Source: an uncultured Planctomycetota bacterium (GTDB taxonomy: Bacteria; Planctomycetota; Planctomycetia; Isosphaerales; Isosphaeraceae). From it: a stretch of 64,000 nucleotides of DNA. Shown here piece by piece: positions 1-64,000 of the stretch. Position numbers and translations under genes: made by a program. The notes under the pieces were generated by a model that ran no database searches, was not told where the DNA came from, and was given only the letters and a program-made list of their open reading frames with translations. The DNA is taken from the NCBI GenBank assembly GCA_963845755.1, contig CAWJTV010000040.1, positions 1 through 64,000 of the forward strand, read 5' to 3'. Every line of letters starts with the position of its first letter. Position 1 is the first letter of the stretch.

Positions 1-289
1 GGGATCTCCGAAGTCTTGAATCCTTCGTCGGCTGTGACCGGAAACCACGTAGGGCGGGGCCAGTCCGGAACGGAAATCGAATGCACCGGAAATCGTGCAC
101 GCTCCGTTCCGTCCATGATCCCGGGAGCAGGATCGGTCCCACTTGTCAGATCCTTCTTGTTTTTACCGACTAGAACCTCAACCTACGGCAAGGAAGTCTA
201 TGCTGGAAGAAGGTCGCGCCCGGACGTCTTGGAAATATTAATTCTCTCGGCGCAAGTGTTACAGGAGGTGACCAGCAAGATGAGGGTTC

Positions 290-952
290 GTGTCCGGGAG
301 CCGACGCTATGAATTGAGCAAGATGGTGGACGATGGCCGGGGTGATGCCGGCTTCGACCCCGAGCTCCTGTTGGTCCTGGCGAAGGCGGGAGACACGGCC
401 GCGCTCGGGCGGCTGCTCGAACGTTATCGCAATTACATGGCCTTGCTCGTTCGAATCCAGATCGGCCGCCGATTGAGCCGGAAGGTGGACGCGGAGGATT
501 TGCTCCAGGAGATCGGCCTCGAGGTTCATCGAAAGATCGCGACGTTCCGGGGCGGTACGGAACGCGAGTTCCTCACATGGGTACGTCGGATGATCGGCTC
601 GATCCTGGCGAACCAGTTACGGCACTTCCTGGGAACCAAGTGTCGGGACCTCCGGCTGGAAAGGGCGCTGGTCGACGAGCTGGACCATTCCTCCCAGGCC
701 CTGAATGCGAGTCTGGTCGCCCCGCAGAGCACTCCGAGTCAGCAAGCCGTCCGGCGAGAGCAAGCGGTGCTCTTAGCCGATGCCCTGCAAGGACTTCCCG
801 AGAATTACCGCGAGGTCATCATCCTCCGCCACCTTGAGGGTCTGAGCTTTCCTGACGTCGCCCAGAGGGTGGGACGGACTGAGGACAGCGTGAAGAACGC
901 CTGGCTCCGGGCGTTAGCCCGGCTTCGGCGCTCCCTGGAGGATCGCTTATGA
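290..952 (+). CDS. ECF-type RNA polymerase sigma-70 factor (planctomycete type, kinase-associated); true start may be ~323
   Basis: Region 2 motif (DAEDLLQE...FLTWVRRM) and region 4 motif ([27 protein letters not shown]); overlaps the downstream kinase (ATGA). Confidence 0.93.
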
Positions 953-3810
953 ACGGTCACGACGGGTCGGGAGCGTGGATTCCACGCGATCACAAGTCGG
1001 ATGCCGCGGTCGACACCCATCCACATATCCGGTTCTGGGGAGGCGTCGGCCCTAAGGCCCTCGGCGATTCCAGCTCTTCACGTCCCGGAGGAAGCTTGTC
1101 TCGCGCGATGCCCCCGTCATCAAGCCGCTGGAGTCGTATCTCGAGGCCCTTCGCTCGGGCCGCCCGTGTTCGCGGGAGGAGTTCCTGGGGGAACATCCCG
1201 AGATCGCCGACGCGCTCCTCGAGTGTCTCTCCGGGCTGGAATTCATCCAATCGGCAGCGGTCCAGATCGGCGGTTCGGACGGCGACCGGCCCGGCTTGCC
1301 GGCGGATGCCGTCCTGCCGCGCACAACTCGGTGACTATCGGGTCCTTCGCGAGGTGGGACGAGGTGGCACGGGGGTCGTCTACGAGGCCGAGCAGGTCTC
1401 ACTGGGCCGTCGCGTCGCCCTGAAAGTCCTGCCCTTCGCCGCGGCGATCGACCCGAAACAACGGCAGCGATTCCAGATCGAAGCCCAGGCAGCCGCCCAG
1501 TTGCACCACCCCCACATCGTGCCCATCTTCGGAGTGGGCTGCGATCAGGGCGTTCATTACTATGCCATGCAATTCATCGAAGGCCGTAGCATGGCCGCGA
1601 TCGTCCGCGAACTCCGGTCCGGCGACGAGAAGTTGGCGAAGTCCGCGGCAAACTCCTCCTGGGATTCGTCGATCGAGACCGAGGAGGCCACACCGACGCC
1701 CGGCATTCTCGACGGGACACTCCGATGCGCCGGTCGCGAACCCGTCGACGGCGATACACGCCAGTCGGAGCACGAACGGAGACCCCGTTCTGGCTCCACA
1801 CGCAGCTTCACCCGCCGAAAATGCGTCCGAGTCGCCGACCGCCGCGGAGGCCGTCTGTCAGGATCGGGTGTTCTGCCGATGCGTCGCCCGGCTGGGTGCT
1901 GACGCGGCCGACGCCCTCGACCACGCTCATGGCCTGGGCATCATCCACCGCGACGTCAAGCCGGCAAACCTTCTGATCGATCAGAACGGGGCAGTCTGGA
2001 TCACCGACTTCGGCCTGGCCCGATTCCACAGCGACTTCAGTCTGACCGGGACCGACGACATCGTCGGGACGCTCCGCTACATGAGCCCGGAGCAGGCCCT
2101 CGCTCGACGCGGTGTCGTCGATCAGCGCACGGACGTCTATGCCCTGGGCGTGACCTTGTACCAGCTCCTAACACTCCGTCCCGCGTTCGATGGTCGCGAC
2201 CACCAGGTGCTCCTCCGACAGATCGCCCTCGACGAGCCGGTCTCTCCGCGCCGACTCGACCCGGCCATCCCTCGAGACCTGGAGACGATCATCCTGAAGG
2301 CGATGGCCAAGGATGTCTCGAGCCGCTACGCGACCGCGCAGGAAATGGCCGGCGATCTCAGGCGATTCCTCGACGATCAACCGATCGTCGCCCGCCGGCC
2401 GGGGATTCTCGAATGCACTTGGCGGTGGGCTCGACGACACGGGAAACAACTGGCCTCCGCCGCTGCAATCGTAATGGTCTTGCTGATCATCACGACCGCC
2501 GTCTGCTGGAGATTCTACGTCTCGAGCCGGGAATCGCGAAACCGTTACCTCGCTTACCTGATCAAGAACTATCCCCTCATCGACCGATTCGCCATCGATC
2601 AGGTTCATCAAGAGGCCTCGCTCCTTGCGACCTCGACCGATCCGACGACTCGCAAGCAAGCGTATAAAATATTTGATGAAGTGATAGAACTCTTCAAGCA
2701 AGCCAGCGAGTCCCCCCAACGAACCGGGAATCGCGGATCATCATCGCCCGCGCGTTCTGCCGTCTTGCATCCACACGGACATACATGAGCTTCTGCAGGG
2801 GGACGATGCAAGAACCCGATCCGACGCTCATGTCCGCGGCCTTCTCCGACTATCGCGAGTCCATCGCGCGATTCGAGGGATTAGTGGCCGAGTCGGGCGG
2901 TGATGTCACGGCGTGCCGCTATCTCGCCGATGCCCTCGGATTGGGCGGAATGGGATGCTACAAACGGCTCGCGAGTCAGCCCAAGGAGGCCGAGCAGTTC
3001 TATAGCCGTGCGATTCAGCTCAGGCGGGACCTGCTCCGAGGGACCGACGGAACGTCGGACAAACAGGACCGACCTCGACTCGAGGTCAGCAACGAATGTG
3101 ACGATCCTCTCTGGTTGGTGAGGACCGTTCACACCTTGACGTCCATGCTCGACGGAGAGGGCCGGAAGGAAGAGGCCGAACGATTGCGTCGTCAATCCGA
3201 AGAGGATTTCATCGCGGTGGCCGCGAGGTATCCGATGCCGGAGTTTCAAGGGATCCGGAAGCTGTGGGCCGACCAGTTGATGAAGGACCTGAACTATTCC
3301 TCCGAGCAGTATCTCGATTGCAGGCTGACCATGATCCTCGACCCCAAACGCGCCGAAGCCCTTAACACCGTGGCCTGGTTCCAGGCCCGATTCCCCGACG
3401 ACGCTTCGTTCAAACCAGAGCAGGCCCTCATCTCGGCCCAAAAGGCCGTCTCGCTTGAACCAAGCAATTGGCTATATTTAAATACGTTAGGCGTAGCGGC
3501 GTTTCGCGTCGGCGATTGGAAGACCGCCGAGAAGTCGCTGCGGGAATCGATCGGATTCAATGGTGGCCGGGCCGAGGACTGGTTCTTCCTCGCGATGACC
3601 CGCTGGCGCCAGGGAGAGTGTCAGGAGGCCCGGCGGTGGTTCGACCAGGCCGTTTCCTGGGTCTCCCGGAACAAATCGAGCTATGAGCTGCGACGATTTC
3701 ACGCGGAAGCTGCCGCGTTGCTGGGACTTCCCGAGCCCGATTCCAAGCAGAGTACGCGCAAGATCGAGAAATCGAAGGCGATCACGCCGGAGGAAGGTGC
3801 GCCGGCCTGA
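949..3810 (+). CDS. Ser/Thr protein kinase with C-terminal TPR domain, split over several frames
   Basis: [15 protein letters not shown] in ORF 949-1902; [14 protein letters not shown] and [10 protein letters not shown] in ORF 1562-2788; TPR ([22 protein letters not shown]) in ORF 2785-3810. Confidence 0.88.
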
Positions 3811-4040
3811 TGCGGCGCTCGGGCGCAACTCCGGGGCGATTCCCGATTCGAGGATCCCGAATCTCGGGTCCCAGATGGCCGATTGATACGGATCCGCCTT
3901 CGACTCTTATCGACAGACATTTTCATTCATTTCACCCGGAATTCAGCATCTTCCATCCGATTCCTTCACAAACTTCCACCCGGAACCCGAGCGTGCCCAC
4001 GCACGTGCGGATCTTCGCAGAACAACCGGCGCCGCAGGGT

Positions 4041-4069
4041 TTGACGCCAGCCCGCCCAACCGATAAACT
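4041..4069 (+). promoter_or_regulatory. sigma70-type promoter of the rpsB operon
   Basis: TTGACG-17 bp-TAAACT; same hexamers as upstream of tRNA-Ile. Confidence 0.7.
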
Positions 4070-4180
4070 ACGATTCACGTGGATTGTTCATTCGAGTTCC
4101 GCTACTCGAGAAAGGCCGCCCCGGACCCGACGTCCGGGGAACGCGGCCGGATTCTGACCAACGGCTTCGGAGGGTTTTTC

Positions 4181-5134
4181 GTGTCGCTCGTGGTGAAGGA
4201 TCTGATCGATGCCGGGGTTCATTACGGTCACCGCGCCAGCCGGTGGAACCCCAAGATGAAGCCGTACATCTACGGCAAGCGCAACCTGATTCATATCATC
4301 GACTTGAAAGAGACGGTCCGCGGCCTGCTCCGCGCGATCAAGTTCTTTCAGCGCGTGGCCGCGTCCAACGGGCTGATCCTGTTCGTCGGTACCAAGCGCC
4401 AGGCTGCCGACACGATCATCGATCAGTGTAACCGCTCCGGAATGCCATACGTGACCGAACGATGGCTGGGCGGGACATTGACCAATTTCCGGACGATCCG
4501 CAGCCGGCTACATCGCCTCGAGGAGCTGGAGTCGATCCTGGACGGCGAGCAAGCGCTCAGCTACTCCAAGAAGATGATCTCGACCTTGAGCCGCGAGCGG
4601 CGGAAGATCGAGCGGAACCTCCGCGGCATCCGCCACATGAACCGGCTCCCCGAAGCCCTTCTGGTCATCGACCCGCGACGCGAGCACATCGCGGTGGCCG
4701 AGGCCCGCAAACTGGGAATCAAGGTCGTCGCGCTGCTGGATACCGACTGCGACCCGGATGCGATCGACCTGCCGATCCCCGGTAACGACGACAGCATGCG
4801 GTCTATCGAGCTGCTCCTGAGCCGGCTGACGGAGGCGATCCTCGAAGGCAAGGCGGCGGCACCGGTGGAACCACCACCACCGGCGGATGGCGGCTCGGGC
4901 CGTGGCGATCGCGATCGCGATCGTCGCCGAGGGCCGCCTCGCGGCGAAGGTACCCGCGGGCCGGTGAAAGTGCGCGAGACGGAAGCTCCAGTCACCGAAC
5001 CGGCGACCGCGTCGAAAGCAACGGTGGAGCCCGAGGCGCAACCGCAGGTCGAGTCGGTCGATCAAACCGCCGGCACCGAGTCGGCGACCTCGACGGCGAC
5101 GATCGAAGCGCCCGTTCCCGCCGAAGGCCAGTGA
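4181..5134 (+). CDS. rpsB: 30S ribosomal protein S2
   Basis: [10 protein letters not shown]...[35 protein letters not shown] before GTG. Confidence 0.98.
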
Positions 5135-5388
5135 GCCAGCCGCGTCTGCCATAAGATGTGGGCGCACCCAGACCGGGGTCCCGATCGATCGCATCCGGGC
5201 GCGCCGGCTTCCTCGGGAAGGGGTGCCATCCTCATCCCGGACGAGCAGGACATCACGAATCGACGGGTCGCTCCCGAGGGCGACCGCGATCGATACCTCC
5301 GACAAGACCAGGCAAGATCTACTGCAACAGGCGATTTCGGTTCGCGATCGCGCGAGTCGCGACGCATCCCGCACGAGAACGAGGAGTC

Positions 5389-5991
5389 ATGCCGATGGCC
5401 GAGATCACGGCTCAGGCTGTCAACGAATTCCGCAAGAAGACCGGGCTGGGCCTGATGGAGTGCAAGGCGCTCCTGAAGGAATCCGACGGAGACATGACCA
5501 AGGCCGAAACCCTGGCCAAGGAGCGAGGCATGAAAAAAGCCGAGCTCCGCGCCGGCCGCGCCGCCAAGGCCGGCCGCATCGAGGTCTACATCCACCACGA
5601 CTCCCGGTCAGGAGTGATGATCGAGCTCAATTGCGAGACGGACTTCGTCGCCCGCAACGAAGAGTTCAAGCAACTGGCCAAGGACCTGGCGCTGCACATC
5701 ATGGCGGTCAATCCGCTGTATGTCCGCCGGGAGGATGTACCCGAGGACGTCGTCGCCGAGCAGAAGCGGATCTTCATGGCCCAGGTGGCCGAGAAACCCC
5801 AGAATATCCAGGAGAAGATCGCCGAAGGGAAGCTCAACGCCTGGTACGGTGAGTCGGTCCTCATGGATCAGATGTTCGTCAAGGATGACACCAAGGCCGT
5901 TCGCGACGTCATCCTGGCGGTGAACTCGCGCACGGGAGAGAACATCTCGGTGGCCCGGTTCGCCCGGTTCGTCGTCGGCGAAGGGCGATGA
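5389..5991 (+). CDS. tsf: Elongation factor Ts (short form)
   Basis: FRKKTGLGLMECKALL, ELNCETDFVARN; follows rpsB. Confidence 0.97.
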   Translation: MPMAEITAQAVNEFRKKTGLGLMECKALLKESDGDMTKAETLAKERGMKKAELRAGRAAKAGRIEVYIHHDSRSGVMIELNCETDFVARNEEFKQLAKDLALHIMAVNPLYVRREDVPEDVVAEQKRIFMAQVAEKPQNIQEKIAEGKLNAWYGESVLMDQMFVKDDTKAVRDVILAVNSRTGENISVARFARFVVGEGR

Positions 5992-6002
5992 CCGCTGCGC
6001 GG

Positions 6003-6110
6003 GAAGGATGAAGGATGAAGGCTAAGTAAATCAAGACCAGCCCTGGACTGACCGAGCCCTCAGCCTTTCCCATGTTCCGACTCATTCTTCATCCTTCATC
6101 CTTCATCCTT
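6003..6110. repeat. Inverted clusters of GGATGAA/TTCATCC heptamer repeats (intergenic REP-like hairpin)
   Basis: gaaggatgaaggatgaagg ... cttcatccttcatccttcatcctt between tsf and pyrH. Confidence 0.65.
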
Positions 6111-6132
6111 TTCTCTCCCAGGATTTGAACTC

Positions 6133-6894
6133 ATGGACTCCACCCTCATGGACGGTCCGCTGGTGTTTCGTCGCGTGCTGCTCAAGCTTTCGGGCGAAAG
6201 CTTTTGCCGGCCGGGCGAAGGGGGCATCAATCTGGAGGAAGTCAGCCGGATTGCGCGCCAGGCGGCCCGGGTCGCGGCCCGTGGCGTTCAGCTCTCGATC
6301 GTGGTCGGGGGTGGAAACATCCTCCGCGGCGCCCAGTTGAGCCGGGGCTCCGACGTGATCAAGGAAGCGACCGCCCATTACATGGGAATGACGGCGACCG
6401 TGATCAACGGCCTGGCTCTGCAAGACGCGATGGAAAAGGAGGGATGCGAGACCCGTCTGATGACGACGATCCGCATGGACGAGGTAGCGGAGCCGTTCAT
6501 CCGACGCCGGGCCTTGTCCCACCTGGAGAAGAAACGGGTGGTGATCCTGGCCACCGGGACGGGCAGTCCGTTCGTCACGACGGATACGGCGGCCGCCCTG
6601 CGAGGCAAAGAGCTCGGCGCCGAGATCTTGCTCAAGGCCACGCGCGTTGACGGCGTGTACTCGGCGGATCCGGAGAAGAACCCTCATGCGGTGCTGTACG
6701 AGCACCTGACCTACGATCAGGTCATGCGGGACCAGCTCAAAGTGATGGACATGACGGCCATCGGCATGTGCATGGAGAATGGCTTGCCGATCCTGGTCTT
6801 CAACTTCAAGAAGGAGGGCAACATCGAACGGGCCATCGCAGGCGACCTGATCGGCACCTGGGTCAGCAATGCCATCCGTCCGAAGTCATCGTGA
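6133..6894 (+). CDS. pyrH: Uridylate kinase
   Basis: [39 protein letters not shown]. Confidence 0.98.
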
Positions 6895-7035
6895 GAGAAT
6901 CCTCTCCTCGTGACGGACCGAGGCGCATTGCGACGAACGACGGCCGTGCTAAGATGGACCGGGTGGACGGACAATCGACGGTGGTTAACGACATTGATCG
7001 GTTACGGAGTGTCCGTCGAGGGGAGAGAGCATCTC

Positions 7036-7596
7036 ATGAGTATCGAAGAGATCACATTCGAAGCGGAAGAGCGCATGGAGAAAAGCCTCGCGTTGCTGGG
7101 TGACCAGTTGCGGGGCATCCGGACGGGGCGGGCGAATGTCGGCCTGGTGGAATCGATCCGGGTCGAGTATTACGGCTCGCCGACGCCACTGAAGCAGATG
7201 GCCAACCTGAGCACACCCGAGCCGCAGCAGATCCTGATCCGCCCCTTCGACCCCTCGGTCGTCGGTGACATCGTGAAGGCAATCCAGACCAGCGACCTGG
7301 GCCTGAGTCCCAATTCGGACGGCAAGGTCGTTCGACTCAACGTGCCGCCGCTCTCGGTCGAACAGCGGAAGAAGCTGGTCAACCGCGTCAAGGAGCTGGC
7401 CGAGGAGGCCCGGGTGGCCATCCGCAACATCCGGCGCGACGCGAACAAGCAAGCCGACCTCGAACAATCCGAAAAGACCCTCACCGAAGACGACCTGGCC
7501 AACTGCAAGGAAGAGGTCCAGTCCCTGACCAAGCAGTACGAAACCAAGGTCAACGAGGTCGCCGACAAGAAGTCCTCGGAGATCCTGGAGGTCTGA
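7036..7596 (+). CDS. frr: Ribosome recycling factor
   Basis: IRTGRAN, YYGSPTPL, EEARVAIRNIRRDAN. Confidence 0.98.
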   Translation: MSIEEITFEAEERMEKSLALLGDQLRGIRTGRANVGLVESIRVEYYGSPTPLKQMANLSTPEPQQILIRPFDPSVVGDIVKAIQTSDLGLSPNSDGKVVRLNVPPLSVEQRKKLVNRVKELAEEARVAIRNIRRDANKQADLEQSEKTLTEDDLANCKEEVQSLTKQYETKVNEVADKKSSEILEV

Positions 7597-7623
7597 CGAG
7601 TCCGAAACAGAGCCGCGACCATC

Positions 7624-7653
7624 TTGACCGGCTGGGATCCTGTCACCTATAAA
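7624..7653 (+). promoter_or_regulatory. sigma70-type promoter upstream of the tRNA fragment
   Basis: TTGACC-18 bp-TATAAA, 19 bp before the tRNA-like start. Confidence 0.55.
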
Positions 7654-7672
7654 GGTAGAGACTCAGGATACA

Positions 7673-7693
7673 GGGCGATTAGCTCAGTTGGCT
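7673..7693 (+). pseudogene. 5' fragment of a tRNA gene (Val-like acceptor and D arm); probable island boundary
   Basis: GGGCGATTAGCTCAGTTGGCT matches a tRNA 5' end, but no anticodon or T arm follows. Confidence 0.6.
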
Positions 7694-7775
7694 GGAAGGC
7701 ATGCCATGGATTTGCGTGTGTTCCACGTTGAATCTGAGTGTAATATGCTTCAGAATACAGGGTTGACTCGATATC

Positions 7776-7806
7776 TGTTCGCACGAACATAGTGTTCGTA
7801 CGAACA
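7776..7806. promoter_or_regulatory. Tandem palindromic operators TGTTC-N4-GAACA (LexA-like)
   Basis: TGTTCGCACGAACA (7776-7789) and TGTTCGTACGAACA (7793-7806), just after a TTGACT hexamer. Confidence 0.6.
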
Positions 7807-8098
7807 AAACGGCGGATCTGCGTTGGCCATTCTTGTTGTAGAACTGTTGTAGTGTAGGTTGAAGGGTTCCGTCAACATCGAAGCTGCTATGCGGCATGGT
7901 CCTTTCCCTTCGCATTGCCCGGACCATGCGATACATTCGCTCGTCTGCCAGGTGACTCCTCACCACGAAGGGCTCGTGGATGGAGCCAGCGATCCAGAAG
8001 CAGAGCGAGAGGAAAAGATCGCCCATTTGCTCGACCGGAGCGAGTGACGTCTCTGTGCTCGCCAGCACGAGGTGATCGCGCATGCCACTCAGAGGTGA

Positions 8099-9200
8099 AT
8101 GCGGGCGTTTCATACTCCCTTCTTTGACGATCACCAACGGGTTACTGGACAACCGAATCCGTGCTATTATCAGGGCGTTCCGATCGGGCCTCCGAATTCC
8201 CAGGAGCCAACGGTCATGTGGTGGACGCCTCACGGAAAGCGGGTACTGGGAGGGGCGGAATGGGAACTATTTCGTGAAGGGCTCGAAACGCTCTGGGATT
8301 GGGTCGAGGATTCTGCTGACGATCCCGACATCTCCGACACCGGAACTATTGCGTTCGATCGGCTCCAGATGGGCCAGAAGTTGGCATTGCTGGCCTCGGT
8401 CGGTACCGCATTGAGCGATGAAGGGGTTCCCGATCCCGATCTGACGGTCAACACCGAGTCCGCCGTTGCTGCGGTGTTCCGCCAGATCGCCAGCGAGGTC
8501 GAGCAGGAGATCGACCTGTCCTGCGACCCCGAGTGGTTGGCCAACCTGGATTCGCCCGAGGAAGCGACGTACTGGCGACGGCTCGTGCTGGCGGCTTACC
8601 GCGAGGCCATGCTCCAGGACGAGGCCGAAGCCCTGGCCAGGTCGAGGAGGGCCACCGCAGGAGGGTCGGCAGAGCCGTCCAGAGGCCGCAGGAGGATCTG
8701 GCCGACGGCGAAGAGCGCCTCGATGACGAGGAGGATCCGGATCGGCCCTGGTCCCCGCCCGACGCCACGTCCGAGGACGCCGAGGAATGGGAGTTCCTCG
8801 TGGACGGCCTAGCCAACCGGATTCTCTGGGAGGACGGCGATTACGACGCGGGCGACGATTTCTTGGATGCCGACCCCGCCGCGGCCCGCGTCAGGATGGA
8901 GCTGATGGGTATCGCGCGGCGGCTACTATACCGACATCGCGCCGGACCCGACCGACGAGCAACTCGAATCGATCCGCCGCATACTCCGATCGCTCTGCGG
9001 CCGTCCCGAACCGAAGGCGGCGGGGCTGATCGACGGCATCGAGGATCTCCATCACGACCTGTGTGTCGGCCCCTGTGACGCCCAGATTATCGCCGAGGAG
9101 ATCGCCTGCCCCCTGGTCGAGCCGGTCGGGGTCCTCGGCGACGATGAATTCGACTGCTCGCACGCCGAGTGGGCTGGACTCTTCCGCGCTGAGGTCCATC
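8099..9200 (+). CDS. Acidic hypothetical protein, frameshifted; end approximate
   Basis: Coding-like ORF 8099-8812 continues in another frame (EDAEEWEFLVDGLANRILWED). Confidence 0.5.
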
Positions 9201-9226
9201 GCGTAGCCACAGAGGAACTTCCGGAA

Positions 9227-9550
9227 TTGACGAGACCGGCGGTCGTCCTTTCGCCGTCACAAATCGCGGGCGCCGTCCGGGCACGAGAGTCCGGTAGCCC
9301 CTTGGTGTTGGATGACGACTATCAGGTCGAACGCCGCGAAGGCGGGTGGGTCGTAGTGGATCGGCTCGGTCACACCCCCGTGAATATTCATGAATGCACA
9401 TGGGACGCCACCGCCGATCCTGAAACGCCGCCTCTAACGTTTCCAACGCCGGAGGAGGCCACGGTCGGATATTTGCAGAGCAAAATGATTGGGAATGACC
9501 GCTCGAAGCGACATGGGGCTGCGATGAAACGCCTGGGCCGACAGGAGTAG
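9227..9550 (+). CDS. Hypothetical protein
   Basis: Compact ORF with protein-like composition. Confidence 0.45.
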   Translation: MTRPAVVLSPSQIAGAVRARESGSPLVLDDDYQVERREGGWVVVDRLGHTPVNIHECTWDATADPETPPLTFPTPEEATVGYLQSKMIGNDRSKRHGAAMKRLGRQE

Positions 9551-9726
9551 GGCGGCGGGCCTCGGTAACCTGGCCGCCACACCTAAGGCGAGCTGCCTCA
9601 AGCACCCGGTCAAGACGAGGATCCGGGCCGGTCATCGCGCGGAACAGGACGCCCCTCCGCGATTCCTGACCCGATTGGCGGCCTCTTGGACCGCGAAGAG
9701 ACGAAGAATGCGACGGGACCGCCGCC

Positions 9727-10929
9727 TCATCGCTTGATCAGGTTCGCCGGGATCCGGAAGCGGCAGACCTTGTCGGACCCGATGTTCTCGCCCGGCAGTT
9801 CCAGGTCGAGACGCTTCACCGATTCCAGGGGAACCTCAAAGAGAAGCACGTCGTCCACGCTCTTCCCCGGATAGATGGACGCCTCCTTGGTTCGACCAAC
9901 GATGTCGATCAAGACGTCGAACGACCCCCGCTTATACTTGTTGCCGAAGTTGTCGTGCAGGGAAACTCCGTCGGAGAGTAGTTCAAACCCCGTGCCTCCC
10001 CAGCTCTTGTAATCGATCTTCCGGTGCTTGCTCAGGTTGTAGATACTCAAAGACACGATCAAGCAAGGGTCTTCCGACATTTTGTCTTCACCGAAAATCT
10101 TGCACTTCACACGATCGACAGCCACAGATGTAATCGTGATGGCGACATTTTCATCGCTGGCTTCATTGGGCACGACAACCCATCCCTCGTTCTCGTCGGG
10201 CTTGGGCTTCGACGGCTCCTGGACTTTCGGTTCCGGCGTCGGAAGTCCCGAAGGCTTACTGGCGACCTCTCCAGCTGACGGAGTGGGCACCTTTATGAGG
10301 TCCTCTGGTTTGGAGATTGACGGCTTGGGAGTAGTGGCGGCTAGGAGGGTAGTCGAGCGGTTCTCCCTCGATTTCGCGTCGTCCAAGGCGGCGCCGATCC
10401 CCTTGGCGGCTACACCGGTAATCGCGACCGAGAGGAGGATGCTTCCGACCGACAGGACCAGGCCGACTCCCGACGTGACCACTTTGCCTCGCCCGCTCCA
10501 TAGGCCGTATAGCAGTCCGATCACGCCCAAGAGCCCACCAATCAACCCGACAGGGATCGCCAGCAGCCCCAGGAATGGCACCCAGGCGGTCAGCACGGCG
10601 ATGATACCGAGAACCAGCGCCGCGACACCCACTGAATTGCTCTGTTGGCGGTCCGGCGCGGCGACCTGGATGACCTGCTGGAACGGAACCGCAGGGAATG
10701 ATGCAACTGCCTGGGGCGAAAGATGGGGGAGTGCTGGAGGGATTGGGACAGTCGCCACTATCGGCGGTAACGCCGCGACCGGATTGGGCAGGACCTCGAA
10801 CGGCTCGCAGCTCGAGTCCTCATAGCGGAACGACGTGCCACAAGCGGGGCACCTAACCTTGGTACCATTCGGAACCACCTTGCTGGAGTTGCCAATCCGC
10901 TTGCACTGGGGGCATATGATCTGGACCAT
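9727..10929 (-). CDS. Membrane protein: N-terminal Zn-ribbon, TM hairpins (DUF4190-like), C-terminal Ig-like (DUF4352-like) domain
   Basis: CPQC...CPAC; GVAALVLGII hydrophobic segments; LHDNFGNKY...IYPGKS...LLFEVP; GGGAG RBS. Confidence 0.7.
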   Translation of the reverse strand: MVQIICPQCKRIGNSSKVVPNGTKVRCPACGTSFRYEDSSCEPFEVLPNPVAALPPIVATVPIPPALPHLSPQAVASFPAVPFQQVIQVAAPDRQQSNSVGVAALVLGIIAVLTAWVPFLGLLAIPVGLIGGLLGVIGLLYGLWSGRGKVVTSGVGLVLSVGSILLSVAITGVAAKGIGAALDDAKSRENRSTTLLAATTPKPSISKPEDLIKVPTPSAGEVASKPSGLPTPEPKVQEPSKPKPDENEGWVVVPNEASDENVAITITSVAVDRVKCKIFGEDKMSEDPCLIVSLSIYNLSKHRKIDYKSWGGTGFELLSDGVSLHDNFGNKYKRGSFDVLIDIVGRTKEASIYPGKSVDDVLLFEVPLESVKRLDLELPGENIGSDKVCRFRIPANLIKR

Positions 10930-11289
10930 CGCGGTCTCCCGTAGGATCGAAGGCAAAAAGCCGGACACGACCCTCCTCAACGCAGTACAGCATCTCCGCG
11001 GCCGACCGAGGCCCGAATCCATTCTAAATGACCGTCCCCCAAAACGTATGAGCTGGAACGTGTCGAGGGATATTTATCGGTTTCCCAGAATTCGAAATTT
11101 GGACCAGCCATCAATCGACGCTATCGGCGCTGCTTGCACGCACCAGCTTTGTTAACGCGCCGGCCTCCATGCCGTCAAGGTGCGCGATGCCTTGTTCCGC
11201 GACTTTCCTTGTAAGTTGTGGCGAAATCACTACGCAACCAGCGGACGAGGCGAGTTGTTCCCGATCTCGACCCGACGCTGGGTGATCCC

Positions 11290-11661
11290 TCAACGACATT
11301 TCCTGTCCCGGGGCGCGGGCCCGGCGAGTCGCCCCGGCAGCCCCAGGTGCTCGGCGACCACGTGCGCCAGCAGCGGTCCCTCGAAGTCCGAACCGACCGG
11401 TATCCTGATGCAGACCTTTCCCGTCTTGCAGGAGCCGCCCAACTCGCGATATCGCTCCACTGGCGCCGGCCCTTGGAAGTAGAGCGACACAATCCCCCGA
11501 TGCGGCGCGAAGGCGACCCGACGTGGTCCGTTCCAAGCCTCGATCCACGTCCCCCTGCGAGCCCACGACAGGGGCATCGAGGCCAGGACCTGATCGAAGA
11601 CGAGCCGGGCCCAGGCCAGGGTCCGAGCGTCACATTGTCCGGCGAATGACTGGAAGAGCAT
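11290..11661 (-). CDS. Small DUF1801/YdhG-like protein
   Basis: VAFAPHRGIVSLYF...TGKVCIRI pattern. Confidence 0.4.
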   Translation of the reverse strand: MLFQSFAGQCDARTLAWARLVFDQVLASMPLSWARRGTWIEAWNGPRRVAFAPHRGIVSLYFQGPAPVERYRELGGSCKTGKVCIRIPVGSDFEGPLLAHVVAEHLGLPGRLAGPAPRDRKCR

Positions 11662-11974
11662 CTGCCTCGCCCCGCGGGGATCCGGCTCAACAGAAGAAGT
11701 CGGACCCACGATCCCTTTTCGCCTCGGCCGACGCAAGGGGGCCAGGCCACCTGTCCGGCCATCGCCTCCCCAGCTAATGGACTTGCCGACTCATCAAGCC
11801 CCATAGGGTGCCCCAGTTGGGCCGACCCGTCCTTGCTCACACAGATTCTTCGATGCAGCCCACCACCCACTGTACTCGTCGAGTGATCCTGCTATATTAG
11901 TCCGCATCGGGCACGCGGGGAGTGCCGCGTGGATCTGGGCCGTCGTCCGCGCATTCGATGAGGAGCGTCCGAAG

Positions 11975-14593
11975 ATGATGAAGGCGTTAGTGGGAGATAC
12001 AGTCGTTGACGACGACAGGAACATCGGGATCATCGAAAGTCGAGACCGCAACTTGCTGACTATCCGGTATCCCGGCCGGGGGAATCAGCGGGTGCGGAAG
12101 TCCCGGGATCAGGTCCAGCATCTGGCGGAGCGAATCCGCCAAGCCCGGCACGAAGGGAAGCCCCTGCAGGTCGGGGTCAAGATCAGCCTTGCAGGCGATT
12201 CGACTCTGGCCGAGCTGGTCGGCGTGTTCGGCTACTCGACCGGGCAACTGCGTAGCGACTCTCTCTGGAAGGTCAGGAAGCAACTCGAGCGGGCCGGACT
12301 CGAGATCTCGACCCAGGCCGGCACTTGGAGCCGGGACGACCGGTTCCGCATCAGGGTGCAGGAGGACGTCGCGACGGAAGAGATGGTCGAGGAACCCGAA
12401 GAGTCCCCTGCCGTTCAGCGCGGACGGCCGACGACATCGGTCGAGCTGCCGGACCCATTCTGGCCCACGGCGCTCGGCCTGGAACGCAACCGAGAGCTGG
12501 ACTTCCTACGAGCCCTGACGGCGAGCGATCCGATCCTCTGCTTGCTCTACATGCCCGACCAGGCCGGTCCCCACTCCTGGATCCACGCCGTGTGGGAGGG
12601 GCTAATCGGATGGGCCTTCCACGCGGCTCAGAGGTTCGTGCGACATCAGAGATTCGGCGATGCCGGTTGCGACGTTCGCATCGGCCCGGAGACGCTCCTC
12701 GGTGCCTACCTGAAGCCCTCGGTCCTCGACTCAGGGTCCCTCCGCCTGCTCGACACGCCCCACTCGCTCAACCTGATCACGATCAAGCGGGCGTCCGAGC
12801 CGCCGGCCCATCTGCATCATCTCGGCGCCGTGTGGCCGGGCCCGATCTTCGAGTTCAGGCCCGAGTACAGCCCGGGCGCCGCCCCTACGGCCGACCTTCG
12901 ATCCATCTGCGACTGCCTCTCACTCGTCGGAGGGATGGCGCCTGGCAGTGATCGGCGGGGCCACGCCGATCGGAATGTTGAACTGGGCCCGGGTCGCCCA
13001 TCGGCAGTTGACGGCGATGCCAATTACGCGGTTCGGCAACGTGATGTCGAACAAGTTGATCGCCAAGTTCAAGGGGAGCAACGAGTGCGCGTCGACGCTG
13101 GCGCTGAAGGCGCACACGGCCCACTGGATCTATGCCATCGATCCCAAGGCGAACTTGGAATTTGAATGCTCCGATGAGGAGGTTGAGGAGGATGAACTCG
13201 ATCTTGAAGGCAGGCCGGAAAGGCGACGGATCGACCTCTCTGTGGAGGGTCTGGGGGAGTTCGAGGTCGAGTCGCTGCTCGGCTCGGGTCCGATGGAATC
13301 CTTCTACCACAAGAAGATATTCTCCCGGGCGAAGGCGACGGGCGGCACGCCCTTCTGGTTGATCGTCCCGAACGACGCGATCCTCTGGGCTGGCCCCTAT
13401 CTGGGCGACCTGGCGCATCACCTGGGCGACGGCGGCCATGTGATGGTGCCCTCGATGGACGGTGGGTTCATGGATATTGCCGGCCGCCCGCTCGAATCGT
13501 CTGGTGTCGGCCCCGTGCAGCCGGACGAGATAGAGGTTACTGCGCGATCCGGTAGCGACCGTCTCCGACGCCCGGCTCAAGCTGCGAGGACGTCGCCGGC
13601 TACTCGGACATCAGGAGTCAGATCGAGGATCTGATCATCTGGCCCGAGAGGCATCGGTCCAAGCTTCGCAGCGTGTCGCGTTCCAGCGGGATCCTGTTCT
13701 TCGGGCCGCCGGGTTGCGGCAAGACGCGGTGGGCCCAGGCCATCGCCGGGGAGCTGGAGCAGGAGGTGCGGCTGCTCGGGCCGTCCGACCTCCGTGGGCC
13801 GTTCATCGGGTGGGGGCAGATCCAGATCCGCGAGCAGTTCGACTGGCTGGCCGAGAAAGAGTCCCGGATGTTGATCATCGACGAGCTGGACGGAGTGGCT
13901 CACTCCCGGCACGAGCGTCAGATGCACACCGACGACAAGGCATCGGTGAACGAACTTCTCATTCAGGTCGACCGAGTGCTCCGGCTCGGCCGGCTGCTGG
14001 CGGCGACGACGAACTTCATCGGGTCCCTGGACGAAGCGTTGACGCGGAGTGGTCGCTTCGGCCGCTTCATCCCCGTCGCACCTCCTGACCTTGAGGAGAC
14101 GGCCCAGATCACCATGTTCTACCTGAACGCCCTGGTGGGCTCGCCGGGGCCGGACGGCACGACCCCCGTGTGTATCCCGGATGCTTCCCGCGTGCGGACG
14201 ATCTTGAAGACTCTCCACGCCAAGAGCCCCGAGGAAGGCCGATTCTACTGCGGGGCCGACCTGGAGGCCGCAGTCAACGGAGCATACATGAAGAGCGTAC
14301 GCGCGGCCGTCCCAGCAGACGGTTGGAGCAATGCTGGGATCGAGAACGTCGTCGTGACCGAGGAGGTCCTGGCGACGTCGCTCGCCGCGGCCCCTCGTTC
14401 CGTGCAGTCCGATTCCATCGACCGGTTCCTCGCCGACGTCAACCGCTACTGCAATCGCGACGTGGCAGAGGCGATGATGCGAAGGTTGAAGCCGGAGCCT
14501 TCGGCCCAAGGGAACGGCGAGGCCAACGGATCGGTGCTCTTCGGGAGGATTGCCAGGTTGTTACCGAGGAGATTCTCGACATCTCGCAGGTGA
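11975..14593 (+). CDS. Large multidomain protein ending in an AAA+ ATPase, split over three ORFs
   Basis: Walker A GPPGCGKT, Walker B IIDELD, SRH ATTN...LDEALTRSGRF; the upstream ORFs overlap in a frameshift-like way. Confidence 0.75.
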
Positions 14594-14688
14594 ATCTTCG
14601 CGATCGTTTCGCGGGGCCGGGCGGGGTTGATTTTGACTCTGCTCGGACGCCAACGCGAACGCCCCGGAGTCCGGAAGACCCCGTGGCG

Positions 14689-14908
14689 TCACGAAGGAGA
14701 CGACCAAGCAACATCGAGCGTGCGAAGTCGTCCACTGGGGAGGACCTTGAAGCGGGCCAGCTCCCCATTGATGTTCTGAATCGAGATCGCATCGCCGACC
14801 TGCTCGCATAAGTAGCGGTTGGGCTGGTCGATGCGCGCGAACCCTCGCCTTTGCCTGAAGTAAAGCTTGACAGCCCGATCGATGTTGTCGTTGTCATAGT
14901 ACGACATG
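14689..14908 (-). CDS. Small phage-type hypothetical protein
   Basis: ORF MSYYDNDNIDRAVK... with GGAGG RBS. Confidence 0.45.
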
Positions 14909-15085
14909 GTGCTAGCCTCCGATTCGAGAGTGAAAACCAGATTCAAAGAAACCCTACCAATCTTATGAGGAGTGAGCATAGAAAAGAGCAGGGTTTCACC
15001 GCAACGCGAGTTCCCGAGAATCAAGTGGACAACGCTTTGTCTGTGTGATGACGTCGATTATCCCTGACATCCCCATGACGCTTCG

Positions 15086-15310
15086 TCACTTCAGCGGCGG
15101 CGGCCGGAACCCGCTGCTCTTGCGCAGAAGCCGCATCCCCTCCCTGAAGACATCCGACATCTCGCCTTTCAAGAACTTCGCGAACCCTCCGAGCCAGACC
15201 TTGTACTCGGCGGACACCTTGACCGCGAAGGATTCCTCCAAACCAGTCCTGAACGAGCCCCTCGGTCGCCCACGCTTCCGACGCCCCTCGTCAGCTCCCT
15301 CCGCTTTCAT
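15086..15310 (-). CDS. Small DNA-binding regulator (ribbon-helix-helix-like, with RGRPR motif)
   Basis: KRGRPRG, then a beta-helix-helix pattern ending PPP; divergent from an AT-rich intergenic region. Confidence 0.55.
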   Translation of the reverse strand: MKAEGADEGRRKRGRPRGSFRTGLEESFAVKVSAEYKVWLGGFAKFLKGEMSDVFREGMRLLRKSSGFRPPPLK

Positions 15311-15624
15311 CGCCCACCCCGTTCTTGAGAATTCACATTACAGTCTGATCACGATGTTTCATTCTACATGTGGCTCTACTGGAGTCAAACCGTTTATTCC
15401 ATTATTGAGTCGCTATTGCGCATTCTTGGTTTGCCTCAAATCAAGCGTGATTTGCGAAATAAAACGCGGATTCGCCCATTTTTCGATTGAATTTCTAGTA
15501 TGGACTTGATATCGTAGGAATGTTGGGTTGGTGATCGGCGCCGACCAACAAAAAAGCTCCGGGATGGGAGCAACCATCCACGGAGCCGGGTTGAAGATTC
15601 CCACGCATAATAGGAGAAGCTTCG

Positions 15625-16017
15625 ATGTCAATCTTACCCAAATCGCCCTCTCGTCGCCACGTCAACTTTCCGAAGGGCCACCCACCCGATCCCGAGACGT
15701 TCGTCGACCATGTGGTCGGAATCGACTCCATGGGCGGGGAAGTATTCGCCTCCGACGTCGACGACGAGCCCGCCATTGGCGATCCGATGTCGCTCGCCGA
15801 GACCTTGGACCGCGAGGCGTTGGCCTATCGTGGGTGGAACACGCCCATCGGCGACTTCCTTGCGGACCAAATGGATCGCGTGGCCTACCTCGTCCGCTTC
15901 ACCGGCGCAACGACGCCCCGTGAGTACGCGGACCGTCTCGAGGTCTTGGATCTCGGGATTGCGGAGCAACACTTCGACCGCGGGTATACCGAGGGCGCGG
16001 CCGCAACACGTCGTTGA
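15625..16017 (+). CDS. Phage-type hypothetical protein
   Basis: AGGAG RBS; first gene of the divergent cluster. Confidence 0.55.
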   Translation: MSILPKSPSRRHVNFPKGHPPDPETFVDHVVGIDSMGGEVFASDVDDEPAIGDPMSLAETLDREALAYRGWNTPIGDFLADQMDRVAYLVRFTGATTPREYADRLEVLDLGIAEQHFDRGYTEGAAATRR

Positions 16018-16131
16018 CCGCCTCTATCGCCCCGTCCGGCCATTCGCCGAATGGGGCTTGGTCGTTTCCCCAATCCGGCTTCCTTTTCGCGCGATCGATC
16101 GACCATTTCACCAAGTCGAGGAGATGATCCC

Positions 16132-16530
16132 ATGCAAAGCTTAAAGGCCCGCGAAGCGCGTTGGGTTCGATTCCCGCGACCCTCCACGGCGAAGTATCAC
16201 CACTCCCACCATGAGTTGTGCAATCCGGACGGGCCGTCCCAACTCGAGACCGGCAACGTGGTGGCGATGGACTTGCGGACGGCCATCGGACTCCGCGCCG
16301 CAATCGACGACGCGGTCTACAAGATTGCCCAACGCTTCGGCCTCAAGTACCAAGTCCTTCGAGCCCAATTCGGCGCGGATGGTGCGGTCTACCGGATCGG
16401 CCTTGAGGTGCGCGGGCGTCGCGCGGCCGCGGTCTACGCCACGGGCAACGCCCCGATCGTCTCATCGACCACCGCCACCGAGGGCAAGCCCCTCGGTTCG
16501 GCCCGACTCCCCAAGACGTCGGCCAAGTAA
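16132..16530 (+). CDS. Hypothetical protein
   Basis: GAGGAG RBS; coding-like ORF. Confidence 0.45.
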   Translation: MQSLKAREARWVRFPRPSTAKYHHSHHELCNPDGPSQLETGNVVAMDLRTAIGLRAAIDDAVYKIAQRFGLKYQVLRAQFGADGAVYRIGLEVRGRRAAAVYATGNAPIVSSTTATEGKPLGSARLPKTSAK

Positions 16531-16636
16531 CAAACCATCACCGGCGCGGCCGATCGGATATCGACCGCGCCACACCTTCCTTTCATCCTCATCCGAATCA
16601 AGGTCTTTCCACCCCACGCCTAAGGAGTTGACTCCC

Positions 16637-17266
16637 ATGAACACGAGACCCAACCCGATCCGGACCGACATCAACCGGAAATCCAAGGATCTCGCGATCG
16701 TCTCCCTGACCTTCGACAAGGAATCGGCCGAAGTGTGTCGCCGATGCGACTTATGCAAGGCCCGCCCCGGCCCGGCCAGTGGCGAGTTCGTCTGCGCCAA
16801 CGAGATGCCTCCCTCCGCGGTCACAAGCTTCGTCTGGGGCTCGCGCGTTGATCGAGCGGCTTCTAAGCCCCAACCATCGCCAACCGAGGTCCCAGTGCCC
16901 TCCAAGCCCAAGAAGCCTCGACGTCGGCGGAGCGCGAGAACGATCGATCAAGATGCCGCCAAACTTCGCGACGCGTTGGACGCCGAGAAGGCGGCGGATT
17001 TAGCACGCGACCCAGCGACGAGCGATGCCGAACGCTCTCGGCTGATAGAGCGCACCGAAGCGTCTGCCGCTCGTCTCCAAAAGGCCGTGGTCGATGTCCA
17101 TAGCGACTTCGACGACGATGGCTGCGAGGCGGTCGGTCTCGAGACCGAGAACCACTACATCCTCGCGATCCCTTCCTACGCGATTCAACTCATCGGCGAG
17201 AGTGGATTCGCCATCGCCATTCCCAAAGCCAACATCATCAAGTTGACCGAGTCGAAGGCTAAGTGA
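16637..17266 (+). CDS. Hypothetical protein with a CxxCxxC cluster
   Basis: AAGGAG RBS before ATG (MNTRPNP...). Confidence 0.5.
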   Translation: MNTRPNPIRTDINRKSKDLAIVSLTFDKESAEVCRRCDLCKARPGPASGEFVCANEMPPSAVTSFVWGSRVDRAASKPQPSPTEVPVPSKPKKPRRRRSARTIDQDAAKLRDALDAEKAADLARDPATSDAERSRLIERTEASAARLQKAVVDVHSDFDDDGCEAVGLETENHYILAIPSYAIQLIGESGFAIAIPKANIIKLTESKAK

Positions 17267-17288
17267 GCCGACCGACGGCGCACGCTCC

Positions 17289-17782
17289 ATGAGTCCATAT
17301 CGGCCCGGGGGGAACCAAGCCCCTCCGGGCCGATCGTATTTCCCCCACGCCACTCCAAGCCTCCCTTGGCTCCTCCAAGGCCCTCCGGACGCTCCTCTCG
17401 GCCCGGTCCCCTCCCAACGATCATCGCGAGCCCATTGAACGCCGTAGGGAGCGTTCTCGGGCTTCTTGGCCATTCCGAACCGAGCCGATGCGTCCACGGG
17501 GCTTGTGGAGGCTCCTACGGCCATTGCCAACCGGAATGAGTCCATATCGGCCCGGGGGGAACCAAGCCCCTCCGGGCCGATCGTATTTCCCCCACGCCAC
17601 TCCAAGCCTCCCTTGGCTCCTCCAAGGCCCTCCGGACGCTCCTCTCGGCCCGGTCCCCTCCCAACGATCATCGCGAGCCCATTGAACGCCGTAGGGAGCG
17701 TTCTCGGGCTTCTTGGCCATTCCGAACCGAGCCGATGCGTCCACGGGGCTTGTGGAGGCTCCTACGGCCATTGCCAACCGGA
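17289..17782 (+). repeat. Exact 247-bp tandem duplication
   Basis: 17289-17535 is repeated at 17536-17782. Confidence 0.92.
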
Positions 17783-18088
17783 TGATCCGCCCGGATCCCC
17801 GTCCTACCGATGAGGACTGGTCTGAATACCCCCGCACTTCGACCAGGCCGACGACGATTTCCCGGCCCCGCTCCCCGAGTCTGACCACCCGGTCCGCGAT
17901 CGGTACAGCCCCGAAGCGCTGGCCAACATCGGCCGCTTGCTGGCTGAGTACGACCGCCGCTGAGACCGCCTATCCTGCGCGCGCAAGCCAAGGCCCCGGC
18001 CTGCCGCAAGGCCCCGGGGTGTTCTACTGCGCCGGCCTGAACTCCTGATCGATGAGGACCCATCGTCCTGTGAGTTGGCGTTGGCCCT

Positions 18089-18125
18089 CTTCTCCACGGC
18101 TTCATCGCTCCGGCCTCATTGAAGC
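18089..18125 (+). CRISPR. Solitary CRISPR-repeat-like unit (type I-G/I-U-like); no array or cas genes
   Basis: 37 nt CTTCTCCACGGCTTCATCGCTCCGGCCTCATTGAAGC with a 3' ATTGAAGC handle and an imperfect stem. Confidence 0.55.
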
Positions 18126-18201
18126 TCGATTTCCTCCAGCGTGAAATGCCCCGCCACACATATGAATAAACTGAGAAACAAATTTATTGAAGAAATAAGT
18201 A

Positions 18202-18230
18202 TTGACATTAAGTTGGGTTTCGCTGATACT
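18202..18230 (+). promoter_or_regulatory. sigma70-type promoter upstream of hsp20
   Basis: TTGACA-17 bp-GATACT preceded by an AT-rich UP-like tract. Confidence 0.6.
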
Positions 18231-18364
18231 CGAATCGTCGGCAGGTAGACAAGGGCTGATGATGGCCACGCCGGGCAATCCGATGCACGGTCGGGGTTTT
18301 CTTGGTCCTGCGTGTCCGAGGTCTTTGCCAAAGGGCACGCTTCCTGATGAAGAGGAGATTAGAG

Positions 18365-18811
18365 ATGACAAACTCGAGATGGGATCCGTTCCGTGAGATG
18401 GTCAGCCTGCGAGATGCTGTGAATTCCCTGGTTCAGGACAGCTTCGTACCACCGAACGGCGCACCGTCAGGACGAGGAGCCGCGTTCACGCTTCCCCTGG
18501 ATATTACAGAGGCGGAGAACGATTTTGTGGTCACGGCATCACTGCCTGGCATCAAGCCGGAAGATGTTCAGACCACAGTCCTCGGCGATACCGTGACGAT
18601 CCGGGGCGAAAGCAAGGCCGATGGGGAGCAGAATGGCCATAGCTGGCTCGTGCGAGAGCGCCGTTCCGGCTCATTCCAGCGTTCGGTAAGCCTGGGCATG
18701 CCCATCAATGCGGACAATGCCAGTGCTCAGTTCGAGGACGGCGTCCTGACCCTGACCTTGCCGAAGTCGGAGCAAGCCCGTCCCAAGCAGATCAAGATGA
18801 GCGTCCGGTAG
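18365..18811 (+). CDS. Small heat-shock protein (Hsp20/alpha-crystallin)
   Basis: RWDPFRE, ASLPGIKPEDV, ERRSGSFQRS, FEDGVLTLTLPK; GAGGAG RBS. Confidence 0.95.
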   Translation: MTNSRWDPFREMVSLRDAVNSLVQDSFVPPNGAPSGRGAAFTLPLDITEAENDFVVTASLPGIKPEDVQTTVLGDTVTIRGESKADGEQNGHSWLVRERRSGSFQRSVSLGMPINADNASAQFEDGVLTLTLPKSEQARPKQIKMSVR

Positions 18812-19802
18812 ATTCGGGTCGAGCTTGATGTCCATCGAAGGCACCCAGCCATGACACAGCAACGGCGCACGGCGGTGACTCGCCTCAATGCAATGCGGAA
18901 GACGAACGAGGATGTGGTGAGGGGATTGGAGGCCGAGCGGGATCGTTTGCTGATCCAGGCCAGCCCGATCCCTTCTCCTGTCTGGAGAAGTCGCCGCCCA
19001 ACGCCGACGAAACCCGAAAGGCTGCTCCCCGCGGTGCGGACCGAGCGGTCTTTTTTGTGACCCACGGCCAGGGTCCGCAGGCAGATCACGCCACTTTCGA
19101 GAATACGAACAGGGACTTGACGTTACTTCATCGCAACGTCCGAGACCAACATCTTTCCTCGATCACACTCGGTTCGGCTCATCGCTCCCAAGCCCTCCGG
19201 CTCCCCTCTGGGGCGTTCTAGGCCCCAGACGCCATCCCGCATGGGCTCGGGCGGCGGCCGGTGTTGGACATGTCCACCGGGCCTTTGGCGCGCGAACAGA
19301 TCACGGCCTTCATGATGCCCTCCCGCTGCTCGAGGGTCTCCCCCGCGCAGGCGGCCTCTTCATTGCACCAGCCTGAAATCACGGTCGACCTCGACTCAGC
19401 GGGCGGCCCTCGTTCAGCACATCAAAATCTCAGCGTCAGGTCTCCGGCACAACCCGATCTGCGTTCTTGAAGCAGCGTACCCTGAGGCGCGGTCATGCCG
19501 AGGTGCTACTGGATCGAACATCCCTTCGAACTAGCCTTCATCTCCGCCTTCTCTCCCGAGGGTGTCGGCCAAGTCTTGCTGATGGCCGTACCTTGGCCCG
19601 CCGGGCTGTACGCCATGTGGACACACGGGGACGCGCCGTCAACGATGGGGCAGGACGATCGCCGTTGGGGTCGCGCGGTTAAGGACGGTGATGGGACTGT
19701 CTGGATCGAGTCCGGGCCGGATGAGTGAGAAAAGCTCGGCGTCAACCGCTCAGGGCTTGCTCAGCCGGGCCGGGAACGTATCGCCTGCCGAATCTATGGC
19801 CA

Positions 19803-20030
19803 TCAGTCAAGCCAGGGCGGGAGATCCAGGGTGATCTCGCCGCCGGGGGACTTGGAGATCATCCCCCATTCCCAGGAACGAAGATGCCCCGTGGTTGGTT
19901 CAAGGGAAATAACCTGGATCCGGTAGTGGCCTGACGCGGAATCCTTCACGATCGCGACGATTCCATCGATGGAGTCTGCGTCGCCGACGGAGGCGCCGTC
20001 ACTTGAGGTTGCGCGGTAGATGGTAGCCAT
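19803..20030 (-). CDS. Small hypothetical protein
   Basis: ORF MATIYRATSSDG...LDLPPWLD. Confidence 0.4.
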   Translation of the reverse strand: MATIYRATSSDGASVGDADSIDGIVAIVKDSASGHYRIQVISLEPTTGHLRSWEWGMISKSPGGEITLDLPPWLD

Positions 20031-20455
20031 GTCATCGAACTCACGGAGCTTCTCCGCTCTGCCGATTGGTGACTTTGCTCTGGGGGGCACCTTTACCTGC
20101 TTATGTTGGCTATTTGTTTAACAAAAAGTCAACCCTCAGAATCTCGAATTCCATCGTGGTCTGCCCGAGATGCCTGCGGTTCTTCGGCTGGTCGTTGCCG
20201 CGTCCTGACGTGCGCGGCACACTGGACGGGTCCGGCAGCGACAAGGCGGGGGTGTCGTCCGGGCCGGCTTGAGGGCGGGTCCTAGCCTTCGAATGAGCGC
20301 CCGAGAGCCGTTCAAACTCCGCCAGCCGGGGTGAACGCCTCCAATGTTCAGCCCCGGCACTATCGACCAGGCGGAGCCACCATGTTTCAGGTTGCCCGCA
20401 AGAGCGAAGGCATCGACAACGCCCGGGAATCGTCCCGGGCGGATCGCCGGGCTGG

Positions 20456-20749
20456 TTAGACGCTCGGGCATTCCTGGAGTGAGTCGCACTCGGGCAGCAG
20501 GATCATTAATGCTTGGTCGGTGCCCGTGATCGAATCCAATACGTACCATCGCTCGCACTTCATGCAAACACCGACCATCCGATCGGGGCGACCGACATCC
20601 GGTTGATGCAAGTCGAGGGGTCCCTCACAGACCAAGCAGCCGCCATCGTCGAGATCCCCCGGCGATGTTGAGAATCGACGCATCGTCAACGGGACCGCGA
20701 CCGTCTGGGTATCTCGGTGCATGGACCGACTTTCGAGCCTGGGGCTCAC
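20456..20749 (-). CDS. Small Zn-ribbon protein
   Basis: CLVC...LHQPD...CMKCERW. Confidence 0.5.
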   Translation of the reverse strand: MSPRLESRSMHRDTQTVAVPLTMRRFSTSPGDLDDGGCLVCEGPLDLHQPDVGRPDRMVGVCMKCERWYVLDSITGTDQALMILLPECDSLQECPSV

Positions 20750-20787
20750 ACGACAATAGGTGGATCTTCTTCCGGAGCGGGACTGAG

Positions 20788-21093
20788 TTATCGCGTGACT
20801 CGTCCGCTCTCCAAGGCGTTAGGCGTCGCCGCCCGATATCTCGGTCCCTCATGGCGGAGCAGCCAGAGTGGCTCGGTGTCCGTCAATACCAGGAACCGCA
20901 CCAGGACCTCTCCCGGTATCGTCACTCCAGCCTCGTAATTGAACCACGTCCGGAACGGAAGCCCGAGTTGATAGGCAAGCTCAGGAACTCCATGCTCACC
21001 GAAGAGTTCGGAGCGGATCAGTCGCAGACGCCCCGCAATCGCGGCTTTGCTGCTAGCCTCGTCGCCCGGGTTTGGTCGCTCGTCCATGGGCAC
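20788..21093 (-). CDS. XRE-family HTH regulator
   Basis: RLRLIR...PELAYQLGLPFRTWFNYEAG...EPLWLL. Confidence 0.75.
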   Translation of the reverse strand: MPMDERPNPGDEASSKAAIAGRLRLIRSELFGEHGVPELAYQLGLPFRTWFNYEAGVTIPGEVLVRFLVLTDTEPLWLLRHEGPRYRAATPNALESGRVTR

Positions 21094-21329
21094 GCCTCGG
21101 ATTCGAGTTTTAGAATGACACCACCCTCCTCATTGAGGGTGACACTCCTTCGTCGGGATTATTATAGCGGACCATTGATAGATTAGCAAGTATTTCAAAA
21201 AATTGAAGATTTTTAAAGCTGGCTCACCTGTAGAACATAAAGTGGCTTCTCATCTCCGAGACCGTAGTGGATAGGAGCCGACACCGTAGAGGGCGCCTTG
21301 CCACTAACCCAGAGCCGACGCTCCCGCTA

Positions 21330-22218
21330 TTATTCCCGGTACACCTCATTGAGCACAATCGCCAGCCTCACGCCCGCCTGATACAGTCGCCGCTTCGCCA
21401 CAGGAAGGCTCCGCTCGTAGTACGCATCCCCGAGTTTGGCACCCGGCTTGATCCGCTGGCCCGTCGCCGGGTCCTGGTAGGCTTCCCGTGCCGCCAGCAG
21501 GGATTCCGTCGCCCATTCCTCGATCGAGCCTCCCTGGGCCTTCTGGCGGGCTTCTGGCGTGTCCATGGCGACGAGATCGGCGAGCCACCGGGATTCATCT
21601 CCGCTCGCCCGTTCGATGATGCCGGTGTCCCAGACTCGGTGCATATTGGAGCCGCGGGTGAACCAACGAACCTGGGTATCATTCCCGCCGCGGTCGTGGT
21701 TGTCGCCGACGTGCAGGGGCAGTCAGGCTCTCATCGCTTTGATTATCGAATCAAGGACCAGGGCTGGCACCTCCTGGGTCGTCACCTTATGGCCCGTGGC
21801 CACCATAATCACTGCATTGCTTTCCGGGTCGCTGTCTGCCGAGTGCACCCACACGATCTGGTCCGGATTGATGAAGTAAACGACGCCATCTGTGCTCTTC
21901 ACCTCGATGAGTTTCTGCATGTCGGCTGCTCCTGATGTAGAGGAGGACATCAACGTAGTGCCAAGGGGCAGACTTCCTCATCCTCCCCCGGACCTCGTCG
22001 GCCCACGTCGAGGCGTCGGCCAGCGACTCGCCCGGCTCCAACAGGGCTTTGATCTCGGCTTTCGCCCGGTCGGTCAGGTGCCGTTCGGCAAGTTTGGCGA
22101 TGACGCGATGACCGAGACGCCCCCACGCGAAGGCGGGGGTGGCCTGGAGGGCGATGAGGAGAGTCAAGGTGAGAACGAGCATCGTCCGGCAAGTCGGTCG
22201 GACTCGGTCGCGGGGCAT
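21330..22218 (-). pseudogene. S1/P1 nuclease with its central part replaced by a foreign segment
   Basis: Signal peptide + AWGRLGH...WAD...WHY; PLHVG...GGN...MHRVWD...AGVRLA; middle missing compared with the paralog at 59462. Confidence 0.85.
21723..21920 (-). CDS. Small hypothetical protein inserted in the nuclease gene
   Basis: AGGAG RBS; MQKLIEVKSTDGVVYFINPDQI... Confidence 0.55.
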   Translation of the reverse strand: MQKLIEVKSTDGVVYFINPDQIVWVHSADSDPESNAVIMVATGHKVTTQEVPALVLDSIIKAMRA

Positions 22219-22585
22219 AGCTGGTGGCCTCACGGTTCGGAGTGGGAGTGGGGACCGTGATTATCGCCCGAAACCGCCGGAGAGGCAATCGCCTGGATCG
22301 ATCGCTCGGGGCGACAGAGTCGCGTTAGCTCGCGATATATGGCTATCTATATCTTATGCGGCGTCGCGGTTCAAAAGGCATTCGCTTTTTATCATGGCGG
22401 ACTATTTCCTTACAAAGTAAAGCATGCTGTTTTTTCACATCCGATGATTGCGTGCGCGCTCCAATTCGTGTAAGCAGAAAGACCATCAAGGACGACAGAG
22501 CGGCCCCCACGGTTTCTCCGGCCTCACGTCGGGCTGGAGAGCGGGTTCGCTTTGCGCGCCGTGACGCCGACGATGAGGTGCCGAG

Positions 22586-23983
22586 ATGTTTGGGAAACCT
22601 TCGGTGGGTCTCTTCCTGATCGTGACGACGACGGTTTCAGCGACCAGCCATGCTCAGACGATCTACAACGACGGCCAGACGCACACGATCAGTGGCACGA
22701 GCGGGCCGGTTATTGTCGAGGGCGGTTCTACATTGAACGTGATTCCTCCAGCGTTGATTTCCGGCGGCACTCTCACCCGTCCACTCGGCTACACCGCCAC
22801 GATCTTCGGAGATAGCACCTCGACTATCAACCTCTCTGGCGGTCAGGTTATGGGGGCCGTGGTCACCCAACCTCCCGGGGCTGGCAACGTTTCGGGGAGT
22901 GGAATTATTAGTTATGGATTGTTTACCGCGACAGGAGGACTGGTCCAAGGAGCCGAAGGTAATCAGCCGAACGAAAGCGGGGGATGGGGCCTTCTATCCA
23001 ATGGTTCAGTTCAGATCAGCGGCGGGACCTTTTTGGGAGGAAGCGGTTTCACTGGAGGCGGCGCTGCCGTAATCGCAGGGGGGAACGATCAAGTCTTGAT
23101 TTCCGGGGGTACATTTCAGGCGGGGGCCTCGACTTCCGGCTTCGGGTCGTCCCCCGCACTGACGCTGCAGCTCGTGCAGGGCACGACGGAGACAGAGATC
23201 ACGGGCGGCAATTTCCTCGGTGCATCCGGCAATCCTCTCCTCAATTCGTCGTTGTACTACCAAGCCCAATACCAAACTCCGGGCGACAGCTCGGCACTGA
23301 ACATCTCGGGCGGTGTTTTCTCAGGTAATATGCAGATTGCATTATATATAGGCGACACGCTCAGTTTTATCGGCCGGGGGTTCGCGTTCAACGGCGGCAG
23401 CCCCATCGGCACCTTGACCGGCACACTTGCTGATGGGAATACCATAAATACCACCATATCTATGTATAACGAATTCTCCGTGCAAACCCAGACGTTGGCG
23501 GGCAACCTCGAGGAGATCACATTCACGGGCCTGTCAGCGCCACCGCCTGGAGGCACCACACCCGAACCCACCTCGATCGAGATGCTCGCCATCGGACTTC
23601 TGGGCCTGGTCGCTTCTCGAGCCTACCGATCACGCCGACGCCTTGACCGGGGCAAGGATGCCGGCGGGCGCCTTCGAGTGATGGTCGATCCATTTCCGCA
23701 ACCGATCACCACAAGAAGGACGGCCCAGGCGGTCGAACGGGGCCGGTTCCCTTGCGACTTGAGGACGACGATCGGGAGGACTCTGAACTCTTCTGAGCCT
23801 CGGGTTCGTCAACACTCCAGACGAGCGCGGGGCGATCGTGCTGCGCCGAGCCCCGCGCAAGAATTAAGACGCCGCTCCGAACATGATCCCAGGCCCGATG
23901 GCGTTTGGCGTAAACTGATTGGCTGCAAGCCTGGGCATGAATCATCACTCGATCGGTCGGATGCGATACTCAAGACGCGATGA
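22586..23983 (+). CDS. Secreted Gly-rich PEP-CTERM protein; true C-terminus probably near 23645
   Basis: Signal peptide, ISGG repeats, TPEPTSIEMLAIGLLGLVASRAYRSRRR. Confidence 0.85.
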   Translation: MFGKPSVGLFLIVTTTVSATSHAQTIYNDGQTHTISGTSGPVIVEGGSTLNVIPPALISGGTLTRPLGYTATIFGDSTSTINLSGGQVMGAVVTQPPGAGNVSGSGIISYGLFTATGGLVQGAEGNQPNESGGWGLLSNGSVQISGGTFLGGSGFTGGGAAVIAGGNDQVLISGGTFQAGASTSGFGSSPALTLQLVQGTTETEITGGNFLGASGNPLLNSSLYYQAQYQTPGDSSALNISGGVFSGNMQIALYIGDTLSFIGRGFAFNGGSPIGTLTGTLADGNTINTTISMYNEFSVQTQTLAGNLEEITFTGLSAPPPGGTTPEPTSIEMLAIGLLGLVASRAYRSRRRLDRGKDAGGRLRVMVDPFPQPITTRRTAQAVERGRFPCDLRTTIGRTLNSSEPRVRQHSRRARGDRAAPSPAQELRRRSEHDPRPDGVWRKLIGCKPGHESSLDRSDAILKTR

Positions 23984-25457
23984 AGATCACGACCCCATTG
24001 GCGCCCGCGCCGCCTCCGCCACTGTTGTTTCCGGTGAAGCCCGCACCACCACCGCCGCCGCCGCCGCCCGGGAATGCCCCGGTGCCGCCATTGCCGCCGT
24101 TTCCGCCACTGTTGGCGCCGCCACCGCCGCCGCCGCCGGCCCCGACCGCCATTACGGTCGCGCTGCCTGGGTTCGTTGCCGCCGTGCCGTTATTGGGGCT
24201 TCCGCTCGCCACGCCCGCGCCGCCGCTTCCCTGGCCGCCGTTGTTCTGGACCCGCGCCATCGCCCCGCCGCCGCCGCCGTTGCCCGCGACGCCGCCACTG
24301 CTGATCCCGCCTCCGCCACCCCCGGAGCCGGGCGCGAGGTTGCCGGTATTATTCCCGGTGCCTCCGTTGCCCTGCGTCGAGAGAGCCCCCGCAGTGCCCG
24401 CGTAGAAGTTCGACGTGCCGGCGTTCGACGTCGCACCGACGGACGCACCGCCGCCGCCGCCAGTGGCCGCACAGGACGCGGAAAGGAAGGTGTTGACGTT
24501 GGCTACCGTGCTATTGCCCGAGCCCGCCGATCCGCTGTTGCCGGTCGCACTCGTGCCGCCGGTGCCCCCCGCGCCGCCAGTGCCCACGTTCACCGTGAAG
24601 GTGCTTGGGATTGCGGACGCGATGTACGTCGCCTCGGAGTAGCCGCCGGAGGCGCCGCCGTTGCCGCCGAATGTGCTGTTGCCGCCGACGCCGCCCGCAC
24701 CGCCGCCGGCCCCGGCTCCGATGGCGATCATGCGGAGCGTTGTGCAGCCGGCAGGCACGGTGTATGTGGCGTTCACAACGGCGGAGCCGCCCGCCGTGCC
24801 GAAGACCGTGACGCCGGCCCCGGAGGTCTGCCAGTTCGATGTGGTCGAGGAGATGAAGGTCTTGGTCGCGCCAGCCGGGACCAGGATGCCCACGCTGGCC
24901 GTTCCGGCATTGATCGTCTGACTGCCATTGGGGTAGACCGTAATCGTGGCCGACGTCGTGTTGATCACGGTGGCCTTGTGACATGTCGCCGTGATCGCCG
25001 GGAGTACGACGCCACCGCTGCCCGTGATCAGGTGGAAACCCTCGGTGGCGTAATAGCTCGAAGCCGCCAGTGCCGCCGCGCCGCCCTGGGTCGTTCCGGT
25101 GGCCGCGACCGTCTCGATCAGCGGGGTGAGTGCGGTGTTCAGGTCGTTGACCGCCTCGGCCGTGAACCGAATGTCCACCTTGTCGCCGATCGCGTAACTG
25201 TGGTCGGTTTGCCCCGCCAGGATCCCCGAAACCGTGACGACGTTCCCGGCGACGTTGGTCACCTGGTAGATCGTTGAGGTCTCGGGGGGAGACTGGTACG
25301 TCGCTGCCGTGGCGACGGTCATGCGGCATGGCGCCGCCGGAAACGCGCCGCCGCCGGAATTGAGGGTGAACGTGGCGGGGAACGTGGACGCCGTGTAGGG
25401 ACTGGCGAGCGTCAAACCGCCGACATTATCGGCGACGTTGTTCAGCGTGATCGACAT
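23970..25457 (-). CDS. Glycine-rich phage tail-fibre-like protein
   Basis: YTVPAG...IGAGAGGG and GANGVVIF motifs typical of Gly-rich tail domains. Confidence 0.7.
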   Translation of the reverse strand: MSITLNNVADNVGGLTLASPYTASTFPATFTLNSGGGAFPAAPCRMTVATAATYQSPPETSTIYQVTNVAGNVVTVSGILAGQTDHSYAIGDKVDIRFTAEAVNDLNTALTPLIETVAATGTTQGGAAALAASSYYATEGFHLITGSGGVVLPAITATCHKATVINTTSATITVYPNGSQTINAGTASVGILVPAGATKTFISSTTSNWQTSGAGVTVFGTAGGSAVVNATYTVPAGCTTLRMIAIGAGAGGGAGGVGGNSTFGGNGGASGGYSEATYIASAIPSTFTVNVGTGGAGGTGGTSATGNSGSAGSGNSTVANVNTFLSASCAATGGGGGASVGATSNAGTSNFYAGTAGALSTQGNGGTGNNTGNLAPGSGGGGGGISSGGVAGNGGGGGAMARVQNNGGQGSGGAGVASGSPNNGTAATNPGSATVMAVGAGGGGGGGANSGGNGGNGGTGAFPGGGGGGGGAGFTGNNSGGGGAGANGVVIFIAS

Positions 25458-25660
25458 GGTGAAATTCTCTGTTGGGATGGGTTGTCGGTCGGAGTGAGCG
25501 GGAAGTCCGGATTAGAATTCGGTGCCAAGGACATGGGGCACCATCGGAGGGACCAAGACCGTCGCGTGGAGGGCTCGCACGGCGTCGTGCCTGGTGGGCG
25601 TCGGCGTCGAACTCGGCGATGTGGAACCGCTTGCCCTCCAACTACATCGCCTCGTCGCAA

Positions 25661-26431
25661 TCAAGGGCCAGGAACGCGAGTTGCTTCGGGTTGAAGCTCG
25701 GGAAGATCGGGCTCTGCTTGATGTGCCGGGCATTCACCCTTCGCTTCGATAGAACCTGGGCGGTCCGGTCCATCCGGTCCTTGAGCACCGGCACGATCTT
25801 GGACTCCGGTTCCATCGTCGGTCTCGTAGGACTTGTTCTCGTGGGCAGCCAGGACTCTGGGCACGGCGGCGAATTGCTCTGGAGTCGCCGAGAACCGCCT
25901 CTCCGCTTCCGCGGTCGCCTCTGTAGCCGCCCGCTCGTGCAGCGAGTCAGGATCGGCCCCCTTGTGGGTCAACTCGATCTGGAGGGGCATGCCGAGGACC
26001 TGGCGTTCCTTATCGATGAGGGCCAGCAGGTGGTTGATCGTCTGGGTCGCCGTGAAGTCTTCCGGCGAGATCGACTGAAGCCGTTGGAGTACCTTCGCGA
26101 AGGCCGCCCGCAACGAGCCCTGATGCCGCTCGTTGGCCTTTTTGATAGCCTCGTACTGAGCTTTCCGAAGCTGGGCCCGCTGTTGATCGTCGTACGCCCT
26201 GGCCCTTTCCAGCCACCGCCATTTGGCACACGCCGCCCGCCACGAGCCTGGAAGCTTTCTGGTCGGGCGGCGTGATACCGGATCGATGCCGGTTTCCTGC
26301 TGGCTCTCCCGATACTTCCGGTAGGCCTGCTCGAGCGAGCGTTCGGGACCCAGGATGAGGTAATGGTCATGGAACCGGCTGTACCACAGATCGGACTCCG
26401 GGCCTTGCTGCTCCCACGCGGCGCTCTCCAT
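25661..26431 (-). CDS. Terminase small-subunit-like phage protein
   Basis: WEQQGPES...YLILGPERSL...W...WRWLERARAYD pattern. Confidence 0.55.
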   Translation of the reverse strand: MESAAWEQQGPESDLWYSRFHDHYLILGPERSLEQAYRKYRESQQETGIDPVSRRPTRKLPGSWRAACAKWRWLERARAYDDQQRAQLRKAQYEAIKKANERHQGSLRAAFAKVLQRLQSISPEDFTATQTINHLLALIDKERQVLGMPLQIELTHKGADPDSLHERAATEATAEAERRFSATPEQFAAVPRVLAAHENKSYETDDGTGVQDRAGAQGPDGPDRPGSIEAKGECPAHQAEPDLPELQPEATRVPGP

Positions 26432-26452
26432 GGAGATTTCCTCTCGTACAGA

Positions 26453-26716
26453 TCATTCGGATGAGGCCAAGGGAACCGGCTGCTCGGGTCCAAGATGATA
26501 CTTGACCTGATCGGCGGTCATCGGAAATCCCAGGAAGAGCCGATCCAGGGTGATCAGGCGCTCAAGGAGCCGGATGAACTCCATCGGACCGATGCTTTCC
26601 CAGTTGATCCGTTCGACCTGACTGATCGCCTTCTCGGCCGCAGCGGCGAGGGCGGGATGGTATCGCCGTCGTAGCGATTCCAGGGACTCGATGGGGGTTT
26701 CGTTGGTTTCACTCAT
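26453..26716 (-). CDS. Hypothetical phage protein
   Basis: ORF MSETNETP... with GAGG RBS, in the operon. Confidence 0.45.
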   Translation of the reverse strand: MSETNETPIESLESLRRRYHPALAAAAEKAISQVERINWESIGPMEFIRLLERLITLDRLFLGFPMTADQVKYHLGPEQPVPLASSE

Positions 26717-26753
26717 TGCAACGCCTCTGTGTTGGGTGATCCGGGTTCTTCCG

Positions 26754-27588
26754 TCACTTGAATAGCTCCATGCTCTTGGCCACGGCCTCCTGGACGACTT
26801 TCGGGATTCCGGCGCGAATCCCCCGGGCGATGTCTTCGGAAATCGAATCCGTGGTCGCGAGCTGGAGCGGAACGGCGCTACCCTTGATCTGTGGCGGCTC
26901 CGCGCCAATGGCGTTGACCAGACTCGCCAACTCTTGGGGAGTAAGGCGGTCTATCCGGGCGGTCCCCCAGCCCAGGCTCTTGCGGACGACGTCGCGGAGG
27001 GCCTGGGCTCCAATCTCGGCCGCGAGCGAGCCCAGGAGCGATTTGGACGTGACGAGGCCCGCGGCGACGGCCTTGCGCAGCGCCTCGGGGTTCGATCCGA
27101 TGGGGACGCAGGACACCTCGAGCAGGTTCCAGCGTCGGATAACTCGCCGGCACCGTCGCTCGGGATCGGGACGCGCCTTGATGGTCTGATAGTCGGGCGG
27201 CCCGGCTTCCAGGACCTGGAAGCCGATCGAGACCGCATTGAGATAGCCGCCGTCGTAGAGCCGGTACACCTGGGCCGCGAACTCGTGCTCCTCGACCGCG
27301 AACTGGAAATCGGCGTAGACGGCGTGGTCGTCCCGGCCGATCCCGACGCACTTGGCGACCGGAAGTTGGTAGAACTGGTGGGCCCAAAGGACAACCGGAT
27401 TCGCCATGTACTCGACCCATTGGCCGCCCGACGGTATGACCAGGTCGCCATCGCGATCGACAATGTCCGATGTGATGCAGAACCGGAGCGTGTTCGGTGG
27501 GATTGCCGCGGTCTTCTTCACGGTTCCGTGAAAAACCTTCGTCGTAACGTCCCTAGTCGAGGGCGATCTTCGTCTGTTCGACAGACAT
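26754..27588 (-). CDS. HK97-family prohead protease; start uncertain
   Basis: DRDGDLV, NPVVLWAH, AVSIGF, LLEVSCVPIGSNPEAL. Confidence 0.88.
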
Positions 27589-28189
27589 GAATGATTCCGA
27601 TGGATGAGATGTGGAGAGGGCCGGCGGCTTATGGGACCGGCGGAGGGAGGTGAGGGTCCAGGGGCGACCGCCGGAGTCGCAAGCCGCCCCTGGTGGCCCG
27701 GGTCATGGTGCACTTGAGTTCACCACGCCCTTAGCGAGTCCGACGAGCCTGCAACACCGAGGACACTCCCGGCTTGACCTCGCTGGGGCTCAACTCGTTG
27801 ACGGTGGGGCTCCAGGCCACCTCCGGACGAACTCTCTAAGATCCGCCGCGCAGCCCTGGCAGATCGTGTAGCGGTTAATTGAGCCTTTTTCGCGGGGACG
27901 AGCTGGATCCTGGACGATCTCGACGGCGACGCCCGAAGCGACAATTGGACAAGAGCACCGAAAGCAATACCGACCCACGACGCTCATAGGCGAAGCTCCG
28001 CACTGTGGTTATGAGAAGACCCCGACGGCCGTCATCAAATGAGGCCGCCGGGGAGCCGGTGTTATCATCTCGCATCCTGGCGAAGGATCCTCATGCGTAA
28101 TCAAGGACGCCAGGAGCGATCGCTCTGCCTGGCACGACCGGATCACCAACTTGGCAGGGCTACGCCCCCATCGGAGGGATTTACGAGGC

Positions 28190-28804
28190 TCAAGAGGCCG
28201 CCTGAATCGGCAGAAGGTCGACGATTACCTGGTCGGCTACGAGGTCCAGGCTTTGCGCAGCCCGTTCCAAAACTTCGAACTGCCGCTTCACCCACTGTGC
28301 GGGGCCACGCGTGGCGCGGCTCGACGCTTCGACACGCTTGTGTAACTTCATGGCGAAGTCCGCGGGCAGTATAGCCTGTCGCCTTGCAACGAATTGCCCG
28401 TACGCGTCGACCGAAACGACCGCGAGAACGCGTTCCTCCGGGTGGAGTTCGCGGCCGTCCTGGATGGTCGCGACAGGCGACTTGGCGGCGTCCTCGTGCC
28501 ATGAGTAATCCACGTGGACCCACGGCGATCTCTGGCCATCGTCGTGGAGTTGGATTCCCAATCCGAAGGCCAACGCGTTCGAGGCCCAGGTCGTGGGCCC
28601 GAATATCGCCAGGCCCGCCTGTTCTGCTCGATCGAGACGAAGCACGCGATCGGCCGGCAAGACGAGACAGTTCCCGGTCCTTGGCCGGAAATGGAAGCCC
28701 ACTGTGCTCGGCGCTGGGGCCTCAAGATTTGGATATTGGTTCTCAGAACCAGAGCGCCGATCCATGATCGCGATGGCGCTGATGATCTCGGCTGAAAGCG
28801 GCAT
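28190..28804 (-). CDS. Hypothetical phage protein
   Basis: 204 aa ORF with AGGAG RBS. Confidence 0.55.
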   Translation of the reverse strand: MPLSAEIISAIAIMDRRSGSENQYPNLEAPAPSTVGFHFRPRTGNCLVLPADRVLRLDRAEQAGLAIFGPTTWASNALAFGLGIQLHDDGQRSPWVHVDYSWHEDAAKSPVATIQDGRELHPEERVLAVVSVDAYGQFVARRQAILPADFAMKLHKRVEASSRATRGPAQWVKRQFEVLERAAQSLDLVADQVIVDLLPIQAAS

Positions 28805-28849
28805 GGGATGCTCCTGTTGTGATGGCGTTTAGAATTGACGGTAATCTGA

Positions 28850-29161
28850 TCATGTCACAGCGTCCCATCGGGGCGGGTCGAGCGGGCAGCGCTCGGTGGC
28901 CAGTGCGAGCTTCGCGCCGCCACAGCCGCACTTGGTGCATCTCTTCCGCGTGGCATCGTAAAATTCGCAGGACTGGCAGATCGAAAGCCGTGCGGCATGG
29001 ACCTCGTCGGTCACCTTGACCGGCTCGCCGCGGACCCCCGCCTTGACGACCCGGCCGACGGCGCCGGCTAGGTTGCCGGCCTGAGTCGCCAGCGATGGAT
29101 ATTCGGGTGGCTTCCCCGCCGCCTTCCTCGCCCGATGGGCCGCGACATCGCGGGATGCCAC
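28850..29161 (-). CDS. Cys-rich small protein (CxxC...CxxCGC...CP...W)
   Basis: RLSICQSC...RCTKCGC...ERCPLDPPRW. Confidence 0.6.
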   Translation of the reverse strand: MASRDVAAHRARKAAGKPPEYPSLATQAGNLAGAVGRVVKAGVRGEPVKVTDEVHAARLSICQSCEFYDATRKRCTKCGCGGAKLALATERCPLDPPRWDAVT

Positions 29162-29290
29162 GGGGATGGCTTCGCGGTAGGCCGGGTTATAGTGGGGGTG
29201 CGCCGGGTTCGACGAGCTGGCAGAGCCGCCCGGCTTCTACGCCGTGGCAATACTCGTTTGGGGACAGCGGGCAGTTTACACAGTGCTGGG

Positions 29291-30115
29291 TCATGAACTC
29301 ACCGTGAGAGATTGGTAATAGCAGCTACCGCCGTTGACGCCCACCGTTGGCTCATAGACGATCAGCAAGGGGCTGCACTGCGAACTAATGGGATTCCCGA
29401 TATCGACGCCGCCGGTCGAACAATCGATGTTTACCTCGAGTTTCCACGCGGGGGGTGAACCCGAGCAGACGACCGCAGCCCCGGGGTTCGGTGTTATGGA
29501 CATATTTGGCTCGCAGCCGCCGGGCGTGGCACTTGTCGCGCACCCGGTACTGATGATGGCGCACCCATCGCTGGCACCTTTGGTAAGTGTGAGACTCCCG
29601 GACGGGATGACCGTACTGCCGTTGGAGGTGCAAATACTGCACGAGGTGGGTGGCTGAGAAACCCAGGTGAGCGTGCACGAGGCGGGGATCGTGCACGATC
29701 CGCACGTGGAGCCGCCGCCGCCGCCACCGCCCGAGGACCCGAATCGCGAGAGGCTGAAACGGAAATCGCCCTGATACCCCGGATACAACTCGACGATATG
29801 TCCGATCGGAACGTCGGTCGCCCCGTTGATTTCGTAGGCCGGGCCGTCGGTCGTGGTCCCGCCGGTGGACGTGGCGAACCACGAGGAACCGTCGCGGGTC
29901 GCATAGTTCCAGGAATACGGCCCCGTTCCCCCGGTGATCTGGGCGGTGAACGGCGGTGGCGGCCGGAACACGAAATTTCGGCCGCCGGGCTGGTTGACCG
30001 TGCCGAACGCGTCGCTCGACGAGAGCCGCTGGACCGAGCGCAAGGCCGCGAATATGCGGTTCATCTCCCGGGCCGATGGTGGTCGGCGAAGACGTGGAAG
30101 TGCCTGGTCGGGCAT
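29291..30115 (-). CDS. Phage tail-region protein with a Cys-rich C-terminus
   Basis: GPYSW...PAYEING N-domain, poly-Gly linker, many Cys. Confidence 0.6.
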   Translation of the reverse strand: MPDQALPRLRRPPSAREMNRIFAALRSVQRLSSSDAFGTVNQPGGRNFVFRPPPPFTAQITGGTGPYSWNYATRDGSSWFATSTGGTTTDGPAYEINGATDVPIGHIVELYPGYQGDFRFSLSRFGSSGGGGGGGSTCGSCTIPASCTLTWVSQPPTSCSICTSNGSTVIPSGSLTLTKGASDGCAIISTGCATSATPGGCEPNMSITPNPGAAVVCSGSPPAWKLEVNIDCSTGGVDIGNPISSQCSPLLIVYEPTVGVNGGSCYYQSLTVSS

Positions 30116-30122
30116 GGTCGTC

Positions 30123-30587
30123 TCACCTCGGAAGAGAAAACGTTAATCGCCCCGTTTGCGGGTCCCGGACCACGACCGCGAGAAACCCGAATGCGGCCGG
30201 CGTCTCACTGTTCAGCTCAAAGGCAGGATCGTCTTCCTCTGAGCCACATCGCGTACCCTCGATGAAATCCCCGCCTTCAACCGGAAGACGCTCAAGCCAC
30301 GAGAACTTGTCGCCAGTTTGCGAAACGATCTTCGCAAAAAGCCATTCGCATTCGCTTTGCCCCGAAATCATATTTACCTTTGTCGAGAATGATGTGATGG
30401 GAGTCACTCCGTCGCCGAACCCCTGGATGCCCGTCGGCTCCTGGAGCGTGATGGGCGACGACGGCCGAGCCTGGCTGGCGGCGGCGCCAGGCCGACGACT
30501 TGGGCGTATGCCGTCAAGGCAGTCGCGATAAACTCCGAGTCGCCTTGACCGGACATAGTCGCTGCCCTTGTTATCCAATTCGCCCAA
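30123..30587 (-). CDS. Hypothetical protein, related to the N-domain of the neighbouring gene
   Basis: AKI...FSW...PAFELN resembles AQI...YSW...PAYEIN. Confidence 0.45.
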   Translation of the reverse strand: MGELDNKGSDYVRSRRLGVYRDCLDGIRPSRRPGAAASQARPSSPITLQEPTGIQGFGDGVTPITSFSTKVNMISGQSECEWLFAKIVSQTGDKFSWLERLPVEGGDFIEGTRCGSEEDDPAFELNSETPAAFGFLAVVVRDPQTGRLTFSLPR

Positions 30588-30674
30588 CTGGGGCGTCCGT
30601 ACAGGCTCAAGCGCTTGGAGGCCATGAGGGTCCTCGGAGACGGGAAGGCGGATGTGATTTTAAGAGATGTGAAA

Positions 30675-30944
30675 TCAGGCTTGTTCGCGGGAAGTGGGGC
30701 CAGAGGCGACCGCAAGCATGCGATCAAGGCTAGAACGCTTGATCCGTGGCGCACATCCCGGTCGATGGACAGTTTCGAGGTGCCCCAGGTCGGCAAGACG
30801 TCGAATGCAACTCGGGTTCACTCGAAGCGCGATCGACGCATCGCCGACGCTTACCGTTTCCGGCGTGATCGACCGGTCGAGCCTCGTCGCGAGAGGATAT
30901 TGCATGGCGTGAGGCCCTGGCGTGGAGGATCGGGTGAAAGACAT
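30675..30944 (-). CDS. Excisionase-like HTH protein
   Basis: SVGDASIALRVNPSCIRRLADLGHL...RI. Confidence 0.55.
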   Translation of the reverse strand: MSFTRSSTPGPHAMQYPLATRLDRSITPETVSVGDASIALRVNPSCIRRLADLGHLETVHRPGCAPRIKRSSLDRMLAVASGPTSREQA

Positions 30945-31185
30945 GAGAGCGCGGGGCAGAGATGAATGGATGGTGGCGGAGAATCGGCGAAGGGCGAGCG
31001 AAGCGGTGGCGGCTTACCCTCCAAGTGCGTTGTGGATTGCTCGAGCCTCCTTGGGACCGAACAAGCGAAGCCGCCCAATTCGGAACGCCGGCTCGATGTG
31101 ATGGCGTCGAAGTAACTGTTCCACGCGAGGGACCGACACGCCGAAGAACCCGGAAAGCTCCCGGATCGTGACTGGTCGATTCGTA

Positions 31186-31941
31186 TCACTCATCTTTTAA
31201 TTCTCCGAAAATCCAATTTCCGATCATGTATCCCAGGACCTCCCGATTGAAGACGTTCGGCTCCTTGTGGATCGTGGCCGGCGCATCCACTACGCCTGTG
31301 TTCCCGAACCGGGCCTGTAAATCGTTCCACGACTGTCCGCCACCGATCAGCCTCGTGAAAAACGCATCAGCGACAGGCGACTTAAGAGTTTCTCGGCCAC
31401 GGCCGATCTTGCCCCGCGCCATCTTGCGAAGGGCCTCGACGCGGAACCAATCATCCACGCCGCCGCATTCCTCGATCTCTCGCTTGATGTCGCTAGCAGA
31501 ACTCTTCCGGGCCCCGAGAAACTCCCATCCCGCCCACGCGATCGAAGATCCGTCACGAATGGCCTGCATGAAGATGACTCGCTTGTAATACTGTGCGAGC
31601 AACTCCTTGCCATCCTTCGTGAGGTGGTCCTGCTTCGCCGGCGCTCGTCGGTCTTCTACCAGGTGAACTCCGTTGTAGTAGTCGCCCTTGACCAGGCGAT
31701 TCGTACCGGGACGCGGATCTCGTGGAGGCCCGACCGTCGGTTTGCCACGGGCACGTGCCCAGCTCGCTCCCGATGTCTTTTGGCGCTGCTGGCCTGGAAC
31801 GCGGGATTGAGTCTTGGGGGCATGGTTCTTCGTGGTGCGGTCGTCGAGGTGGGATTTGGCGGATGTGGTGGTGACGTTGTTTCGGCTCTGATGTGCTCGG
31901 TCGCGAAATGAAGATCTCCTACATAGGGCCAGGGGTGCCAT
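31186..31941 (-). CDS. Hypothetical protein
   Basis: 251 aa ORF. Confidence 0.5.
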   Translation of the reverse strand: MAPLALCRRSSFRDRAHQSRNNVTTTSAKSHLDDRTTKNHAPKTQSRVPGQQRQKTSGASWARARGKPTVGPPRDPRPGTNRLVKGDYYNGVHLVEDRRAPAKQDHLTKDGKELLAQYYKRVIFMQAIRDGSSIAWAGWEFLGARKSSASDIKREIEECGGVDDWFRVEALRKMARGKIGRGRETLKSPVADAFFTRLIGGGQSWNDLQARFGNTGVVDAPATIHKEPNVFNREVLGYMIGNWIFGELKDE

Positions 31942-32001
31942 CGGCTCCGACGATTTCGACTCCGTGTGCCACTAGGTCCTATGTAGGAACGACTTGGGGA
32001 T

Positions 32002-32325
32002 TCAATCGGCTCCGCTCGCGATCCAGCTTGAAGCCGTCCCCCGAAGCTGGCAGCCATCCCGGGTTCGGCACGCAACGCGGAACTGGGGCCGGCTCCCGCC
32101 GACCACGGCATAACTCAATGGTTCGCGGTCTTGGAACTGCGGCGGCCGTTGCAGAAATTTACCGAGACGAGAAGGTGGCGGCGAGAGCCCACGTTTTTCG
32201 GCGAATTCGTGCAGAGCGATGTTGACGGCGACAGGGACGGGCAGACGAGAGTCTTGTGCAACCCGGCGAACCCAACTGACCCAACACGCGGTCCCGTAAA
32301 CCGACAAGAATTGGCTTTTCGACAT
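32002..32325 (-). CDS. RHH-like small regulator resembling 15086-15310; 3' end uncertain
   Basis: GGGAGG RBS; MSKSQFLSVYG...LHEFAEKRGLSPPP. Confidence 0.45.
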   Translation of the reverse strand: MSKSQFLSVYGTACWVSWVRRVAQDSRLPVPVAVNIALHEFAEKRGLSPPPSRLGKFLQRPPQFQDREPLSYAVVGGSRPQFRVACRTRDGCQLRGTASSWIASGAD

Positions 32326-32399
32326 GGCCTCCCTCGGAGGAGGGTGCGGAGGAAACTGGGATAGGAATTGCAAGCGGACAGACTTTCGAGTTTTCGTCT

Positions 32400-32428
32400 A
32401 GTATACGGACGAACATGGGCGGTGTCAA
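32400..32428 (-). promoter_or_regulatory. Near-consensus sigma70 promoter for the leftward phage operon
   Basis: TTGACA-17 bp-TATACT on the minus strand. Confidence 0.75.
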
Positions 32429-32779
32429 GAAAAAACCCGGTTTTTTGAAGAAATATTTCAACGATACCCAACCGAAGCTCTGGAAAGGATTTGAGGCGGG
32501 CGTTATCCTGCTCAAGGGGTCCGGAAAGGATGCGAACAGATCGAGCGTACCTCCGCCTACACCAGGGGCCGTCGTAGGTTATGAAGTGGACTAAGGGTTA
32601 GCACTACGGGATTCCGTTTTCAGAAGGGCATCCGACTGGGCTGGGAAACAAGACTCATCCTGAGCCGCTGCGTAGTGGGCATGTCCTTCGTGGTCCAGGG
32701 CGCTCGCATCGGATTCGGGAGTCGGGGAATCGCCAACCAGTTCAGCATCCCGGGAACCTGGATCTCATGGAGATCGACG

Positions 32780-33478
32780 ATGCGTACAAGATTTGTCATG
32801 ATTGCCATGCTCATCGTAGTCGTGGCTTGCCAATCAGCGTGGCCTCAACAGAAGAAGCCGAAGTCGCCCCCAAAGGCGACGGGCAAACGCGCCGCTTCAC
32901 AGGCTGGAGGCCCACGCGCCGCTCTTCCTGATGCGGCTCAAGACCGAGAACGAGCGATCTTCAAGGAATGGGCCAAGGCGATCCGCGAGTCTGTCGATGC
33001 TTCCAAGAAGATCAACAAGAAGCAGGCCCAGCGAGATGCTTGGGCGGTAAAGACTGCAAAGGCGAAAGAGGACAAAATCAGAACCAGGTATCGGCTCAGC
33101 TCTTATCAACTCTTCCTGATCATCAAGCGGGGCGTAGCAGAGAAGTGGCCAACCGACAAGCCAGAGGACCTGGCCATCGTCGAGCCGATCGTGGCCCATC
33201 GTCAAGCCGTTTTGGATTCGACCATCTTCGAGGAAGAATTGAACGCATGGGTTGCGGCCCATACTCCGTCCACGGCCGGGAGGATGACTGGGCTCGTTGA
33301 GTTTAGCAACGATCTTCTGAGCAGCGGAGCCAGGGCTGCTGAACTCCGTAAGAATGCTCCCGTGAACCTGTGCGGCTTCAAGTTGCCTGACGAGACCGTG
33401 TGTCCACGCAAAGTAGTCGGACCCGCAGGCCGCCGATGTTACGAGCATCGGGACCCGGAGAAGGACGCGACGAAATAG
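32780..33478 (+). CDS. Secreted basic hypothetical protein
   Basis: GGAG RBS, signal peptide, C-terminal C...C...CxxH. Confidence 0.55.
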   Translation: MRTRFVMIAMLIVVVACQSAWPQQKKPKSPPKATGKRAASQAGGPRAALPDAAQDRERAIFKEWAKAIRESVDASKKINKKQAQRDAWAVKTAKAKEDKIRTRYRLSSYQLFLIIKRGVAEKWPTDKPEDLAIVEPIVAHRQAVLDSTIFEEELNAWVAAHTPSTAGRMTGLVEFSNDLLSSGARAAELRKNAPVNLCGFKLPDETVCPRKVVGPAGRRCYEHRDPEKDATK

Positions 33479-34171
33479 GGAATCAACTCGGTGCCGCCAT
33501 TGTCGCCGGCCACTCCTCCTAGACCCCCAATGGACACTGAGTTCCGAGCCGGAATACACCCGCGACGCGGTCAGCGGATCCGCGGCCAGGGTCTCAAGGG
33601 CTTGGTGTCGGCGATGCCGCTTTCCGGCCCGGCGGTACCGCTCCCGAGTATCCGGCCGTCCCCGAGGTGGGTGCCAAACTCGGATGGCTAGCAGGAACAC
33701 ACGGCAGAAGCGATGCCGGTTTGATCCCCAGGACACGTTCGACTTCTTCGAGACCGGAGCGTCGAATCCGCGAAGGTTCCCAATCTCCTACCGGCTTGAC
33801 TGTCAGAAGTCGGCCTTCTCGCGTGAGGATTCCATCAGCCGTCAACTGGCGGATCGTGGCTTGATGTCGCTCCGAGCCCCAAAGGTTTGCCGCTATCGCT
33901 CTTGGCGATTCTGCCCAGCCGGTCACCAGTAGGATGACCGACATCTCGGCTTCACTGAAGTCGCCCGCCAGGATCGCCGCCCGACACGTGGGACATGTCG
34001 CATACTCCCGGCCGTGAATCTCAATATCGCGAAGGCGCGATTCCGTCACCTGACGGATTTGCGGATCCACGACCCGGACGTCCTCGACCTGCCCGGCGTG
34101 GTCCCATCGGGCTGTTCGACATCGGCCCCAAACTCGGGATGCCCGACCTCGGCGTCGCGGCGTGCGGGAAC

Positions 34172-35990
34172 CTAAAGGTCGGGACCTCCCATCAGCGCGG
34201 CACGACGCGCCTCCCGGATGATCCGCTTCGCCTCGGCCGCGACCCCTTCGATCGGCGGCCCCTCTGACTTCGGCATGTCGGCCGCGGTCCAGTAGTGCAT
34301 CGGCCGTGTCTGTGACGGCGGAGGCCCCGACCCGATCGGCCTCGGAGCCTTGGCGAGTTGCTCCCCGATCCAATCCGGGATCCCCTCCTCCGCGAACCCC
34401 CGAGCGACCTGGATCAAGAACCCGATGGGCTTCCTGGGGCGGAAGTCGTCGTCCTCGCACTTCGCGATGGCGGCGAGGAGGCAGTCGGCCCTCCCCCTGA
34501 CGTGACCGAGGATCTCTTCGGCCTCCCGTCTCATCTTCTTCCCGACGTCTTCGCCGAAGACGATCCCGGCCCGATCGATCGCCGACTGCATCGAGGGGGG
34601 GACCGAGGGGGGGAGATTTTCTCTTTACTGGGAGATTCTTCTTTGCTGAGTATTCTCCCATAAGAGGGGGAGTGTGAGGGGGAGATCGCAGCCGTAGCTT
34701 CCACCCGAGGAGAGAGTGGCAACGGCGCTCCCCGCCGCATCGGACTCGGAGTTCCGACCGAGACGGCTTCGATCGCCGTCATCCGGTGTGGATCCCGGGG
34801 TTGCTGCTCGGAACGCGGCTGACCACCTCGGAGCGACGGCTTCTTAGCATTGCGGCTAGCGATTCGCCGCGCCAGTTCCCCCTGGCTGTCGTGGACGGTC
34901 CGTCGACGAGCCGGGCGACGTTCCATCTCGGATTCGTCGATAAGCGGGGCGCCTCGCCTGGGCGATGGAAGCGCCTCGGATTCGGCCGCGACAAGTCTTT
35001 CGATAACGCTACGATCGTCATTGACCAGACGACCAGGCGCCCATCCCGAAGGATCGGTAAGGTGCCAACGTTCAGCGGGATCTTGCATGACGAGCCCATC
35101 GCTTTGGAGCCGACCAACCGCGAGGACCAAGCTGTGAGGGTCAAAGGTCGGCAGGAGGGCGCGGATTTCCCGTGAGTCTCGGGGACCGCTGGTGAGCAGG
35201 AGGACCACGGCTTTCATGTAGCGATCTAGCTTGGCGTAGGCAATGGCTGCACCGACGGAGAGTTCGACCACCTCGAGATCCTCATCATCGAAAACCGCCT
35301 CGGACGCGTCCAGGGCCGTTCCCGCGGCCGAGTCGGCATGTTTCTCGTCCGCGCCGTCCTGGGCGTCCATGTTGCGATCCTTGGACGTTTTCTGAACCTC
35401 GGAATCATGAAGACCAACCATCGCCCCGTTCTCGGTCTCATTGAGCGATCGGCTTTCGCCATCCCCTCGCGCGGGATCTTGGAAAGAACATCGATCGATG
35501 GAGGATGAGTTAATCTTCTTTTCTTCATCTTCTTTGGGGGGCAAGAGAGCCCCCTGTGCACGTATCGTTTTTACCCCCTCTGCATGCTCGTCGCAGGGGT
35601 ATTCTCGCCCCTCCTCCACTGGGTGCAGAGGGGGTGTTTTTGTCCCCTCTCCACCCTGGGCCATCCACGGGAAACTCGCAACGCCACCCCGTGCGATTTT
35701 CCGGTCTGTCGGGATCGGGTTTCGGCACTCGGTGGCGTTCGACCAGACCGCATTTGTCGAGCCGCTTGGCCACAGCCTTCATCTGGTCGGGGTGGCGGCC
35801 GATCATCTCGGCGATGGTCTCGTTACTCGCCCAACACCAGTCGTCGCCGGCGCGGTGGTACCGGAGTAGTGCAGACAGCGCGGCGTAATCGAGGGGTGTG
35901 ATGTGGCGATCTCGCATGTAGTCGAGTGCGATTTGGGGTGGTCGGTCAAATTGATAGCCAACCTCGTTCCCCCTGGATTTCGGCGCGTAT
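34172..35990 (-). CDS. Phage replication-initiator-like HTH protein, frameshifted; start approximate
   Basis: ITPLDYAALSALL...CWASNETIAEMIG...RLDKCGLV (HTH_36-like), continuing across overlapping ORFs. Confidence 0.6.
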
Positions 35991-36100
35991 TGGCCTTGAC
36001 CACGGACATCCCCTGTGATACCATTGTTCACGAGTTCAAGCCTTTCTCCTCTTGTTTTTCGGCACGACAATGCCGATCGAAAACACACCGAAGAACCACG

Positions 36101-36136
36101 AAGACCTCCTCTGGTGCCACCCGGTGGAGGTCTTTT
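36101..36136. terminator. Intrinsic terminator-like hairpin
   Basis: AAGACCTCC...GGAGGTCTT followed by TT. Confidence 0.5.
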
Positions 36137-36461
36137 AGTTTCGTCACCACTGAATCGAAGACGATGCCTGCGAACCACGAGCGCCATGTTGACTAGGGCT
36201 GGGTCGATTCGGCCGGTTTCCCGGCGGGACTACACCGCGGCTTTCGCACCACTCCCGGCCTGGCGGTCCGAGGTGGGCGATCGCCCTGTCCAGGTCACTG
36301 AGCCGTTCGACGTGGCGGACGAGCCATTCCACGGAGATGGTCGCCCGCTCGCCATGCTCTGATGACATCGCCGCCCACGCCGCAGCCCGCGCCTCCTCGA
36401 TCACCTCGCCCACGGCGCGGCGGATATCCGGCAACCGGATGCCCGAGAGGTTGTTCACCGC

Positions 36462-36662
36462 TCAAGCCTCCATCCCGACAGTCTGGGCCCTGCGCCGGGT
36501 CGATTGCTCGACGATCTCCTTCAACTCGGCAACGTTGACTTGAGGTCGACCGCCAGGAAGCTGGCGAACCGACACCAGACCCTGCTTGATCAACCGCGAC
36601 AACATCGCCGCGGAGATCCCGCATTCGTTGCGAGCCTTCCGGGGACTCATCCATACATTCAT
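36462..36662 (-). CDS. Small HTH DNA-binding protein (Cro/Xis-like)
   Basis: MSPRKARNECGISAAMLSRLIKQGLV; GGAGG RBS; TTGACA upstream. Confidence 0.6.
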   Translation of the reverse strand: MNVWMSPRKARNECGISAAMLSRLIKQGLVSVRQLPGGRPQVNVAELKEIVEQSTRRRAQTVGMEA

Positions 36663-36986
36663 CGGGACGATCCTCCACTAAAGTTCCAGTCATCTCGATG
36701 CGTTGAAAGCGAAAGTACACCTATCATCGTCCCCAAAAGATTCATCCGTGTCAAGATGGCGGAATACGTGAAAAATCAACATAGTCTACCCCAAAAATAC
36801 CCTAATCGCCCGAGTTTCGGATTGATGGCGACATCGCGTTAGATACAGCGTGGACGCGGGGGGGCCGGGATCTTCTGGGCGACGCTTTGCCCACGTGATT
36901 TTCTTGAAACTCGCGTTGCGGTGTGATGCGGATATGGGGTGAAATGTGCGGACTGAGGAAACCCAACATCTCAGTACACCACAAAG

Positions 36987-37307
36987 ATGAACGCGAATTC
37001 CTCTACGATGAATGCACTCCTGACCATCCCAGAAGCGGCCACGCGGCTCGGCCTGAGCGCGTACACGGTCCGGGAAATGTGCAACCCGCGCAACCCCAAG
37101 CTCGCCCATTTTCGGGTCGGGCCGCGCCGTGGCCGGATCATGATCGCGGCGGAGGAGTGTGACCGCTATCTTCGGGAGTGCCAGATTGTGCGGGGTCGTC
37201 CGGATGCGGAGTTGGCGAAGAAGCCGAAGCCGGCGGCGCAGCCGTATCGGCCACAGGGGATCTTACCGAGGACGCGGCCTGGGCTAGCTCGGCACGACGC
37301 AAGTTGA
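36987..37307 (+). CDS. Excisionase-like HTH_17 protein
   Basis: LLTIPEAATRLGLSAYTVREM...HFRVG...I; convergent with the integrase. Confidence 0.75.
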   Translation: MNANSSTMNALLTIPEAATRLGLSAYTVREMCNPRNPKLAHFRVGPRRGRIMIAAEECDRYLRECQIVRGRPDAELAKKPKPAAQPYRPQGILPRTRPGLARHDAS

Positions 37308-38262
37308 CGTGGCCGTAATGGGCGTCGACCATGGCCGTGCTCGCATGCCCGGCCAGTTCGGCGACGACGGAATTGGGCAACCTGAGCTTCGCGTCCGTCA
37401 CCCACCCATGCCGCAAGCTCTCCGCGGTGCATTCCGGGCCCAGGCCAAGGCGGCTACGGACCCGTTGCATCGCCTGGGCCAGTGCATTCCGCGTCCAGGG
37501 CCGGCCCCGCGTATTCCGGAAGATCGGGCCATCCGGGTTCGCCGAGGCCAACCTGGCGACGATCTCGGCCACCACGGGGGTCAGATAGATGACCCGCGGC
37601 TTCCGGGTCTTGCGCGTGGTCTTGCCGGCCATGACGATGGTGTCGCCGACCACGTGTACGGCCTCGATTCTGGCCACTTCCGACGGCCTGCATCCCGTCT
37701 CGTACATGGTCGCCAAGTAGTCTCGAAGCGGGCCGTCGATAGAGCCGAGGACGCGGCGCTGGTCCTCTGGGCCCAGGATCGCCTCGCGACGGCGAATCCC
37801 CGGCTTGTCGAGCGCGGCGAGCGGGTCGGACTCGAGATAACCCTGGCGATGCCCCCAACGAAAGGCCCGCTTGACCGCCGTAATCGCCCCGTGGCGCGTC
37901 GATTGTCCCCATCCTTGGCCATCGACCCATTCGGAGACGTGGAACGGCCTGATGGTGTTGGCGATGGTCTCGTAGCCCGCCCAGTTGACGAACGCCTGGA
38001 GATGACGTTGATACCACTCGGCCGTGAGCGCCGAGCGATGGTCCCGGGTCCACGTCCACAGCCGGTCGCACAGCTCTCCCACCGAGATCGACCTGGTGGG
38101 AGTCGCTTGCCCCTTGGCCTTGGCCGCCAGGAGCGCATGGAGGGCCCGGGTAGCCTCAGCCCGGTTCCGCTTCCCCTTGGCGAGGGTATGGAGCTGCCCG
38201 TCGATCTTGGTGACCCAGGCATCGCGGTCTTCGCGATACCGGACCTTGTTGGGACGGCCCAT
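37138..38262 (-). CDS. Tyrosine recombinase/integrase
   Basis: ETGCRPSE (R), SLRH, LAGH...HY catalytic motifs; adjacent to tRNA-Phe. Confidence 0.93.
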   Translation of the reverse strand: MGRPNKVRYREDRDAWVTKIDGQLHTLAKGKRNRAEATRALHALLAAKAKGQATPTRSISVGELCDRLWTWTRDHRSALTAEWYQRHLQAFVNWAGYETIANTIRPFHVSEWVDGQGWGQSTRHGAITAVKRAFRWGHRQGYLESDPLAALDKPGIRRREAILGPEDQRRVLGSIDGPLRDYLATMYETGCRPSEVARIEAVHVVGDTIVMAGKTTRKTRKPRVIYLTPVVAEIVARLASANPDGPIFRNTRGRPWTRNALAQAMQRVRSRLGLGPECTAESLRHGWVTDAKLRLPNSVVAELAGHASTAMVDAHYGHVNLRRAELAQAASSVRSPVADTAAPPASASSPTPHPDDPAQSGTPEDSGHTPPPRS

Positions 38263-38367
38263 TCGACGACTCCTGCGGGCCAGATGCCCATCGAATTAGG
38301 CGACCATAAGGCGACCGGAGGCTCTCTGGGCTTTTCCTAAGTCTTTGGCGGGATTACGTTTAGGAGA

Positions 38368-38419
38368 TGGGCAATGCCGGATTTTCAGTCCTGTGCTCTA
38401 CCAACTGAGCTATCTGCCC
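38368..38419 (-). pseudogene. tRNA-Phe(GAA) lacking variable loop and T arm
   Basis: GGGCAGATAGCTCAGTTGGTAGAGCACAGGACTGAAAATCC followed directly by GGCATTGCCCA. Confidence 0.8.
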
Positions 38420-38441
38420 GCGGCATGCATGTACGAATGTC

Positions 38442-38470
38442 AGGATAACGTGGCGAAGTCGGGTTGTCAA
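38442..38470 (-). promoter_or_regulatory. sigma70 promoter of tRNA-Phe
   Basis: TTGACA-17 bp-TATCCT on the minus strand. Confidence 0.65.
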
Positions 38471-38654
38471 CCAGGTCTTGGCCAGGGCGCAGGGCGTCTG
38501 ATGGAGATCGATCGGTCGGTCGGGCAGGCGGAGGGAATCGAGACGTCCCGCCGTCTCTGAAGTTCTCATCGGAGGTCGCGGCGTCTTAAAGTGGTCCGGG
38601 AGGGTCTTACGATCTGATAATGCGATGCCACCGTCCTTGTTCTCGAGCCGGATC

Positions 38655-39717
38655 ATGTCCGCGGTTTCCTCGATGCCCGAGATTTACGACAGGGCCACCT
38701 GGGAACAGGAGGGGCGTCCTGCTGTGTTAAGCCTGCCGCTGGTCCGCCTGCTGCAACTGGTGATGATCCTCCAGAACGGGCGATTCCCCAATGCGCGGCG
38801 ACTGGCAGAGGTCTGTGCGGTCAGTCGTCGCACGATCTACCGCGACCTGGCAACCCTGGAGGCCGCCGGCATCCCGGTCGTCTACCGCGCCGATCGGCAG
38901 GGGTACCAACTGGCCGGCCCGGGCTTCCTCCAACCCGCCCCATTGAACGATCAGGAGGCCCTCTCTCTGCTTCTGTTGAGTCGTTGGTGCCACTTCGATC
39001 ATCCATTCGCCTCGCTGAAGCCGATCCAGAACGGGGTTGACAAGGTGATTCAGGCTCTGCCGGAAGGGTTGCGCGAGCGGATCACGCTCGGCGGCGAGTT
39101 GATCACCAGCGGGAGTGATCCGTCATCCCTGGATCGAACCCCGGAGCGAAGACCGGTCTACGATGCCATCTGGCAGGCCCTGACCCGGCGCCGACAGATG
39201 CGGCTGTGGTATCGCGAAGACGCCGCCGATTCCCTGCTCACGACCAAGGTCGGCCTCTACCAGATCACCCACCTCGATTCCTGCTGGTCCATCGTGGGGC
39301 GGTTGACGCTCCATCGGGAGGTTCGTCTCTTCCGAATCCCCTGGATACATCGGGTGGAAGTGACCGATGAGCCTTACGCGATCCCACCGCGATTTCGTCT
39401 GGATCGCTGGTTATCCCGGCCGAGCGGCGAACGCCCCTGCGAGACCCCGCGCGATGTCCAACTGCGGTTCAACGCGCGGATTGCCCCGGTCGTCCAGGAT
39501 CGCCATGGCCGGACCGGGCAGAAACTCTGCCCGCGCCTCGAGCGGTGAGGTCGACCTCTTCCTGACCGTCCCGCTGCGAGAGGAGTTCGTCCTCTGGATC
39601 CTCGGGTTCGGCGAGCAGGTCGAGGTCCTCAAACCCGCGGAGCTCGAGAGAAGCCGTGAAACTCAGGGCCGAACGGATCGCGCGAATCCATGCGGATCCT
39701 CTCGGCTGATCGGGTGA
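38655..39717 (+). CDS. HTH-WYL-WCX transcriptional regulator (PafB/C-like), frameshifted near the 3' end
   Basis: LAEVCAVSRRTIYRDLATL, WSIVG...RLFRIPWI, WILGFGEQVEVLKPAEL. Confidence 0.88.
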
Positions 39718-40020
39718 CCTGGCACCGAACCCACCAGTCCAATCTCCCGCGACGAACCCACCCGCAATGGGTCGTTGGAATGCTCCAACGGATGGTTGAC
39801 TCGGAAGAAAGAAGCCCAACGGCGCAAATACCCGTTAGTCTGTGGACCGACGTTGTCTGACAGAAGGTAGACCTTATGGCGGTACTCGTGAATCGACCTC
39901 GACCGCCGGTCATATTGTTGACAGAAGGTCAATGCCATGATGACATCTGCCAGGCTGAGCACCCAGGCCCGCAGGTTCTCTGTGTTCTCGACCCGGTGTC
40001 GCGGCCGTCCCATCGCCGAT

Positions 40021-40728
40021 TCAGGGCTTGACCGCAATCTTGTATAGCGCCCAGCCCTCGGCGGTCGGTCGGAACTCATAGAGACCCGCCGTGATCCGAT
40101 ACCGGCGCGTGGCCGACCGATCCGCCATCGTCGTAGGTGATGGTCGCGTCGGGGGCCACGGCCAGGTCCTGGCGCGAGCCGGCGGGGGCCTGATGGGTGA
40201 TGCCATCGATGGCGAAAGTGACGCCGGCCCCCGCCGGCTCCACATTGACGATCGTGATCGAGACCGTCGGGGCGGCTGCCATCGGGCCCGGGGTCCGGGC
40301 ATACGACTGGGGGTTGGGAACTTGCGTCGGGCTGGCGGCCTGAGCGATAGCGGCGCGCGACACGTCATCGGTCCGGATCGGGTAGAAGCAGGGATATTCG
40401 CGCGAGTTCCACCGGATCAACCATTCGTCGATCACGATGCGATACTTGACGTTGTCGATCCGACGGACGTCGCAGTCCACGGCGGCTATGTCGCCCCGCT
40501 CGGCATCGCGCCTGAGCTTCGCCTGAAGACACTGGAGGCGGTGCTCGGCCAGCGCCTGGTTCACCATGTCATAGTGAACCCCGGTGACCAGGGTGTTCAA
40601 CAAGCATCCGGATTCTCGGGGCGGGCCCGGGTCAACGCCGACTTGCGCGTCGGCGGGCCTTGACGAGAGCAGGACGACCACAACGGCCGCCCCAGCGATC
40701 GAGCCTCGGCATTGAAGCCTGGACATGC
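40021..40728 (-). CDS. Secreted hypothetical protein, frameshifted
   Basis: Signal peptide; C-terminus RYRITAGLYEFRPTAEGWALYK lies in a second frame. Confidence 0.55.
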
Positions 40729-41184
40729 ATCCCTCCGCCATCGAGTCCCTTCGAGATCTCCGACAGGAGTCTACCACACGAATTGGGTGGCATCCCGGAC
40801 GATACCGATTTCGGCTGGACCGGCGACCGGCCCGGGATTATCGTCCATGCCCATGACGGGATTTCTGCTTACAACGAATCGAGGCAACAGGATTTGAACC
40901 CCGCGTGGCCCTCTACCTGCTGCCCTATCCCGCTTCGGTCGGATCGACCGAAGTCATTCTCCCCGATTGACCCAGGTCTCTTTCAAGCGCCATTTTGCTC
41001 TGGCAACGCCTTATGCCCATGTGCCCGTACGTTATTCTGGACCGAGCAATTTCAAGAGCCATGTTTCGCACGGGACATCGGCTCATCCACCAGCGCGGCC
41101 CAGACCTCGTTCGATGCCAATCCACGAGCGGGAACTCGAAGACGACGAGGAAAACCCAGGCTGAACCATACCGGAAACCCACCC

Positions 41185-41601
41185 ATGCGACTCCCCCGGA
41201 TGACGACGCGGCGGTGGATGGTCGTGGTGCTGGTTGTGGGGCTGACATCGGGCGCTGTCGTCGTCGGTATCCGGCTCAAGCGACGACAGAGCGAGTTGCT
41301 GGCAAGTGCCGAGTTTCACGCCGAGCTTGAGTCGTTGTGCAGGCTCCAGGAGGCCAACGCCAGAGCTTTCTTCGAGGAACAAACCGTATTCATCAGCGAA
41401 TTGGAGAAGGAGCCCCGCGGCGGATTCTTTGGCGAATCGCTCTTGAAGAAAGCAAAAGCGCTGGAAGCAGAGATGCGAAAAACCTCGGCGAACCTGCCAC
41501 AGCAGATCGCCTACCACGCGGAACTGACCCACAAGTACCGGCACGCCGCCCGCTATCCCTGGCTCTCGGTCGAGCCGGATCCGCCGGAGCCGAGAAGATG
41601 A
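41185..41601 (+). CDS. Planctomycete-type small membrane protein
   Basis: MRLPRMTTRRWMVVV...KYRHAARYPWLSVEPDPPEP. Confidence 0.7.
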   Translation: MRLPRMTTRRWMVVVLVVGLTSGAVVVGIRLKRRQSELLASAEFHAELESLCRLQEANARAFFEEQTVFISELEKEPRGGFFGESLLKKAKALEAEMRKTSANLPQQIAYHAELTHKYRHAARYPWLSVEPDPPEPRR

Positions 41602-41988
41602 AAGACGATCGACCGCCACCGCGATTCCGGATTAGGCTCATGACGATCCTGCTCGTCGTCGCGATCCTGGCGTTGCTCCTGGAGGTGGCGATCCAGCAGT
41701 GCAGATCCGGCGGCTGAGGCGCTCGATCGATGCATACGCGAAACAACAGGACCAAATGGCCACGATCATACGCGAACTGCGAGACGCGATCGAGCGGCAC
41801 AGGTAGCGAGGCCCATTCAGGCCCATGGATGGGATCGGGGCGGACGGAGGGCGACGACGGACTGGCGAGCGGGGTTCGGGACGCGTGGAATGGGACAGGG
41901 TCTTGCCATCGCCGAATTAATCCGTAGGATCGGAAGGACTGCCCCTTTGGGAAGTCGCGGATCGCTGAGAATCGAGCACGAAGGGGCA

Positions 41989-42017
41989 TTGACGGGGTGA
42001 ACAGAAAGCGATAAACT
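41989..42017 (+). promoter_or_regulatory. sigma70 promoter of tRNA-Ile
   Basis: TTGACG-17 bp-TAAACT. Confidence 0.7.
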
Positions 42018-42055
42018 CAAGCCTGGCATCAGGTTTGGGCTGAATTGGTCTCGCA

Positions 42056-42129
42056 GGGCGCATAGCTCAGGTGGCTAGAGCGCACCCCTGATAAGGGTGA
42101 GGTCCGAGGTTCGAATCCTCGTGCGCCCA
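42056..42129 (+). tRNA. tRNA-Ile(GAT), CCA not encoded
   Basis: Full cloverleaf: GGGCGCA/TGCGCCC acceptor stem, CACCC-CTGATAA-GGGTG anticodon arm, GGTTCGAATCC T arm. Confidence 0.97.
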
Positions 42130-42266
42130 TTATCCCTTGCGGATCAAGGGGTTACGTCCCACGCCGACACGTCATGTGTACCTGCCGAATGGACGGCAGT
42201 GCGGCTCAATCCTTGTGGCCAAACGGGAGGATCCTCCCGTTTTCGGCCTCAAAGGGGTGTCGCACA

Positions 42267-43339
42267 ATGCCGAAACTCGTCAATCGTCCGCCCAAGTATG
42301 CTTACCACGCTGCCTCTGGACGCGCGCGCGTCCGATACCGGGGGCAGGAGATCCTCCTATCCGGTCGGCACGGCTCCCAGGAGAGCCTCGAGGCGTATGC
42401 CCGGTTCGTCGCCAGCATCGCGAACAACCAGGCTCCTGTGGCGATCCCAGAACCCTCCCCGGCCATCCTCTCGATCGCGGAGCTGTGTGAGCGGTTCTGG
42501 CTTCATGCCCAGGTCTACTATCGCCGTCCTGATGGCACTCCGACCGGAGAAGCCGACGTCTGCAAGGCCGCACTCCGGCCCGTACTGCACCTGTTCGGCC
42601 GTAACCTCGTCTCCGAGTTCTCGCCCCAGAGTTTGAAGCTCGTCAGGCAGGAGATGATCCGCCTCGACTGGTGCCGGAATCACGTCAACGCGGCGATCCG
42701 CCGGGTTCGTCGTTGCTTCCGGTGGGGCGTCGAGGAGGGGCTGGTACCTCACGGCGTCTCAGGCGCCATCGCGGCCGTGTCGGCGCTCAAGAAGGGCCGT
42801 ACCGAGTGCCGGGAGAAGGCTTTGTCCGGCCCGGTCGCAGAAGAACACATCACGGCCGTCATGCCCCACGTCTCGAAGCTCGTCGGCGGCCTGGTCCAGG
42901 TCATGCGACTTTCAGGCATGCGGCCCGGCGAGGCGATGGCGATGACTGTCGAGGAGATCGACCGCTCCGATCCAGCATGTTGGCTCTACCGGCCCGGCCA
43001 GCACAAGACCAGCCATCGCGGCAAGTCGAGGGTCATCTACCTCGGACCGAGGTGCCAAGAGATTCTGGCGCCCGGATCCTGAAGGCCGCAAAGTGCGTCC
43101 GCGTGTTCCCAATGACGAAGGGGGGCCTCAAGTGCGGGATCGATAGGGGGTGTGACGGGGCCGGAGTCCCGCGGTTCGCGCCGAACCAACTGCGGCATTC
43201 CCACGCGACCGCGGTCCGGAAGCAATTCGGCGTCGAGGCCAGCCAGGTAATGCTTGGCCATTCTCACATCAACACGACTGAAATCTACGCCGAAGTGAAC
43301 GCGGATCGCGGGCGGGAGGTGGCCAGGGCGGTCTGGTGA
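42267..43339 (+). CDS. Tyrosine integrase, frameshifted
   Basis: SGMRPGE, HKT, NQLRH, MLGH...TEIYA. Confidence 0.92.
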
Positions 43340-43549
43340 TGCGACCCGGCTCAAGCCGAGGAAACAATCACTCCAGGCAGTTTGCCGCCTAAGCCCATCG
43401 ATCCGGACTACTGGATCGCCTCTAAGCCTCGGCCTCAGTGTGGTAATATCGATGCGATCCCTGGCTGATCACCAGGGTAGCCGGCCGGATCTGCCTCGCG
43501 ATCCTAACCCCGCGGGCGATCCGGTCCGGCATTTTTCGGGGGTCAGGAA

Positions 43550-44615
43550 ATGCCTGCTTCGCCATTACCTCGTGACCACGAGATGCTTCGGAGTATTGCT
43601 GAGGATGTCTCCTTGGTCGCAACTGCGATTCAAAGCAAGCGCGAAGCGGTCTGGAAGATGCGGCGATTCGAGGATCGTCATCCGGAATGTAGGGAGAGTT
43701 ACGCTTCTCTATGGGGAAAAATCGAACAGGAGATCAAACTCCAACCGAGTCGCGGTCCGGCTCTTCTAAGGGAAGCGGGTGAATATGTAAAATGTTTCCA
43801 AAGCCTCGAAGAAGACCCTTTTGGGCCACCGCCATCGTCTTGGATACGGATACGGCCATACCTCGATCTGCCCAATGACGCCGAGGGCAAAAGAGAGCAA
43901 ATAAGATCCTCGGGGGGCTCTCTCTAATTTCCTTGCAGGCTGTATTCGGGCTGTTCTTGATCTCCAGAGAGCAGTGTTGGAAAGACTGGCCGAATCACCT
44001 TCCGGCGGAACGGATCAGGGACAAGCGAACGGGCCAAGCAAGCCAGAAAAAAAATCCAAGAGACCGCCTGATCGCCCACGCAAGCCCGACACTCTCGCCA
44101 CCTCGACCGTTACTCCGTCCCATCTCTCAAGTTCTAGCGGCGATCTGGATGCCGACGAGGACACAGACAGTCGAGTTGCGGCAATCCTCCGTGAGAAGCC
44201 GCGCACCAAATCGCCAGTAATCGCCGACATACTCAAACTGTCCGAAAAGACCATCCGGAAAACGGCAGCCTGGCGAGCCAACCGGAAGTTTCTGAATAAA
44301 CAGAAAGCAACAAGGACGGAAGGCGACAGACGACTAACCCGGCGGATGCTAGCCTCGATCCCCTCCGGGTCTGACGACCCCGCCGAAATCATCGCCGAAC
44401 AAGAAGAGAAAGACGACACACTGACCGTCGAGCCCATCGACGTGTTGCGACGTCGATACCTGGAAGGGGCTGACGCTAGCCAGAAAGCTCGGTTTTACCG
44501 AATGAACGAAGTGGACCAAGAATACGAGCTTACTGCTTGGAAAATAACTGGCGATCGCCTGGCGGAGTCAGCGCCACCCACCCTGCCCCCCCGGGGAGCG
44601 TTTGGGAGCGTCTGA
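43550..44615 (+). CDS. Hypothetical protein(s) with an HTH-like segment (two ORFs, possibly one gene)
   Basis: ORFs 43550-43927 and 43974-44615; KSPVIADILKLSEKTIRK. Confidence 0.45.
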
Positions 44616-44694
44616 CGTAGGTGAGGCCGCTATCGAGTACAGCCAATAGGGTATGGCGTACCGAGTAGAGGGCCGCCCATGTCGGGAGTGACCC

Positions 44695-44940
44695 GTGGGG
44701 ACCCATAGAGAGGTTGCCTTGACTCTCGGGGCGATCGCCCGAGAGCTGGGCGAGCCCATCCATCGCGTTGAATACGCAATACGGACCCGAAGCATCAAGC
44801 CTGTGTCCGTGGCAGGCCACATCCGAGTCTTCGGCGACGACGTGATCGAGCGTGTCGCAGGCATCCTGTGTCAGATCGATCAGCAGAAGCTTCACTCCAG
44901 CCGTCGGCCTATGAGTCCGGGGGTGGCGTGTGGCGCTTAA
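44695..44940 (+). CDS. Small HTH (AlpA/Xis-like) protein
   Basis: LTLGAIARELGEPIHRVEYAI...RVF. Confidence 0.6.
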   Translation: MGTHREVALTLGAIARELGEPIHRVEYAIRTRSIKPVSVAGHIRVFGDDVIERVAGILCQIDQQKLHSSRRPMSPGVACGA

Positions 44941-45280
44941 TTCAGCCTTCTCTCGATCAGCGACTTATCTTCGTCCTGCCCAGGCGGTGCGCCATTGGCC
45001 GCACGACGGACGTCCGCCACATCCTGCCAAGTTCGTCCGATCCATCGTCCGGGGAACAGCATCGCGTGCCCGGCCCGGGGAACGGATCAGACTACGCGCG
45101 ATCCGCGATTCCCAGGGCTGGCTAACCACTGCGGAGTGGATCGAGGAGTTCTTGACGAGTCTGACCACGGATCGGCTCGGCGAGCAGGCGACGAATCCGC
45201 TGGTTGAGGAACGCGCCGAACAGGCCACACAGCGGCTTGTTGCGGCGGGTTGGTGGTGCGCAGCGAAACCGCCGGGGTGA
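44930..45280 (+). CDS. DUF1580-like HTH protein
   Basis: GRPPHP...RG...IRLRAIR...WLTTAEWIEEFL. Confidence 0.55.
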   Translation: MALNSAFSRSATYLRPAQAVRHWPHDGRPPHPAKFVRSIVRGTASRARPGERIRLRAIRDSQGWLTTAEWIEEFLTSLTTDRLGEQATNPLVEERAEQATQRLVAAGWWCAAKPPG

Positions 45281-45544
45281 CGACCCGGCGGAACGCGATA
45301 TCGTTCGACTGTAACCCAAAAGCGAAAGGCCGATGAATCCTATCCTGAGAAGTGCTCAAGAGCAACCCCCGCCGATCGAAGATCCCGAGCCGGTCACCTG
45401 TACTGTCTGTGGGCGGGTTGCCCGTTATCGCGGTCAACGCAATCGGACCGAACTGTTTTCGTGCGAGAGCGACGGATGCGTCGTCACGATCTTCGAAGTT
45501 CATGACCCCTCCCTGGTGTCGCCCATGAGGCGGGGAGGCGGAGC

Positions 45545-46940
45545 ATGAGCGTGGCCTCCCCATCGAAAGACAGACTTGTCCGACTTTCGCTCGACGCGAT
45601 CAAACCCGCTCCCGAAAACGAGCTGGTCTACCGGCCTGTGCGTACGGACGATCCCGAGATCAGAAACCTGGCGATCAGCATCCGGGATCACGGGCTCCAG
45701 GAGCCCATCGTCATCTCGCAGGACCACTTCATCCTGAGCGGACACCGGAGGCATGCCGCATGCCGCCTCGCGGGCCTGACCGAGATCCCGTGTCGCGTAG
45801 CGGAGATCAGCCGCTACGACCCCGAGTTCGAGACGATGCTGGTCGAGTTCAATCGTCAGCGCGTCAAGGACTTCGCCGAGATCGTGCGAGAGAAGGTTGT
45901 CACGCACAATCCTGACGATGCTTACCGGGCACTCAAGGCGCACCGAGAGGAGATGTCTGCCGTTAGTGGCGATTGCCTCAAGATCGATGGGACGAAGGAA
46001 CGCAAGCGGATCAGCAGCGCAAAAACGGCCCATGCTGGACGCCGCGATCAAGGTCATCGGCGCCCAGCAAAAATACTGGCCGCTCTCGGATCGGTCGATC
46101 CATTACAACCTGCTGAACTCTCCGCCGCTACGCCATGCCGGCAAGGCTGATTCCCACTATCGGAACAATATCGATTGTTACAAGGACCTGTGTGACCTGT
46201 TGACAAGGGCTCGACTTACGGGAGAGATCCCGTTCGCGGCCATCGCGGACCCAACGCGCCCCGTCGTGATATGGGATGTGTTTGCCGAGGTCGGCGGTTT
46301 CATCCACCGTGATTTGCAGCGTTTCCTCGGCGGATACCACCGGAATCTGCAACAGAGCCAGCCTGTACATATCGAAATCGTGGGCGAGAAGAACACGATC
46401 GCGGGCTCCATCAAGGGTATAGCGGCAGAGTATTGCATCCCCTACACGCTGGGACGTGGATACTCATCATTGGACCCACGGCACCGCCTCTACCAGCGAT
46501 TCAAGAAGAGCGGGAAGCATAAGCTGGTCCTCTTGATCCTGTCCGACTTCGATCCGGAGGGGGAGGATATTGCCCATTCGTTCGCGCGATCGATGCGGGA
46601 TGATTTCGGGGTGCAGAGCGTCCACGCCAAGAAGGTCTGCCTGACCCACGAGCAGGTCTTGGAGCGAAACATCCCCAAGACCTTCGACATCAAGAAGAGC
46701 ACCTCTCGTTATCGCAAGTTCGCGGCGAGGTATGGGGACCGCGCCCACGAGTTGGAGGCACTGTCGCCTCAAGAGAGGGCGCGTCTGCTGGAGGAGGCGA
46801 TCCTCGAGGTGATGGACGTTGAGGCATCCAACGCCGAGGTTGACGCCGAGGCGGAAGACGCGGCGAAGCTCCAGGGACTTCGGGAGGCAGTCGGTCCGCT
46901 CCTGATGAGTGTCCTCTCCGGCGAGGGAGGTCTCCGGTGA
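45545..46940 (+). CDS. ParB/Srx N-terminal domain joined to a Topo VI-A/Spo11-like Toprim domain, frameshifted
   Basis: SIRDHGLQEPIV...LSGHRR; IHY, RARL, VGEK, GRGYSS, SDFDPEG. Confidence 0.75.
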
Positions 46941-49587
46941 GCACCACCCAAACCGGACCAGACGGCATCCTCAAGGGACCTGGCCCCGCCCTGCGACGCA
47001 CGGTCGAGGCGCAAGCGAGAGAGGCCACACCCGGGCAGGCTCTCTCCAGATTGAAGTCGGCGACCTAGTCACCTGGACCGACCTCGACGGACGCGAGTGG
47101 CCTCCGAGGCGTGTTCGGGAAATCTACCCAGATCAGGGCTATTGCGTGATCGAAGGCTCCGATACGGGGTTGCCGATCGAGCAATGCGTGCTCGACATCC
47201 ACCTGGCGACCGCACTCAAGGCGCTTGCCGTAGAGCTCTCCCCGGCGCTGCCTACCGAAGATGGGCTCAAGAAGCCGGATGGACCCTGGAAGCGCTACCA
47301 GACCACTCCGGCGACCGAGGCCGAGGTCAGGAGTTGGTATCGATCCCGCCGAACCGGCAACGGGCTCGTCACGGGATATGGCAACCTGGAGTGCCTGGAG
47401 TTCGACGACCACCTAATCTATGAGCGATTCCGGGAGGCCGCGAACAAACTTGGCTTCGGTGACTTGATCACCCGGATCGAGACCGGATATTCCGAGGCGA
47501 CCCCGGGCGGCGGGATTCACTGGCTATATCGATGCGAGACGCTGGACGGCAACACCAAGTTGGCAGAGCGTCCGAACCCGACCGAGAAGGATCCGGACGG
47601 ACGCAAGCCCCTGATCGAGACACGCGGTATCGGCGGGTTCGTCGTGACGGCGCCGAGCAACGGCAAGGTGCACCCCAGCGGCGGGGCCTACAAGTTTCTC
47701 TCAGGCGGACTCGACTCCATCGCCACGATCTCGTCGGAGGAACGAGAGGCTCTCTTCCTGCTAGCCAGGACGTTTGACGAGATTCCGGATCCGGTGGAGG
47801 CGGAGCCGTCGCCGTGGGCGATGCAGGTCCCGCACAGCCATCCCACCCAGGGCGTTTCTCCGCTCGACGACTTCAAGGCTCGCGCGAGGCTGGCGGACAT
47901 TATCGAGCCGTTCGGGTGGCAGAAGGTCTTCACGAGTGGCGGGGTCGAATACTGCGCAGGCCCGACAAGGATCGAGGGTGGAGCGCCGACGTGGGGCAAA
48001 ACCAAGGGTTTTCGCGTCTTCACGTCATCGACGCCCCTCGAGGCCAAGAGCCTGTCGCTGCCGTATGTGTACTGCAAACTGAAGCACAACGGCGATTGGA
48101 AGGCATGCGTCAAGGACCTAGCACAACAGGGTTTCGGGACGTGGATCGACGATCAGGGCGAAGAAAAGCAGAATCCCGCCCCCTCGAGCTCGAGACGCAA
48201 CGGTCAGCATCAAGCCGGCAGCAAGGCGCAGGCGACGCCAGGCTCTAACCCGAAGCCGAGTCCCAACGGGACCGGACAAACGCTTGTCGTTTTGACAGAA
48301 CCCGACATCGAGGACGTCGAGATACTCGATCACTGGCCGCGGATCGACCCGAAAGCCTTCCATGGATTCGCGGGTGAGCTGGTCGCGATGGTCGAGCCGC
48401 ATACCGAGGCGGACCCGGTCGCGATCCTGATGCAATTCCTCGTGGGGTTCGGCAATGCGATCGGGCGGGAAGCTCACTTTTCTGTCGGGGCGACCCGCCA
48501 CTACCTCAATCTGTTCATCGCTTTGATCGGGGCAACGGCAGTCGGACGCAAGGGAACCTCGTGGGACATCATCTCGTGGTTCCTAGCCCTGGCGGATCTC
48601 GTCTGGGCGGCAGACAGGATTCAGGGCGGACTCGTGAGCGGCGAAGGGCTCATCTACCATGTCCGCGATGCCGTTTGGGAAGAACGAGAGACCAAGGACA
48701 AGAAAACCGGGACCACGACCAAGGATTTGGTATGCACGGACGCAGGGGTGGCGGACAAGCGGCTCCTCGTGGTCGAGACGGAAATGGGCCGAATGTTGAA
48801 AGCGATGAACCGCGAAACCAATACCCTCAGCGACGTCATCCGACAAGCATGGGATACTGGTCAGCTTCGGACTCTCGGTAAGCATGCCCCGGCAAAGGCG
48901 ACCAACGCCCATGTCTCCCTGGTCTGCCATGCGACCCAAGCTGACATCCGAAAGCACCTGACCGAGACGGATTCCGCCAACGGCTTCGCGAATCGTTTCT
49001 GGTGGATAAGCTCGCGCCGCTCCAAGGTCCTACCAGACGGCGGGGATCTGGGGGCGATCGAGTGGACGCCCATGCAAGAACGACTGATTCGAATAGTCGA
49101 GTTCGCCAGAGAGCCGAAGCGGCGGATGACCCGCGACACCAGGGCGTCCAAAGCCTGGCACGCGATCTACGAGGAATTGTCGTCTGGACGACCCGGGTTG
49201 GTCGGCAAGATCCTCAGCCGGGCCGAGGCGCAGGTCATGCGGGCGGCGTGCCTCTATGCACTGCTCGACATGGCCGATCAGGTCAGGATTCTCCATCTCG
49301 AGGCCGCGGTTGCGGCGTGGGAATTCAACGAAGCATCGACCCGATTGATCTTCGGAGAAGGAATGGGCGATCCCGACGCCGAGAAGCTCTTGAAGGGGCT
49401 GAAGGAGAATCCCCAGGGGCTAACCCGATCCCAGATCAACGCCGACATTTTTAAGCGTAACAAGAAGGCGAGCGAACTCGGGGCGCTCTTGTCTGACATG
49501 CTCACCCAAGGTCTCATCCATCGAAAAACCGACCAGAGCACAGGGGGTCGAGCGGCGGAGCGGTGGTACTTCGGGAGGGGCGTGTGA
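46909..49587 (+). CDS. Bifunctional primase-polymerase + DUF3987/helicase-like replication protein; start uncertain
   Basis: WKRYQ, LECLEFD, TPGGGIHW, ETRGIGGFVVTAPS; GRKGTSW, SGEGL, NGFANRF. Confidence 0.85.
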   Translation: MSSPAREVSGEHHPNRTRRHPQGTWPRPATHGRGASERGHTRAGSLQIEVGDLVTWTDLDGREWPPRRVREIYPDQGYCVIEGSDTGLPIEQCVLDIHLATALKALAVELSPALPTEDGLKKPDGPWKRYQTTPATEAEVRSWYRSRRTGNGLVTGYGNLECLEFDDHLIYERFREAANKLGFGDLITRIETGYSEATPGGGIHWLYRCETLDGNTKLAERPNPTEKDPDGRKPLIETRGIGGFVVTAPSNGKVHPSGGAYKFLSGGLDSIATISSEEREALFLLARTFDEIPDPVEAEPSPWAMQVPHSHPTQGVSPLDDFKARARLADIIEPFGWQKVFTSGGVEYCAGPTRIEGGAPTWGKTKGFRVFTSSTPLEAKSLSLPYVYCKLKHNGDWKACVKDLAQQGFGTWIDDQGEEKQNPAPSSSRRNGQHQAGSKAQATPGSNPKPSPNGTGQTLVVLTEPDIEDVEILDHWPRIDPKAFHGFAGELVAMVEPHTEADPVAILMQFLVGFGNAIGREAHFSVGATRHYLNLFIALIGATAVGRKGTSWDIISWFLALADLVWAADRIQGGLVSGEGLIYHVRDAVWEERETKDKKTGTTTKDLVCTDAGVADKRLLVVETEMGRMLKAMNRETNTLSDVIRQAWDTGQLRTLGKHAPAKATNAHVSLVCHATQADIRKHLTETDSANGFANRFWWISSRRSKVLPDGGDLGAIEWTPMQERLIRIVEFAREPKRRMTRDTRASKAWHAIYEELSSGRPGLVGKILSRAEAQVMRAACLYALLDMADQVRILHLEAAVAAWEFNEASTRLIFGEGMGDPDAEKLLKGLKENPQGLTRSQINADIFKRNKKASELGALLSDMLTQGLIHRKTDQSTGGRAAERWYFGRGV

Positions 49588-50164
49588 TGGGTTACGAAAG
49601 AAGTCTTCATCGTACGAAAAAAGTCCCCTCAGGCATGGTGTCTGCCCAGACTTCTTTCGTACGCCACGAAGTAAGTGGGACCGATCATCGAGATGGCGTC
49701 GTTTTCGATCACCAGGACGGCAGCGCGCTGCGGGTTGCGGAGGGTGTGGCGCGATGGGCGCGTACACCAGCACCACTCGGCACGTTGCGAAAAGCGCGGA
49801 GTCCATTCGAACCTGGAGTTGAGCGTGGCAAAGCCCGGAACGGACGAGCCGGCCAGGCGTTCGCGCTTGTTGAGTCCGGCGTGGTGGCCGGGGCCACCGC
49901 CAATTCCTCGCTGCGAACCGTCACGGGCCGCAAACAGGATGACCAGGCCGCCGAGACGAAGCCCCCCGCAGGAAGCTGCTCGCGGATTCTGGATCAGAGC
50001 CTGGAGCCAACGCGAGCCCGCCCTTCAAGGAACCGGCCGCTCGAGTGACCCAGCACGGTGGCTGGGTTGGCTCAAGGGTGGGCTGGACGATCCCCACCAC
50101 TCACGCCGAAACCACTCTCATCGCGTCGAACACCCGATCCGGACGTTGGCGTACCGCGATTTGG

Positions 50165-50935
50165 TCACTCGTCGGTCGAATCGGGATCTTTGTCTTTCAT
50201 GCGATAACTGTCTCCTTGAATCACGATCCCCTCCCCGTGATGCATCAGCCGGTCGATCAAGGCCGTGGCCAGGGTGTTGTCCACATCGAAGAGTTTGCCC
50301 CATTCCCGGAACGGTCGATTCGTGGTGATCACGATCGATCCCACTTCATAACGGGCGGCGACAACCTGGAACAACAAATCGGCCCCACGCTTGTCGATGG
50401 GCAGATAGCCCAGCTCATCAAGGAGGAGAAGACTGGGACGGACATAACTTCGGAGCGTTTTGCCCAGCGACCCATTGAGCTGGGCCGCGGTCAGATGATT
50501 GATCATGTCCACCACACGCGTATGGCGAACCGAATGGCCACGCTCAACGGCTGTGTAACCCAGTGCCGTGAGAAGATGGGACTTGCCCGTTCCGGTCGGC
50601 CCAATCAGAACGGCACAGCCGTGCTGCTCGATGAAGTCGCAGTCGAACAAGCGCACGATCGCGGCCTTGGGGATTCGCTTGGGGAACCTGAAGTCGTATT
50701 CAGCCAGGGTCTTTGGCTTGGGAAGCCGCGCCTCACGCAGCCGACGCTCCAGAGCTCGTTGCTCACGGGCGGCCTGTTCAGCCCCGATCAGGATCGCCAG
50801 AACTTCCAAGAAGGAGCTCCCTTTGCGAGCGGCTTCGTCGAGGACGTCGCGGTAGCTCTTGGCGATCTCTCACAGCTTCAATTCGGCCAGGTCGCGGTCG
50901 AGCCGTGCCTGGAGATTATCCTCACGCCGTGCCAT
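50165..50935 (-). CDS. istB: IS21 AAA+ helper ATPase, frameshifted near the 5' end
   Basis: GPTGTGKSHL, LLLLDELGY, ITTN, ALIDRLMHH, GDSYR. Confidence 0.93.
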
Positions 50936-52432
50936 CAGAGTCCTCGTCGCTGGTGTTACAGAAGCGGTCGTAAATGCCGGGATCCGTCGGTTCCAAATCG
51001 ATCTCGTCAATCAATTCGCGCCGTTTGGGAGTCGGCAGTGTGGGTGTGGGAAGCTGCCGGCGCCGCCGCTCCGCCAGGAGAAGGTTCTCGACGTAGGCCG
51101 CGTCATAGGCCGCCAGCTCCAGGGCCCGGGCGATGGCCGAGACCACCTCGGCCGTGCCGTAGACGCGCGCCAGACCCAGCAAGCGTCGCAGATGGACCCC
51201 CGTCTGCACCGGCTGGCGGTTCAGGCCGAGGTGGAACTGCCGAGCCTCGGGGCCGAGGGCATCAAAGGCCTGTTCCAGCGCCGAGCTCGGCGACCGCCGG
51301 CCCATACTCAGTGCCGCGGTGCGGTGCTCGGGCAGCACGATCAGTTGCCGGCGCCCGTAGCAGCGGGAATGCCGGGCCACGACTTGGCCCTGGTGCACGA
51401 TGCCGACTTCCTGACCGTCGGCGCGAATCGTGACCGTCTGCCGCGCCAGGTGCGGCGGCACCGAGTAACGGTTCGCATCGAACTTGACCCGCGCATGGGG
51501 ACTGGCAACCGCCAGCACGATCTCGGCGGTGTCAAACGGGATCGTGGGAAGTGCGCGGAGCCGCGATCGCTCGTGATGAAACCGGTCTACCGGGCGTTCT
51601 CGAGTCGTCTCATGAATCCGGACGTTGGCAATCTCGTCGCGCCACCGGGGTGCCAGCGCGAGGTAGTCCTCGAAGCGGACGAGCTCGTCGCTGCGACCGG
51701 CCAGGGCGTTTCGTTTCACGTAGCGCACGCCCCCTTCGACAATCCCCTGGGATTCCGGATCGCGCCGTTGGCAGGCGATCGGCTGCAAGTAGTAGTGGCC
51801 GCAGAGCGCCAGGAACTCGGGATGGAAGCAGGCCGCGCGGCCGGAGCCATTGATCACGGCCGCTTTCAAGTTGTCGAAGATGATGGCACGGGGACTGCCA
51901 CCAAAGAACTCCAGGGCGTGCACCAGGCCGCGATAGAATTCCGCCTTGCGCTGCGAGAGGGTGAATTCGATGTAGGTCATCCGGCTGTAGCAGAGGACGG
52001 CCACCAAGACCGAGACCTTGCGGGTCGTGGTCCCGAGTTGGACGTGGCCGCATTCGCCCCAGTCGACCTGCATGGCCTGAGCCGGTTCGTAGTGGACTTC
52101 TTGATAGACGCGACCGCGCGGGGCGAAGGGACCGCACGTAGCGGCGGACGGTAATCACGCTGCCGGTGTAGCCATTGGGACCGCGAGCGATCTCCTCGTG
52201 GACGCGCACCGCCGACAGCTCGGGATACTGGGCCAGCAGGGCGTCGATCTTGGACTTGTAGGGGTCCAAGGAACTGACACGGCAGGGGTCGCGGTGAGTG
52301 GGAGGCTGCTGCAACTGGAGGCGCTCGAGCGACCGTGCGGCAGGAACAGTGAAGTCGCCCGGCGATGGCCCGAGCGGAGAGGTTCTCGATCTCGGCCAGG
52401 CGACGAATCTCGGCCCACAAGGCCACCTTCAT
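50922..52432 (-). CDS. istA: IS21 DDE transposase, frameshifted
   Basis: N-terminal HTH, LDPYK, QVDWG, FDNLK, GIVEGGV, RIHETT, NRYSVP. Confidence 0.92.
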
Positions 52433-52842
52433 GGCTGACTCCTTTCCTTGTCAAGAGGTGTCGACGCGATAGCCTGGCGCAGGATATCGCCCAGTTGCAT
52501 CAGCCCGCCGCCGGGCTCGGATCTGCGGCGTTGACAGCGCGGAGGCAAGGAAAGGACCTGGGTTAACGGCGGTTCGTAGGCGATCAGGTCGTAGGCCAAA
52601 AGCTCGTCACGGGCCTGGAGCAAGCTGGGCAGGGGGATGCGCAACCGAGCGGCCAGGGTGCCATCGCTGTAGAAGGACAGGCCGTTGACATCGGCCACGG
52701 CTGACAGAAAGAAGTACAACAGCACGGCCTCGCGTGAGAGCTGGTCCATGTGCTCGCGCACGAAGCGACCGTCGAGCCAGGACCAACCGGTTGCGGGAGG
52801 CCGCCGCAGTCGGTGGGGAACCAGAATGCGCTTGGGTATCAT
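52429..52842 (-). CDS. IS-borne wHTH-like accessory protein, translationally coupled to istA
   Basis: WSWLD, LLYFFL.AVAD..GLSFY, ARDEL...DLIA, QVLSL; homolog at 60906-61315. Confidence 0.75.
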   Translation of the reverse strand: MIPKRILVPHRLRRPPATGWSWLDGRFVREHMDQLSREAVLLYFFLSAVADVNGLSFYSDGTLAARLRIPLPSLLQARDELLAYDLIAYEPPLTQVLSLPPRCQRRRSEPGGGLMQLGDILRQAIASTPLDKERSQP

Positions 52843-52939
52843 GCTGGGGCTCCTGGGGGTGAACAACAGGATGCCCAGGCTAAAGCAGTCTGCCGGTACC
52901 ACGCGATAATTGACGACCGGCGCCTTGGGGGAAGGGTCG

Positions 52940-53517
52940 TCATAGCGGCGGTGACCGGGGTGGCCGATCGGTGGTGTCTTGCTGACACCGGGATCGATTG
53001 CGGTGTGCGGCCTGGTATTCGATGGCGCGCTTGTTCCGGCCATCCAAGGTGCCGCGAGCGAGCCACTTACGTTCGCGGTCCCGGACGTTGCGAACGGCCT
53101 GACGGCAGGCGGTGCCGCAGTAGCGAGCCGGGTTGCGCGATGAGTTCACCGGGGGTTGGTAGCAGCCAGGCCGATCGCAGAAGGGGTGGGGGAAAAATTT
53201 TCTGCTGCGTGACCACGCGCAGGCGCAACGTCCGGGTTCTCAATAGCTTTGGGCGTGGCTTTGGCTTGCTGGCGGCGCTGTTTCTCGGCCTGGGCATGCT
53301 GGGCTTTGGCGCGGGCGTCTTGGCGGCGTTTTGCCTGGCGGCGAGCCGCTTGCCAACGGCGGACTTCCCGCAGGCATTCCGGGTCCTGGCAGTAGCGCTG
53401 GTTCCAGCATCGCGGCTGGTACTTGCGTCGGCAACCTTTGCGCAGGCAGATCCGTGGGCGCGGTCGGCGGCCTCTGGGCAGACGGCGGTATCGTTTCGTA
53501 ACGTGAGGAGTGCCCAC
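52940..53517 (-). CDS. IS-borne basic protein with two Cys4 Zn modules joined by a -1 frameshift
   Basis: CLRKGC...YCQDPEC, then CDRPGC...YCGTAC; homolog at 60231-60810. Confidence 0.7.
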
Positions 53518-53622
53518 GGGAGCGGCTACTCTCGAGGGAAAAGCTCGGGGAGAATGTTGATCGCGTTCTCCTCGAGCGCTATTCCAACGCAGACCCGACG
53601 CTGACATGCCAGTATATCGTCT

Positions 53623-53777
53623 TCTCGAGAACAAGGACGGCAAGACAAACGGTCAGAAGTGCCGCGCTGGGAACCAGACGAAGGCGCTGCCGTTGAAGCG
53701 ATCGCCCTCTCGAGAACGAGAACGGAGAGACAAACGGTCAGAAGTGCCGCGCTGGGAACCAGACGAAGGCGCTGCCG
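53623..53777. repeat. 85-bp-period direct repeat inside the IS21 copy A end
   Basis: tctcgagaac...agacaaacggtcagaagtgccgcgctgggaaccagacgaaggcgctgccg occurs twice (53623, 53708). Confidence 0.85.
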
Positions 53778-53819
53778 GTCCAATGATCGAAAGCGCTGCC
53801 GAATCAAAGATCGGTCCCA

Positions 53820-54046
53820 CCGGATTGGCTTCCGCCTTCGAGATGGTGACCAGACGGCTGTTGACGCCGGTCCCGCTGGCCTTGAAGGCGTCGGGTGGTA
53901 GCTGCTCCGATTCTCCTCCGACCTCATCGAGCCAGTCGCGGAATCCCTGGTCAGCCCAACGGAAGAACGGCCCCTCGCTCATGATGGCGACCAGCCGGCC
54001 GCCCGGCTTGAGCATCCCGTAGGCGTGCTGGACCTGGGCTACGTCT
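53820..54046 (-). pseudogene. C-terminal remnant of a class I SAM-dependent (DNA) methyltransferase
   Basis: HAYGMLKPGGRLVAIMS...LPPDAFKASGTGV. Confidence 0.65.
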
Positions 54047-54175
54047 GCGGAAGTACCCGTTCACACCCTGGTCAACAGTTGTAAGATACCTGGTTTTCAG
54101 GCATCAGGAAATATCAATGCTAGTCTATGTGACATTCGGCATCGAAACCGCCGATTACCCCGTCGGAACGCGATG

Positions 54176-54479
54176 ACTCGTTCCCACGCTCCGCGTGGGA
54201 ATGCCGTCTGCGACGCTCGGCGTCGTCCTCTTCGAAGTCAGGCCTCCGAGAATCCTTGGGACCGACGCGATGATGAGCCAGAAGTTGAGCGCCATCTCCG
54301 AGAACCCGCTGGAGCGGGGCTCCCCTTCGATCCGACGCCTGGGAGATCCTCCGACGCCCGCAACCCTGCCGAGACGGAGTCCTGGGTTTCGGTGACAACC
54401 GACGGGTCACTGGAAATCCAAGACGAAGACGACGCGGAGCGTCGCAGACGGCATTCCCACGCCGAGCGTGGGAACGAGT
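54176..54479. repeat. REP/REPIN-like element: two inverted ~55-bp units, each with an internal hairpin
   Basis: ACTCGTTCCCACGCTCCGCGTGGGAATGCCGTCTGCGACGCTC... and its reverse complement ending at 54479. Confidence 0.8.
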
Positions 54480-54628
54480 GATAATCTCGGAAAATTGTCA
54501 ACCGAGGTGTGAACGCGTACACCGGTTAAACGAGCGCAACAAAGTCTGCAAATGCAGATCTGATCAACTTTCCTGGAAAGGCCAGTCTTGATTAGAACCC
54601 GGCCACCGGACTTGCTCATGAGGCGGCC

Positions 54629-55033
54629 CTAGATACTGAGACCCAGATAATCACAAAGGAGGTCCCGATTGCACAAGTGGTTGGCGACCCAGTCCAGTTG
54701 ACTGTCGGTGAGGCCGTGGCGTCGGGCAACCTGCCGAAAGCGCCGGTTGATTTCAGCGTGCGCAAGGTCCAGGTCCCGCCTTTTGCGACCAAAACCATAA
54801 CCGGAAAAGACCTCTGGTCCCTCATCCCAGATATCCAGGGCTGCCCGCCACGCAACGTCCGTGGGTATCGAGGCGGGTATCTTCGGAAAGGCGACTCGGG
54901 GCCGAAGCTTCTGACCCTCGGGCTTCGCGACGGACTTCGAGTGCTTTGGTTCCCCGGCCGGGGGATCTGAACCGCGCACCGAGTGCCGAGTCTGGCACGG
55001 CAACAAAGCCAAGAGCACCATCACGTGATACAT
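54629..55033 (-). CDS. Secreted hypothetical protein
   Basis: Signal-peptide-like N-terminus. Confidence 0.4.
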   Translation of the reverse strand: MYHVMVLLALLPCQTRHSVRGSDPPAGEPKHSKSVAKPEGQKLRPRVAFPKIPASIPTDVAWRAALDIWDEGPEVFSGYGFGRKRRDLDLAHAEINRRFRQVARRHGLTDSQLDWVANHLCNRDLLCDYLGLSI

Positions 55034-55462
55034 GGCTACTTGTCACAGTTGCATGTCAAGAAATCTGCCCTTACGCTTCCATGCCCGCTGATTCGACGTT
55101 GGCAATGTGCCACAGGATTCTAAACACGGTGCCGGGACTGCTGGGCAGTCTCATTCTTCCCGAAAACATACGAGAGTACCCAGCCAAGTGGCAGGGGGAG
55201 ATAGGCGGGTTTCTCGGGTCTCCATGTTCCGTCGAGCCGCACCGTGAGTTTTGATCGCTCTCCCGAGAACCCTATCCGATGCACCGCTATGAGGAACCTG
55301 GGTGCGATGGAAGCATCGGGCTCGGACAGACGTGAGAAGCCAACTAGGCAGCTTCATAGAGCACCTCCTTTCACGCAAGAGTGAGGTGATGCCACGCCGC
55401 CAATCATCTATTCGATACCCGGGGACGAGTACTAAGAAATAGGCCCGCGGTTAAACGGCCGG

Positions 55463-55562
55463 ATGAAAATCGCCACCTACAACGTCAACTGAATCGGAGC
55501 GAGGCTGCCGGTGCTCCAGAAGTGCCTCGCGTCCTCGAAGCCGGATGTCGCCTGCCTTCAAT
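55463..55562 (+). pseudogene. xth: 5' remnant of exodeoxyribonuclease III
   Basis: MKIATYNVN*IGARLPVL...PDVACLQ with an internal stop. Confidence 0.7.
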
Positions 55563-55887
55563 GTCTCACTTTGGGATCTAAAATCCCGCGCCTCCCAGGC
55601 GACCACTTCCAGTACGTCGAAGTGAGCTTGGCCGGTCGCACCGGCTGAGGATTTCGGTGGTCATCGAGCGGGCGAAGGAGCTTGCATCTTGGCCTTCTCC
55701 GGGTCCCATATCAGTCGGACTTCGAGCCGACTGTCGAACCCACCCGCTTCCAGCCGGTGGTCTTTCAGTTCCATCCGTGTCCCACCGCTTGTAGCACAGA
55801 CTTCCGAGGATATCATTGGTTAGCCTCAGCAGTCGCTACGTTGGGTGTCCCCCGTATTTTAGTTGGCACAAAGCGAGGAGCGAATGG

Positions 55888-56751
55888 ATGGCATTCAAGA
55901 CGAACTGCATCGCCGTTCTCGTCGCCTGTCTCGGCGTGTCTTCCGCGTTCGCTCAGGAGACAACGCCACGATTCAAGGTAATCGCTTTCTATACCGGGAA
56001 GGCCGATGCTGCGCACATTAGCTTCGTGAAGGAAGCGAAGTCGTGGTTTGCCCGGATGGCCGCCGAGCACCACTTCTCGTTCGAGTCCACGCAAAACTGG
56101 GACGACCTGAACCGGGGGTTTCTCGCGTCGTACCAGGTGGTCGTGTTTCTGGACACGCGACCGGACTCGCCACGCCAGCGCGAAGCGTTCCAGGAATACA
56201 TGAAGAACGGCGGCGCCTGGATGGGCTTTCACTTCTCCGCTTTCGCGCTCACTCCTTCGAAATACCCGCAGAACTGGGACTGGTATCACAACGAGTTCCT
56301 GGGCTCCGGCATGTACGTCGGGAACACATGGAGACCCACCTCGGCGATCCTGCGGGTGGAGGACACCCAGCATCCCGCGACCGTCGGATTGCCGGCCACT
56401 TTCCAGAGTGCCCCCAACGAATGGTACAAGTGGTCCAAGGATCTGAGAACTAGCCCGAATATCCGGATCCTGGCCTCGATCGATCCGGCCAGCTTCCCCC
56501 TGGGCACCGGGCCGAAGAAGCACGAGATCTGGCATGACGGATACTATCCCGTGGTCTGGACGAACCAGAAATACCGTATGATCTACTTCAACATGGGCCA
56601 TAACGACATGGACTATGAAACCAAACCCAGCAAGGAGTTGTCCTCCTCGTTCGCCAACGAAGTGCAAGACCGAATGATTCTCAATGCGCTGGAATGGCTG
56701 GGCACGGGGGAGAAGCCCCGAAGTCCCGGCGGCAAGCAGCCCGGCAAGTGA
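55888..56751 (+). CDS. Secreted ThuA-like (class I GATase-fold) protein
   Basis: Signal peptide; GGAWMGFH, NEWY, PVVWTN, YFNMGH. Confidence 0.85.
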   Translation: MAFKTNCIAVLVACLGVSSAFAQETTPRFKVIAFYTGKADAAHISFVKEAKSWFARMAAEHHFSFESTQNWDDLNRGFLASYQVVVFLDTRPDSPRQREAFQEYMKNGGAWMGFHFSAFALTPSKYPQNWDWYHNEFLGSGMYVGNTWRPTSAILRVEDTQHPATVGLPATFQSAPNEWYKWSKDLRTSPNIRILASIDPASFPLGTGPKKHEIWHDGYYPVVWTNQKYRMIYFNMGHNDMDYETKPSKELSSSFANEVQDRMILNALEWLGTGEKPRSPGGKQPGK

Positions 56752-57246
56752 AGCACACGTAAGGTGTGTAATATCCCGTCCTATCTCCGCAGTGCCCCGG
56801 AACGTCATCCCCACGATCATAACGAAGGTCAACCACGAGAAGACTGCCACGATTCGTGGGATCGAACGCAAGGTCATCGCGAGAGATTCTCGGGCCGTCC
56901 AGCTTTCGGCAGACGCATTCAAGACAACCGGGGGGGCACTCAGGTTTTCACTAGAGCATCGGCGCCGGGAGGTCGCGTCGCTCGCGGCTTATCACGTGTC
57001 CAAGGCGAGGGCCGGTGCGATCATTCGCCCGGGCAGCGTCGGCGCGAAGGTGACCTACGTCGATCCCGATGGGAAAGTCATGACAATGGACGACGTGGGG
57101 GTGGCTACCTGGCACGAGGCGCTCGCGGAGAAATACCGTCCTGCCGCCCACTACCCCTGACCCCCGGTCGAGCCGGACCCGCCGGAACCGTGAACGGCGA
57201 TCTTGGGTTGAGACCTTCCAGCCAAACGTCGTCGAGATCCCGACCA

Positions 57247-57525
57247 ATGGAACAGCAACGTCCCCGCTGGCGATTCCGCATCAGCACGCTGATGTTCCTC
57301 GTCATCAGCCTGGCCCTGGCTCTCGCCTTGGTCATCGAGCGTCGGCGGATGGAGCGGGAGTTGTATCGAGCCCGAGCGGAAGTCGCGGTGACCCGAGCAG
57401 AGACCGCGGCGTCCCGAGAGGAATCTGCGAGGTTGATTGCGAAATTACAGAAGGCCCTGGATGCGTCCCGGGAGGCTCTGGCGAAGGCCCAACGAACAAA
57501 GGCCCAGTCCGAAGCAGAAAAATGA
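57247..57525 (+). CDS. Planctomycete-type small membrane coiled-coil protein
   Basis: RWRFRISTLMFLV + TM segment + coiled coil. Confidence 0.6.
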   Translation: MEQQRPRWRFRISTLMFLVISLALALALVIERRRMERELYRARAEVAVTRAETAASREESARLIAKLQKALDASREALAKAQRTKAQSEAEK

Positions 57526-57579
57526 GCATCCCGAGGCGGCTATGGCGCCGCTGGCGTGGCGATCGACCCGAGGGCCGGC

Positions 57580-59270
57580 TCATCCATCGACCGAGGCCGG
57601 CGACACGCCAGGAGACGAGACGGCTCCCCCTTCCGAGGCCCGCAGGTCTCTGAGTAAGCGATCAAAGGCTTTCTGATAGGCGTCGTGATCCTTCCAACCA
57701 TTGAAATCGCCGATGTGCCGAGTCCGTTTGATGTGCGTGGCCCAGGCGACCGGGGTTTCCAGGATCGCATCGTCGAGCCGGATCGGGAAGAGGATCGTCC
57801 GGTTCTCCCGGTGTTCCCGCTCCAAGGCCGTTTCAACTTCGGTCTCGACCCAATTGCTCGCGATGGAGTGTTCCGAGAGAACGAGCATGAGCTTGTCGTG
57901 GACCCGGATTGCCTGATCGATCTGATGGCGGAACTTGTCACCGATCTTGAGATCCTCGTGGTCGAGCCAACAGCGTACACCCTTGGCCTGGAGATCCGCA
58001 TGGAGGCGTTCGGCGAAGTCCCGGTTCTTGGAGCTGTAACTGATGAAGCACGAATAGAACTGAATCGGACTCATCGAGCTAATCAGGCTGGGGGCGTAGG
58101 CAATGAGTACATTAGGTAGGCCACAGCCTCGCAGGAATGCATCGGGGATATTTCCTTTGGAGCGAACGAGAGTATCGGTACTTATCGAGCTAGCCTGGAT
58201 TCCCATGGAGGCAAAAACGGGGTAGGCTACGACGCAATCCATAAACGAAGCAAAATTCGTCGAAGTGGGTTTTCCCCTGGATTTCAAGTGGTTCTGGCTT
58301 GAAACGGCTCATCGAAACGCCTCTCTCGATGTTAGGTGATCCGTAAACTGAAAAAAGAGCATCCACGGTGTCAACTCAATGCATCCACTGTGGTGAATTC
58401 GATAGATTTGTCGCAAGAACCCCTTGTTTTCCAGGAGGAAGTGAGATTCGATCGACGAACATATCATCCATGGTGATCAAGTTAACTTAGTGGGAGACCC
58501 ACCTTTAACTCTTGGAGGAGCATAACCAGTTCCGAGGCGAAAAGCTGAGTATCGCGGGCTTTTTTCCAATCATGCGGCAACAAATGTTAGCCCAATCTGC
58601 CTCCATGGGAATCCAGGCTAGGAGCCATGTGGTCGATTGAATCGAGACCGTTGACTTCGGATAGATCCACATTTGCGATGATTGTATCATTGAAGATGGA
58701 CTTCGTGAGAAAAGCTCGATGCAGACTGGCTGAGAGGATACTTGCACCAGTGAGATCGGCCGCGCTCAAGTTCGCTCCATCAAGCTTGGCCCATCGAAGG
58801 TTCGCAAACTTGAGACTAGCCCCGCTGAGGTTGGCCTCGCGCAGATTCGCCCCACTGAGATCGGCTCCGCTGAGATCCGCCTTGGCGAGATCACTCATCG
58901 AAAGCTGCGCCCGGCTGAGATTGGTCTCACTGAGATCAGCCCCTCTTATATCTGCGTTGGAGAGTATAGTCTCGAAAAGGATGGCATCCAGAAATGTGCC
59001 GTCGCTGAGGTTGGCTCTGCTGAGAGTGGCTCCGCTGAGGTTAGCTCGAATCAGATCTACATTTCGGAGATCGGCTCCGCGGAGATCGACATTTCGGAGA
59101 TTGGATTCGCTGAGACTTGCGTCGTGGAAATCGACTTTCGTAAGCTTGGCATCACGAAGACACGCGCGGTCGAGGAGTGGTATCTCTTCACCAGATTCAC
59201 GACGTTGATTCCATTCGGCGATTCCTTCCGGTCCGCCTTTGAGCAATCTAAGCGCCTCATCGCGATCCAT
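57580..59270 (-). pseudogene. Pentapeptide-repeat + TIR-domain protein interrupted by a MITE
   Basis: A(N/D)LxG repeats; FYSCFISYS...DLQAKGVRCW...WVETEVETAL...LFPIRLD; removing 58193-58620 restores HMAPSSISTDTL in frame. Confidence 0.9.
58193..58618. mobile_element. 426-bp non-autonomous MITE with 21-bp perfect TIRs and a TA duplication
   Basis: TA|GCCTGGATTCCCATGGAGGCA ... TGCCTCCATGGGAATCCAGGC|TA. Confidence 0.9.
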
Positions 59271-59461
59271 GGCCCTGCTCCCCCCTTGATGCAAGTCTCG
59301 GATCAAGCGGACAATTAAGACTCTATCTGAGGGGGGAACCGGACGTCCATGACCGAGCGGGTCCTCAACGGCGATAAGACCCGGGGATTGCCGCGCGGGA
59401 CGAACTCGCGGATAATTTCCATTCTTCCAGCCCTTGATTTCCTGCCTGGAAACAGCCCGCA

Positions 59462-60001
59462 ATGCACCCCCGCCGCGCCTTCCGTGCCCTTCTGATGCTG
59501 ACCCTCGTCTCTCTGATGACCGCCGCGGCCGCCTCCCCGGCATGGGCCTGGGGGAGGTTGGGTCATCGCGTGATTGCCAGGCTGGCCGAACATCACCTGA
59601 CCGATCGGGCGAAGCAAGAGATCAAGGCCCTGCTGGAGCCGGGAGAGTTGCTGGCCGACTGCTCGACGTGGGCCGACGAGGTCCGGGGGAGGATGAGGAA
59701 GTCTGCCCCTTGGCACTACATCGACATCCCTTTAGATGAGCTTAAGTACGATGACAAGTGGGCCGCGGACGACTCCCGCCATGGTTCCATTGTCCCGAAG
59801 ATCCGGGAGTTCCTGAACGTCCTTGGGAACCCGGACGCCCCGGTCGCGGAACGCCGCCCTGCGCTCCGTTTCGTCGTGCATCTGGTCGAGGACCTCCACC
59901 AGCCTTGCCACGTCGGGGACAACCACGACCGCGGCGGGAACGATACCCAAGTCCGTTGGTTCTCCCGCGGGTCCAACATGCACCGGGTGTGGGACACCTG
60001 A
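59462..60001 (+). pseudogene. S1/P1 nuclease truncated by IS21 copy B
   Basis: AWGRLGH, WHY, HLVEDLHQPCH, MHRVWDT, then the IS end supplies TGA. Confidence 0.88.
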
Positions 60002-60230
60002 TACCGATCGGGAAATCAGAGCCATCTTCGATCGTCTGGAGGGAGCCACCCGAGCTGTCGTCGATCCTGGCCTCTCCTTCTGAAGCGCATGTCTCAGACC
60101 GTTTCATCTTTTGTCTTGTTCTCAACAAGGCGATAGACTCACAAATCAGCGTCTCCTTCGCCTTTTGATCACGCTCGAGGAGGATGGTAGGGCATCCTCC
60201 TCGAGCTTTCCCTTGGGAGCAGTACCTCCC

Positions 60231-60810
60231 GTGGGCGCCGGTCAGGGTACGCCAAAGCACGGCACTTCGGCCAGAGGGCGCCGACTGCGCCCGCGGATTT
60301 GTTTCCGCAAGGGGTGTGGACGCAAGTATCAGCCCCGCCGCTGGAACCAGCGCCACTGCCAGGACCCGCAATGTCAGCGGGAGGTCCACCGCTGGCAGGC
60401 AGTGCGCCGGCAAGCCCGACATCGCCAGCACGCCCAGGCCAGAGCCCAGCATGCCCAGGCGGAAAAAGTGCGCCGTCAGCGAGCGAAGTCTGCGTCCCAG
60501 ACCATTGAGAGCTCAGAAGTTACGCCGGCGCGTGGTCACGCAGCAGAAGATTTTTTTCTCCGCCGTTATGCGATCGGCCGGGCTGCCATGAGCACCCCGT
60601 GAGCTCGCCCCGCAACCCCGCCCGCTACTGCGGCCCTGCCTGCCGGCAGGCCGTTCGCAATGTCCAGGACCGGGAACGCAAGTGGCTTTCCCGCGGCACC
60701 TCGGATGGGCGGAAGAAGCGCGCGATCGAGTACCAGGCCGCACGAAGCGCCGCATCGTTCGATCAGGCCATCTCACCAACTCGGCACCATCGCGACCACC
60801 TCCCCAATGA
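60231..60810 (+). CDS. IS-borne double Zn-module protein (-1 frameshift)
   Basis: CFRKGC...HCQDPQC; CDRPGC...YCGPAC; conserved GTG start with GGGAG upstream. Confidence 0.7.
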
Positions 60811-60905
60811 CGGTCCTCCCCAGGCGGCGCCGGTCGTCACTTATCGCGTGGCCATCCGCCGCGCTGGTTTGCTGGAGCCGGTGGTTTTCCCTCAGGAGTT
60901 CCAGC

Positions 60906-61315
60906 ATGCCTGCGACACCCATCCTCGTCCCCGCGACTGCGGCGTCCCCCCCAGACCGGTTGGTCCTGGGTTGACCGTCGCTTCGTGCGCGAGCACGCCT
61001 GCGCACCTCTCCCGCGACGCCGTGCTGCTGTACTTCACCCTCTGTGCCGTGGCCGACAAGCACGGGTTGTCGTTCTATGGCGACGCCACCATGGCCGCCA
61101 TGGTGCGGATGAACTTGCCGGCCCTGATGGCCGCCCGTGAGGAATTGCTCGCCCGCGATCTCATCGCCCATGAGACGCGTTTCACTCAGGTGCTCTCCCT
61201 GCCGCCAGCCGGCCAACGCCGCGGTGAGTCCGGCGGAGGACTGATGTCTCTGGGCGAGATCTTGCGCCAGGCCGCCGCACTCCCTCAGCTCGACGACGAA
61301 AGGAGCCTGCCATGA
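60906..61315 (+). CDS. IS-borne wHTH-like accessory protein, frameshifted
   Basis: LLYFTLCAVADKHGLSFY...AREELLARDLIA...QVLSL. Confidence 0.72.
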
Positions 61316-62821
61316 ACGTCGGTTTGTGGGCGGAGATCCGCCGCCTGGCCGAGATCGACAAGCTCTCCACCCGGGCCATTGCGCGACGACTCCACTGCGC
61401 CCGGCGGACCGTGACCGCGGCCCTCCAGCGGGATCATCCCTCGGCGCCCCCCCGCGCACGCCGCGCCAGTCTTTTGGACCCGTACAAGGCCAAGATCAAC
61501 GCCTTGGTGGAAAAGTGTCCCGAACTCTCGGCGGTGCGAATCCGCGAGGAGATCGCCCGCGGGCCCGACGGTTATACCGGCAGTACGATCCTCGTGCGTC
61601 GCTATCTCCGGACCATCCGCCCGGCTCGCGGACGGATCTACCAGGAGGTCCATTACGAGCCGGCCCAGGCCATGCAGGTGGACTGGGGCGAGTGCGGTCA
61701 CGTCCAACTCGGGACCACGACCCGCAAGGTCTCGGTCTTCGTGGCCGTGCTCTGCTACAGCCGCCTGATGTTCATCGAGTTCACGCTGTCGCATGCAAGG
61801 CCGAGTTCTATCGCGGCGTGGTGCACGCCCTGGAGTTCTTCGGCGGCAGTCCCCGCGCCCTGATCGTCGACAACTTGAAAGCCGCCGTCCTCAACGGCTC
61901 GGGCCGCACCGCCTGTTTCCATCCCGAGTTCCTGGCGCTGTGCGGTCACTTCTGCCTGCAGCCGATCGCTTGCGAACGACGCGACCCGGAATCCAAAGGG
62001 ATCGTCGAGGGGGCCGTGCGCTACGTCAAGCACAACGCCTTGGCCGGCCGTGGGGCGGAGCTGACGGGCTTCGAGGACTACCTGGCTCTGGCACCACTGT
62101 GGCGTGACCAGGTGGCCAACGTGCGGCTCCATGAGACGACCAAAGAGCGGCCGGTCGATCGCTTCCTGCGTGAGCGCCCGCGGCTGCGCCCGTTGCCGGC
62201 GATCCCGTTGGACACCGACGAGGTCGTGGCCGCGGTCGTCAGTCCCCATGCGCGGGTCGAGTTCGACGGCAACCGCTATTCGACACCGCCGAAGTTCGCT
62301 CGCCGGGCGGTCACGATCCGCGCCGACCGCGACGCGGTCCGCGTCCTCCACGAGGGTCAGGTGCTGACCCAGCATGTCCGTTGCTACCAGCGGGGACAGT
62401 TGATGGTCCGGCCGGACCATCGCACTGCCCGCTGGCCCTGGGCCGTCGGGCTCGGAGCACCGCGCTGGAACAGACGTTTGACGCGTTGGGGCCCGAGGCA
62501 CGCCAGTTCCACCTCGGCCTGCGGCGTCAGCCGATCAAGACCGGCGTTCACCTGCGTCGCTTACTCGGCCTGGCCCAACTCTACGGGGCCACCGAACTGC
62601 TCTCAGCCATCGCGGAGGCCCTGGAACTGGCGATCTACGATGCTGCGGCGGTCGAGAACCTCCTGTTGGCCCAACGGCGACGGCGGCAACTCCCGACCCC
62701 CACGTTGCCCACGCCCCGGCGGCGCGAATTGATCGATGAGATCGAACTGGAACCGGCCGATCCCAGCTTCTACGATCGCTTCTGCACTCACACCGCGGAG
62801 GACGCTCATGGCACGACGTGA
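61312..62821 (+). CDS. istA: IS21 DDE transposase, frameshifted
   Basis: QVDWG, DNLK, KGIVE, RLHETT, NRYS. Confidence 0.92.
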
Positions 62822-63577
62822 GGACAATCTCCAGACCCGATTGGACCGCGATCTGGCCGAATTGAAGTTGCCCGAGATCGCCAAAGCCTACCGCGAAGTG
62901 CTGGATGACGCCGGCGCAAGGGGAGCTCGATGCTGGAAGTCCTGGCGACTCTGATCGGCCTGGAGCAAGCCGCCCGTCAGCAACGCGCCCTCCAGCGGCG
63001 GCTGTGCGAGGCCCGGCTGCCCAAGTTGAAAACCCTGGCCGAATATGATTTCACCTTTCCCAAGCGGATTCCCAAGGCAACGATCCTGCGGTTGTTCGAC
63101 TGCGACTTCATCCCCCGCCATGGCTTCGCCGTGCTGATCGGCCCGACCGGAACCGGAAAGTCGCATCTCCTCACGGCGTTGGGTTACACGGCGGCCGAGC
63201 GCGGCTACTCGGTCCGCCATACACGGGTCGTGGACATGATCAATCATCTCACCACGGCCCAGATCAACGGTCTGCTGGGCAAGGTGCTGAAGACCTACGT
63301 CCGTCCCAGTCTGCTCCTGCTCGATGAGCTGGGCTATCTGCCCATCGACAAGCGCGGGGCCGATCTGTTGTTCCAGGTGGTCGCGGCCCGTTATGAATCC
63401 GGATCGATCGTCCTATCGACGAATCGACCCTTCCGGGAATGGGGCGCCCTGTTCGACGTGGACAACACCCTGGCCACGGCCTTGATCGACCGGCTGATGC
63501 ATCACGGGGAGGCACTGGTGATTCAAGGAGATAGCTATCGGATGAGAGACAAAGATTCTGATTCGACCAGCGCGTGA
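62808..63577 (+). CDS. istB: IS21 helper ATPase, frameshifted near the 5' end
   Basis: GPTGTGKSHL, DELGY, DRLMHH, GDSYR. Confidence 0.93.
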
Positions 63578-64000
63578 ATCAGCGCGGCGCGTCCACGTCC
63601 GGAGCGGGTATTCCCCGCGAAGTGAGCATCCTTTGGCGTTAGTGACCGGGATGTCCAGCCCACCCTTGAGCCAGCCCGGCGATCCTGCCGGGCTGTTGGT
63701 TCAAGCGGCCGGTTCCTTGAACAGCGGGCTCGCGTCGGCCCCAGGCCCTGGTCCAGGATCCGCCAGCAGCTCCAAGTAGGGGCTTCGTCTTGGCGACCTG
63801 GTCATCCTGTGGTGGCCCGCGGCGGTCCACGGCGAGTGAATTGGCGGTGGTCCCGTCCCCAACGTCGGACTCACGGAGCAGGAACGCCTGGCCGGTCCGT
63901 CCGCGTCTCGCGACGTCACGACACAGATTGAGACCGACCTCACTCCTCGCATTTGACCGCGTGCCGAGCGGCGTGGCCGCATGCGCCGATCGTCTTGGAC
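63578..64000. ncRNA. Candidate structured RNA downstream of istB (homolog at ~49730-50164)
   Basis: Colinear similarity between the two IS copies with frame-breaking indels and compensatory stem changes. Confidence 0.45.

Follow-up and report, generated by a model that had tools for sequence, protein, structure and literature searches.

IS21 stands as the structural model of transposase–ATPase systems and is described as a two-protein, selector-free element (PMC11208146, PMC10293859). The archetype needs IstA and IstB only and is proposed to transpose by copy-out/paste-in (PMC11208146), and a target selector is among the parts not reported for it (PMC10293859). The 64,000-nucleotide stretch of DNA analysed here (the window) carries two IS21-type elements with two further conserved genes inside their ends, and these elements are therefore an IS21 variant, not the archetype. 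No paper on this four-gene architecture was found in the literature searched, a body of text that most subscription journals lie outside.

Element copies and the four-gene operon

A preliminary description had noticed two diverged IS21-like copies of the same gene order in the window, and both are real. Element A (49676–53819, minus strand) is 4144 bp long and runs TG...CA; element B (plus strand) fills 59999..64000 and ends at position 64069 of its contig (C40), 69 bp past the window, for a length of 4071 bp. The two are 76% identical over ~3.8 kb, lie in opposite orientations and have in common the order Cys-rich ORF (orf1, the Zn gene), winged-helix (wHTH) gene, istA, istB and tail. The accessory genes lie within the inverted repeats, as had been described. 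The terminal TG...CA was also read correctly. The repeats, given there as ~43 bp, were measured as imperfect arms of 52 nt (75%), the left with the TG end and internal repeats at 53769..53819 and the right with the CA end at 49676..49726 (both minus strand). A sister of A lies on C24 (99.95% identity) and a sister of B on C39 (99.4%). Three of these four copies are flanked by target duplications (5 bp for the C24 copy, 5 bp for B, 6 bp for the C39 copy), and none was present at A when looked for. B sits in an S1/P1 nuclease gene, the 5′ part of which occupies 59462..59998 (plus strand) and the frame of which resumes 3′ of the element.

The istA frame is broken in all four copies. In A, istA, which encodes the DDE transposase (50922..52432, minus strand), has two frame breaks, one of them also in the C24 copy, and istB, which encodes the AAA+ helper (50165..50935, minus strand), is interrupted near codon 22 by an in-frame TGA, which the C24 copy shares and which is absent from all 38 IstB N-termini read in relatives. 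Two frame breaks also interrupt istA of B (61312..62821, plus strand), and the 5′ part of its istB (62808..63577, plus strand) is out of frame here and intact on C39; the lesions differ between the two B copies and may be long-read errors. Intact IstA of 493–504 aa is encoded in 40 relatives, and some environmental strains in culture (Caballeronia SBC1/SBC2, Desulfopila IMCC35008) carry intact elements in several copies. The main istA fragment scores 163.6 bits with NF033546 (cut-off 160) and contains rve and Mu-transpos_C_2 domains, and istB, directly downstream, scores 246.4 bits with NF038214 (cut-off 200) and matches IstB_IS21 (PF01695).

The accessory ORFs are not mostly found apart from istAB: of the homologous loci that could be scored, 57/60 from genomes and 35/36 from metagenomes have all four genes (Zn, wHTH, istA, istB) together. 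At every scorable locus (79/79 and 73/73), istA follows immediately 3′ of the wHTH gene, and the stop and start codons of the two overlap as NTGA in 154 of 156. The median pairwise dN/dS is 0.30 for the first zinc finger, 0.19 for the second, 0.27 for wHTH and 0.18 for both IstA and IstB, showing that the extra genes are under purifying selection. The computational evidence shows an operon of four genes, for a Zn-finger/Arg-helix protein, a winged-helix protein, IstA and IstB, that moves as a unit into unrelated sites with 5–7 bp duplications. The lineage comprises more than 1000 wHTH clusters at 50% identity across several phyla, and a widespread sister clade (clade-1) has the same four genes with a tail of about 60–125 bp only. 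One viral contig carries a clade-1 element; six viral pattern matches were dropped for want of profile support.

Accessory genes, leader and 3′ tail

The first gene was called a Zn-module gene in the preliminary description and is indeed Cys-rich, but it is not a single frame, since its two Cys4 modules are offset by −1. In A, the short form (53146..53517, minus strand) comprises a Cys4 finger and an Arg-rich helix and probably begins at a conserved GTG. A slippery A/T run at 53191..53201 (minus strand) marks the −1 shift point into the second Cys4 module (52940..53179, minus strand), which has no start codon of its own. In B (plus strand), the first finger spans 60231..60602, the T-run slip site 60549–60558, and the second finger begins at 60569 in the −1 frame. 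The frame relation of finger 1 to finger 2 is −1 in 37 of 50 cases, in frame in 6 and +1 in 7; a T-run of 5–9 is present at the junction in 34/34, and the second finger is without ATG or GTG within 40 codons in 33/34. A conserved slip site, a selected overlapping frame and the missing start are the marks of programmed −1 recoding, and they show, at the level of computation, a Zn gene that in the window's clade is predicted to yield a one-finger and a frameshifted two-finger product. Sequence comparison of the Zn protein with the PDB gave two weak matches and nothing better, and fold searches with its model (pLDDT 71, pTM 0.39) gave no significant match (best Z 4.1, Foldseek E>4). Weak zf-CGNR matches, below cut-off, were found in 5/54 Zn members.

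The winged-helix protein of A has 137 aa (52429..52842, minus strand), and its stop codon overlaps the istA start as ATGA in the window copies, as previously noticed; the gene of B (60906..61315, plus strand) is broken in frame here and intact on C39. The top VIA match of the wHTH model (pLDDT 85) is the plasmid initiator 4pta (Z 8.3, rmsd 2.8, 85 aligned), and the N-domains of DnaB/DnaD rank close by, a Z that is close to the level usual among unrelated wHTH folds and that CRP-type regulators nearly reach. HTH_36 was found in 19/69 wHTH members, a PHROG of replication initiation proteins matched weakly (E 0.011), and the PDB gave no sequence match at E≤1. In the ESM Atlas, the clusters nearest to the accessory proteins are mostly unnamed.

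Upstream, the leader of A holds four 9-bp repeats spaced 42–43 bp (53629..53764, minus strand), candidate wHTH sites of which two units form an 85-bp duplication, and that of B three repeats ~38–42 bp apart (60071..60159, plus strand). Over 23 leaders, 37 of 55 intervals fall at 38–45 bp; the repeat units, short and degenerate, have another motif in the sister clade. Transposase-less derivatives retain the first 110–245 bp, in 13 of the 14 aligned at the left end. Plasmid iterons and the Mu enhancer provide analogies for such phased repeats beside an initiator or repressor. A conserved hairpin with a U-tract, which looks terminator- or attenuator-like, lies just 5′ of the orf1 ribosome-binding site in A (53537..53577, minus strand) and 5′ of orf1 in B (60173..60211, plus strand).

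Structured RNAs encoded by transposons include the IS110 bridge RNA, the omega and reRNA of IS200/605, and HEARO. In the present elements, a tail of constant length (487–491 bp among the copies compared; 489 bp in A and 492 bp in B) lies 3′ of istB, with its structured non-coding part at 49759..50155 (minus strand) in A and 63586..63990 (plus strand) in B. In A it folds as a ~330-nt rod with a side hairpin (about 49837–50155), plus two small hairpins. The fold is on the istB strand (sense −139.8 vs. antisense −86.9 kcal/mol), and the weaker antisense fold was rejected. Both sides changed in 24 of 119 tail pairs, vs. 10.6 in shuffles (0/500; a comparison inflated by relatedness of the sequences) and 4–9 when slid, covariation that RNA and single-stranded DNA would leave alike; GU counts 357 vs. 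33 for AC. Twelve held-out autonomous copies keep 183/254 changed pairs, or 72% where 37% would be expected. Folded as single sequences, the tails reach only modest z-scores (−2.98 and −2.27). The ~330-nt covarying rod is, on computational evidence, a structured non-coding element, a putative RNA on the coding strand 3′ of istB.

The tail was judged not to encode protein, given scattered 1-nt indels and the lack of a common frame in 26 sequences. Rfam gave no tail match, its two chance matches (E 0.62–0.66) both falling outside the tails. The RNA model of the tail, R1, found 8 matches in its own genome, none in 150 other genomes of the class and no significant one at the 63 clade-1 and distant loci searched, whereas a DNA search found tail matches in 22/101 family genomes, so that short-read assemblies probably drop the tail. 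Four metatranscriptome runs yielded contigs of relatives only, one of which runs from the end of istB into the tail, with strand, level and ends unreadable and DNA possibly present. The sister clade is without the long tail, and so the putative RNA is not required by the four-gene core. The covarying structure of the tail, the limitation of the long tail to one clade and the −1 shift in the Zn gene had all been missed in the preliminary description.

Possible roles of the added parts

Together, the extra genes and the folded tail suggest an undescribed control layer on transposition. We favour, at about an even chance of being right, an accessory layer on IS21 with wHTH/Zn control at the left end and a further point of control in the tail RNA. 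The wHTH, with its fold of plasmid RepA_N/DnaD initiators, would bind the ~40-bp-phased repeats inside the left end and, with the Zn protein, may autoregulate the operon and/or act as an end-pairing enhancer, by analogy with iterons and the Mu enhancer, while translational coupling would tie the wHTH level to IstA. The operon transcript most likely carries the rod as an RNA at its 3′ end, which could set the fate of the mRNA or serve as a binding site for the Arg-rich Zn protein. The catalytic steps and the capture of the target would fall to IstA and IstB, as they do in ordinary IS21. Points that count against this accessory layer are the wHTH Z near the unrelated-fold level, the degenerate repeats, the tail-less sister clade, the decayed pairing of istA-less copies and the sufficiency of IstA and IstB in the archetype (PMC11208146). 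An unlikely extension is that the rod, the frameshifted double-finger protein and the wHTH form a ribonucleoprotein that licenses or positions the IstA–IstB transpososome; if this is true, the simplest member of the Mu/Tn7/IS21 superfamily would have its first non-CRISPR RNA cofactor and its first dedicated accessory module.

An unlikely alternative is a replication helper, in which the RepA/DnaD-like wHTH, together with a structured right end acting as single-stranded DNA or a primer-like RNA, would recruit replication and so turn the copy-out intermediate into a circle. Replication initiators are indeed the best wHTH fold matches, the weak PHROG match agrees, and copy-out/paste-in is the mode proposed for IS21 (PMC11208146). 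In each of the 14 shortened elements that retain both ends, the sequence extends into the tail or across it, similarity beginning exactly at the tail's 5′ edge in three of them; a pattern search for left ends gave 15, of which 12 are linked to a tail and 3 stand alone. However, these shortened derivatives were mostly found via the tail and stem from few founding deletions. Moreover, pairing decays in many of them (32 istA-less copies keep only 472/910 changed pairs, with some copies close to the neutral level), four extra broken pairs recur in two copies at different loci, and the tail is absent from the sister clade.

It is improbable that the genes are a portable regulatory cassette serving any host element outside the IS21 machine, with the RNA a separate clade-specific acquisition, a reading that overlaps with the accessory layer. 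Among 22 distant wHTH loci, Zn and wHTH genes precede tyrosine recombinases at one (L184), a wHTH gene precedes an IS110 transposase at another (L357), seven also have a ParB-like gene, and gene order varies; cassette-bearing IstBs fall on several deep branches, in a tree with one cassette-less IstB type only. However, 17 of the 22 still adjoin istA/istB-type genes, and the single cases could be chance neighbours.

The preliminary description had further proposed that the extras and the 3′ region are dedicated parts of the element for regulation or target selection. Dedicated, conserved parts inside the inverted repeats they are, and a regulatory role is plausible, but the insertion sites do not bear out target selection. 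It is doubtful indeed that the Zn and wHTH proteins, perhaps together with the RNA, act as the two halves of a TniQ-like adaptor that directs IstB to selected DNA, even if a Zn finger and a wHTH beside a TnsB/TnsC-like pair are the anatomy expected of one and no target selector has been reported for IS21 (PMC10293859). The 39 distinct target-duplicated sites (with duplications of 5 bp at 30, 6 bp at 6 and 7 bp at 3) show no common site, motif or orientation bias (relative to long ORFs, 11 same, 6 opposite and 19 none among 36 scorable) and no dedicated att site or guided target, and identical copies sit in unrelated sites. The longest match of the tail to its own flank averages 8.2 nt vs. 8.0 nt to other elements' flanks (n=16, by an exact-match test that misses split 4–5 nt guides), and antisense matches to the element's own body are no different from controls. 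The accessory proteins have no Pfam/NCBIfam match to TniQ/TnsD, which are also unlisted in the fold searches, a result that does not exclude homology; a complex prediction for clade-1 IstB, Zn and wHTH scored 0.00 without controls and is evidence neither way.

That the extras are passenger cargo, the tail folding by chance in GC-rich DNA, is very improbable, since the modest z-scores and the functioning of canonical IS21 without extras have to be weighed against linkage that is nearly complete, coupled translation, purifying selection, a tail of constant length and covariation that holds out of sample.

Comparison with known systems

The Zn protein resembles CGNR/treble-clef zinc fingers in its Cx2-4C...YCx3-4C followed by a basic helix, and differs in having no ABATE domain and no significant fold match. 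With plasmid RepA_N/DnaD initiators and their iterons, and with the Mu repressor and enhancer, the element has in common a wHTH fold beside phased short repeats in its end; unlike the plasmid initiators, its wHTH is without a PDB sequence match. Like the RNAs of IS110, IS200/605 and HEARO, the tail, a putative RNA that runs toward the right end, is a large conserved fold inside an insertion sequence; unlike them, it is without an Rfam match, a nuclease or recombinase partner or a target-matching variable guide, and its host is a DDE element. Tn7-like elements (TniQ/TnsD, TnsF, CAST) also combine a DDE transposase and an AAA+ helper with Zn-binding and helix-turn-helix accessory proteins, whereas here the accessory proteins are small and separate, and TniQ/TnsD homology, an att site, cas genes and TnsA were not found.

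With the IS21 family (IS21, IS5376), the element has in common matches to the IstA and IstB models above cut-off, ends that run TG...CA and contain internal repeats, target duplications mostly of 5 bp and weak target specificity (PMC11208146). It differs from them in two added coupled genes, phased leader repeats and a length of 3.4–4.2 kb and, in the window's clade, also in the frameshifted double finger and the structured 3′ tail. The lineage adds two obligatory-looking proteins to IS21, and one clade a recoded protein and a large putative folded RNA, possibly a new structured RNA class, which makes it a compact system in which to test how transposase–ATPase transposons acquired accessory factors.

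Elements A and B in their genome

The two diverged IS21-like elements lie where the preliminary description placed them: A occupies 49676-53819 on the minus strand, and B starts at 59999 and runs to 69 bp past the window end. They are 76% identical, and the host genome (14.3 Mb, 64% GC), whose named homologs point to a probable planctomycete, holds a second copy of each. Target duplications of 5-6 bp occur at three of the four copies, B splits an S1/P1 nuclease gene, and both IstA and IstB pass the IS21 NCBIfam cut-offs. The istA frame is broken in all four local copies and the two A copies have a stop in istB in common, so these four may have lost activity or contain some sequencing errors; IstA is intact in 40 relatives.

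Element A has no target duplication. Its right end lies 88 bp from the end of a gene for an 892-aa Prim-Pol + DUF3987 primase (46909-49587, plus strand), and a methyltransferase-like fragment was recognized by eye at its other end. Together these features suggest that a different mobile element may have been rearranged at the site of A. A repeat of ~370 bp with 61-bp inverted arms (54053-54482) is MITE- or REP-like, with several copies genome-wide and a ~50-bp core present in dozens. Between a pentapeptide-repeat ORF and a TIR_2 ORF (57580-59543, minus strand) lies a segment of ~430 bp that carries inverted repeats of 24 bp without mismatch (58190-58213 and 58598-58621); the two ORFs are probably one TIR-pentapeptide gene interrupted by a small element.

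Clades, accessory proteins and left end

In the IstB tree two clades are prominent, both with strong support (100/99 and 100/100), the label of one clade 2 row, L354, being in error. Clade 1 elements (~3.4 kb, single Zn finger, short tail 3' of istB) occur in Desulfobacterota, Betaproteobacteria, Nitrospirota and others; those of clade 2, the window's own, measure 4.06-4.23 kb with a tail of 487-491 bp.

The wHTH model, predicted with confidence (pLDDT 85), best matches the N-terminal initiator domain of plasmid RepA (Z 8.3, rmsd 2.8, 85 aligned). Because other wHTH folds score close to this match, the likeness of the predicted model tells of fold and not of function. A role of the extra parts as a replication helper is considered unlikely.

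In the Zn protein, which is weakly CGNR-like, a Cys4 finger precedes an Arg-rich helix. At the 50 distinct clade 2 loci with both finger motifs, the reading frame of the second finger is -1 relative to the first at 37, the same at 6 and +1 at 7. This frame offset, the lack of an ATG/GTG within 40 codons (33/34), a T-run always upstream of the second finger and its dN/dS of 0.19 together point to putative programmed recoding, which would yield a short and a fused Zn protein. Two overlapping Zn-finger frames also precede the wHTH gene in other planctomycete variants (L187, L188, L189, L196 and L356).

The left end is ordered as terminal inverted repeat, 9-bp repeats, hairpin with U-tract and first ribosome-binding site, and 37 of 55 intervals between the repeats measure 38-45 bp. 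Clade 1 leaders show another repeat pattern, which is pyrimidine-rich.

A predicted structured RNA in the tail

No reading frame is common to the tail sequences. Instead, 23 of them share a predicted fold on the istB strand, in which a ~330-nt rod bears a side hairpin and is accompanied by two smaller ones, with a folding energy of -139.8 kcal/mol in sense vs. -86.9 kcal/mol in antisense; 96.7% of the alignment cells are paired, and the fold has no Rfam match. Two-sided change was found in 24 of 119 pairs, vs. 10.6 in shuffled and 4-9 in slid controls, both of which leave the relatedness among the sequences in place. Out of sample, pairing survives at 72% of changed pairs in 12 autonomous copies outside the model's input, where single random changes would be expected to spare 37%; the figure is 52% for 32 copies that lack istA, some of which are close to neutral. 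GU outnumbers AC by 357 to 33, which fixes the strand of the fold.

Of 101 family genomes, 22 have matches to the tail. Many of these matches belong to derivatives of 1.1-3.5 kb that lack a transposase, and target duplications border four such derivatives. The retention of both ends in these derivatives favours a role of the tail in cis, weakened by ascertainment and decay. Two loci of the window's own genome (L200 on contig C3, L201 on C4) each carry one close and one ~60% diverged tail copy, enclosing genes assigned by eye to an ECF sigma factor and signal peptidase I, without istAB; they are worn derivatives with cargo. A diverged second type of the predicted tail RNA (L245:3990-4339, reverse; L248, L299, L300), with 56-62% identity, 7-12 two-sided changes and another right end, provides material for an improved covariance model.

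Linkage, insertion sites and proposed role

The wHTH forms 3146 clusters at 90% identity and 1138 at 50%. Linkage was counted at loci with enough flank among the 80 best of at least 572 genome and the 80 best of at least 554 metagenome stretches (given in this order), sets biased toward close relatives of the queries. Downstream of the wHTH gene lie istA (79/79 and 73/73) and istB (62/64 and 37/37), and upstream of it the Zn gene (72/73 and 68/69); at 154 of 156 loci the stop codon of the wHTH gene and the start codon of istA overlap. All four genes stand together at 57/60 and 35/36 scorable loci. That the extra genes and the 3' region are dedicated parts of the element is regarded as very probable.

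Among 22 distant wHTH loci, 17 adjoin istA/istB-type genes, including seven five-gene variants with an extra ParB-like gene adjoining istA (L190, L191, L192, L198, L199, L356, L358). At one, Zn and wHTH genes precede tyrosine recombinases (L184:4305-7909), at another the wHTH gene precedes an IS110 transposase (L357:4953-6728), and at three no transposase was found within the retrieved sequence. A portable cassette independent of IS21 is, on balance, a rather improbable reading of the gene pair.

The target-selection module offered in the preliminary description was not borne out. Across the 39 distinct duplicated insertion sites there is neither a recurrent site or motif nor an orientation bias, except that those of clade 2 lean faintly toward A on the left and T on the right. 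The tail resembles its own flank no more than those of other elements. Both results argue against a TniQ-like or guided selector, leaving target selection a small probability, and the insertion pattern is consistent with ordinary IS21 as described in PMC11208146. A Caballeronia element (L022:1168-7753) lies within a gene that has a tyrosine integrase on one side and a TniQ-family gene on the other, and is apparently an insertion into another transposon. The accessory genes are under purifying selection, and that they are mere passengers is very hard to credit.

The proposed mechanism, the likeliest of the readings and one to which we give even chances, is that the wHTH would bind the phased repeats of the left end and, with the Zn protein, would regulate the operon or assist assembly of the ends, while the predicted tail RNA would be a post-transcriptional part particular to clade 2. 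The literature searched, which lay outside ISfinder and most subscription papers, held no paper on this architecture. The element works like IS21 and shows its defining features, except for the two-gene archetype.

Follow-up and report, generated by a model that had tools for sequence, protein, structure and literature searches.

Why would an IS21 transposon carry hundreds of conserved bases beyond its last gene? For the model member IS5376, 55-bp ends suffice in vitro according to the consulted sections of PMC10122671, so the ~700 further bases described below need another explanation. The question is raised by two element copies, A and B, in the stretch of DNA analyzed here (the window, 64,000 nucleotides at the start of contig C40 in an assembly of 14.3 Mb and 49 contigs). 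An earlier note on this DNA had pointed out that more than 400 bp after the istB stop align between B (63578-64000) and the reverse strand of A (50164-~49730), and had proposed a structured RNA or single-stranded DNA element. The alignment is as described, with ~80% column identity and indels that break the frame.

Both copies are complete IS21 elements, with a DDE transposase gene (istA) followed by an AAA+ ATPase gene (istB) and TG..CA ends made of two tandem repeats, and with two extra genes, orf1 and orf2, besides istA and istB (Table 1); target duplications of 5-6 bp and little target preference are further likenesses to the IS21 family. Pfam models matched IstA (rve and Mu-transpos_C_2) and IstB (IstB_IS21), with no match in the two upstream genes, and the IstA of a relative (L085) scored 170 bits against NF033546 (cut-off 160). 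The two repeats in the last ~50 bp are offset by 24 bp, as seen in identity covariation at that offset. Target duplications measure 5 bp for B, 6 bp for the twin of B and 5 bp for the twin of A; the window copy of A has none. B is inserted within a gene that, from its motif, is presumably nuclease-like, and empty paralogues of this gene are found elsewhere in the genome. B and its twin differ by eight small indels inside genes, which indicates that the assembly carries indel errors. In copy A, an in-frame TGA is found ~22 codons past the istB start (~50872, minus strand), at a position where B has a sense codon. Copy A adjoins a ParB-like gene, an unassigned gene and a primase-polymerase/DUF3987 gene (45545-49587), a region that is probably an integrated element; a tRNA lies nearby (42056-42129).

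Table 1. Window coordinates of the two IS21 copies, their genes and the predicted RNA domains
Feature	Positions	Strand	Remarks
Decayed 5' fragment of class I unit	41005-41115	+	promoter-like hexamers 41011-16 and 41033-38
Copy A, whole (orf1-orf2-istA-istB-unit)	49676-53819	-	near-identical twin on contig C24
Right terminal repeats of copy A	49676-49730	-	two repeats, 24-bp spacing, end in CA
Structured unit of copy A	49731-50431	-	
Copy B, whole	59999-64069	+	last 69 bp beyond the window; near-identical twin on another contig
Left terminal inverted repeat of B	59999-60055	+	5-bp target duplication directly before
orf1 leader	60173-60233	+	covarying hairpin, then hairpin over ribosome-binding-like site beside GTG start
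orf1, basic protein, two Cys4 finger-plus-helix modules	60231-60800	+	end approximate; T7 run 60551-60557 splits modules
orf2, winged-helix protein	60906-61315	+	no curated family
istA of copy B, DDE transposase	61312-62821	+	frame broken by indels unlike those of twin
istB of copy B, AAA+ helper	62808-63577	+	one indel near 62913, not in twin copy
Structured unit of copy B, predicted RNA	63311-64000	+	continues to ~64014 past window; start fixed by derivatives and silent-site step
Domain I, long imperfect rod over last ~85 istB codons	63311-63530	+	consensus fold; moderate support
Long-range (pseudoknot-type) helix, 5' strand	63328-63334	+	within istB Walker-B codons
Domain II, basal rod, three-way junction and distal rod	63572-63921	+	consensus fold, covariation
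Long-range helix, 3' strand	63653-63659	+	conserved loop 5' of junction
Three-way junction core	63660-63850	+	P1 63660-64/63846-50, P2 hairpin, P3 63708-19/63834-45 (G-U rich), distal rod
P2, hairpin of the earlier note	63665-63705	+	base covaries; top variable in length, 16-49 nt overall
Domain III, bulged hairpin (63943-63968) and small hairpin	63943-63986	+	sequence conserved, almost no covariation

The frame-breaking indels had been offered as an argument that the region is non-coding. Between A and B alone they prove little because of the assembly errors, and the test was therefore redone on 25 relatives of short-read type. There, 415 of 3472 pairwise indels in the post-stop part are multiples of 3, and codon periodicity is absent (0.73/0.77/0.76, as against 0.97/0.93/0.87 in istB). 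Indel lengths and the flat three-base rhythm rule out a conserved protein in the non-coding part, and the check on coding potential that the earlier note had suggested comes out in favor of its proposal. A scan for small open reading frames returned only starts in the istB frame, a 25-codon antisense frame within domain I and a 36-codon frame leaving the end, each present in ~60-70% of 60 rows.

The consensus fold was derived from an alignment of 94 rows (97 before a 95% filter; mean identity 61%), with four rows excluded for insertions or broken frames. Its predicted pairing is well supported in the junction core, where a fold on 69 core rows has 19 pairs, 18 of them with two-sided changes, and moderately supported in the outer rods and domain I; in domain I, class I units (transposase-less copies, see below) have 28 of 50 double-change cells paired. 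The hairpin singled out in the earlier note is real: its two compensatory changes (arms 63674-63693 in B and 50067-50048 in A; two double changes from A-T to G-C) and its conserved basal stem (63665-70/63700-05 in B, 50076-71/50045-40 in A) are as reported and its base covaries, but it is only a variable side arm, P2, of a three-way junction. A long-range pairing of GGCCGGTTC with GAAC..CTGGCC, suggested at the same time, did not hold up; its positions are 53-86% paired with two independent compensations, and it loses to P3 (63708-15 with 63838-45; 80-99% paired, ten compensations). The long-range helix of the consensus, which ties the Walker-B codons of istB to the loop before the junction, is 96% paired in the 94 rows, with 13 of 14 double-change cells paired, four independent events and strands that are mutual best partners. 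Folded as a single sequence, 63578-64000 is unremarkable on the plus strand (z -0.36) and marginal on the minus strand (z -1.99).

A 45-pair version of the structure has 88% of cells paired and two-sided changes at 36 of its pairs; none of 500 shuffles equaled its score and slid controls reached 33-48%, figures that come from the same alignment from which the structure was derived and from shuffle tests that relatedness inflates. In a more independent test across subclades, a fold taken from 40 close elements alone was transferred to a consensus built from 29 mid-clade elements, where 22 of 27 double changes are paired (null mean 11.9, p=6e-5), and a structure taken from 20 class I units had 22 of 31 double changes paired (p=0.001). 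The covariation check in a deep alignment that had been called for gives a split answer: tests at the level of helices and across clades are passed, a test of single pairs against a tree-based null is not. In the latter, a G-test over all column pairs, one pair has E<0.05, which is a terminal direct-repeat pair, and the best helix pairs reached E 0.4-2. A scan for repeated double changes found 27 complementary pairs, compared with 31, 7 and 8 for control mappings. A large share of the covariation represents one deep split between two subclades, and single changes at predicted pairs kept pairing in 9 of 43 cases (close versus mid), which suggests that parts of the rods are shifted in register between clades or misaligned. 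Class I units are ~67-77% identical among themselves and still have 83% of cells paired. This comparative evidence supports a conserved, covarying structured element in the right end of these IS21 transposons, and the element is probably a functional structured RNA.

How far does it extend? The earlier proposal of a structured element stands in the deep alignment, but it underestimated the extent by ~270 nt upstream. The conserved unit is ~700 nt long and runs from the Walker-B codons of istB (~63311) to the 55-bp terminal repeats; the non-coding right end measures ~490 bp, to which ~270 bp of constrained istB are added. At Walker B, identity at fourfold sites rises from 0.52 to 0.80 in 36 close elements, from 0.52 to 0.79 in 19 close elements at 83% or less and from 0.43 to 0.63 in 28 mid elements; in 50 far elements it goes from 0.36 to 0.38 (p=0.18). 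The transposase-less copies, comprising class I, in which the istB segment has diverged and is non-coding, and two class II junction types, start at the Walker-B boundary too; the unit start is common to three or more distinct junction types. Among 72 unit matches with upstream sequence, 49 (full elements included) start within the first 66 model positions and none in positions 67-295, the other 23 being scattered remnants that lack their 5' part, a sign of frequent decay. The boundary anchors two helices, namely the base of domain I, where compensation is seen in class I, and the long-range helix. Copies recombine (L011 is a mosaic), and this could inflate the number of shared boundaries.

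The unit occurs across one IstB clade that spans several phyla. The best 80 IstB relatives in GTDB include named records from Planctomycetota, Acidobacteria, Proteobacteria, Chloroflexi and Verrucomicrobia; 80 further relatives were taken from metagenomes. The profile matches through to the end in 91 of the 108 loci with IstB identity of at least 60% and at least 430 bp downstream (a set that includes duplicate copies and a few truncated-istB derivatives), and the post-stop length is 460-492 bp (5th-95th percentiles). A covariance model of the core matched 28 of 95 further loci and none of 50 far relatives (~50% IstB identity); where the inverted repeat was located, among the matches listed, most right ends of far relatives are ~90-115 bp long and a few 340-420 bp. 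In the order to which this genome belongs, the post-stop region matched 32 of 121 genomes and full-length IstB 12 of 121. This genome itself has eight strong unit copies and one weak copy by the covariance model; a search with the RNA model through 150 further genomes from the phylum, at 15 candidates scored per genome, yielded no copy. The model likewise did not match five divergent loci whose ends are long or partial (L102, L108, L110, L111 and L234), which may hold diverged versions. L110 has a right end of ~440 bp and a different, cysteine-rich orf1, and L108 a right end of ~600 bp; these two, together with L111 and L102, may carry RNAs that are either diverged or separate. No usable relatives came from viral contigs, and none at E<=1e-60 from plasmids.

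Transposase-less copies show what is retained. The class II derivatives L020, L021 and L079 have both ends, exact 5-bp duplications and the whole unit, as do the class I derivatives L251, L259 and L261 (elements of 3.4, 6.7 and 9.4 kb); L252, also class I, keeps the whole unit, with four of five duplication bases. When 20 kb upstream was scanned, a left end was found for 7 of 16 full class I units and none for the other nine; for 11 truncated remnants, no left end found over 20 kb was convincing. Seven class I units whose left end is no more than 5 kb away have no matching duplication, and one of these seven, L051, belongs to the 16 as well. The cargo of the five elements tested lacks istA, istB, orf1 and orf2, and the derivatives mobilize cargo genes for efflux, NTPase, PARP and regulatory proteins. 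Natural minimal derivatives consist of two ends, promoter and unit in ~1.1 kb; as the element has already been trimmed to this form, the requirement for the unit is directly testable. No pair of left and right ends without a unit was found in this genome, but the loci were found by homology to the unit and the lack of unit-less mini-elements is therefore not decisive.

In 20 of 25 class I units, a promoter-like site (-35/16/-10 pattern) is located 30-33 nt upstream of the unit start, with near variants in the remaining five; it points along the sense strand and is distinct from the promoter-like site of the left end. Because the count was made with the pattern, the conservation of the hexamers is partly circular, and a generic promoter scanner made no call at the site in L001. 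The site resembles istB codons 116-124 (window ~63275-63300), where silent-site identity is raised (0.69); as a speculation, the class I promoter may derive from a weak internal istB promoter.

Several derivatives have further peculiarities. At L001:4467-7772 (G000:C4) and at L002 (G000:C3), three genes lie between two units in direct orientation, one of them a full class I unit and the other 5'-truncated; from their motifs we take the genes to encode an ECF-sigma-like, a small membrane and a signal-peptidase-like protein. This 3.6-kb block is present twice at 97%. A short palindromic repeat of REP-type appearance (window 40933-40955; also in L037, L055, L003, L061, L013, L063 and L044) is found repeatedly where units are truncated and ahead of class I promoters. 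At L262:4745-19830, a left end and a class I unit enclose 15 kb of cargo that includes genes with VWA, reverse transcriptase and WGR-PARP domains, and the cargo of L261 is a CHAT-nSTAND1 protein; both cargoes are possibly defence genes.

Of the two extra proteins, Orf1 is a candidate partner of the unit. In the predicted model of Orf1, each Cys4 motif is followed by a long helix; NCBIfam, Atlas and fold searches gave no assignment (generic helices only, best Z 5.1), and the family is broad, with 768 clusters at 50% identity in a representative library. A T7-8 run between the fingers leaves finger 2 out of frame in B, L065, L090, L092 and L093 and in frame in L085, L089 and L091, and is likely a slippage site that yields one- and two-finger products. 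The orf1 leader is conserved in 37 elements, its first hairpin having seven independent compensations over eight pairs. Orf2 is predicted to fold as a small winged helix; HTH_36 is found on 11% of one look-alike cluster, and RepA_N-type initiators are among the weak fold matches (ranks 6, 29 and 50, all E>0.01). Neither protein matches RuvC or another nuclease family, and a predicted Orf2-IstB complex scored 0.02, which speaks neither for nor against it. Two-finger Orf1 and the unit are present together in 56 of 57 loci and both missing in 22 of 82, with three loci having the unit without finger 2 and one the reverse. The association goes back to one event at the level of the clade, however, and does no more than nominate Orf1.

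The best clue to function comes from derivatives that must borrow the four proteins and still keep 700 bases of pairing and the promoter-like site beside the right end. If the RNA were free to diffuse, it could be borrowed just as the transposase is, and the unit should then decay, which argues for a need in cis. The polymer is likely sense-strand RNA, as suggested by G-U pairs and the promoter-like site: G-U exceeds A-C in most helices (0.18 versus 0.02 in P3), although over all 163 pairs the two are nearly tied (7.5 versus 6.5), and mean core z-scores favor the plus strand in close and class I rows, but not in mid rows. One soil RNA run contained 6% of the sampled words; its contigs are mostly <90% alike and cover all 30 bins including the flanks, and are hence uninformative on the unit. 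We propose that the unit would be transcribed on the sense strand into a folded ~700-nt RNA, in full elements as the 3' part of the operon transcript and in cargo derivatives from the separate promoter, and that this RNA would act in cis, probably bound by the two-zinc-finger Orf1, making its own right end usable by IstA/IstB. We hold this reading, in which mobility would require or strongly favor the RNA, to be a serious possibility that stops short of being probable. A search for covariation between the unit and the ends found at most two events.

Other readings place the structure in a different polymer or give it a different task. It might form in single-stranded DNA during transposition, as a single-strand origin or folded end, and both the modest overall strand asymmetry and the retention in cis would suit a DNA site; G-U positions are nevertheless conserved within covarying helices, DNA parameters keep the outer stem and side hairpin of the B core but lose the P3 rod, and the promoter-like site would be left unexplained, making this very improbable. 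That the RNA is a guide or bridge RNA choosing insertion sites, an analogy drawn by the earlier note, is suggested by its position in a long right end like that of IS1111 bridge RNAs (PMC11208160, in the sections consulted) and by its variable loops. The unit turned out to be unrelated to target sites: the longest match of the RNA to its own flank averages 7.55 nt compared with 7.72 nt for other flanks (n=65) and 7.33 compared with 7.63 nt at six verified sites, 4-nt diagonal covariation between RNA and target does not stand out from the null (15 of 100 permutations gave higher values, n=67), and one genome has identical ends at unrelated sites. With no relation to target sites the unit is not a guide, and this reading, to which we give hardly any credence, is largely refuted, although at n=65-67 the test is weak for short guides. 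The unit could also be nothing but an mRNA 3' structure that stabilizes or tunes the orf1-orf2-istA-istB transcript and is carried by derivatives through hitch-hiking and gene conversion, in line with its place in the 3' part of the operon, the mosaic copies and the many decayed remnants. We consider this quite improbable, as class I units have lost the istB frame yet keep the long-range helix and their overall pairing (83% of cells), and their promoter-like site has no gene to serve.

Two readings retain a functional RNA. As a regulator or decoy in trans, it would bind Orf1 (or IstB) and damp transposition or neutralize a harmful accessory protein, with host selection keeping the promoter-bearing derivatives. 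The excess of genomes with unit homology over those with full IstB, the many class I copies that have a promoter-like site and no left end within 20 kb, and an orf1 that appears tightly controlled (leader hairpins, T-run) would all be accommodated; against this, units in unrelated locations are still joined to intact right ends, in several cases with target duplications, and there is no covarying pairing with the orf1 leader (the best candidate has one compensation and is broken by ATG-start elements), and we regard it as unlikely. Alternatively, the RNA could be a cis-acting primer or R-loop that, in the manner of ColE1 RNA II, starts replication at the right end in copy-out, with Orf2 as an initiator-like protein. 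Its size, its retention in cis and its direction toward the end fit such a role, as do the winged helix of Orf2 with RepA_N-type initiators among its weak matches (all E>0.01) and the description of IstB as a DnaC/I paralogue in the consulted part of PMC11208146. Orf2 is, however, found as well in far elements that have right ends of ~100 bp and lack the unit, its fold matches are generic, and no G-rich hybrid-forming tract was identified, so that a primer seems decidedly unlikely. Our preferred reading thus remains an RNA acting in cis on its own right end, and beneath all of them lies the finding that a real, conserved, probably RNA-level structure of ~700 nt marks the four-gene IS21 branch and its cargo derivatives.

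How does this compare with known systems? IS21 is a structural model for AAA+-driven DDE transposases, the type of machinery used by CRISPR-associated transposons, and in the sections consulted, its structural accounts describe two proteins and no RNA of the element (PMC10122671, PMC11208146, PMC12486865). The clade of A and B differs from the family at large in its two extra genes, long non-coding right end and constrained istB. A full-text literature search, whose coverage left aside most subscription journals, ISfinder/TnPedia and supplements, returned no report of an RNA in IS21. Searches against Rfam 15 found only tRNAs in the window, nothing above the gathering thresholds in the unit region (best E 0.3; group I/II introns, HEARO, GOLLD and ROOL included) and, in 15 related loci, one sub-threshold match outside the unit. 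The IS110/IS1111 bridge RNA is structured and lies in a long non-coding end, the right end in IS1111, with a sigma70-type promoter (PMC11208160, consulted in part). The unit likewise occupies a long non-coding end, but its element encodes the DDE/AAA+ pair IstA/IstB and no DEDD recombinase, and it overlaps the last gene and does not covary with target or ends. Bridge RNA is, moreover, several times shorter than the ~700-nt unit. Omega RNA overlaps the last gene of its element. It lies at the right end (PMC9956272, consulted in part). As a DNA extent, the unit similarly runs from within the last gene to the right end; it differs from the TnpB omega/reRNA of IS200/605 and IS607 in having no RuvC or other nuclease, no guide relation and no Rfam match. 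The ColE1 RNA II primer is a folded RNA of several hundred nucleotides that acts in cis beside the site of a DNA transaction, but the unit has no sequence or Rfam similarity to it. OLE, GOLLD and ROOL are large orphan bacterial RNAs of unknown function in the same size class as the unit, which differs in being tied to one transposon clade, in overlapping a coding region and in lacking an Rfam match. A large RNA and two extra proteins in one IS21 branch would add a non-guiding RNA role to a system of two proteins and 55-bp ends. In its fullest form, which is conceivable but doubtful, our proposal is that a DDE/AAA+ lineage depends on a ~700-nt pseudoknotted non-guide RNA, partly inside the ATPase gene, that licenses elements in cis through a zinc-finger adaptor; if true, DNA transposition would here include a ribonucleoprotein step of a kind different from bridge, omega and CRISPR guides, and the licensing RNA would let transposase-less elements carry 3-18 kb of cargo.
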